Shown: in pieces, positions 1-31,283 of the stretch
Layout: each line of letters opens with the position of its first letter
Position numbering within the stretch: position 1 is the first letter of the stretch
Virus record (IMG/VR): IMGVR_UViG_3300021959_006312
Coordinates: 1 to 31,283 of that record
Strand: one strand, 5' to 3'
Length of the DNA: 31,283 nt
From: a virus
Lineage: Duplodnaviria; Caudoviricetes
Notes under the pieces: generated by a model
The model's input: the letters and a program-made list of their open reading frames with translations, nothing else
Database searches by the model: none
What the model was told of the DNA's origin: nothing
Position numbers and translations under genes: made by a program

Positions 1-546
1 CTCGTCGGCAGTAGGTTGAGTACCTTCATAGTCAGTGTTTGTTTCTACTCTTGTAACCATATAAGCTTTGACATGGTTTGAGTTTGTGGTGTCTGTAACA
101 GTGAATAAATCACCGGGACGAGGGCCCGCAGCGGCCGCGTTAGCAAAACCATCTACTTTTACTTTAGTTGCTCCCGAAGTCGCAGCCTCATCAGTACTAA
201 CAATTGTCGTAAAGCCGCTTCTAGGATTATCATGCTGGGGTAGTACTACATAAAAAGGTGTAAGTCTTCCTTGCTTTGACATAAGAAAAGAGTTTACAGG
301 CTCAAACTCTGCCCTAGTAAGAGGGTTATAGCTGATATCTATTTTCCAGTACTGAGTAGCTTGTGCTCGAGTAACAACCCTTCCTCCATTAGTTCTAGAC
401 ACCATAGTGGGCTGAACTGAGGCAAACTTCACCGAAGCAAAGCCGGGACCAGTAGTTCCAGTGGTAGGGCTAGAAGTATTATTTCCTCCTTTACCAGAGT
501 CTAAAATCCTTCTATTGGGATCGGGTAGTACGTCCATGAATGCCAT
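1..546 (-). CDS. Distal tail protein (Dit, T5 pb9-like), 3' part runs off the window
   Basis: Not in the ORF track because it is truncated. ATG at 546 overlaps the tape-measure stop. Translation MAFMDVLPDPNRR...GPGFASVKF...QYWKIDISYNPLTRAEFEPVNSFL...FYVVLPQ resembles T5 pb9 (LPDP...GFESV...QYWGINISY...LLPQ). Directly downstream of the TMP. Confidence 0.8.
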   Translation of the reverse strand, partial: MAFMDVLPDPNRRILDSGKGGNNTSSPTTGTTGPGFASVKFASVQPTMVSRTNGGRVVTRAQATQYWKIDISYNPLTRAEFEPVNSFLMSKQGRLTPFYVVLPQHDNPRSGFTTIVSTDEAATSGATKVKVDGFANAAAAGPRPGDLFTVTDTTNSNHVKAYMVTRVETNTDYEGTQPTADE

Positions 547-3500
547 TATAGTTTACCTTGTCCTGTCGTAATTGCTGTATCATTAACAGACTCTAGAAAA
601 GTCTCTCCGTAAGTATTGGCGGCTTCTCTAATCATTGAAATAATATTTCCTCTTTGAGTTACAAGCGCATCATTGAAATTTGTTGTATCTATCGCTTGAA
701 TAGTAAAGTTTACATTCACAGGCTGAGATTGCTTCATCTCATCATTAGGAACGATTTTCCCTGGCACGTCCGGAACAAACAGTTCTGGACCTTGCTCACC
801 CACTACGTAACCTGCTGTAGGGCCTCCTTGCGCTCTATACTGTGCTCCCATAAAAGCAGGAGGGGGCATGAAATTTTGTCCGCCAATATTTGCCGTACTT
901 CCGCCTCTCAAAGCTGATAATTCTGCTCCGGAAGCTTGTTTAGACACGTCTACTTTATTAGACCTCTCTCCCATACCTATAGAAGAAGGAGTTGAAGCGC
1001 CCGCAGCAGAACCTCCCCCTTGATAAGAAGTTCCTGCAATAATTGCTAACTGAGCAGCGCCCAATAGACCCATCAATATCATCATTGGCCAGTTTCCTTT
1101 CTGGGCCATTACGGCCGCAGCAGTATTTATAATTGTCTCAGCCATTGCTATTTTCTTATTCTGTTCAAAAGCTTTTCTTTTCGCTCTTTCTTTCTTCTTT
1201 TCAAGTGCTGAGATTTTTGCTAGAGACTCTTTTGACTTTCCATCTCTTCTCTTCTCTGCGTCAATTTCTTTGTCAATTCCTGCAATTTTTGCTTTACTAG
1301 AGGCTGCCATTATGGCTCCTATACCTTGCACAATTGCCCCTACAGCAGCTAACTTATCTGCTGCGGTGTTTCCGCTTTTTGCTAGTTCTAAAAAGGCCAT
1401 TCCCATGACCGCAGTTGATTCTACAACAGTAGCTACTAATTCTCCTTGAGGGCCCAGCTCTCTCAGCCTGTTAAGCATCGGAGAAATACCTTCAAGAGTA
1501 GCAGCTATAAAAGCTTGTTTTATACCTATTTCTGCGTCTTTTGCTCGTATTTTGGCTTCTTCTAACCCTTTGTTGAGAGCATCAATCTCATCCAGGGGTA
1601 TATTATTACCCTCTGCATCTTTTCCGCTCTGAATGCCATCGACTTTAGTTTGCGCAGAGGCTACTGCTGCATTTTGCTCTTCCGAATACGTCTGGGCATT
1701 ACTTCTAGTTACCGCGCCTCTATCTTTAGCATCATTAATTTCCTGTAAAAATTTGCTTGAGCTTGTGCCTGCTAGGAAATCAGTTGCGGAAGCCTCTTTC
1801 ACACTATCTTTTGCGGCGGCTTTGAGATCTGAAATTAAAGACTCTCCAAGAGCTTTGATTCTCTCTCTGGAAGCCGTCTCAGCCATGTCCAAGAGTTTGC
1901 CTGAAGCTATAAAAGCGGTATCTAGCTTAGACTTTAATTCATCGGCTCTTTTATCTCCAAGGATCAAACGAACTGACTCTATTAGTAACTCTTGCTCTGC
2001 TTTTGTTTGCTCTCTTTTTGCTCTGAGCAATATGAACTCTTGATCTAGAGCATTTAATTTATTTTTGGTATCTTGTTCAATTAACTTTTTCTTCTTCTCG
2101 AGAGTTTTTTGGTCTAACTCAGCAATTTGCTTGACACTTAGAACTCTTCTTCTATCTGCTCTCGTCTGAGAATTTTGAACTTTTAATTTTTCTTCTTCAA
2201 TCTTTCTCTCGCTGTCTATAGTAGACATCTTACTATCAAAAATTTGAGAGTTTAAATCTGTCAATCTTTTGGCTAAGTCATTCTCTAGTTCTGCTGCTTG
2301 TAACCTAGTGTCTATCAATTCTTTCTCGGCGGCATTTCTAGCCGTATAGTAGCCTGCGATCTGTTCTTCTTCTTGCAAGCCCATTTCTTTAGTAAGATTC
2401 TCCCTTAGTCTCTTCCGTAAGGTACCTTCTTTACCAACATTAGCTATACTTTGGGAGAGTTCGTTCTGTAGTCTTGCCTTCGTACCCTCGTCCATTTCTT
2501 TATTTGCAGCAATTTTCTTACTAAGCACAGTAAGTTCCATCGCCAGCACATCCATCTGAAGCTCGATTAACATTAGTTTTGTTTCTTTTTCAGTGTCCAT
2601 AAGGCTCTTTTTAGCTTTACTTAGTGTTACTTCGCCTTTTTTGGTCACCTCAAAGTTTTCCTTAACTCTATCAAACTCTTGTGTGGCTGTCTCACTCGCA
2701 GCCAGCCCTTTTCTAGCATTGGCCAGCTTAGTCGCAGAACTTAAAATTTTGTCGTCTAGTTCTATGGTTTTCTTTTTCGCATCCACTCCTGCTAATATCT
2801 GGTTTAGTACTTGTTTCTCAAGATCTATTTTTTCTTTTGTTTTCGCAGTAAGTTTAATCTCGGTCGCTAACGCCGTTTCTTCTTTTTCTAATCTCTTAGC
2901 TGTTATGGCTTCCCCTTCTGTAGACAGTGCTAAAATTAGCTGCTCCTGTACCACTCTTTGCTCTGCTGTCAGGGCAGTTTCTCCAGTAGTTTCTAAAGTA
3001 TCTTTCGCGATCTTTAGTTTAGCGTCTACCGCCTTCTTCTGCTGCTGAAGAATTTGATCTTCGTGCATGAGCTGCGCTGCTATAGTCTCTCTGGTTTGTA
3101 CCCCTTCCTGAAGCTTTGTAAGTTCCGCTTGGGCCGTACGCTCTTTACTTTTTGCTATATTTGACTCTGTTTGAAAGAGTATAAGACTGTCTTTCTTTCG
3201 TTTCACAGCGATAGTAGCCATAGCAAAAAGATTTTTCGCCTGTTCTTCAGTAGTGACCGAAGCGTCTTTCAACATCTTCAGTATATGCGGATCTATTATC
3301 TGATTATAGCTGCCCTTGTCTAGTTGTTCTTGTAGATTTGTAAAAGCCTGTACACTTTCTTTACCGGATCTTTTAGCCAGATTGTTTAAATTTTTTGACA
3401 AATCGGTTACATCAGCAACTGCTTGATCGAAAGGAGTTTTATTTTGTATAGAATTATATAAGTCTCTTATTCCTTTAGCAGCAACCGTAGCAGCTAAATT

Positions 3501-5537
3501 ACTATTATTCAATTCGTCTGTAAATTTTTTCTGAGGATCTAAGACGTCTTCTATTATTGATTTCATAGTCCTTAGGGCACCTACCGCGTTACCTCCAGCT
3601 CGCTCCATTATGTGATCACCAACGTCGCCTTCTATATCATACATCTTTTTATATCTTTCAGTAAGCTCATCACTGGCCAGAATAGCGTCTCTCATTGATC
3701 GTAGACCCGACAACATATTTACAGGAGTCTCACCAAGTTTTCTAGCTCTAAGCAGAGCGTCGTAAGCAATCTGAGACTGCGCTGCCAAATTCGAGTAAGC
3801 ATTAGCAGCTGCAGTTGTTCGTGCAGTTAACGTTTTATATACAGCATTACTAGCATTGGCAGTCTCATTTAATTGTTCGAAGGTCTTTTCAAGCTCGTCT
3901 ACAGTTTCTGCTAATTTTGCGGATGCTGCATTGGCTTTAGCAGCTGCAGGAGCAAATTTCTCCATAACCCAGGTAACACCCTTCATCATCACATCAAAAG
4001 CACCTATAATAACTGTAATCGCCGTAAAAATGGGTATGGCGAGGGAAATTGCTGTACCCGCTATTCGTGCAGCAGTTGCAGTAGCTCCAAATATTGGGCC
4101 TAGCTTAGCTAATATTTTATGAAACGCGCCTTGATCCTTACCTGCCTCTCCTATTTGTGAGCCATAGTTTGCAAATAACTCCTTAGCTTGTGCCCAGGCT
4201 TCAGCGAATCTTCCAGTACCCAACAAGGTAGAAATTTGTTGCTCATTAGTTAAGTTCTGTTGAGCATTTACTACTCCTTGAATGGTTACCCCAAGGTCTC
4301 TATACGATTTTCTTTGTCCGTCTATTTCTGCTTTTAATCTTCTTGCGCCCTCACTGGCTTCCCCTTCTGCGAGTACCATTTTTTTATGTTTTTTAGTAAG
4401 TTGTCCTAAAGTACCTGCCATAGAAGCTCTTGCAGTATTAAGAGCTTCCTGGATAGGAACTCCGGCCTCTATCTGTTCAGTTACTTTAGCAAAAGCAGGG
4501 CCAGTATTTTTCAATACAGAGAGAGACTGTATTTGACCTAGTGTACTTGCTTTTACTTGTGCTCTAAGATCTGAATATCTAGATCCGAGATCAGAAAGTC
4601 CGGGTGCAATACTTCTCAATACGGTAGCACCAAAAGCCGTGAAAAACCCTAATAATAGTATCTTAGAGGAAGCGAGGACCTTGAGCAAAGGACTAAAAGC
4701 GAAGTTTACAACATTTAGAAGAGTCTTGCTTAAATCATTGAAAGTAGCCGCTATCTTATCGTAAGCACTTACGTCAACACCTGCTAGAGCGGAAAATTTC
4801 TTTTCACCCTCTTCTAGAACTGCATTCATAAAGGCTTGTCTTCGTTCGAAGTTAGTAAGTTCGGACACTGTTTTGCCAATCTTACTTGCATAGTTTGAAG
4901 TAGCTTCATCTAAGCGAACCATTATGCCCAATTCATCAAGAAGTTCAGGTTCCAGCTTTGTAGCACCCCGGGTTAGTCGGGAAAGAGAGTCGGCGGTATC
5001 TCTGCCAAGAGCAATACTTGCCGTTCTAGCTACTTCTCCTAATCTTTCTATTGAAGAGGAATCAAATCCTGCGCTAATTACAAGGTTCGTAGACCTCATA
5101 GATTCTTCCATAGAAAGAGCGAATCCCGTAGCTTCTTGAAGCCCTTTAGATAAAGTAGTCAAAGCAACACCGGAAGAGACCCCTAAGACCTCCAAACCTT
5201 GTGCAAGTTTTTCTGTTTGTGCGGCTCTTTGTAGAGCACCAAAAAAAGCTGTAATTGCAAAAACACGAGAAGCAATTTCAGCATAGGCAGGAACAAGCCC
5301 GCCTTGAATAAATTGGGCTTGTTTTGCAAAACTCTTTGTGGAGTTAGAAGTAGCCTGTGCTACCCCTTTTTGCTGCTTATTAAACTGAGCGGCGTTATTC
5401 TTTTGAGACTTCGACATTCTCTCGGTAGCGCCGGTCGCTCGATTAGCTGAGGAAGTTACCCCATCGAGTTTCTTTTCGACTACTTGTAAGCCCTTGTCTG
5501 TTACAATAACTTCAAAAAGTATTGAATTATTTGCCAC
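546..5537 (-). CDS. Tail tape measure protein (T5 pb2-like)
   Basis: 1663 aa, Ala/Lys/Glu-rich coiled coil. N-terminal TMP motif (RLTRGATKLEPELLDELGI), hydrophobic segments, C-terminal YVVGEQGPELFVP motif. Follows the chaperone pair. Confidence 0.92.
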   Translation of the reverse strand: MANNSILFEVIVTDKGLQVVEKKLDGVTSSANRATGATERMSKSQKNNAAQFNKQQKGVAQATSNSTKSFAKQAQFIQGGLVPAYAEIASRVFAITAFFGALQRAAQTEKLAQGLEVLGVSSGVALTTLSKGLQEATGFALSMEESMRSTNLVISAGFDSSSIERLGEVARTASIALGRDTADSLSRLTRGATKLEPELLDELGIMVRLDEATSNYASKIGKTVSELTNFERRQAFMNAVLEEGEKKFSALAGVDVSAYDKIAATFNDLSKTLLNVVNFAFSPLLKVLASSKILLLGFFTAFGATVLRSIAPGLSDLGSRYSDLRAQVKASTLGQIQSLSVLKNTGPAFAKVTEQIEAGVPIQEALNTARASMAGTLGQLTKKHKKMVLAEGEASEGARRLKAEIDGQRKSYRDLGVTIQGVVNAQQNLTNEQQISTLLGTGRFAEAWAQAKELFANYGSQIGEAGKDQGAFHKILAKLGPIFGATATAARIAGTAISLAIPIFTAITVIIGAFDVMMKGVTWVMEKFAPAAAKANAASAKLAETVDELEKTFEQLNETANASNAVYKTLTARTTAAANAYSNLAAQSQIAYDALLRARKLGETPVNMLSGLRSMRDAILASDELTERYKKMYDIEGDVGDHIMERAGGNAVGALRTMKSIIEDVLDPQKKFTDELNNSNLAATVAAKGIRDLYNSIQNKTPFDQAVADVTDLSKNLNNLAKRSGKESVQAFTNLQEQLDKGSYNQIIDPHILKMLKDASVTTEEQAKNLFAMATIAVKRKKDSLILFQTESNIAKSKERTAQAELTKLQEGVQTRETIAAQLMHEDQILQQQKKAVDAKLKIAKDTLETTGETALTAEQRVVQEQLILALSTEGEAITAKRLEKEETALATEIKLTAKTKEKIDLEKQVLNQILAGVDAKKKTIELDDKILSSATKLANARKGLAASETATQEFDRVKENFEVTKKGEVTLSKAKKSLMDTEKETKLMLIELQMDVLAMELTVLSKKIAANKEMDEGTKARLQNELSQSIANVGKEGTLRKRLRENLTKEMGLQEEEQIAGYYTARNAAEKELIDTRLQAAELENDLAKRLTDLNSQIFDSKMSTIDSERKIEEEKLKVQNSQTRADRRRVLSVKQIAELDQKTLEKKKKLIEQDTKNKLNALDQEFILLRAKREQTKAEQELLIESVRLILGDKRADELKSKLDTAFIASGKLLDMAETASRERIKALGESLISDLKAAAKDSVKEASATDFLAGTSSSKFLQEINDAKDRGAVTRSNAQTYSEEQNAAVASAQTKVDGIQSGKDAEGNNIPLDEIDALNKGLEEAKIRAKDAEIGIKQAFIAATLEGISPMLNRLRELGPQGELVATVVESTAVMGMAFLELAKSGNTAADKLAAVGAIVQGIGAIMAASSKAKIAGIDKEIDAEKRRDGKSKESLAKISALEKKKERAKRKAFEQNKKIAMAETIINTAAAVMAQKGNWPMMILMGLLGAAQLAIIAGTSYQGGGSAAGASTPSSIGMGERSNKVDVSKQASGAELSALRGGSTANIGGQNFMPPPAFMGAQYRAQGGPTAGYVVGEQGPELFVPDVPGKIVPNDEMKQSQPVNVNFTIQAIDTTNFNDALVTQRGNIISMIREAANTYGETFLESVNDTAITTGQGKL

Positions 5538-5940
5538 GATTTTTGCTCTTTACCTTGTCGAATTCACGTTTAATCTTCTCTTGAGAAGTCTTAATCGCTT
5601 CCGAATCAAGCCTTAACAAAGTATCTAATAAAAGTTCTTTGTTCTGAATATTATAAATTTGCATTAATACGGGAAGATTAGTATAATCTTTTCCTGTGTA
5701 TCCAACATCTGGGTACACCCGGTCTCCCAAATAATTAAAAATCTCTAAAGCCTGTATTGTCTCTTCTGGAAAGTCTTCTATGCCCGGAGGACATTTATCT
5801 GGATTTGGTTCTCTTTTTAGTTGTTTCTCCATATCCAGATATTTTTCTTTAGTCATTCCAATAGAACTATTTGTCTGCCACTTCTCTAAGCGCTCCCAAA
5901 GGATCTGTTTTTGGTCCTCCGCGAAAGTTGGCAAGGTCAA
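5527..5940 (-). CDS. Tail assembly chaperone, C-terminal (gpT-like) frame
   Basis: Lies between the chaperone and the TMP, overlaps the upstream ORF by 74 nt, has a weak TTG start. Probably made as a frameshift fusion, or from the internal Met (MTKEKY). Confidence 0.7.
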   Translation of the reverse strand: MTLPTFAEDQKQILWERLEKWQTNSSIGMTKEKYLDMEKQLKREPNPDKCPPGIEDFPEETIQALEIFNYLGDRVYPDVGYTGKDYTNLPVLMQIYNIQNKELLLDTLLRLDSEAIKTSQEKIKREFDKVKSKNRGK

Positions 5941-6316
5941 AGACTACCTCGTTTATCCAATTATCGAATTCTGTAGAGTTAGATACTAGTAATTCTGCTT
6001 GCTCTTGATCATAGTCTAAAATAGATTCTACATCTTGAGAGCTCAGGTCCACAAGAATTAAGTCTTCTAGATATTTTAATTTTAAGCCTTTCCATCCGTG
6101 TACGGTAGCTTTAGTAAACTCCGTAACAAATTTCTCTTCGTCGAGGTCTTCTATCATTTGTCGACTCTTACGATCAAACTTTTGCGCTATACATCTCTTT
6201 CTTAGAGCCATTAACTCCTTTCGTGAAAGATTGCATACCTCTACTTCAAACCCGGGGCAACCTGGAAAGTCTAGCCATGCTGACTTGGTATCCACCATTA
6301 AATCTTTTAATTTCAT
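5867..6316 (-). CDS. Tail assembly chaperone (gpG-like)
   Basis: 149 aa, AGGAG RBS, canonical position upstream of the TMP, GWKGLK motif. Confidence 0.75.
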   Translation of the reverse strand: MKLKDLMVDTKSAWLDFPGCPGFEVEVCNLSRKELMALRKRCIAQKFDRKSRQMIEDLDEEKFVTEFTKATVHGWKGLKLKYLEDLILVDLSSQDVESILDYDQEQAELLVSNSTEFDNWINEVVFDLANFRGGPKTDPLGALREVADK

Positions 6317-6331
6317 TAAATCTCCTAAATA

Positions 6332-7276
6332 TTAATTATAAACAAATGTTGTTGTATCTTCGATCGCTCGAAAATCGTAGTTCTGGGTAAATACTTCCCC
6401 AAAAGTGGTTCTCGCTGTAAAACGAGCGTCAGGAAGGGTAATTAATAGCTGAAGATTATTAGACGCTAGTCCTGCAGAGATACGAATATCCATATCTCTC
6501 CAAGACTGAATGTAAGTCTGTGAGCCTCCACTATTATTTACTTCTCCATCAGTATACTGCTGTATACTTCCTCCGATATTTCTATCAGATAAAGTGTAAT
6601 TATACGGAAAGATAGTGTTGAACTCTGCAGTAACAGATAGGGAATCTTGAAGGGTTGGGTTAGCTGTCCAAGATATATTATTCTGGACTTCTATAGTTGC
6701 GCCTAAGATCCTGTCTTGTTTTGTATACGAAAGTAAAGGTTTAAATTCAATGTCAAATTCTTTCGATATTGCATATGAAGGACTTGTAGTATAATTTGAA
6801 TGGGTAGACTGAGAGAAAGAACTTTCTAATCTTCTCAATTTGCTTCCCGTACCTGACAAATTAACAGTCATTAAACCGTTTCTTGGTATTTTAAACGAAC
6901 CTGAAGTAAATACACATCTTTCTAATTTATAGTATGTTTCTGGACTATAATCCGAATATACAAAATATAGATTGAAATTGTCTACGCCTTCGGGCGTAGC
7001 GTTCGTATTCAAAAGCAAGTCTAAGGGCTTATGTTGATGCTTAAAACTAGATTCACCGTCCAATAGATAGAGGGTGAAAGAAAAATCAGCGGGATTTGCT
7101 TGGGTTATGGAAGAACCTTGAACAAAGTTTGTTTGTTGTTGTAAGGTTCTTCTAGGCACCCCTTTTTCTTCAAAGGTTTGGTTGAAGGTAACGTCTCGAG
7201 CTGTATGCAAAAGATAGAAGGTATTGTCGTATTCTAACCATACTCTTCCTTCTCTTAAAAATTCAAACCTCGCCAC
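6332..7276 (-). CDS. Minor tail / baseplate tube protein (T5 p140-like)
   Basis: 314 aa, beta-rich. Repeats the two-domain pattern of the tail-tube proteins (YYKLERCVFTSGSF; IEVQNNISW; RNIGGSIQQY). T5 synteny. Confidence 0.7.
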   Translation of the reverse strand: MARFEFLREGRVWLEYDNTFYLLHTARDVTFNQTFEEKGVPRRTLQQQTNFVQGSSITQANPADFSFTLYLLDGESSFKHQHKPLDLLLNTNATPEGVDNFNLYFVYSDYSPETYYKLERCVFTSGSFKIPRNGLMTVNLSGTGSKLRRLESSFSQSTHSNYTTSPSYAISKEFDIEFKPLLSYTKQDRILGATIEVQNNISWTANPTLQDSLSVTAEFNTIFPYNYTLSDRNIGGSIQQYTDGEVNNSGGSQTYIQSWRDMDIRISAGLASNNLQLLITLPDARFTARTTFGEVFTQNYDFRAIEDTTTFVYN

Positions 7277-7312
7277 AGTTATCTCCTATACTAGCTCCTC
7301 CGGTGTAACAGA

Positions 7313-7567
7313 TTATACCCAGCGTTGGCCGGCGTCATACTTTTCTTTAAGATTGCTGGCTAAACTATTGGCAAATTGAGTCATCAAATCAGTGCTGTAC
7401 TTCCCGTCACTATCCAAAGGTGGCATGAACTCTCTGTCCTCTCTGTGGTCTTTATATGTAAGGCGTATAGTAACAGTGCCAGGTGTAACCACAGGAGCCG
7501 CGTCGGGATTATCCGGGTCGGTTGTTGTTACAGGGCCTACATATTCTTTTATTAATTCCCACTCCAC
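7313..7567 (-). CDS. Hypothetical protein in tail operon
   Basis: 84 aa, GTG start with AGGAG RBS, same strand as its neighbours. Confidence 0.65.
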   Translation of the reverse strand: MEWELIKEYVGPVTTTDPDNPDAAPVVTPGTVTIRLTYKDHREDREFMPPLDSDGKYSTDLMTQFANSLASNLKEKYDAGQRWV

Positions 7568-7596
7568 AATAAATCACTCCTATTATTTTTTAAATG

Positions 7597-7621
7597 AAAA
7601 AAAGGGGAGAAATTCCTCCCC
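7597..7621 (-). terminator. Intrinsic terminator
   Basis: GGGGAGG-AATT-TCTCCCC followed by T7 on the - strand. Confidence 0.75.
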
Positions 7622-7633
7622 GTACATTTAGTA

Positions 7634-7662
7634 ATTATACAAAACTACTACCTAATTGTCAA
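7634..7662 (-). promoter_or_regulatory. Sigma70 promoter
   Basis: TTGACA-17-TATAAT, preceded by the A-rich UP element AAAAAATAATTC. Confidence 0.85.
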
Positions 7663-7674
7663 GAATTATTTTTT

Positions 7675-8988
7675 CTATGCCTTATAAGCTATAAGACTTT
7701 CATTGGTCTTATCTACGTCACCGCCCTGTACTTGTCCGTGGAAATTAACTTCCAAAGTAAGTAGATCCTCAACATTAATTGTAGGTATTTCAAGGTGCGC
7801 TGAAGGCATAGTAAGCTGAAGCCTAGGAGTGTCTATTGAGCTTCCCCCTATATTTACTTCGAGTAAGTGAGTATTACGAATGGTTGTTGTATCCTCTACC
7901 AAATCCTTAAATAATTCTCCAGATTTACTATTTGAAATATCATTATCTAAGTAACAAGTCATACTGCCACTCACACTTCTTGCCCCTGTAATATTGGCTA
8001 AAGGAGCGTTTACTACACCTAGTTCTTCTGGGGTAAGATAATTGACATTATTCTCGATAGTGAAGCTGCCTCCAGTAAGAACTACTGTATAAGCATCGGA
8101 GTCACTTGTATTTATTAATCTTACCGTGGAGATTCTGTTACGAATAAAGTTATCCGTATCGGTCAGTCCGCCCGTAATAGGGGTAGGAGAAGTAATAGCA
8201 CTAGGTGCGCTTGTGCCAGCATCTGTCAAAGTTTTGGCAAAGCCGCTCCAAGCAATGGTTGCAATACCGTCAATATCAAAATCAATAGAAGCAGAGTTAA
8301 CTACTGAATCGGCTAATTTATAATATTGCTTATTACTGCCGTCTTCGAAAGCTACATAAATATCCCATCCATCTGAAAAAGAAGAAACGTTTGACTTAGA
8401 TAGGTTAAATACGTTTCTATCATCCTCAAAAGCGTCCGAAGGAGTACCATTACTAGCATCCGTAGTAATTAGGTTAATCTCATCAGTTTCAGTAACTACA
8501 CCTCCGGAACCTGTAATAGCTACACCATTGTAAATAAATTTAGCTCCTGCAGTAGCCGCCGAAGCTCCTATAGCTGTCCAATTAACAGAGCTTCCTGCGG
8601 TGGTAATTTCATATATAGGACCTTTAGGTTGTAATCCTGCTGTATGTACATTAATACTTGTTACTTCTGTAAAAGCAGAAGACCTAAAAACTCCCGAAGA
8701 ATGATGTGTCGCACCGAGCATCATAGCCCAGAGAGCTTCTTCCGGAGCGCGAACACTACCAGAACTTTTGAAAGGACGGGCGTATGTACTCATAGACCAT
8801 TCTACAGGAGCTAAACTATCGTTAAAAAGCAGTCGAGCTCTACGAGAAGTAGAACCCGCTTCATTGATTGTAATTTCTGAAGAATTGATTGATTGAGTAA
8901 AGGAAAAACCGTCCAAAACTGACAACTGCCAAACAGCTCCTCCACCTACTACGTAAACCGTAGCATTTCTTGTAAATTGTAAAGCCAT
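7675..8988 (-). CDS. Major tail tube protein, paralogue B (T5 pb6-like)
   Basis: 437 aa. Motifs WQLSVLDGFSFTQ, DFDIDGIATIAWSG and NNVNYLTPEELGVVN...TGARSVSGSMTCYL resemble T5-type tail tube proteins. Confidence 0.85.
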   Translation of the reverse strand: MALQFTRNATVYVVGGGAVWQLSVLDGFSFTQSINSSEITINEAGSTSRRARLLFNDSLAPVEWSMSTYARPFKSSGSVRAPEEALWAMMLGATHHSSGVFRSSAFTEVTSINVHTAGLQPKGPIYEITTAGSSVNWTAIGASAATAGAKFIYNGVAITGSGGVVTETDEINLITTDASNGTPSDAFEDDRNVFNLSKSNVSSFSDGWDIYVAFEDGSNKQYYKLADSVVNSASIDFDIDGIATIAWSGFAKTLTDAGTSAPSAITSPTPITGGLTDTDNFIRNRISTVRLINTSDSDAYTVVLTGGSFTIENNVNYLTPEELGVVNAPLANITGARSVSGSMTCYLDNDISNSKSGELFKDLVEDTTTIRNTHLLEVNIGGSSIDTPRLQLTMPSAHLEIPTINVEDLLTLEVNFHGQVQGGDVDKTNESLIAYKA

Positions 8989-8999
8989 TTTATTTCTCC

Positions 9000-10388
9000 T
9001 TAGCTATTATATATAATAGTTGCTTCGTTTGTTAGGTCAACGTTACCGCCGCTAACTTGCCCGTGGAAATTAATCTCTAAGGTAAGTAAGTCTTCGACAT
9101 TAATAGTAGGTACTTCCAAATGTGCAGTCGGCAAATCCAGATAAACTCTGGGGCCCGCTGAGGTTCCTCCCATTTGAAGTGTCATATCAAAAACATTTCT
9201 GATAGTAGTTGTATCCGCGACTAAGTCTGCAAATAATTTGCCTGACTTCTCTCCTGCGGTATCATTGTCTAAGTAACAAGTCATACTACCACTAATGCTT
9301 CGTGCGCCAGTAATATTAGCTAAAGGAGCGTTTACTACGCCTAATTCTTCTGGAGTGAGATAATTAATATTATTTTCTAGGGTTAAATTGCCTCCTGTAA
9401 GCACAAGATTGTAGTCTAAAGAGCCTGCTGTATTTTGCAGGGTAACTGTAGATATTCTATTCCTAATAAAATTAGTTGTTGTATTCAATCCTGTATTAAT
9501 AACCACTTCTCCAGCAGTTACTTGAGCAGCTTTTAAACTACCTAATGTGCCCCCAGAAGAGAAACTTCCGTTTTCAGCACTAGCGTAAGAAACGGTTGTG
9601 GAAGTTAGAGCAGTAATTAGGGCCCCTGCAGGAGTTTTTAAACTGCCTGAAGTAGCTGTGTTATAGCCTGCAGGATTCATGCCTTCTACATAGATTCTTT
9701 GTCCTACTCGGAAACCTGTAGTAGCTCCAACGGTCAAGGTAGCTACTGAACCATTTCCTGAGGCTCCCGTAACAGCTTGCCCAACCGGCAATACAAAACC
9801 GGGTTTAACAGTGCTTTCATCTCCCAATTGTTTTGCAAAACCACTCCAAGAGATAGTTGCAATACCATCAATATCAAAGTCCATCGAAACAGAGTTAACT
9901 ACAGAACTCTGTAGTTTGTAATATTGAATGTTAGTGCCGTCTTCGAAACCGAAATAGATATTCCAATTATCGGAGAAAGAAGAAACGTTTGAGTTGTTAA
10001 AATTAAAAGTATTCGTACCATTAGTTACAGCATTTACTGCAGGACTTGAACTAGTGCCAGAAAATACTTTAGTAGTGTTGTTGTAATCATTAGCTCCAAG
10101 CGACATAGCCCAAAGAACGTCTTCAGGTGCTCTTGTTTTAGAAGAGTCTGTGAAAGGACGCGCATAAGTACTCATAGACCACTCTACAGGAGCCAGACTA
10201 TCATTAAAAAGCAGTCGAGCTCTACGAGAGGTGGAGCCTGCTTCGTTGATTGTGATTTCCGAAGAGTTGATTGATTGGGTGAACGAAAAACCGTCTAAAA
10301 CAGATAACTGCCAGCCATTTTTATGGTAGCCGTTAGCGTCTAGAAGTTCTACGTATACGGTAGCGTTTCTTGTAAATTGTAAAGCCAT
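9000..10388 (-). CDS. Major tail tube protein, paralogue A (T5 pb6-like)
   Basis: 462 aa, same motifs as paralogue B, directly after the tail terminator, AGGAG RBS. Confidence 0.88.
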   Translation of the reverse strand: MALQFTRNATVYVELLDANGYHKNGWQLSVLDGFSFTQSINSSEITINEAGSTSRRARLLFNDSLAPVEWSMSTYARPFTDSSKTRAPEDVLWAMSLGANDYNNTTKVFSGTSSSPAVNAVTNGTNTFNFNNSNVSSFSDNWNIYFGFEDGTNIQYYKLQSSVVNSVSMDFDIDGIATISWSGFAKQLGDESTVKPGFVLPVGQAVTGASGNGSVATLTVGATTGFRVGQRIYVEGMNPAGYNTATSGSLKTPAGALITALTSTTVSYASAENGSFSSGGTLGSLKAAQVTAGEVVINTGLNTTTNFIRNRISTVTLQNTAGSLDYNLVLTGGNLTLENNINYLTPEELGVVNAPLANITGARSISGSMTCYLDNDTAGEKSGKLFADLVADTTTIRNVFDMTLQMGGTSAGPRVYLDLPTAHLEVPTINVEDLLTLEINFHGQVSGGNVDLTNEATIIYNS

Positions 10389-10441
10389 TATATTTCTCCT
10401 GAGAAAACTGTACCAGTTTCCCCTGTCCTTAACCTAAAAGG

Positions 10442-10894
10442 TTAGTATCGAACCTCGCAAATAATCTCGCCTACTGCTAAAGGTTCTAGGGCTCCTTCAT
10501 CTGTGCTCAAGCTCAAGATTGTTATCTGCTGAACACGTTGAGGTTGCCCGTCTTGGTCTGTGTAGGAAAGACTTCCATTGTCTTCCAAAACTGTTTCTAT
10601 GTCCTCGAATAACTTTTCAAGAGCAAAAATTGCATTTTCTTCTTGAACATATACCCGAAGAGTAACTGTTAGAAATCTGTCTTTATATCCTCCGCCTTGG
10701 TACTGTCTTGTTTCCGACCCGGCACTCACATGAACTGCTGGAAAGTCTTCTACTTCGTCCCAGAATTTTAATCGAGGCAGTACGTTGTTATATAGATTTG
10801 TTCTATAAGGGAAATTACCATTAATAAGCTTAAGCTTAGTTTCAAGAGCTTTTACAATAGCCATTCTTCGTGTACTATAATCTCTAGTAGCCAT
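10442..10894 (-). CDS. Tail terminator protein (T5 p142-like)
   Basis: 150 aa (FWDEVEDFPAV...STDEGALEPLAVGEI), upstream of the tail tube as in T5. Confidence 0.8.
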   Translation of the reverse strand: MATRDYSTRRMAIVKALETKLKLINGNFPYRTNLYNNVLPRLKFWDEVEDFPAVHVSAGSETRQYQGGGYKDRFLTVTLRVYVQEENAIFALEKLFEDIETVLEDNGSLSYTDQDGQPQRVQQITILSLSTDEGALEPLAVGEIICEVRY

Positions 10895-12229
10895 TTAAAC
10901 CCTCCTAGTATAGAACCTTCCCTCTATTAACTCTAGGGCTATTTCTCTTATAGATTTATCTATTAATTTTCTGGGGTCTCTGCTTGCACTCGCCCAAGGA
11001 GTCTTTCCAGAACCCTGCTCAAATATTTGGTAAGGATTTTTTTGATAGGTAAAACCTATGCTCGGAAACCCTTTCTTTGTTTGTGTTATATCCACTACTC
11101 GCGCGCTCTCAGCGAATCTTCCCGTTCTATTTTGTAGTGAAGGGGACATCATATTTTTCTTTACTCTATCAGGCAGCTTTGCATTAATTAAAACTTGTAA
11201 TGACATAAAACTAGAATAGGAAGGCTCTTTTTTTGACGCTTTGCCTTTGGTTACGCTTAACGTCCCTAGACTCGCTTCAGTTTTAGTTACCTTTGTTTTT
11301 CTCTTCTTTGTTTTGCTAACAGAACCTTTAGATAATTTAATCGGTTCTGTCTTTATTGTAGTTTTTATGTTTTTGTTTAGCTTTGTTTTTACTCTTTTCT
11401 TTAGCTTTTTTTGACGAATAACATTTCTACTATCGGATCCGGGTCTATCGTCAAAGCTTTCTGAATAATCTAGTCGTATAAGAGCTTCTTTTATCGTGTC
11501 CTGATAAAGCTTTTTTAGTGCTCTTTCTCCCCCAGACTTAGCTGCATTTACTACTCTGGAACCTAAGCCTACTACTATAGTATCGTTGTCCAACGTACCT
11601 GTTTTAGATAGAAATAACTCTAGCCCTAACTCTTTTACGTCTGCAGCGGTAAGATCACCTCCTCTAGTGTTAAAAGAGCCTCCCCTTCTACCGAACTTAT
11701 TGATAGAGTCTGTAACTTGTTGTTCCGCAACAGAATCGTGTTCTAGGTGCTCTAAGTTAAAAAACTGATTACTACTACTATCCAAATTTACGTTCTTTCC
11801 CCGAGTATTAAAAAAGTTATTCAGAGCAGCGATATATTCATTCTTTGGCTGAGTATAGAAAGACTTTACAGTATTAAAAATACTCATGTGACCAAACGGA
11901 GTCTCTAGTCCTTGATCTACTACAACTGAAAAAGCCCAGTAGTTATTCCCTTTTATGTTATCAGGGAAACTTGCTTTTGCAGCTTTAAAAGTCTCTTCTG
12001 CTATATATCCGCAACCACTTCTAATTAACTCGTCTAGCTGAGCTTTTTCTGTTTTGTTTTTAGGCACTAGAGATCCCAGTTGCTTGTAGCTATGAGACAT
12101 TAGGCCATTTACTGTCATTTTTAATGTAGTTATTTTTCTGTCGGATGTCTCTCTTCTATACTCGTCACTATTCTTGCTAAGATCTCTATCTAGCTCATTT
12201 AAGAGTTTTCTTAAAAATGCTTTACTCAT
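10895..12229 (-). CDS. Tail completion / neck protein (T5 p143-like), N-terminally enlarged
   Basis: C-terminal LQNRTGRFAES...YQKNPYQIFE...RDPRKLIDKSIREIA block and position match T5-like tail completion proteins. Confidence 0.72.
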   Translation of the reverse strand: MSKAFLRKLLNELDRDLSKNSDEYRRETSDRKITTLKMTVNGLMSHSYKQLGSLVPKNKTEKAQLDELIRSGCGYIAEETFKAAKASFPDNIKGNNYWAFSVVVDQGLETPFGHMSIFNTVKSFYTQPKNEYIAALNNFFNTRGKNVNLDSSSNQFFNLEHLEHDSVAEQQVTDSINKFGRRGGSFNTRGGDLTAADVKELGLELFLSKTGTLDNDTIVVGLGSRVVNAAKSGGERALKKLYQDTIKEALIRLDYSESFDDRPGSDSRNVIRQKKLKKRVKTKLNKNIKTTIKTEPIKLSKGSVSKTKKRKTKVTKTEASLGTLSVTKGKASKKEPSYSSFMSLQVLINAKLPDRVKKNMMSPSLQNRTGRFAESARVVDITQTKKGFPSIGFTYQKNPYQIFEQGSGKTPWASASRDPRKLIDKSIREIALELIEGRFYTRRV

Positions 12230-12837
12230 GACACTCTATACATATCTAGGACTCTACGGATATGGTCGGGAAACCCTGGATCATTTCGTATGGCGGAGCT
12301 TCCTGCACCCTCGCGAGTTGCAGAGCCAATACTCTGTCTCTCTTTCCACTCATCCTTATGATAGTATGTGACAATGTCTGCAATAGCTAACTGTAAGTCT
12401 GAAGGGATAGTTGCATAGCCAGCTAAATAAACAACTTTAACAGAACCTACTCCATGAGGCCAAGCTTTGTAAGAACCCCCTTCATGTGTTCTAAATACAG
12501 AATCTGAAAAGGCGTCTAAGTACCACGAGTACTCAGGGGGTGTTCCTCCTCCATTAGTGTATAATTGTGTATAAGCACTAGCCTGGCCCACTCTTTCATG
12601 TACACTTGTAATACTAATAACGGGGCTATACTTTAACTGAACTGTATGAGTATCCCACTGAATATCAAAATATTCTGTGTATCCTGAACCAGAGGCATAG
12701 GTATCAAACTCACTGTTACAATAAGTTCGGACAAGCTTACTTACACTCGTAATTAGCGTCTCGAACTTTTCATCGTACTGAGTAGAGTTTACCCCTTCTA
12801 GTAATTTATAATCATCTAAAGTAATTAAATCAGCCAT
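12226..12837 (-). CDS. Head completion / head-tail adaptor protein (T5 p144-like)
   Basis: MADLITLDDYK...VKVVYLAGYATIPSDLQLA...FPDHIRRVLDMYR, typical of the adaptor family. Follows the capsid gene. Confidence 0.85.
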   Translation of the reverse strand: MADLITLDDYKLLEGVNSTQYDEKFETLITSVSKLVRTYCNSEFDTYASGSGYTEYFDIQWDTHTVQLKYSPVISITSVHERVGQASAYTQLYTNGGGTPPEYSWYLDAFSDSVFRTHEGGSYKAWPHGVGSVKVVYLAGYATIPSDLQLAIADIVTYYHKDEWKERQSIGSATREGAGSSAIRNDPGFPDHIRRVLDMYRVS

Positions 12838-12846
12838 TTATTTTCC

Positions 12847-12881
12847 AAAAAAGGCTTGGGAAGCCCGAAAGCTTCCCATCC
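12847..12881 (-). terminator. Intrinsic terminator after capsid gene
   Basis: TGGGAAGC-TTTCGG-GCTTCCCA hairpin followed by AGCC and T6. Confidence 0.75.
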
Positions 12882-12892
12882 TAGATACTATC

Positions 12893-14311
12893 TTACCACT
12901 TGTGCGCAACAACTTGTCCAGCAGCAGCAAACATCTGGTCGAAACCACGACGTTGCGTAGCAACAAGAACTCGCTGTTGGTTAGCGACTTCATAGTCAGA
13001 CTCAACAGTAACACCGCGAAGTACTGGTACCAAGAAGTTACGAGCATTAACAGCAACACCCCAAACCTTGTTAGCAGTCTTTCCGCCAGTGAACTCGTCA
13101 CAAACGATGATTGGTGAGCCGTAAGCCTGACCAATTTCGCCTGAGATCTTAGTAGCGCGATCACTTCCAACGAGGTTGACGTCTTGGAATTCTGGATCAT
13201 CAAGCATATCGTAGTATGCATCCAAAGATACAATATATACTACGTCACTCGGACGACGACCATACTTACCCATTGCTTGACGCATGTTCAACAAAGCAGC
13301 AGTAGTAGCTACATAGGCACCGGCAGAAGCGCCGGAGTCAAGTACTTTGGTGTCATCAGTAGCAAGCTTGATCAAACCATTCTGGCCGCCAGCGTTTACT
13401 ACTTCAGAAGAGCCAGCTTGAAGGATTGAATGCTCAATAGCACGTGCATGTGCACGAACCATAGCTTCGCGAATCAAAGGAAGAACAGGCATAATTGCAT
13501 CTTCTTCAGTTTCGTTAGCCATAAAAGACTTAGAAACCAACTTCTCAACGGTCAATACTTTAGATCCTAAAGTAACCCCAGCATTGGCGCCGGGTGAAGC
13601 TTCATCACGTGAACCCAGGTTACCTTTAGGAGCAGCGCCTGCGCCTGTTCCAGCAGCGTTAGCGCTAAGCCATTCTGCATAACCTGAATCAGGCATAGTT
13701 GGAATAACCATTGAAGCAGCGTTCATCTGAATCTTACGGAACAGAGGGTCGAGAACAAGCTCGAGCTCAATGTCACGTTCGATAGCAGTTGAAACAGTAG
13801 TTTCAAAGTCATCACTAGCACTAGCAGGCAAACGAACACCCGCAGTATTATTAGTAGCTTTCTCTAGAATAGAACGACCAAACTTGGTACCTTCTAATCC
13901 TTTGTTAGTAACTACACCTAGAATATGCGCGTTTACCATGTCGTCTTCTGTGAAACTAGATTTTTCGCCACGGTCAGCGAATACTCGCTTACTGTCACGC
14001 ATCTTCTGAATTTCCTCAGATTTCTCAGACAATTCTTTTTCGAATTGCTTGACAACTTCCATATGGTCGGCTTCTTTCTCAGACATTTTAGCTTCAACGT
14101 CAGCCATTAATTTTTCTGTACCGCTGGAAACAGCGGTTACAATGCGAGCTTCTTCAGCAGCTTTTTGAACTTGTGCGTCTTCAGCAGCTTTTTGCTCTGC
14201 TTCCAATCGCGTTTGCTCTTCTGCTTTGCGCTCAGCGTCTTTCATTGCCATTGCAGTTGCGGTCTTTTCGACAGCAGCAGCCACAATCGCATCGATATCG
14301 ATATCACTCAT
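12893..14311 (-). CDS. Major capsid protein from internal in-frame start (472 aa)
   Basis: CAGGAGAAAACTATG gives a strong RBS at codon 213 (MSDIDID...). Confidence 0.75.
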   Translation of the reverse strand: MSDIDIDAIVAAAVEKTATAMAMKDAERKAEEQTRLEAEQKAAEDAQVQKAAEEARIVTAVSSGTEKLMADVEAKMSEKEADHMEVVKQFEKELSEKSEEIQKMRDSKRVFADRGEKSSFTEDDMVNAHILGVVTNKGLEGTKFGRSILEKATNNTAGVRLPASASDDFETTVSTAIERDIELELVLDPLFRKIQMNAASMVIPTMPDSGYAEWLSANAAGTGAGAAPKGNLGSRDEASPGANAGVTLGSKVLTVEKLVSKSFMANETEEDAIMPVLPLIREAMVRAHARAIEHSILQAGSSEVVNAGGQNGLIKLATDDTKVLDSGASAGAYVATTAALLNMRQAMGKYGRRPSDVVYIVSLDAYYDMLDDPEFQDVNLVGSDRATKISGEIGQAYGSPIIVCDEFTGGKTANKVWGVAVNARNFLVPVLRGVTVESDYEVANQQRVLVATQRRGFDQMFAAAGQVVAHKW

Positions 14312-14947
14312 AGTTTTCTCCTGTACTTCGACTTGTGATAAGTCTTTAGGCATTGACTCGGTTTCAGAATGTTTTTCAAACTCAACAGTTACTTTGTCTT
14401 CAGTTTCCTGAATATTAAGTATGTGTTTTTCTTCCACGGAATCTTCGGTTTTGAAAGATTTCTTGAATTCTTCGTACTCAGATTCTGAGTTAAAAGATTT
14501 TGCAAGAGAAAAGGTTGCAGCTTGGTTAGCAGGAACCGTTACTACTGAAACTTCCAGTAATTCTGCGTCCTTAATCTTATATCCATCGGTTTCGGTCATA
14601 TATTCCGCATCCTTGACTCGAAACCCGACTGAAAAAGCTCCAAGGACACCTTCTTTAATTAATTCACCTACGTGACCAGCAGATTTAGCAATTTTTGCTT
14701 TTAACTGCAGACCATTGTCGTTCGTACCAAGCGTAATTGCTCGGCCAATCGGCTGATTGTAGTCATGATTAAAAAGAATTACGGGATTGTTTAAGTAATT
14801 TTGAAGTCCGCCCTTTGTCCAGGCCTCAGTCTCAATTACATCTCCAACACGGTCAGTACTATTAGTACTAGCCATACCAGCGATATGAAGATCATCCCCT
14901 TCTTCAAACGCTTTAAATGTGGAGCCAATGTGAAAAATCTTATTCAC
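12893..14947 (-). CDS. Prohead protease (HK97/U35 family) fused in frame to an HK97-fold major capsid protein
   Basis: N-terminal protease motifs NPVILFNHD, GAFSVGF, ELLEVSVVTVPANQ, then a coiled-coil delta domain and the capsid domain. No stop codon between them. Confidence 0.9.
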   Translation of the reverse strand: MNKIFHIGSTFKAFEEGDDLHIAGMASTNSTDRVGDVIETEAWTKGGLQNYLNNPVILFNHDYNQPIGRAITLGTNDNGLQLKAKIAKSAGHVGELIKEGVLGAFSVGFRVKDAEYMTETDGYKIKDAELLEVSVVTVPANQAATFSLAKSFNSESEYEEFKKSFKTEDSVEEKHILNIQETEDKVTVEFEKHSETESMPKDLSQVEVQEKTMSDIDIDAIVAAAVEKTATAMAMKDAERKAEEQTRLEAEQKAAEDAQVQKAAEEARIVTAVSSGTEKLMADVEAKMSEKEADHMEVVKQFEKELSEKSEEIQKMRDSKRVFADRGEKSSFTEDDMVNAHILGVVTNKGLEGTKFGRSILEKATNNTAGVRLPASASDDFETTVSTAIERDIELELVLDPLFRKIQMNAASMVIPTMPDSGYAEWLSANAAGTGAGAAPKGNLGSRDEASPGANAGVTLGSKVLTVEKLVSKSFMANETEEDAIMPVLPLIREAMVRAHARAIEHSILQAGSSEVVNAGGQNGLIKLATDDTKVLDSGASAGAYVATTAALLNMRQAMGKYGRRPSDVVYIVSLDAYYDMLDDPEFQDVNLVGSDRATKISGEIGQAYGSPIIVCDEFTGGKTANKVWGVAVNARNFLVPVLRGVTVESDYEVANQQRVLVATQRRGFDQMFAAAGQVVAHKW

Positions 14948-15266
14948 TTGATTCTCCTTCTTTTAAAGACTTTAATTTCTCCAGAGGAGAAAGATCGTCT
15001 TCTGAAGCCGGTTCAAGAACGGGCTTTTTAACAGGCTTCGGAGCTTCAACGGGCGCAGTGCCGATTGAAGCCCAGTCTGCCGGATACATATGTTGTGCAG
15101 TTTTAAGGATAGAGTTATAACCTCTGCCCCTAAAGTATCTTGTTAGAAGTCTAGGATGGATAGGCCATACGTCTGCGCCTAGTCTATAATATTCCGTTTT
15201 TCTTAGTACTCTTCCTTGTTCGTGGAAGAAGTCAACTAAGGTCTTTAGTACTTCTGTTTTTTTCAT
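14940..15266 (-). CDS. Hypothetical protein (helical N-terminus, Pro/Lys-rich tail)
   Basis: 108 aa, coupled between the portal and protease genes. Confidence 0.7.
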   Translation of the reverse strand: MKKTEVLKTLVDFFHEQGRVLRKTEYYRLGADVWPIHPRLLTRYFRGRGYNSILKTAQHMYPADWASIGTAPVEAPKPVKKPVLEPASEDDLSPLEKLKSLKEGESSE

Positions 15267-16460
15267 TTAGTCTTCCTCTGATTCTTCGGGTCTTCCACCC
15301 TCTGATGGGTTTACTGCGGAGCCCGCAATATTCGCTGGTACTCTTATTTCTCCCGAGCCAAAAATTTCATCATAGTTTAACGCTTCTCTTGCTTCGTTGG
15401 GTGTAATAATTCCAGAGTTAACAAGAGTAGAATAGTATGCTGCGGAGTCTCTTAGTTCTGGTTGTAACGCAGGAATATTACTAATATCCGGTGTAATCTC
15501 AAAACCAAAGTATCTCTCCATAGCCTTAGTCAGTTTCTCCACAATAGGAAGAATAGTCTCTAAGTAATACATTCTATGGTTAGGACGAATGTTTGCATTG
15601 TTTCCTGAGTCAAGCATGATGGGAGGAACGCCTAATACTTTTAGTATTTCTTTTTCTGCTCCTTCGATAGAAGCTTCAAAGTCAAGCTCCCTAAAATTCA
15701 CATTTGAGATAGCATCCAATTCCATGCCACCATCTAGTACTAGAGGTCTTCTGCCTCCGCCGTCTGGGCGATATCTGGTCATCCAAGATTGAATCATCCT
15801 TTCCTTATTTTTCTCACTAATAACGGAAGGAGACTTGATCACAAGACCGGGAACAGCGCCATTCTTAAAAAAGTTATCCTGAAACTCTCTCATACGAGTA
15901 AGTTGTGACATGCTTCGTTGAGCAGCCCTTAATCTACTAGTCCCTCTGTAAATACTATGAAAAGAGTTTTCCTTAATATGGATAACTTCTTTAGTTAGAT
16001 AATCTACATTAGTTTGAAATGTATATCCCCGAACATATGTTTTCTTATCGGGCTCGATATCCATATAAGTAGCAGGGAGATGATACAGAGAAATCCCATC
16101 AAAGTATACAAAAATGTTTCCATCTAGAATATAATCGATTATGAGGTTTCGCTTAAAACTGGAAATATCTTGGAAAGGATTCGGCTCTTTGTTAAGCAAT
16201 AAGTCAACACGAGAACGTCTAACCCCTTTGGTTACCGAATTCAATCCTTGAACCGGCTCTCCTATTCTTAGAGGAATTTCAGCTGCATCATCTACAATCA
16301 TATTTACAGCGCGATTGACTACTTCTAAGTATTCATAATACGCCCTGTAATTAGTAATAATTTCTCGGGAAGCGATCGGCCCCGAGCCTTCGAGACTAAC
16401 AACAATCTCTTCTTGCGCGGGATTTAACTTTTCTTCTTGCCAGAAGTTATACCATGCCAT
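15267..16460 (-). CDS. Portal protein (HK97 family, T5 pb7-like)
   Basis: 397 aa. Motifs LLNKEPNPFQ, FFKNGAVPG, LVLDGGMEL, ILKVLGVPP, GIITPNEAR. Confidence 0.93.
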   Translation of the reverse strand: MAWYNFWQEEKLNPAQEEIVVSLEGSGPIASREIITNYRAYYEYLEVVNRAVNMIVDDAAEIPLRIGEPVQGLNSVTKGVRRSRVDLLLNKEPNPFQDISSFKRNLIIDYILDGNIFVYFDGISLYHLPATYMDIEPDKKTYVRGYTFQTNVDYLTKEVIHIKENSFHSIYRGTSRLRAAQRSMSQLTRMREFQDNFFKNGAVPGLVIKSPSVISEKNKERMIQSWMTRYRPDGGGRRPLVLDGGMELDAISNVNFRELDFEASIEGAEKEILKVLGVPPIMLDSGNNANIRPNHRMYYLETILPIVEKLTKAMERYFGFEITPDISNIPALQPELRDSAAYYSTLVNSGIITPNEAREALNYDEIFGSGEIRVPANIAGSAVNPSEGGRPEESEED

Positions 16461-16833
16461 GTTGTTTTTCTCTTTGTATTTCTACCCAGCGCATTTGCTT
16501 TTTGGCCGTATGAAGTGGTGGATTACGGCCGTAAATGCTATGAAGCTTGAGGTGATGATCATGGCAAAGAGTGACTGTATCATTATACAGCTCTTGCCAA
16601 TTATCGTCTATAAACTCGTCTCTCCAAATAATCAGATACTCATCTGTATAGTGTTCGGGACGAAGTTGTTGTTTCTCTTTAATCCATTTATGGTACAATG
16701 GAGCTAAAGTAAAGTAATGGTGAAAATCTAATTTAATCTTGACTCCGCAAATCTCGCAAGAGGAGGCTTTTTCATACTTAGCTTTTGCTTTATCCCTAAT
16801 GTATTTTATCGGATCTCTTTTTAGCTCTACCAT
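16447..16833 (-). CDS. HNH endonuclease (packaging-associated / nicking)
   Basis: CEICG...LDFHH...TVTLCHDHHLKLH, located between TerL and portal as in T5. Confidence 0.85.
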   Translation of the reverse strand: MVELKRDPIKYIRDKAKAKYEKASSCEICGVKIKLDFHHYFTLAPLYHKWIKEKQQLRPEHYTDEYLIIWRDEFIDDNWQELYNDTVTLCHDHHLKLHSIYGRNPPLHTAKKQMRWVEIQREKQHGMV

Positions 16834-16841
16834 TTTTATAA

Positions 16842-16870
16842 ATTATATATTCGGGTTAGTTGAAAGTCAA
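16842..16870 (-). promoter_or_regulatory. Sigma70 promoter, near-leaderless transcript
   Basis: TTGACT-17-TATAAT with an A-tract UP element. The ATG lies 8 nt after the -10. Confidence 0.8.
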
Positions 16871-16890
16871 GAATTATTTTTTCGTTACGT

Positions 16891-18171
16891 TTAAAATGTT
16901 GGCGCGTTCTCTTCAAAACTATAAAGTGCGTATCTCAATGCATCCGCCATATGAGAAGAAGAGTCATGTACCGGCTTCTCACGTATTAAGTTAGGGTTTG
17001 GATCCCACCTGTACTGGTCAAGACTACGAAGAACCTCTGTACAGCTTTGATCTACTATTAAGCGACCATTGTCAACAAGACTAGCTACATGCCCTATTCC
17101 ATCTACCACAGATTTTTTAGCGTTTATAGTAGAAATATCGTACTGCTGCGCAAAGTCAAATCTTGTCTGAGCCGCCGCAGCATCAATAAAGCAGTAATCT
17201 ACTTCTCTTCTATCAATAATTTCAGCTAAGAAACCTGCATGTTCTTCTGTTGTTCTCTCTGCGGCATAATACTCTTCCATTAAATAGTATTTATCCCCGT
17301 CATAAGCTAAACAGCAAAAAGCGGTTGGATCTTTAAAACCTACGTCAAGTCCTGAGATAATATCACAACCTGTAAAATCTTTTTCTGATAAGTCAGCTAT
17401 ACAGTTATCGTAATCAAAGTTCCATACTTGCCCTTCGAAGATATTAAAGTCTGCTTCATATTCTTGGGAGAACTCTGCTTGACTCATAGAACGACGAGCT
17501 TCTGCAATATCAGATTCCGATGCTCGAGGATTATCTTGCCAAGTTGCTTTTATACTTACCCACTCATCAAATTCATCAGTAAAGCCACGATTATAAAAAC
17601 GACTAAACCAATTATTCCTTCCGCGAGGAGTACTAATAAATAAAGCTTTAGACCCCGGCTTGTCAAGAGTAGGTCTGATGGCAACATTGAAGGCAGTTTC
17701 TCCATCTGCCAATGCCGCTTCATCGAAGAGAACAAAGTCATAGCTTCTTCCTACAACGGAATCAATTTGATTCACGGAACCGAGTCTAATTGTAGACCCA
17801 TTAGTGAGTTCAATTACTCTATCTTTTGCGTTATCTCTCGCTACTTCCAGGTCAAAATGTTTTATAAGATTTCTTTGGAGATCAAAAGAAATGTTACTAA
17901 GGTTGTAATTAGGAGACACAATAAGTACATGGCATCCCGGTACGAGGGCGACACACTGGGCAATAATGTTACCAATATATGTTTTTCCTTGCCGCCTACT
18001 AAGAGCACCAACAATAAAGCGATACTTATCATTATTAATAGCATTGATTAAAGCCCTCTGTGAAGGTATAGCCTCTATACCTAATAGTTCTAAATAACTT
18101 TCAATAGGGACTTTTAAAAAGCTCCCTTTTATTATACTTTCTTGGTAGATGTCTCTTCGACTGACTTCCAT
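16891..18171 (-). CDS. terL: Terminase large subunit
   Basis: Walker A SRRQGKT, Walker B FVLFDEAA, coupling motif ISTPRG, RNase H-like GLDVGFKD and HMADALRY. Start moved to MEVSRR at 18171. Confidence 0.95.
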   Translation of the reverse strand: MEVSRRDIYQESIIKGSFLKVPIESYLELLGIEAIPSQRALINAINNDKYRFIVGALSRRQGKTYIGNIIAQCVALVPGCHVLIVSPNYNLSNISFDLQRNLIKHFDLEVARDNAKDRVIELTNGSTIRLGSVNQIDSVVGRSYDFVLFDEAALADGETAFNVAIRPTLDKPGSKALFISTPRGRNNWFSRFYNRGFTDEFDEWVSIKATWQDNPRASESDIAEARRSMSQAEFSQEYEADFNIFEGQVWNFDYDNCIADLSEKDFTGCDIISGLDVGFKDPTAFCCLAYDGDKYYLMEEYYAAERTTEEHAGFLAEIIDRREVDYCFIDAAAAQTRFDFAQQYDISTINAKKSVVDGIGHVASLVDNGRLIVDQSCTEVLRSLDQYRWDPNPNLIREKPVHDSSSHMADALRYALYSFEENAPTF

Positions 18172-18347
18172 TCTGCCCCGCACTCGCATGGATCGCATGC
18201 ACATTCATTACAAGGAGCTCTCTTTTCAAAAGGAGCTTCTTTTATTACAGTCTGTTTTATTCCTGCAGCAGCTTTTGCCTCTTCTTCAGTAGAGTACTTG
18301 GCAGCACTTCCCGCAATTTTCCACATACTTCCTTTTTTAAAAATCAT
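18132..18347 (-). CDS. Small protein with Cys cluster (CNECACDPCEC)
   Basis: 71 aa from MIFKKG. ATGA overlap with the upstream stop and an AAGGA RBS. Confidence 0.65.
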   Translation of the reverse strand: MIFKKGSMWKIAGSAAKYSTEEEAKAAAGIKQTVIKEAPFEKRAPCNECACDPCECGAEWKSVEETSTKKV

Positions 18348-18580
18348 AACTGTCCTTTCATAATCATTCCCGCTAAAAAGAGAATGAGTGCTCCGCCTCC
18401 AGCCCAAACGAGACGATGAAGGTGTAGTACCGAGACCTTTACTTCAGCCCACCTTTCTTTACTTTCTTCTTTCCCTTCTCGGAGTTCATTAAATATTGTT
18501 CTCCATCTTTCTTCACATACAGCTTCATGCTGCAAAAAAGCTATTTTTAAATCTTGCAACTCTTTATTCTGGTGCTCCAA
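18344..18580 (-). CDS. Small coiled-coil plus C-terminal transmembrane protein (XhlA-like architecture)
   Basis: HEAVCEERW coiled coil followed by hydrophobic LVWAGGGALILFLAGMIM. Confidence 0.6.
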   Translation of the reverse strand: MEHQNKELQDLKIAFLQHEAVCEERWRTIFNELREGKEESKERWAEVKVSVLHLHRLVWAGGGALILFLAGMIMKGQL

Positions 18581-18992
18581 GCAACTTCTCCATTAACTTA
18601 CCATAGTTTCCTTCGCCAAAAGGAGAATTGATTTGAACGTTCTGCTGTTTAATGTTCGTAGTATTCGAAGTTTTTCGATGATCTTCTGACACTTTATGAG
18701 CAAGAGCAATTATATCAACTAAATCTTTGCTAGAGTATTGATCGGAGTCACGGGCTTCTTGTATTTTATTTTCAATGACTTCGTCTAGTAATTCTGCAAG
18801 GCGGAAACGGTTACGATAACCTTGGTCGAGGTAGACCGAGTTAATATAATCTTTTACTTCTGATTTCTCAAGTATCTCGTAGACCTGGTCTGGAGTACAT
18901 CCTAAATGATTTGCAGCAACGACTGCATTGCCAGTGCTTAAATATGCGTTGGCTACTTCAAGATTTTCTGGTGCCATTTTTACGAGTTTCAT
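18564..18992 (-). CDS. terS: Terminase small subunit (T5-like)
   Basis: N-terminal HTH (MAPENLEVANAYL...), YLDQGYRNR, and C-terminal NVQIN...NYGKLMEKL. First gene of the packaging operon. Confidence 0.75.
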   Translation of the reverse strand: MKLVKMAPENLEVANAYLSTGNAVVAANHLGCTPDQVYEILEKSEVKDYINSVYLDQGYRNRFRLAELLDEVIENKIQEARDSDQYSSKDLVDIIALAHKVSEDHRKTSNTTNIKQQNVQINSPFGEGNYGKLMEKLLGAPE

Positions 18993-18998
18993 GAGTCA

Positions 18999-19027
18999 AT
19001 TGTATTCTAATACGAGCGAAAAGTCAA
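18999..19027 (-). promoter_or_regulatory. Sigma70 promoter giving a leaderless terS mRNA
   Basis: TTGACT-17-TACAAT. The ATG begins at the 7th nt after the -10. Confidence 0.75.
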
Positions 19028-19052
19028 GATTTATTTTTGAGGTGGGGGTAGG

Positions 19053-19075
19053 AAAAAGGGCCCGAAGGCCCTTTT
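19053..19075 (-). terminator. Intrinsic terminator (possibly bidirectional)
   Basis: AAAAGGGCC-TTCG-GGCCCTTTTT. Confidence 0.85.
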
Positions 19076-19077
19076 GT

Positions 19078-19650
19078 TTAGAAGTTGTAGAAAAGTCCTA
19101 CCGAATGCTCCGAAGCATCACGTCTATAATCAAAGGTATAACCGAGATTGAACTTATTAAAGGAGCGAGAAACTTTCACGCCTCCATGGTCATAGTCTTC
19201 TGCATGTCCAGCAAAAACTGAAACATCTACAAGATCGAATGAATGGCTTGCATTTATATTATAGTAGTTGTCTTTCGTATCCATATCCTGAAAAGCATAC
19301 GCTGAGAAAGGACCGGCCGCATAACCTACATAAACTTCACGACTCTCATCACCAAGTTCGAGATCATCGCCATAATAATCATACTGAAGAACGCCAACAT
19401 CAAAACCCTTCGCTTTTATGCCAAAAGCATAGTTTGCTTCTGTATGTACATCACGAGCGACGTCCACCTGGCTTGCCCAAAAAGAAACATAAAAATTTTC
19501 TGAGGAAGCAGTAATACCTACCTGCAACGCAGGGTCTTCACCCTGAGAGAGACCCCTAAAAACATATTGGGATGTTGCTCCTACAGAGCCGTTGATTTCA
19601 GCAAAAGCTGGTAAAGTAAAAAACGCAAGAAATGCGAGTAAGTATTTCAT
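19078..19650 (-). CDS. Outer-membrane beta-barrel, TorF / Gcw_chp (TIGR02001)-like putative porin
   Basis: Signal peptide ending AFA, family-like motif GSVGATSQYVFRGLSQ...PALQ, alternating aromatic strands, C-terminal YNF. Confidence 0.85.
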   Translation of the reverse strand: MKYLLAFLAFFTLPAFAEINGSVGATSQYVFRGLSQGEDPALQVGITASSENFYVSFWASQVDVARDVHTEANYAFGIKAKGFDVGVLQYDYYGDDLELGDESREVYVGYAAGPFSAYAFQDMDTKDNYYNINASHSFDLVDVSVFAGHAEDYDHGGVKVSRSFNKFNLGYTFDYRRDASEHSVGLFYNF

Positions 19651-19671
19651 AAAATGTCTCCATTTTTATTC

Positions 19672-19693
19672 TTGGGAAAATTCATTTTTTCTC
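19672..19693 (-). repeat. 22-bp leader element, copy 1
   Basis: GAGAAAAAATGAATTTTCCCAA, identical to 22231-22252. Confidence 0.9.
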
Positions 19694-19702
19694 CAGAATG
19701 AT

Positions 19703-19731
19703 ATTCTGGCACAGTTCAGCAAAAATGTCAA
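19703..19731 (-). promoter_or_regulatory. Sigma70 promoter of the porin gene
   Basis: TTGACA-17-CAGAAT (suboptimal -10) with an A-tract UP element. The -10 is overlapped by the palindrome CCAGAAT-ATC-ATTCTGG. Confidence 0.55.
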
Positions 19732-19756
19732 GAAATTTTTTTGGTTAGGGGGCAGT

Positions 19757-19778
19757 AAAAAGGGGCCGGAGCCCCTTT
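19757..19778 (-). terminator. Intrinsic terminator after the TonB-dependent transporter gene
   Basis: AAAGGGGC-TCCG-GCCCCTTTTT. Confidence 0.8.
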
Positions 19779-19782
19779 CTTC

Positions 19783-22188
19783 TTAGAAACGATAGGATAC
19801 TTTTGCCTGATAATGCCTTGGCAGCTCAGGTAGAACAACTGTGGTTCCAAAGAGGTCTGGGAAGTTTGCTCGAAAGTAACGCTCATCAGTAACATTCTTT
19901 GCAGCAACAATCAGAGACCAGTTATCAGCTTCGTAGCTCATGCTTAAGTTTACTAGGGTATAGGCGGGAAGGGTAACTGCGAAAGACTGACCAGACGCTA
20001 CAGCCTCTACATCAACTACGCTACCACTAACAGCAATACCATTACCGAAGTCGTAAGTACCAGTAACAGACATGATAGTTTCAGGCATACCAGCTCGAAC
20101 ACCTTCGCTCGGTCCGACAGGAATCAAACCACCAACTTGACCGCCCCACAACAAAGTAGGATCGATTAAAGGTAAATCTGCTTGTCCTAGGAATGAGAAT
20201 TCACTGCCTGCAGCGATCGTCGCCAACATCAGTGCTTCAACATTGCTATAGCCGAATGTCATAAGAAACTTCTCGTTTACGGCCCAACGCACTTCAACTT
20301 CTGTACCTTCTGTCTTTACCGCTTGGTTTACTGTAATAGACTGAGCATTAAAGTCAGTACGTTCCATTTCATAAGAAGATACCGCAAAGTATAAACGATC
20401 GTCTAGTAGACTACCCTTCACTCCATACTCCATTAACTCTGAAGATCCGAAGGCGTTACCCGTAAATACATTGCCAACCTGTAGCTCAGATCCCTGACCC
20501 GCAATCACAGTGTTTTGCTCTGACATTGTAACGTAAGGTACGAAACCTCCAATAGAGTAACTCAAGCTTCCTGACCAGGAAACTCCTGAAGGCTCAGCCG
20601 TTGCACTATTTACAGCAACATCAACACCACCTTCCGAAGAAGTAAAAGCTGAATCAGACTGTGTCTTACCCGCAGGTGTTGTAGACTCCATGTCGATAAC
20701 ATCATAACGTGCACCTAAAAGAAGAGATAGACCGCTCTCATGTGCGAAGTCAGCCATTACACCAAATCCAAGATTTGTGTACTCACCTACATAGTATTCG
20801 CTGTACTCTGAGTCAATTCGAGTTGCCAGTACTCGACGGTCAAGAGCAGTTGAAGGCCCTGTCAGATCACGTCGACTAAAATACTCATTGTAGTAGTCAT
20901 CTCCATGTGTAAACTCAGTTCGTCGAATCGAAGGAGATATTTGTATCGATGTAGTAAGAGAGTCACCATCAAAGACGCGTGAAAGAATCAATTGATCCTC
21001 AATCACAGAAGCGTCGTGAAACTGTGAAAATCCATAAGCATTCTCATTCAAGTTCTCGTATGACTCATAAAACAACTTATTCGTCAAATCCCAAGAGCCA
21101 AGTCCAACATCAATATCAAAGTAGAGAGTATTCACCTTGTTCTCCAGTAAGTCATCAGAAGCGATCAGCGTTGACGACATTGGAAGAATTGCAGTTCCTA
21201 CGTTCTCTAGAATCATATTTGAGTTCTCATAATCAAAACCGAAAGAGGCATCTGATAGAGTTGCCAAATCCATGTCTTTCTGTCCGAAGAAGGCATACAA
21301 AGCAAAAGGATTAATGTTTCCTGCATAGTACTCATCATGCGAAATAGCTCCATCGCCAGAAGTATCAAGAGGCGTTGGAGTTCCTGTAATGTAAGTACCG
21401 GTATCGATCAGATCTTGAGTTAAACGATTCCAGCCAGCGTTTTGGCTACCTTTGTAGTCGTGTACCATGCCACCAAACTGAATTCGAACATTGTCACTCA
21501 AGTCCATGTCAAAAGATGCTTGTACCAGAGATTGACTCACTCCGGGTGCATTTGTGTAAAAGCTATCAGAATTCTCTACTTCTCCATAGAGGTAGTAGCC
21601 GAGAGGTTTTCCACCGATTGCTGCGGGACCTCCAACTTCTGCAGTCAAAACATTTCGGCCCCAGCTGCCTCCTGAGTAAGACAGTTCTCCGACACGCTCC
21701 TCGATGTACGAACCAGTTTCTTCAATACGAGCAGATTTTGGATTAAAGTTGAGATAACCACCAATCTTTGAAGGCCCCATGATGGGAGACGCAGGGCCTC
21801 GAACGATATCTACTCGATCAGAGGCTCCAATCGGAGTAGGGTAGTTACCGGGGTTATCAAGACGACGAATGCCGCGAAAGTAAGTCTCACCAGCAGTACC
21901 ACGAACATCTAAGGAACCTGCAACACCGAAAAATGATTGAGTGAAAGTACCTGGAGCAAGAGCTACGAGTTCATCGATATCTTGCATATTAAAACGATCC
22001 ATCATCTCTTCACTGATGGTTGATGCGGAACGGGGTGTATCTATAATTGATTTTTCAAATCCGAAGACGCTTTCAACACGTTCGCCGGGTAAACTGCCTA
22101 GGTCGCCTTTTACAACGACTTCTTCCATTGCGAATGCACTAGAAGCGACACTCATAAGAAAGACAGTTTGACATGTCTTTTTAAACAT
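19783..22188 (-). CDS. TonB-dependent outer-membrane transporter, full length
   Basis: 801 aa. Signal peptide, TonB box EEVVVKG, plug motifs (DTPRSASTIS; LDVRG; DRVDIVRGPASPIMG...IGGYLNF), barrel end AKNVTDERYF...PRHYQAKVSYRF. Confidence 0.95.
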   Translation of the reverse strand: MFKKTCQTVFLMSVASSAFAMEEVVVKGDLGSLPGERVESVFGFEKSIIDTPRSASTISEEMMDRFNMQDIDELVALAPGTFTQSFFGVAGSLDVRGTAGETYFRGIRRLDNPGNYPTPIGASDRVDIVRGPASPIMGPSKIGGYLNFNPKSARIEETGSYIEERVGELSYSGGSWGRNVLTAEVGGPAAIGGKPLGYYLYGEVENSDSFYTNAPGVSQSLVQASFDMDLSDNVRIQFGGMVHDYKGSQNAGWNRLTQDLIDTGTYITGTPTPLDTSGDGAISHDEYYAGNINPFALYAFFGQKDMDLATLSDASFGFDYENSNMILENVGTAILPMSSTLIASDDLLENKVNTLYFDIDVGLGSWDLTNKLFYESYENLNENAYGFSQFHDASVIEDQLILSRVFDGDSLTTSIQISPSIRRTEFTHGDDYYNEYFSRRDLTGPSTALDRRVLATRIDSEYSEYYVGEYTNLGFGVMADFAHESGLSLLLGARYDVIDMESTTPAGKTQSDSAFTSSEGGVDVAVNSATAEPSGVSWSGSLSYSIGGFVPYVTMSEQNTVIAGQGSELQVGNVFTGNAFGSSELMEYGVKGSLLDDRLYFAVSSYEMERTDFNAQSITVNQAVKTEGTEVEVRWAVNEKFLMTFGYSNVEALMLATIAAGSEFSFLGQADLPLIDPTLLWGGQVGGLIPVGPSEGVRAGMPETIMSVTGTYDFGNGIAVSGSVVDVEAVASGQSFAVTLPAYTLVNLSMSYEADNWSLIVAAKNVTDERYFRANFPDLFGTTVVLPELPRHYQAKVSYRF

Positions 22189-22230
22189 AATAACTCCTTT
22201 AGTTTTCTTCGATCTTTCGATCGGTGGGTT

Positions 22231-22252
22231 TTGGGAAAATTCATTTTTTCTC
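22231..22252 (-). repeat. 22-bp leader element, copy 2
   Basis: Identical to 19672-19693 and at the same offset from its promoter. Confidence 0.9.
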
Positions 22253-22262
22253 AGGAATGCTT

Positions 22263-22291
22263 ATTATAGTTTAAAAAAATTGAAATGTCAA
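22263..22291 (-). promoter_or_regulatory. Sigma70 promoter of the TonB-dependent transporter
   Basis: Perfect TTGACA-17-TATAAT. Confidence 0.85.
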
Positions 22292-22300
22292 GAATTTTAT

Positions 22301-22579
22301 TTAGAAGGTCACCCTGACTTCAGTTTCAAGGGTAGTCTTCTTAAAGTCCTCAGTACTTTCAACTTTTCCCTTAAAAGTAAAGTTTGAGGCTTTTATTTTA
22401 TATCCTACTTCGGCCGAATCTTTTCCTACCTCTCCGTAAAGCTTGGGGGTCTTGTAGCCGATTCGAACATAATTATCCTTGCTTTGTTGAACTCGCAAGT
22501 CGTACTTGTTTTTGTACTCAATATAGGGTGCAGCGTGAGCGGTTGATGTGAATGCGATCATAAAAATAAAAAATTTCAT
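22301..22579 (-). CDS. Small secreted beta-stranded outer-membrane protein
   Basis: Signal peptide (..TAHA/APYIEY), amphipathic beta strands, C-terminal VRVTF (Bam-type terminal Phe), GAGGAG RBS. Confidence 0.7.
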   Translation of the reverse strand: MKFFIFMIAFTSTAHAAPYIEYKNKYDLRVQQSKDNYVRIGYKTPKLYGEVGKDSAEVGYKIKASNFTFKGKVESTEDFKKTTLETEVRVTF

Positions 22580-22599
22580 AGTATTTCTCCTCTGTGAAT

Positions 22600-22655
22600 A
22601 TTATATCATAGTTTTGTTAAGATTTGATAAAGATTGTGTTAATTTTCGGTTAATT
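22600..22655 (-). promoter_or_regulatory. Pho-box-like activator array plus extended -10
   Basis: AATTAAC-CGAA-AATTAAC-ACAA-TCTTTAT-CAAA-TCTTAAC, then 10 nt, then TATAAT. Four half-sites at 11-bp period replace the -35. Confidence 0.6.
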
Positions 22656-22717
22656 TTAGCACCTTTTTGCTTGCAAAAATACCCCAAGTTGCGCAAAAAG
22701 AGGGGTCTCGCCGAGCC

Positions 22718-22766
22718 AAATGAGAATGAGTCTCATTACCGCCCCCTAATGCGAATCATTCGCATT
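22718..22766. promoter_or_regulatory. Two Fur-box-like palindromes
   Basis: AATGAGAATGAGTCTCATT (22719-22737) and perfect 9-1-9 AATGCGAATCATTCGCATT (22748-22766). Confidence 0.5.
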
Positions 22767-22874
22767 CGCATTCGCTATATTTTCGCCCCTTTATTTTTTT
22801 GTTAGCATCTGACGACCAAATAAGGGGGCGCACATTTGGTTATAAGAACGGGCTTCCTTATGCCAAATCGGTAT

Positions 22875-22902
22875 TAGACAAAACTCGAAACTGTGGTAAA
22901 AT
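22875..22902 (+). promoter_or_regulatory. Pre-early-type promoter
   Basis: TAGACA-16-TAAAAT with TG extension. Shares the upstream CCAAATCGGTATT with the promoter at 23126. Confidence 0.6.
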
Positions 22903-22931
22903 CCTACACATACCAACAAGGATATACCGAC

Positions 22932-23093
22932 ATGAAAATTTTTACACTCTTATCTCTGCTTACTCTCTTAATCGTTGCCTGTGGCGTTGGCATCTGGTCG
23001 GCCGCTATTGGTGACTTGTTAGGTGTTGTAATCGCAACCGTAACATTTTTACCGACTGCTGTAGCGGCATTGGCACTATCTCACGAGATATAA
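22932..23093 (+). CDS. Small two-helix membrane protein
   Basis: 53 aa, almost wholly hydrophobic, AAGGA RBS. Confidence 0.6.
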   Translation: MKIFTLLSLLTLLIVACGVGIWSAAIGDLLGVVIATVTFLPTAVAALALSHEI

Positions 23094-23125
23094 CCAAATG
23101 CTATTAGCTTATTCCAAATCGGTAT

Positions 23126-23153
23126 TTGACAAATTTAAAAAACGTGGTATAAT
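23126..23153 (+). promoter_or_regulatory. Strong sigma70 promoter
   Basis: TTGACA-16-TATAAT with extended TG. Confidence 0.8.
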
Positions 23154-23196
23154 ACCACCCATGCAATCAAGCATAACACTAAAAAGGAAAGACACT

Positions 23197-23502
23197 ATGT
23201 CCAACTATACTCCCACCATGATCGCTGAAATGCAATCTGTTGAATCATTCACTTACGAGAGCGCGTCTGCGTTTGCGGAAGCTCACAGCTTGAGCGTTCG
23301 ATCTGTTATCTCAAAGGTTAAACACCTCGGGCTTGACTACACCCCGAAACCCAAAACGGTTTCCTCTGCCGGCCCTCGCGTATCAAAGGCCGATATTGTT
23401 GACGCTATCGTGATAGCGCTTGACGCCGACCCCGAAGCTCTCGCGGGTCTCTCGAAGTCTGACGCTCGGGCATTATCCGCGCTTCTAATGGCGATTCGAT
23501 AA
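23197..23502 (+). CDS. T5 A2/D3-family DNA-binding protein, copy 1
   Basis: 101 aa from MSNYT, AAGGA RBS. Pattern SVRSVISK..LGL.Y.PK...KADIV..I...LAGLSK recalls T5 A2/D3. Confidence 0.65.
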   Translation: MSNYTPTMIAEMQSVESFTYESASAFAEAHSLSVRSVISKVKHLGLDYTPKPKTVSSAGPRVSKADIVDAIVIALDADPEALAGLSKSDARALSALLMAIR

Positions 23503-23708
23503 TGAATCGCCTTGTTTCGGTCTCCTCTTGGATTGGAACCGCGCTTATGGGTGCGGCTCCTTTCCTCATCACTACGGCCCTCGGTCAAGTGATGGCGATG
23601 CTCGGCCTTGCATTATTGAGCTTGCAAGCATACGACACAAAATGTTATAATTTGCTCATATTAAACACTATAGGAATTATCGGTTATGCTTCCAATCTTT
23701 TTATTTGA
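23502..23708 (+). CDS. Small membrane protein
   Basis: 68 aa, three hydrophobic stretches, coupled by TAATG. Confidence 0.65.
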   Translation: MNRLVSVSSWIGTALMGAAPFLITTALGQVMAMLGLALLSLQAYDTKCYNLLILNTIGIIGYASNLFI

Positions 23709-24156
23709 TCTTGACGAAACTGTCATTGACTCGGCTCATCGACAAGGTGAAACGCTAGACGACTGGCGTAGAATGAACACGCCCGACAATGTAGCGAAAG
23801 ATTCAATGTTGCCGCTTGCGGATACTATGGTGCAAGCTATAGCGGAAGGCCTCGACGTTGGTATCTGCACCTCGCGGGTAATGGGTGAGGCCGACACTAC
23901 ATGGCTTGACGTTCGCAACATGCGCCCACGTTTTACGCTCTCGCGTTCTGCGGATGACATGAGAGACGCGGGTATATTCAAGCTATCTAAAATGCACGAT
24001 CTCGCAATTCTGCGCGGCGTGTCCTTTGAGGAAATTCGTCGGCGTGTGATCCTGTGGGATGACAATGCCGATGTGCAAAAAACTTTAAAAAATGCTGGAT
24101 TTCGTGTGATTGATCCTGTACTATATAATCTCAATCGAATGGCTGAGGAGGCCTAA
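23686..24156 (+). CDS. HAD-superfamily phosphatase (PNKP 3'-phosphatase / nucleotidase-like)
   Basis: Motif I FDLDET, motif II CTSR, conserved Lys (IFK), motif IV ILWDDN. Confidence 0.85.
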   Translation: MLPIFLFDLDETVIDSAHRQGETLDDWRRMNTPDNVAKDSMLPLADTMVQAIAEGLDVGICTSRVMGEADTTWLDVRNMRPRFTLSRSADDMRDAGIFKLSKMHDLAILRGVSFEEIRRRVILWDDNADVQKTLKNAGFRVIDPVLYNLNRMAEEA

Positions 24157-24159
24157 ACA

Positions 24160-24810
24160 ATGAAACATTATTATCTGATCGTAGACACTGAAACAACAAA
24201 ACGCGGTACTGTTGCCGATTTTGGTGCGGTATTAATTACCAGACAGGGTGAAATTGTCGAACGTTTCGGCGCAATGGTCTTGAATCATTTCGGCTCGCTT
24301 TCCCTGTTCTCTGATCCTACCGCTCCCGATTCTGCGCTATGGTCTGAACAATCCGCAAAGCGACGAGAGAAGAACTATTATTCTATGCTTGATTCTGGCG
24401 AGCGTTCGATTTCAAGCGTTGGTTTAATCAATCAATGGCTTTCGGGTATCAATGCGCGATATACGCCTGTATTAACTGCCTATAATCTGGCGTTCGATCT
24501 GGGCAAATGTCGAAATACTCGAATCGATTTAGGTGTTTTCGCTCAATCGTTCTGCTTGATGAAAGCCGCCAAGCGTGAGATTGGCACACTTGCGGACTAT
24601 CATGACTTCTGCAACGCTAACGGTTTTTTGACTGCTAAAAGACGCGACCCGTCAATGACTGCTGACACAATGGCTAAATTTATTTTGGGCGCTGATTTAG
24701 AAGACGAGCCGCATACGGCGCTCGAGGATGCACAATTCTATGAGGCCCCTATTCTGCATTACCTGTTGGCCGATATGACTAGAAAGCAAATTCTGGAGGC
24801 AGGAAAATGA
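24160..24810 (+). CDS. DEDDh 3'-5' exonuclease
   Basis: ExoI VDTETT, ExoII AYNLAFD, ExoIII HTALEDA. GAGGAGG RBS. Confidence 0.9.
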   Translation: MKHYYLIVDTETTKRGTVADFGAVLITRQGEIVERFGAMVLNHFGSLSLFSDPTAPDSALWSEQSAKRREKNYYSMLDSGERSISSVGLINQWLSGINARYTPVLTAYNLAFDLGKCRNTRIDLGVFAQSFCLMKAAKREIGTLADYHDFCNANGFLTAKRRDPSMTADTMAKFILGADLEDEPHTALEDAQFYEAPILHYLLADMTRKQILEAGK

Positions 24811-24920
24811 AAACAAAAATACTCGCGGCGCTTTTCAAGGCCTATATCGTTTATTCAATCTGTGCCGACCTAATTTTGGTCGGCGGTATCATCTATCTAA
24901 TTGCGAGGGGCTTATCATGA
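24807..24920 (+). CDS. 37-aa membrane peptide
   Basis: MKTKILAALFKAYIVYSICADLILVGGIIYLIARGLS, with ATGA overlaps at both ends and a GGAGG RBS. Too short for the ORF track. Confidence 0.6.
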   Translation: MKTKILAALFKAYIVYSICADLILVGGIIYLIARGLS

Positions 24921-25537
24921 GCATAAAAAAAGAGCAAGCGAAACTTAATCACAATCTGGAAGGTTTAGCGCATAAAGGAATTTGCGTTGTACTTGAGGGG
25001 CGCGACACTGCCGGAAAATCTAGCACGATCCGCGAGGTGACACACTACCTTAATCCGAAGCATTACTCTGTGCATTTAAGCCAGAAGCCAAGCAAATCAA
25101 CAATGAAAAAATGGCTTTCGTACTGGTCGCGTAGAATGCCCACAAAAAACCAAATTGTGTTCTATGATCGATCATGGTATTCACGCGCTATGGTTCAACG
25201 TCTGAATAATTGGTGCTCTGAAAAGCAATTCACTAATTTTCTTCAAGATCACAAAGATTGGGAAAAATCCAGAAACGTGCATATAATTAAATTCTGGCTT
25301 TCGATTGATGAAAACGAACAGCGCGCGCGTATTGAAAAACGCAAAAAATCACCATTGACCTATTGGAAATTTTCCGCTAATGATGAAAATGCGCTTTCGT
25401 ATTATGACCGCATGACATTATTAAAAGAAAATGTTATCGATTCGGATTGGCATGTGATCGACTACAACAACAAAGAAGAGGGGATATTTTCTCTGCTGTC
25501 AACCCTTAATTCTACACTTGAAAATCTGGAATGCTAA
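24917..25537 (+). CDS. ppk2: Polyphosphate kinase 2 family protein
   Basis: P-loop LEGRDTAGKSSTI, YLNPK, Walker B FYDRSWYSR, IIKFWLSI..EQRARI..RKKSPLTYWKFS..D. Single domain, compact at 206 aa. Confidence 0.92.
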   Translation: MSIKKEQAKLNHNLEGLAHKGICVVLEGRDTAGKSSTIREVTHYLNPKHYSVHLSQKPSKSTMKKWLSYWSRRMPTKNQIVFYDRSWYSRAMVQRLNNWCSEKQFTNFLQDHKDWEKSRNVHIIKFWLSIDENEQRARIEKRKKSPLTYWKFSANDENALSYYDRMTLLKENVIDSDWHVIDYNNKEEGIFSLLSTLNSTLENLEC

Positions 25538-25581
25538 CCGACCAACTGAGGGGCGCCCCTAACCGACCAACTGAGGGGCGC
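25534..25581 (+). repeat. Tandem 23-bp direct repeat (period 25)
   Basis: CTAACCGACCAACTGAGGGGCGC at 25534-25556 and 25559-25581. Confidence 0.9.
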
Positions 25582-25585
25582 GGCC

Positions 25586-25606
25586 AAATGAGAACCATTC
25601 TCATTT
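25586..25606. promoter_or_regulatory. Fur-box-like palindrome
   Basis: AAATGAGAA-CCA-TTCTCATTT. Confidence 0.5.
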
Positions 25607-25610
25607 AGGT

Positions 25611-25626
25611 TGTTTCACGTGAAACA
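25611..25626. other. parS site (ParB-loading palindrome)
   Basis: TGTTTCACGTGAAACA, an exact match to the bacterial chromosomal parS consensus. Confidence 0.8.
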
Positions 25627-25630
25627 CTCC

Positions 25631-25678
25631 CGCCAAAAATTTCCTGAAAAAAGGGTTGCTTTTCAGAAATTTTTGGCG
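25631..25678. repeat. 19-bp inverted repeat / hairpin
   Basis: CGCCAAAAATTTC(C)TGAAAA ... TTTTCAGAAATTTTTGGCG. The right arm recurs near 25788. Confidence 0.8.
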
Positions 25679-25810
25679 CCCTAGCGCCAGTGCGAGAGTG
25701 AAGTATCTAACCTATGTGGCGCAGAAACGATAAAAAACGTGTGCGAGTTTTTCAGTAGTCTATTTTAGGCTCCGGGCTGGTTTATATGAAATTTTTGGCG
25801 CGGGCGCGCC

Positions 25811-25839
25811 AGTATAAAGCCTAGAAGTAAAAAAGTCAA
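25811..25839 (-). promoter_or_regulatory. Leftward sigma70 promoter with no downstream ORF
   Basis: TTGACT-17-TATACT followed by GGCGCGCCCGCGCC. Confidence 0.7.
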
Positions 25840-25896
25840 GGAGTTTTTAACTGTTAGCGCAAATTTTTTTAAAAGGCATAGTCTCTGACGGCGCCG

Positions 25897-25925
25897 ATTA
25901 TAGTGCCAAAACGATGCCGTGTCAA
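25897..25925 (-). promoter_or_regulatory. Leftward sigma70 promoter with no downstream ORF
   Basis: Perfect TTGACA-17-TATAAT followed by CGGCGCCG. Confidence 0.8.
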
Positions 25926-25983
25926 GTCTTTTTTACCACCCAGGCATGAAAAAATTTATATAGGTCTTCCACCAAAAAAGTTG

Positions 25984-26012
25984 TTGACATACTTTCCTTC
26001 GGCCTGTATAAT
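25984..26012 (+). promoter_or_regulatory. Sigma70 promoter
   Basis: TTGACA-17-TATAAT with an upstream A-tract. Confidence 0.85.
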
Positions 26013-26058
26013 ACTCCCATCAAGACAGACAACCGACAAACAATTTGAGGAAAAAGAT

Positions 26059-26367
26059 ATGACTGCTTACACAGACAAGATGGTATCCGACATGACTTCC
26101 GCTGGCTCCTTTACTTATGAGACCGCGTCGGAGTTCGCCAACGCACACAGCCTTTCAGTGCGAAGCGTAATTTCAAAAGTTAAAAACTTAGGCCTACCTT
26201 ACACGCCCAAGCCTATTACAAAAAGCTCGGCGGGGCCTCGCATTACCAAGGCAGACATTGTGCTGCTTATCGCAGACGCTGCAGGGGCAAGCCCCGTAGC
26301 CTTGGCGGGGCTTGACAAAGCCGACGTTCGCTCTCTTCGAGCACTGCTTGCAGCTCTTCCGAGCTAA
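26059..26367 (+). CDS. T5 A2/D3-family DNA-binding protein, copy 2
   Basis: 102 aa from MTAYT, GAGG RBS. About 65% identical to 23197-23502 by manual ungapped count. Confidence 0.65.
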   Translation: MTAYTDKMVSDMTSAGSFTYETASEFANAHSLSVRSVISKVKNLGLPYTPKPITKSSAGPRITKADIVLLIADAAGASPVALAGLDKADVRSLRALLAALPS

Positions 26368-26382
26368 TCGCAGTTTTAAACC

Positions 26383-26409
26383 AAAAAGCCCCGCTTAGGG
26401 GCTTTTTTT
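26383..26409 (+). terminator. Intrinsic terminator
   Basis: AAAAAGCCCC-GCTTA-GGGGCTTTTTTT. Confidence 0.88.
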
Positions 26410-26517
26410 ATGGAAAAATTTAATAGATAGGGGAAAATTTTACTTGATTTTGGCAGCTCGCGAGCCCGCCCCGGATAAAAATCGTACAAATTTATTGAAG
26501 TTCACGGTAAAAATAAT

Positions 26518-26546
26518 TTGACAAGAAGAGCTCAAGGTGGTATAAT
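26518..26546 (+). promoter_or_regulatory. Early sigma70 promoter
   Basis: TTGACA-17-TATAAT with extended TG and UP element. Confidence 0.85.
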
Positions 26547-26570
26547 ATGTACATTAAATAGGAGACAAAT

Positions 26571-26909
26571 ATGCAATATGTAAATGTATACGAAACGTAC
26601 CAATGCTATGGCGGCCCTGAAGAAGGCGGCTGGTGGTTTATGGCGGGTGAGCTAGTAGAATGCTTAGGCCCAATGTCTAAAGTTGAGGCCGAAGCTGCTG
26701 CTAAGGCTATCCGCAAGGGCGACGAGTGCAAAGTAAAGTCAGAGTACCTTATGGGCTATAACTCTACTGATGGAAAGGATCCTGATGGTGTTCCAGACGA
26801 CGACTATATTATGGTCGGTGGCGCATGGGGATATGTAGATCTACAGGTTCTTGTTCGAGACGAAGTAGGTGTAGAGTACTTTCCTAAAGAACGTCCGAGG
26901 TATGAATAA
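26571..26909 (+). CDS. Phage hypothetical protein with YGGPEEGGWW motif
   Basis: 112 aa, AGGAG RBS, C-terminal FPKERPRYE. Confidence 0.75.
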   Translation: MQYVNVYETYQCYGGPEEGGWWFMAGELVECLGPMSKVEAEAAAKAIRKGDECKVKSEYLMGYNSTDGKDPDGVPDDDYIMVGGAWGYVDLQVLVRDEVGVEYFPKERPRYE

Positions 26910-27106
26910 TGATTGTAACCTTTGACATAGCAAACGGCGGCTTCGAGTTCTTCACAGAACGACAGTGGCAAACACGTTTAGACGAGTGGTGTGAGCAGTT
27001 GCTTAACGACGGTTACGAGTTTGCCCTAGACATGGACGCAGAAGAGATAGTTGACTGCATGTACGGTGAGGAACTTTTCTTTGATAAGGTTCCGAAACTA
27101 GTATGA
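26909..27106 (+). CDS. Hypothetical acidic protein
   Basis: 65 aa, TAATG coupling. Confidence 0.7.
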   Translation: MIVTFDIANGGFEFFTERQWQTRLDEWCEQLLNDGYEFALDMDAEEIVDCMYGEELFFDKVPKLV

Positions 27107-27279
27107 GCCGAGCATTAGAATTAAGATATAAATTTAGAAAACTCTCGGAAGAATACAGTGACCAGTATATGTTCCGAGAGTTATTGGCGTATTTGACAGA
27201 AAACCAGTTGGAGACTTATTATGAAGAATTTAATAGATTACATCCAGGGCCTTATGACAAAGATGGAAATGAGCTCTGA
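27103..27279 (+). CDS. Hypothetical protein (58 aa)
   Basis: MSRALELRYKF...DKDGNEL, ATGA overlap with the previous stop. Below the ORF-track cutoff. Confidence 0.55.
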   Translation: MSRALELRYKFRKLSEEYSDQYMFRELLAYLTENQLETYYEEFNRLHPGPYDKDGNEL

Positions 27280-27364
27280 TTACAGTTTAAGAATAATGTT
27301 TTGGAAGGGAATGCTTACGGGCTACCTGCTAGGCATTTTTCTGATGTTATTGATCATAAGCTAA
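27221..27364 (+). CDS. Small membrane protein (47 aa)
   Basis: GGAG RBS, MKNLIDY...GMLTGYLLGIFLMLLIIS. Confidence 0.5.
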   Translation: MKNLIDYIQGLMTKMEMSSDYSLRIMFWKGMLTGYLLGIFLMLLIIS

Positions 27365-27395
27365 AGTAGTAAGATGAAGTAGTATTTTTATTCGT

Positions 27396-27815
27396 GTGTT
27401 TAATTTGGAGTATTTTGTGAGAAAGATGGAAATCGCTAGAGGCGTTATTAATATGGTAGAGCAGTACTTTAACCTTGACGTAGACGTTACAGTTCGTCCT
27501 ACAAAAGAGTGCTTGCCTGAAGATAATGCGTACTGCGTGACAATTGGTGAAGGAACGTATGAGATTGAACTTCACCCAGAATTCCTAAAAACCTGCACTG
27601 AGGAAGACTTAGTGCAGATTATGGCTCACGAAATGGTTCATGTTAAGCAACATGAGCTGGAAGGATTAGAGCTAGGAGTTAATCGTCACTCGTACCAAGG
27701 TATTTGGTATGACCCAGAGGATGACTATTGGTTTTCCCCTTGGGAGATAGAAGCGAGAGGTTATGAGCGTGCATTTCTAGCATTTTGGAACAATAATTGG
27801 GAGAAATTTATATGA
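27396..27815 (+). CDS. Zincin-type metallopeptidase-like protein
   Basis: AHEMVH (HExxH) plus downstream PWEIEA. Start codon uncertain. Confidence 0.75.
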   Translation: MFNLEYFVRKMEIARGVINMVEQYFNLDVDVTVRPTKECLPEDNAYCVTIGEGTYEIELHPEFLKTCTEEDLVQIMAHEMVHVKQHELEGLELGVNRHSYQGIWYDPEDDYWFSPWEIEARGYERAFLAFWNNNWEKFI

Positions 27816-28045
27816 ATGAAGTAGAACAGTTGAAAGCTGAAATTGCTCGATTAAAAGAAGAGCATGGTGAAGATAAACTTACTATTGGTTTTGGTAACAA
27901 AGGCAATATTAAAGTAGGTGGCAAAGCCCTTGGACAGAGGTTTCCTGTAACTCTATATGCTAACTCTTGGTTGAAAGTACTTGACCAAGCTGAAGATATT
28001 CGTCAGTTTATAGAGGACAACCGTGACCGTCTGGACTGGAAATGA
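27812..28045 (+). CDS. Hypothetical protein (coiled coil plus RFPVTLY motif)
   Basis: GGAG RBS, ATGA overlap. Confidence 0.7.
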   Translation: MNEVEQLKAEIARLKEEHGEDKLTIGFGNKGNIKVGGKALGQRFPVTLYANSWLKVLDQAEDIRQFIEDNRDRLDWK

Positions 28046-28293
28046 TCAGAATCACGGAACGAGGGACGAAAGGATATCCGGGCTATTGGAACTATAGAAT
28101 AGTAAAATGCGGCAGTACTTATGCGATACATGAATGCCACTATCAAGGAGACGGTAGCCTGTACGCTGTAAGTGCTGTACCGGCACAAATCAGAGAAGAG
28201 TCAATGGAAGATGTAAAGTGGATAATCCACCACATGGAAGCAAACCTTTCTCTACCCGCAATAGAATACTCAACGTTAGAGGAGATTATATGA
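28042..28293 (+). CDS. Phage hypothetical protein (WNYRIV...IHECHY)
   Basis: 83 aa, coupled ORF. Confidence 0.7.
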   Translation: MIRITERGTKGYPGYWNYRIVKCGSTYAIHECHYQGDGSLYAVSAVPAQIREESMEDVKWIIHHMEANLSLPAIEYSTLEEII

Positions 28294-28379
28294 AGTTTGA
28301 AAAGAGAGGAATACTGGATATTATAATTATTCTTATAATATGTTTAATAGCCTTCGAAGTAGGAGCACCTACATGTTAA
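28290..28379 (+). CDS. 29-aa hydrophobic peptide
   Basis: GAGGAG RBS, ATGA overlap, MKFEKRGILDIIIILIICLIAFEVGAPTC. Confidence 0.45.
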   Translation: MKFEKRGILDIIIILIICLIAFEVGAPTC

Positions 28380-28600
28380 GAAAAGTTTTTTTGGATATAA
28401 TGCCCGATGGAAAACTATATGGGTTTCCCAAGGCAATCCCCGAGCACCTTATTACTTGGTATGGTGGGAATGATTATGGGCTGTCGCCTGAGGTGCGTAA
28501 GTGGGCAAGCGAAGTAGAAGGATACCCTAAAGTGAACGGTAAGAATGTGAGCTTCTGTCACTACATAGAAGACTACAGAGGTTTAGAGAATGAAGACTAA
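28373..28600 (+). CDS. Hypothetical protein (YGFPK motif)
   Basis: AGGAG RBS before MLRKV. Confidence 0.65.
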   Translation: MLRKVFLDIMPDGKLYGFPKAIPEHLITWYGGNDYGLSPEVRKWASEVEGYPKVNGKNVSFCHYIEDYRGLENED

Positions 28601-28805
28601 AGTGTTTGTGGTAACGGATAATTCCTCGGGAAAGGTTTCAGGAGTTTATTCTAGTTTTGAAGTAGCTTTAAAAATGTCTAAAGCATTTCAAGGCGTAAGA
28701 GGAGAGTCCCACACGATACAGCCTACGGATTTTGACTTCATTGATTGGGACATTATTGTAGGGCACATCGAGAAAAAAGTTCTTGACAGAGTGAGGTCAT
28801 CGTAG
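28590..28805 (+). CDS. Hypothetical protein
   Basis: 71 aa, GAGG RBS. Confidence 0.65.
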   Translation: MKTKVFVVTDNSSGKVSGVYSSFEVALKMSKAFQGVRGESHTIQPTDFDFIDWDIIVGHIEKKVLDRVRSS

Positions 28806-28811
28806 TATAAT
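28783..28811 (+). promoter_or_regulatory. Sigma70 promoter, leaderless transcript
   Basis: TTGACA-17-TATAAT. The ATG at 28819 follows 7 nt later. Confidence 0.8.
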
Positions 28812-28818
28812 GGCTAAT

Positions 28819-29037
28819 ATGACTGTGATTGAATTTCCCGAAAGCCCTCGACTAAAGCGACTAAAAGAAATACTTGAGGTTGCTACCCAGAGAACAGAAC
28901 AAGCGAACAAGATCCACGAGGAAATTCAAGCTCTCATGTTCGAGTATGATGTGCTTCAGCTAGAAATGGCTCCATATGAAGTAACAAAACTCGCTAAACA
29001 CTTTCGATTACCTGAACAACTGGAGTTTATTTTCTAA
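28819..29037 (+). CDS. Hypothetical coiled-coil protein
   Basis: The ORF-track start at 28810 lies inside the -10 box, so the second Met is preferred. Confidence 0.6.
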   Translation: MTVIEFPESPRLKRLKEILEVATQRTEQANKIHEEIQALMFEYDVLQLEMAPYEVTKLAKHFRLPEQLEFIF

Positions 29038-29339
29038 TGTACACCAAAGAAGAAGAGAATTATCTGTTAGAAGTCTACAGCGGGGCCGAGGACAAGCAGT
29101 TCGTCATCGACGAATTGGCTGGCCAGCTTCATAAATCCCGACGTAGCATCATCGGTAAACTTTCGCGTCTGGGAGTTTATGAAAAGAAGATTTACCTTAC
29201 AAAACGAGGTGAAGCACCCACAACAAAACTAGAAATAGTTCATCAACTCAGTGAGAAGAATGGTTGGGCTCTTGAGAAACTGGAAGGACTTGAAAAAGCC
29301 CCGAAGGAAGTTCTGAAGTATATGCTCGACGATGCTTGA
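29037..29339 (+). CDS. T5 D3/A2-family DNA-binding protein, third paralogue
   Basis: YT.EE...KSRRSIIGKLSRLGVY...TKLEIV..L...LEGLEKAPKEVL parallels the two pre-early copies. Confidence 0.65.
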   Translation: MYTKEEENYLLEVYSGAEDKQFVIDELAGQLHKSRRSIIGKLSRLGVYEKKIYLTKRGEAPTTKLEIVHQLSEKNGWALEKLEGLEKAPKEVLKYMLDDA

Positions 29340-29691
29340 GGTTCTATGTGTAGCTCTGGCCGTCTACTTTGAGAGTAGGGGTGAACCTCTAGAAGGACAA
29401 CAAGCAGTGGCTTCTGTAGTGTGGAATCGTCGCAATGACCCACGCTGGCCAAATCATACCTGTGAAGTAGTTGCTGAGAGTGGTCAGTTTGAAAGCTGGC
29501 CTCTTATCAGACAGCAACTACCGCTCTCAGCTCTTGGAATACCACATAACCCCGCAATGCGAGTAGCACTGTCGGCGGCATCATATACAGCAGAAGAACC
29601 CACAACAAAAGCGTTGTTTTTCGCTCAACCGGGGCTTCTAAAGTATAAATATCTAGAGACTATAGGAAACCACGACTTTTATATACCATAG
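29332..29691 (+). CDS. Cell wall hydrolase, SleB/CwlJ (Hydrolase_2) family
   Basis: CVALAVYFESRGEPLEGQQAVASVVWNR...P..TCEVV...GQF...IGNHDFY. Confidence 0.9.
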   Translation: MLEVLCVALAVYFESRGEPLEGQQAVASVVWNRRNDPRWPNHTCEVVAESGQFESWPLIRQQLPLSALGIPHNPAMRVALSAASYTAEEPTTKALFFAQPGLLKYKYLETIGNHDFYIP

Positions 29692-29826
29692 CCGCCGCCG
29701 CGGGGCCGTCCACCTGTTCGGCTAGTGCAAACTTTCCCCTTCCAAAGATAAGTTTATCAAAATTTATTCTTAGCAGAGTGAGGTTATTACAGGCAAAAAA
29801 GGGGCAGGTAAATAAAAAGGCTTTGT

Positions 29827-30086
29827 AGATTTTAAGTCGGTAGACCACAATCAGTCATCCGCTTAATCCCGAAACAGGGACTTTCGTAATTGATTCGTTC
29901 CCGTGGGGATACAGTCACGTTCTTAGGTTGAACACGGTATGACAAAGTAACACTTCCTTTCGGGACACTCCTTTAATCCGTGTCCCGAACCAGTGTCTCT
30001 GTCATCGTTACATAATCTCGTAACTGTTTGATTTAGATAGGTAATGTTGTAAGTTACTGCGCGGTCTGACTTTGTTGCCAAAATCT
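29827..30086 (-). ncRNA. Candidate ~260-nt structured non-coding RNA
   Basis: Own promoter, 5'/3' end pairing in four helices, a 67-nt internal hairpin, no convincing ORF. Confidence 0.6.
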
Positions 30087-30092
30087 TTATAT

Positions 30093-30122
30093 ATAATAGC
30101 ATACTGACTAGATGAATGTCAA
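30093..30122 (-). promoter_or_regulatory. Sigma70 promoter for the candidate ncRNA
   Basis: TTGACA-18-TATTAT with extended TG and an A-tract upstream. Confidence 0.65.
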
Positions 30123-30129
30123 GATTTTT

Positions 30130-30594
30130 TTATGCCCAAGGGATGGGCCTATCAGCTATACCTAGTATTTTTTTATCCCAAAAGTTGATAGTAAGAGAAT
30201 TACGGACTCCAGAGAATACTTCAGAGACTGCGTGTAATTCTGTGACATCAAAGGATACGAAACGATTGTGAACAGGCTCAATGTTCCAAGGAAGTAGTAA
30301 ACCGCCTTCAACGGGGCCATCGAGAATGTAGAGAACTCCACCACCAAGAGGAAGATGACCGTCTAAACAATCATCATCTCGATGCCAGAAAAGGGAAACG
30401 TTGCCCGCGGATGCTAGATCTTCTATAGTATCCTTAGGCGAGAGGGACGTACACCACCATTCTATCCCAATAGTTTCTGCAAGATCTCCACAGACAGTTG
30501 AAGGGGAAAAGGGGAATGGCTCTGACCAATAACTTCGATTATCCTGAAAGTCAAGATCAGGTATGGTTTCTAAAAAGTTATCGGTTATGATCAA
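30130..30594 (-). CDS. 2OG-Fe(II) oxygenase (prolyl-4-hydroxylase-like)
   Basis: WHRD (HxD), EGGLL, NRFVSF...LHAV, and RNS (RxS) 2OG-binding motif. The TTG start at 30594 is inferred from its overlap with the upstream stop; the ORF is open to 30636. Confidence 0.8.
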   Translation of the reverse strand: MIITDNFLETIPDLDFQDNRSYWSEPFPFSPSTVCGDLAETIGIEWWCTSLSPKDTIEDLASAGNVSLFWHRDDDCLDGHLPLGGGVLYILDGPVEGGLLLPWNIEPVHNRFVSFDVTELHAVSEVFSGVRNSLTINFWDKKILGIADRPIPWA

Positions 30595-30758
30595 ATATCT
30601 GTCCAGACTTCGAAAGCAATAGACAGAAAGAGCCAACTGAAGATAATACCATAGTCATCTGTTAGTATATCTTCGTTATGGTATAGAGCGAGAGACGGAA
30701 GAACATGAAATAGTCCTTCTGACCTCCAAGTGTTTTGAACTGTATTGTTAAATTGCAT
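30591..30758 (-). CDS. Hypothetical protein (55 aa)
   Basis: AGGAG RBS before MQFNN. The longer ORF-track version overlaps tRNA-Asp. Confidence 0.6.
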   Translation of the reverse strand: MQFNNTVQNTWRSEGLFHVLPSLALYHNEDILTDDYGIIFSWLFLSIAFEVWTDI

Positions 30759-30778
30759 ATTAAAACTCCTTTTAAATT

Positions 30779-30855
30779 TGGCGGAATGAATGGGACTTGA
30801 ACCCACAACCTCTGCCGTGACAGGGCAGCGTTCTAACCAATTGAACTACCACTCC
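30779..30855 (-). tRNA. trnD: tRNA-Asp(GTC)
   Basis: Cloverleaf GGAGTGG...CTGCC-CTGTCAC-GGCAG...GGTTCAAGTCC...CATTCC-GCCA. Confidence 0.95.
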
Positions 30856-30861
30856 AAAAAT

Positions 30862-30945
30862 TGGTGGAAGGGGTTGGATTTGAACCAACGAACCCCGAGG
30901 ATCAGATTTACAGTCTGACAGCTTTAACCGCTTGCATACCCTTCC
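30862..30945 (-). tRNA. trnY: tRNA-Tyr(GTA)
   Basis: GGAAGGG...TCAGA-CTGTAAA-TCTGA, long variable arm, GTTCAAATC, ACCA end. Confidence 0.93.
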
Positions 30946-30955
30946 TACTTAAATT

Positions 30956-31033
30956 TGGTGGAAGAGGTTGGAGTTTAACCAACTGACCCTTACAGAATAT
31001 CGGGTCCTACGCACACATTTAGCGTACTCTTCC
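30956..31033 (-). ncRNA. tRNA-like RNA with non-canonical anticodon arm
   Basis: Acceptor stem GGAAGAG/CTCTTCC plus ACCA, T stem GTTGG/CCAAC, 12-nt loop in the GACCC/GGGTC arm, no variable loop. Confidence 0.7.
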
Positions 31034-31048
31034 TAAATCTACTTAAAA

Positions 31049-31272
31049 AAGCACACTAAGAGCTAGGTCGGGCACCAGTTTTACTAGCTTTATCTCACTA
31101 TACCCTAGACAGCTACCTAGGTCTATCGAGTCCCTGTTAATAAAGACATCAGTGGAGGCGTTCTCTCTGCAGAAAGTACCGAGCTGATCATAATGTCTTT
31201 ATAAAGATATAAGTGGCCTAGTGGGAGCTGTGTTGTGCGCCCACTACCTAATACCTTATTCTTAGTGTGCTT
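31049..31272 (-). ncRNA. Candidate structured RNA enclosed by a 13-bp terminal stem
   Basis: AAGCACACTAAGA/TCTTAGTGTGCTT ends with several nested hairpins. Strand inferred from the adjacent tRNAs. Confidence 0.5.
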
Positions 31273-31283
31273 ATTTAAATAGG

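Follow-up and report, generated by a model that had tools for sequence, protein, structure and literature searches.

Organisation of the locus

The window (the whole analysed stretch of 31,283 nucleotides of an IMG/VR virus record) displays a T5-like virion gene order, as seen in profile searches with the window ORFs. Gene order delimits a slot, bounded on the left by the terminase small subunit gene (terS) and on the right by a divergent plus-strand block. In this slot, three consecutive co-oriented ORFs code for proteins of 92, 801 and 190 residues (Table 1), an arrangement first pointed out in an earlier note. That note placed them between terS and a putative terminal repeat. The gene order agrees, and the DNA depth in run X7 rises from ~30 to 66-90 at the plus-strand block, a step compatible with a terminal repeat, short of proof.

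The slot resembles the oad/llp locus of T5, a pair that lies next to terS in the T5 order. The likeness concerns the T5-like virion order, the location flanked by terS and a divergent repeat-like block, and the variable tail-type module and tail-fibre chaperone found there in sister phages. The content differs: full transporter and porin genes stand in place of a receptor-blocking lipoprotein and, as already noticed, no PHROG or Pfam family of oad/pb5 or llp is recognisable among the three slot ORFs. A lipobox-like 53-aa ORF (22932-23093) considered as an Llp analogue was discarded, as it has no family match and its Cys is not kept there in relatives. A tail chaperone was not found in two phage fragments, which at 43% and 31% completeness says nothing about its absence, and an Rfam search of the slot returned no family. 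The transporter is absent in 8 relatives whose whole interval is visible.

Table 1. Features of the slot and its left boundary, with the basis of each assignment
Feature	Positions	Strand	Basis or remark
Terminase small subunit (terS)	18564..18992	-	phrog_3802, E 4e-28; left boundary of the slot
Terminator-like GC hairpin after TorF, A and T tracts flanking	19053..19075		by eye; unlisted in terminator scan
Putative porin of the TorF/Gcw_chp family, 190 aa, 12 barrel strands predicted	19078..19650	-	TIGR02001, PF09694
29-nt element, second copy, before TorF	19672..19700	-	also before TorF in contigs L151, L200
TorF promoter-like site, sigma-70-type, TTGACA-17-TG-CAGAAT	19703..19731	-	10/12 with TG
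Terminator-like GC hairpin after transporter, A and T tracts flanking	19757..19778		by eye; unlisted in terminator scan
Predicted TonB-dependent transporter, 801 aa, purine-cluster type	19783..22188	-	PF07715; AF2, 22 strands; 82-88% identity to 15 bacterial purine-cluster copies
Transporter regions	signal peptide-like 1-20; TonB-box-like EEVVVKG; plug ~30-165; 22-strand barrel (protein)	-	inspection, PF07715, AF2
29-nt element, directly after transporter -10 box	22231..22259	-	27/29 identical to second copy
Transporter promoter-like site, sigma-70-type, TTGACA-17-TATAAT	22263..22291	-	12/12 consensus; kept in sister phages
Secreted beta-rich protein, 92 aa, Phage_OMP (PF24653)-like	22301..22579	-	Atlas match; sub-cut-off PF24653 of homologues
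Extended -10-like site (TG-A-TATAAT) before 92-aa gene	22600..22608	-	by eye; without good -35; unlisted in promoter scan

The encoded proteins

The 801-residue protein is, from its sequence and modelled fold, a predicted TonB-dependent transporter (TBDT), as first proposed: the plug domain PF07715 is matched at 45.1 bits (cut-off 23.9) and the AF2 model (mean pLDDT 59.5) forms a barrel of 22 strands, whose top Foldseek matches are all of TBDT type at 9-15% identity. A signal-peptide-like start, the TonB-box-like motif EEVVVKG and a C-terminal Phe were seen by inspection and are kept in the alignment. Databases label the family generically as siderophore or iron receptor, and the siderophore receptor model TIGR01783 is not reached (85.4 against a cut-off of 223.5 bits). 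No family member with a known substrate was found in the literature or among solved relatives, the best of which are 9-15% identical. Among GenBank phages, none of the 5 tblastn matches spans 80% of the transporter.

The TorF-like porin call is borne out by TIGR02001 (60.6 bits, cut-off 47.15) and PF09694 (37 bits, cut-off 24). Its predicted structure has 12 strands (pLDDT 94.5) and best matches KdgM (Z 17.3, rmsd 2.2, 154 residues aligned). The fold is thus that of the 12-stranded KdgM/NanC-type porins, at 10% identity, and a shared fold gives no cargo. Its nearest Atlas clusters are 89-100% viral, and a recent host origin was rejected, with merely 24-31% identity to the TorF proteins of four candidate hosts. 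The 92-residue protein has no Pfam match itself. Two homologues score below the PF24653 cut-off (23.6 and 21 against 27 bits), and the Atlas comparison links it to a PF24653 cluster (score 0.94, 166 shared features), the top clusters being all viral. Its family alignment comprises 14 rows, and the homodimer prediction scored 0.26, a value that speaks neither for nor against a dimer. Both small proteins are predicted outer-membrane accessories drawn from older families in which viruses dominate, and these families share a hypervariable slot.

By inspection, all three N-termini are signal-peptide-like and end in A-x-A, and the C-termini read aromatic-x-Phe or hydrophobic-x-Phe (VRVTF, VSYRF, LFYNF). 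The putative signal peptide and the terminal Phe attributed to each gene can be recognised by eye; a promoter for each gene is seen for the transporter and TorF, the 92-aa gene having just the extended -10-like site. The idea of a fixed three-gene cassette did not hold. Among 12 other clade-A phage contigs (see below) with the downstream side visible, TorF occurs in none and the 92-aa homologue lies after, not before, the transporter in 11. The two genes come and go independently: the cassette is modular.

Promoters and the 29-nt element

Transporter and TorF share a promoter followed by a 29-nt element. This pattern has 7 matches in IMG/VR, every one before this transporter or TorF; a further match to the element motif in contig L180 lies inside a gene and was set aside as chance. 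Several meanings of the element were considered and rejected. A leader peptide does not fit a start that is either ATG or GTG with a varying frame length. A conserved RNA hairpin was ruled out, as it forms in 4/5 leaders, not in that of contig L002 (z -0.15 to -2.35). As for a host operator, one of the four candidate host genomes contains the core motif, and there it lies away from the purine cluster. No terminator follows the 92-aa gene. The A-tract-CTTGAC style ascribed to late promoters is indeed common to terS and the sites at 16871 and 7663; since it also occurs at 25925, 28783 and 30123, outside virion genes, it is no mark of late timing.

Evidence that the genes are phage-borne

The high protein identity to bacteria (85-88%) could point to an assembly chimera or to a neutral fragment recently captured from a host. 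The X7 contigs cover 16500-20415 (depth 28.7) and 20438-22627 (depth 30), and no single listed X7 contig bridges the right edge. This edge is, however, bridged by L188, L189 and L001, and the region is covered by three other assemblies at 99.8-99.9% identity, one of which may be the source sample. Together, other assemblies and the DNA run bridge the edges. Near-identity to a bacterial locus including intergenic DNA was looked for; the DNA identity found is 71-75%, over the coding region alone. In 15 viral contigs, the transporter is found at this position. Its promoter and codon use are of phage type, with a GC3 of 0.35 compared to 0.30-0.34 for phage genes and 0.52-0.62 for the host. A chimeric or neutral origin is already refuted, and the genes are genuinely phage-encoded. 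In 3 RNA runs, short phage-identical pieces were found at a depth of 2-5, as were pieces of terL and other genes; all of these could be carried-over DNA.

Two captures of the transporter and its selection

The 15 T5-like phage contigs with the transporter in this slot (86-100% identity) form clade A, which nests with a support of 99 among purine-cluster bacteria of HTCC2089/Azotimanducaceae type in a phylogeny with host transporters. In a second group, clade B, nrdB lies just upstream of the transporter in 13/14 viral contigs, the remaining contig beginning inside the gene; among the members of the clade B sister group are purine-cluster loci at 74-76% identity. A single origin of both clades was rejected (p-AU 1.9e-48; 24 rows, LG+G4, the group being named after the tree was seen). 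Partial transporter ORFs were left out of the trees, as was L252 (frame error) from one of them. From these trees, another phage lineage acquired this transporter family independently, and there the gene directly follows nrdA-nrdB. The clade A transporter adjoins a tail-type module, not nucleotide genes.

Purifying selection is apparent from the dN/dS values of 7 clade-A pairs (0.045-0.094); those of 3 bacterial pairs are lower (0.01-0.02). Synonymous sites are saturated between phage and host. The gene is thus intact, host-derived, placed between viral genes and under purifying selection, in keeping with an auxiliary metabolic gene (AMG). Between phage and host, 141/145 plug residues (97%), 278/302 outer-loop residues (92%) and 249/301 strand residues are identical, compared to 136/145 and 274/302 for the plug and outer loops of two bacteria.

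These figures bear on the proposal that this phage or its T5-like competitors use the transporter as their receptor, the phage copy acting as a decoy or diluting the host receptor in superinfection exclusion. T5 itself uses the TBDT FhuA, and llp is adjacent to pb5 (according to the available part of PMC9586334). The variable tail-type module in the slot of sister phages and the predicted outer-membrane location of all three products would also suit such a role. Nevertheless, it appears unlikely: phage-host outer loops are as close as host-host ones and hold only 3/14 fixed phage-host differences; the transporter stays at 86-92% identity among phages whose adjacent tail-type genes differ wholesale; in clade B it follows nrdB; and extra copies of a phage's own receptor would trap its progeny. 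It is very improbable that mass expression titrates TonB or Bam, blocking TonB-dependent phages or remodelling the envelope with transport being incidental. The 12/12 consensus promoter and the leader element common to two of the three genes would suit this, yet a TonB box or C-terminal signal would suffice for titration whereas purifying selection also acts on the plug and loops. Receptor displacement and TonB/Bam competition, one of the two options of the earlier note, are accordingly disfavoured: plug and outer loops are conserved as between bacteria and the second capture lies in a replication module. Its other option, nutrient import, is the better one.

Bacterial orthologues and purine clusters

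Purine genes lie within 6 kb of the transporter at 22 of 40 genome loci, and the 15 loci with ≥82% identity all belong to these 22. The families concerned are two NCS2 permeases, PuuE, a secreted ADA2-like protein, NUP (PF06516), adenosine deaminase, allantoicase, ureidoglycolate lyase and a PRTase. Several distinct gene orders place NUP and ADA2-like genes beside the transporter. The best 74 metagenome loci comprise 42 purine clusters, 30 phage loci (some redundant) and 2 too short to tell; purine clusters thus account for 42/44 non-phage loci. L245 was entered as phage B in this count by its nrdA-nrdB, and L133, labelled Rhodobiaceae, was regarded as a phage contig binned in error, having nrdB upstream and a protein identical to that of phage B. 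A deeper clade at 53-58% identity accounts for another 17/40 genome loci; these have other neighbours, and purine genes are absent from the 6 kb around them. Host cluster functions are mostly catabolic, so that nitrogen, and not dNTPs, could be what is gained.

An imported cargo other than purine for DNA synthesis, such as purine as a nitrogen source, a pterin, a vitamin or another small molecule, would accommodate the allantoinase, allantoicase and ureidoglycolate lyase of the host cluster, the different neighbours of the deeper clade and the siderophore/iron labels, generic as these are. This reading is rather improbable in view of the recurrent NUP and ADA2-like flanking genes and the nrdA-nrdB linkage in clade B. 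Nor is iron control indicated, TIGR01783 aside, by the search for Fur-like boxes: none was found in the 20 bacterial purine loci scanned with a Fur-box consensus. In the window, Fur-like palindromes are located on either side of the plus-strand block (22719, 22748 and 25587) and are not tied to the transporter gene. They also occur in 6 relatives without the transporter and are absent upstream of it in L002, L003, L005, L010 and L025.

The hosts are likely HTCC2089/Azotimanducaceae-type bacteria, as read from gene ancestry only. All four candidate host genomes already have the transporter gene and all four have purF, which speaks against purine auxotrophy; the phage gain must therefore be in level or timing.

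Proposed function

Cargo was narrowed to purines because the bacterial orthologues sit in purine clusters. The transporter was likely captured from a purine cluster of HTCC2089/Azotimanducaceae type, and it is likely an AMG that imports purine nucleosides or bases for phage DNA synthesis; we give this reading a probability of about 0.6. The host RNA polymerase would transcribe the gene from its consensus promoter, host Sec and Bam would export the product and host TonB-ExbBD would energise it. Purine nucleosides or bases would be carried across the outer membrane of the infected cell and passed to the host periplasmic deaminase and NUP protein, the NCS2 permeases and a phosphoribosyltransferase, then to ribonucleotide reductase, feeding phage DNA synthesis. 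The outer-membrane step alone would be phage-supplied: it is likely uptake-limiting at seawater concentrations, or the host copy may be off during infection. The diatom exometabolites taken up by marine bacteria include nucleosides (available part of PMC8027193). T5 is reported to excrete free nucleobases (available part of PMC10644984), which counts against purine import.

A wider proposal is more speculative and rather doubtful. Marine T5-like phages would have captured an energised purine-nucleoside importer at least twice, clade A joining it to a viral porin under one dedicated leader element; the resulting phage-run outer-membrane uptake regulon would scavenge DNA building blocks in seawater, among them those left by earlier lysis or host DNA breakdown, into progeny genomes. 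Should purine import hold, a lytic phage would take up finished DNA precursors through an outer-membrane transporter of its own, beyond recycling host DNA or boosting synthesis, and dissolved nucleosides would be linked directly to viral yield in the sea. The phage transporter is not rare (30 of the best 74 metagenome loci, some redundant). Its repeated capture is a clue to what this uncharacterised family of TonB-dependent transporters probably carries. It also suggests likely hosts of T5-like phages not yet in culture and offers one protein whose ligand is bench-testable.

Relation to known systems

The megaphage Mar_Mega_1 has a SusC-like TonB-dependent receptor, likewise proposed as an uptake AMG of a marine phage; its annotation is of carbohydrate type and its host unknown, and the available part of the source holds no donor cluster or selection analysis (PMC9723777), in contrast to the purine-type donor cluster and two captures described here. 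In phages of ammonia-oxidising bacteria, TBDTs are read as import genes or receptors, these being of siderophore and heme types (available part of bioRxiv 10.64898/2026.05.02.722434). Polarivirus skadi has an annotated 'TonB-dependent receptor' (available part of PMC10504331). Phage TonB-dependent receptors are thus published, and literature searches retrieved none of purine type. Among nutrient-uptake AMGs, cyanophage pstS and the algal-virus ammonium transporter similarly supply a step in the host uptake of an element that the viral genome requires. The transporter described here would instead provide energised passage through the outer membrane, and its cargo is likely a ready-made building block of DNA. 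The bacterial counterpart is the chromosomal purine cluster of HTCC2089/Azotimanducaceae-type MAGs (L105-L119), in which the transporter is 82-88% identical and its plug 94-97%. From such a cluster, the phage likely took the transporter only, and its copy has a new signal peptide, a phage promoter and phage codon use.

Two captures of the transporter gene by phages

The minus-strand genes for tape measure, tail tube, p140, p143, head completion, protease-capsid, portal, terL and terS identify the window as T5-like. The three open reading frames of the earlier note were recovered (Table). The transporter scores above cut-off for the plug domain, and Foldseek matches of its AlphaFold model (mean pLDDT 59.5, with 22 barrel strands and a weakly modelled plug) were TonB-dependent transporters at 9-15% identity. 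The 190-aa protein, above cut-off for TIGR02001 and PF09694, is predicted to fold as a 12-strand barrel with KdgM as nearest fold. The 92-aa protein itself matched no family; its homologues match PF24653 below cut-off and an Atlas comparison places it within viral clusters. Signal peptides, TonB box and C-terminal Phe were assessed visually from the sequence.

Table. Features of the window
Feature	Position	Strand	Remark
Major tail protein genes in tandem	7675-8988, 9000-10388		both phrog_3575; single copy in some relatives
TorF putative porin gene, 190 aa	19078-19650	minus	ORF confirmed
TonB-dependent transporter gene, 801 aa	19783-22188	minus	ORF confirmed
92-aa protein gene	22301-22579	minus	ORF confirmed
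Fur-box-like 9-1-9 palindromes	22719-22737, 22748-22766, 25587-25605		flank plus-strand block
53-aa hydrophobic ORF	22932-23093		lipobox-like motif; divergent from 92-aa gene
HAD-type phosphatase gene	23686-24156	plus	phrog_415
Polyphosphate kinase 2-like gene	24917-25537	plus	PF03976 above cut-off, TIGR03707 below
Perfect parS-like palindrome	~25611-25626		next to the Fur-like box at 25587-25605, in non-coding, repeat-rich DNA
tRNA-Asp and tRNA-Tyr genes	30779-30945		
Third tRNA-like repeat	near 30951		

The trio is not an assembly artefact: three further assemblies match the region at 99.8-99.9% (one is possibly the window's source). In DNA run X7, for the coverage check on chimerism that the earlier note had proposed, terL and part of the transporter share a contig (depth 28.7) and a second contig extends from the transporter to 22627 (depth 30). 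Right of 22865 the X7 depth is 66-90, compatible with a terminal repeat or related phages. At least half of the words of 17500-24500 are present in 14 of 24 listed runs. Near-identity to a bacterial locus including intergenic DNA was not observed either: 15 bacterial loci resemble the window's DNA at 71-75%, solely within the transporter coding region. The transporter GC3 (0.35) resembles that of phage genes (0.30-0.34), unlike that of host copies (0.52-0.62).

The transporter was found in 25 viral loci, 14 of clade A (86-100%) and 11 of clade B (about 60-76%), to which L026 adds one in clade A and L152-L154 three in clade B. Clade A forms a single branch (support 99) inside purine-cluster bacteria, sister to L105-L107, and clade B a separate one (support 100) with purine-cluster loci in its sister group. 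A constraint joining both was rejected (p-AU 1.9e-48; 24 rows, constrained group defined after tree inspection). Phages thus appear, from the tree, to have captured the transporter twice.

In clade A, the gene lies between the divergent plus-strand block and terS; in clade B, it lies 3' of nrdA-nrdB in 13 of 14 viral contigs, the 14th being cut, and L013/L016 carry a distant TorF 3' of it. The window's gene order recurs in one other phage (L200/L201). Among 12 other clade-A contigs with a visible downstream side, the 92-aa homologue follows the transporter in 11 and TorF is absent from all, so that the single cassette first proposed is not a fixed unit. Eight more distant relatives with the entire interval visible lack the transporter, and three retain the 92-aa homologue. 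Because the terL of phage L002 is 66% identical and its clade-A transporter 90%, the sequences suggest phage-to-phage transfer.

Bacterial relatives

The nearest bacterial copies (82-88%) come from MAGs labelled Pseudomonadales, Gammaproteobacteria or Ca. Azotimanducaceae/HTCC2089. Their neighbours encode two NCS2 permeases, PuuE allantoinase, a secreted ADA2-like deaminase, NUP (PF06516), adenosine deaminase, allantoicase, ureidoglycolate lyase and a phosphoribosyltransferase. Of the 40 genome loci, 22, among them all of the 15 closest, have purine genes no more than 6 kb away; 17 loci without them form a deeper group (53-58%), and the remaining one, L133, a contig with nrdB and a clade-B transporter in a MAG labelled Rhodobiaceae, is likely mis-binned phage DNA. 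The 74 metagenome loci, several being duplicates of contigs counted elsewhere in the survey, comprise 42 purine clusters of varying gene order, 19 clade-A and 11 clade-B phage loci and two that are too short. Among 401 sampled genomes of the order, 15 gave a hit with an E-value of 1e-100 or lower, and 11 of their 19 loci had a purine gene within 1.5 kb.

Selection and proposed function

The transporter is a real, conserved and repeatedly captured gene, putatively of the nutrient-uptake auxiliary metabolic gene (AMG) kind. Its constraint in phages is strong and somewhat relaxed, with dN/dS of 0.045-0.094 in clade A (7 pairs) and 0.036-0.054 in clade B (3 pairs) versus 0.01-0.02 among bacterial copies (3 measurable pairs). 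With regions delimited on the predicted model, phage and host L105 share 141/145 plug, 278/302 outer-loop, 249/301 strand and 23/33 periplasmic-turn residues, and two bacteria 136/145 and 274/302 in plug and outer loops. Fixed differences between the 5 phage rows and the 9 bacterial rows number 14, and 11 of these lie within strands. Since plug and outer loops differ as little between phage and host as between bacteria, the ligand-facing parts seem unchanged, which fits retained transport. A phage-binding surface redesigned on the transporter, or mere titration of TonB or Bam, fits this conservation poorly.

With a probability of about 0.6, the phage would transcribe the transporter from its own consensus promoter, host Sec, Bam and TonB would install and drive it, and the imported purines would pass through host deaminase, NUP, NCS2 and salvage enzymes to ribonucleotide reductase; we infer every step. 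Nucleosides are documented marine-bacterial substrates (PMC8027193). Three RNA runs contain short fragments with 96-100% identity to the phage, 7 of them in the transporter, 1 in TorF and others in terL and further genes, at depths of 2-5; transcripts or DNA carry-over could account for them. Against purine import count the candidate hosts' own transporter gene and purF, their mostly catabolic purine cluster, the reported excretion of bases by T5 (PMC10644984), and the failure of literature and solved-structure comparisons to yield a family member with a tested substrate.

Phage TonB-dependent receptors are known from megaphage Mar_Mega_1 (PMC9723777), phages of ammonia oxidisers (bioRxiv 10.64898/2026.05.02.722434) and, as an annotation, Polarivirus skadi (PMC10504331). 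Neither a purine-type phage transporter nor the present phage group was found described in the literature searched, which included little subscription literature; supplementary AMG tables could list such genes.

Promoters

The transporter and TorF promoters have in common a 29-nt element that follows the -10 box (27/29 identical). In the window and compared loci, a set biased towards these two genes, every one of the 44 matches (13 different sequences, 10 of transporter and 3 of TorF) precedes one or the other, as does each of the 7 matches to the promoter-plus-element pattern in IMG/VR. The element was absent upstream of terS in 11 regions and not found at host purine clusters. The A-tract-CTTGAC style, previously read as a late-promoter mark, also occurs outside virion genes and therefore gives no fixed timing.

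The T5 oad-like slot and its surroundings

In most relatives, the interval between terS and the plus-strand block holds a variable tail-type gene set with a chaperone last (PF16778 and phrog_4912 at L004:4129-4605, matched visually in other relatives). These genes support the positional link to T5 oad drawn in the earlier note. Neither the pb5 nor the llp family, adjoining in T5 (PMC9586334), was matched in the window phage's slot. The window phage's slot lacks the tail-type module; the near-identical IMG/VR contig L263 (1-6510) leads on into a repeat-bearing tail protein of more than 2,170 aa, a possible stand-in. The 53-aa ORF matched no family, and other small hydrophobic ORFs occupy its place in relatives. 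The corresponding slot of one relative holds, immediately 3' of the 92-aa homologue, a 314-aa membrane-protein-like gene (L149:3068-4012) that gave no match in Pfam, PHROG and NCBIfam. About six secreted-looking genes form a conserved run adjoining terS in many distant relatives (L002:15784-19022, L147:5114-8264, L076:2018-5206) and are missing from the window phage.

The Fur-like boxes, scored against the Fur consensus, are part of the plus-strand block, and similar ones are seen both in relatives that have the transporter and in relatives that lack it. The parS-like palindrome, identified by the parS consensus, also occurs in L002, L010 (two) and L025 and may mark a T5-type injection-stop region employing host DNA-binding proteins. 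The polyphosphate kinase 2-like gene is conserved in the relatives' plus-strand block, and the HAD-type phosphatase is a candidate counterpart of T5 dmp.
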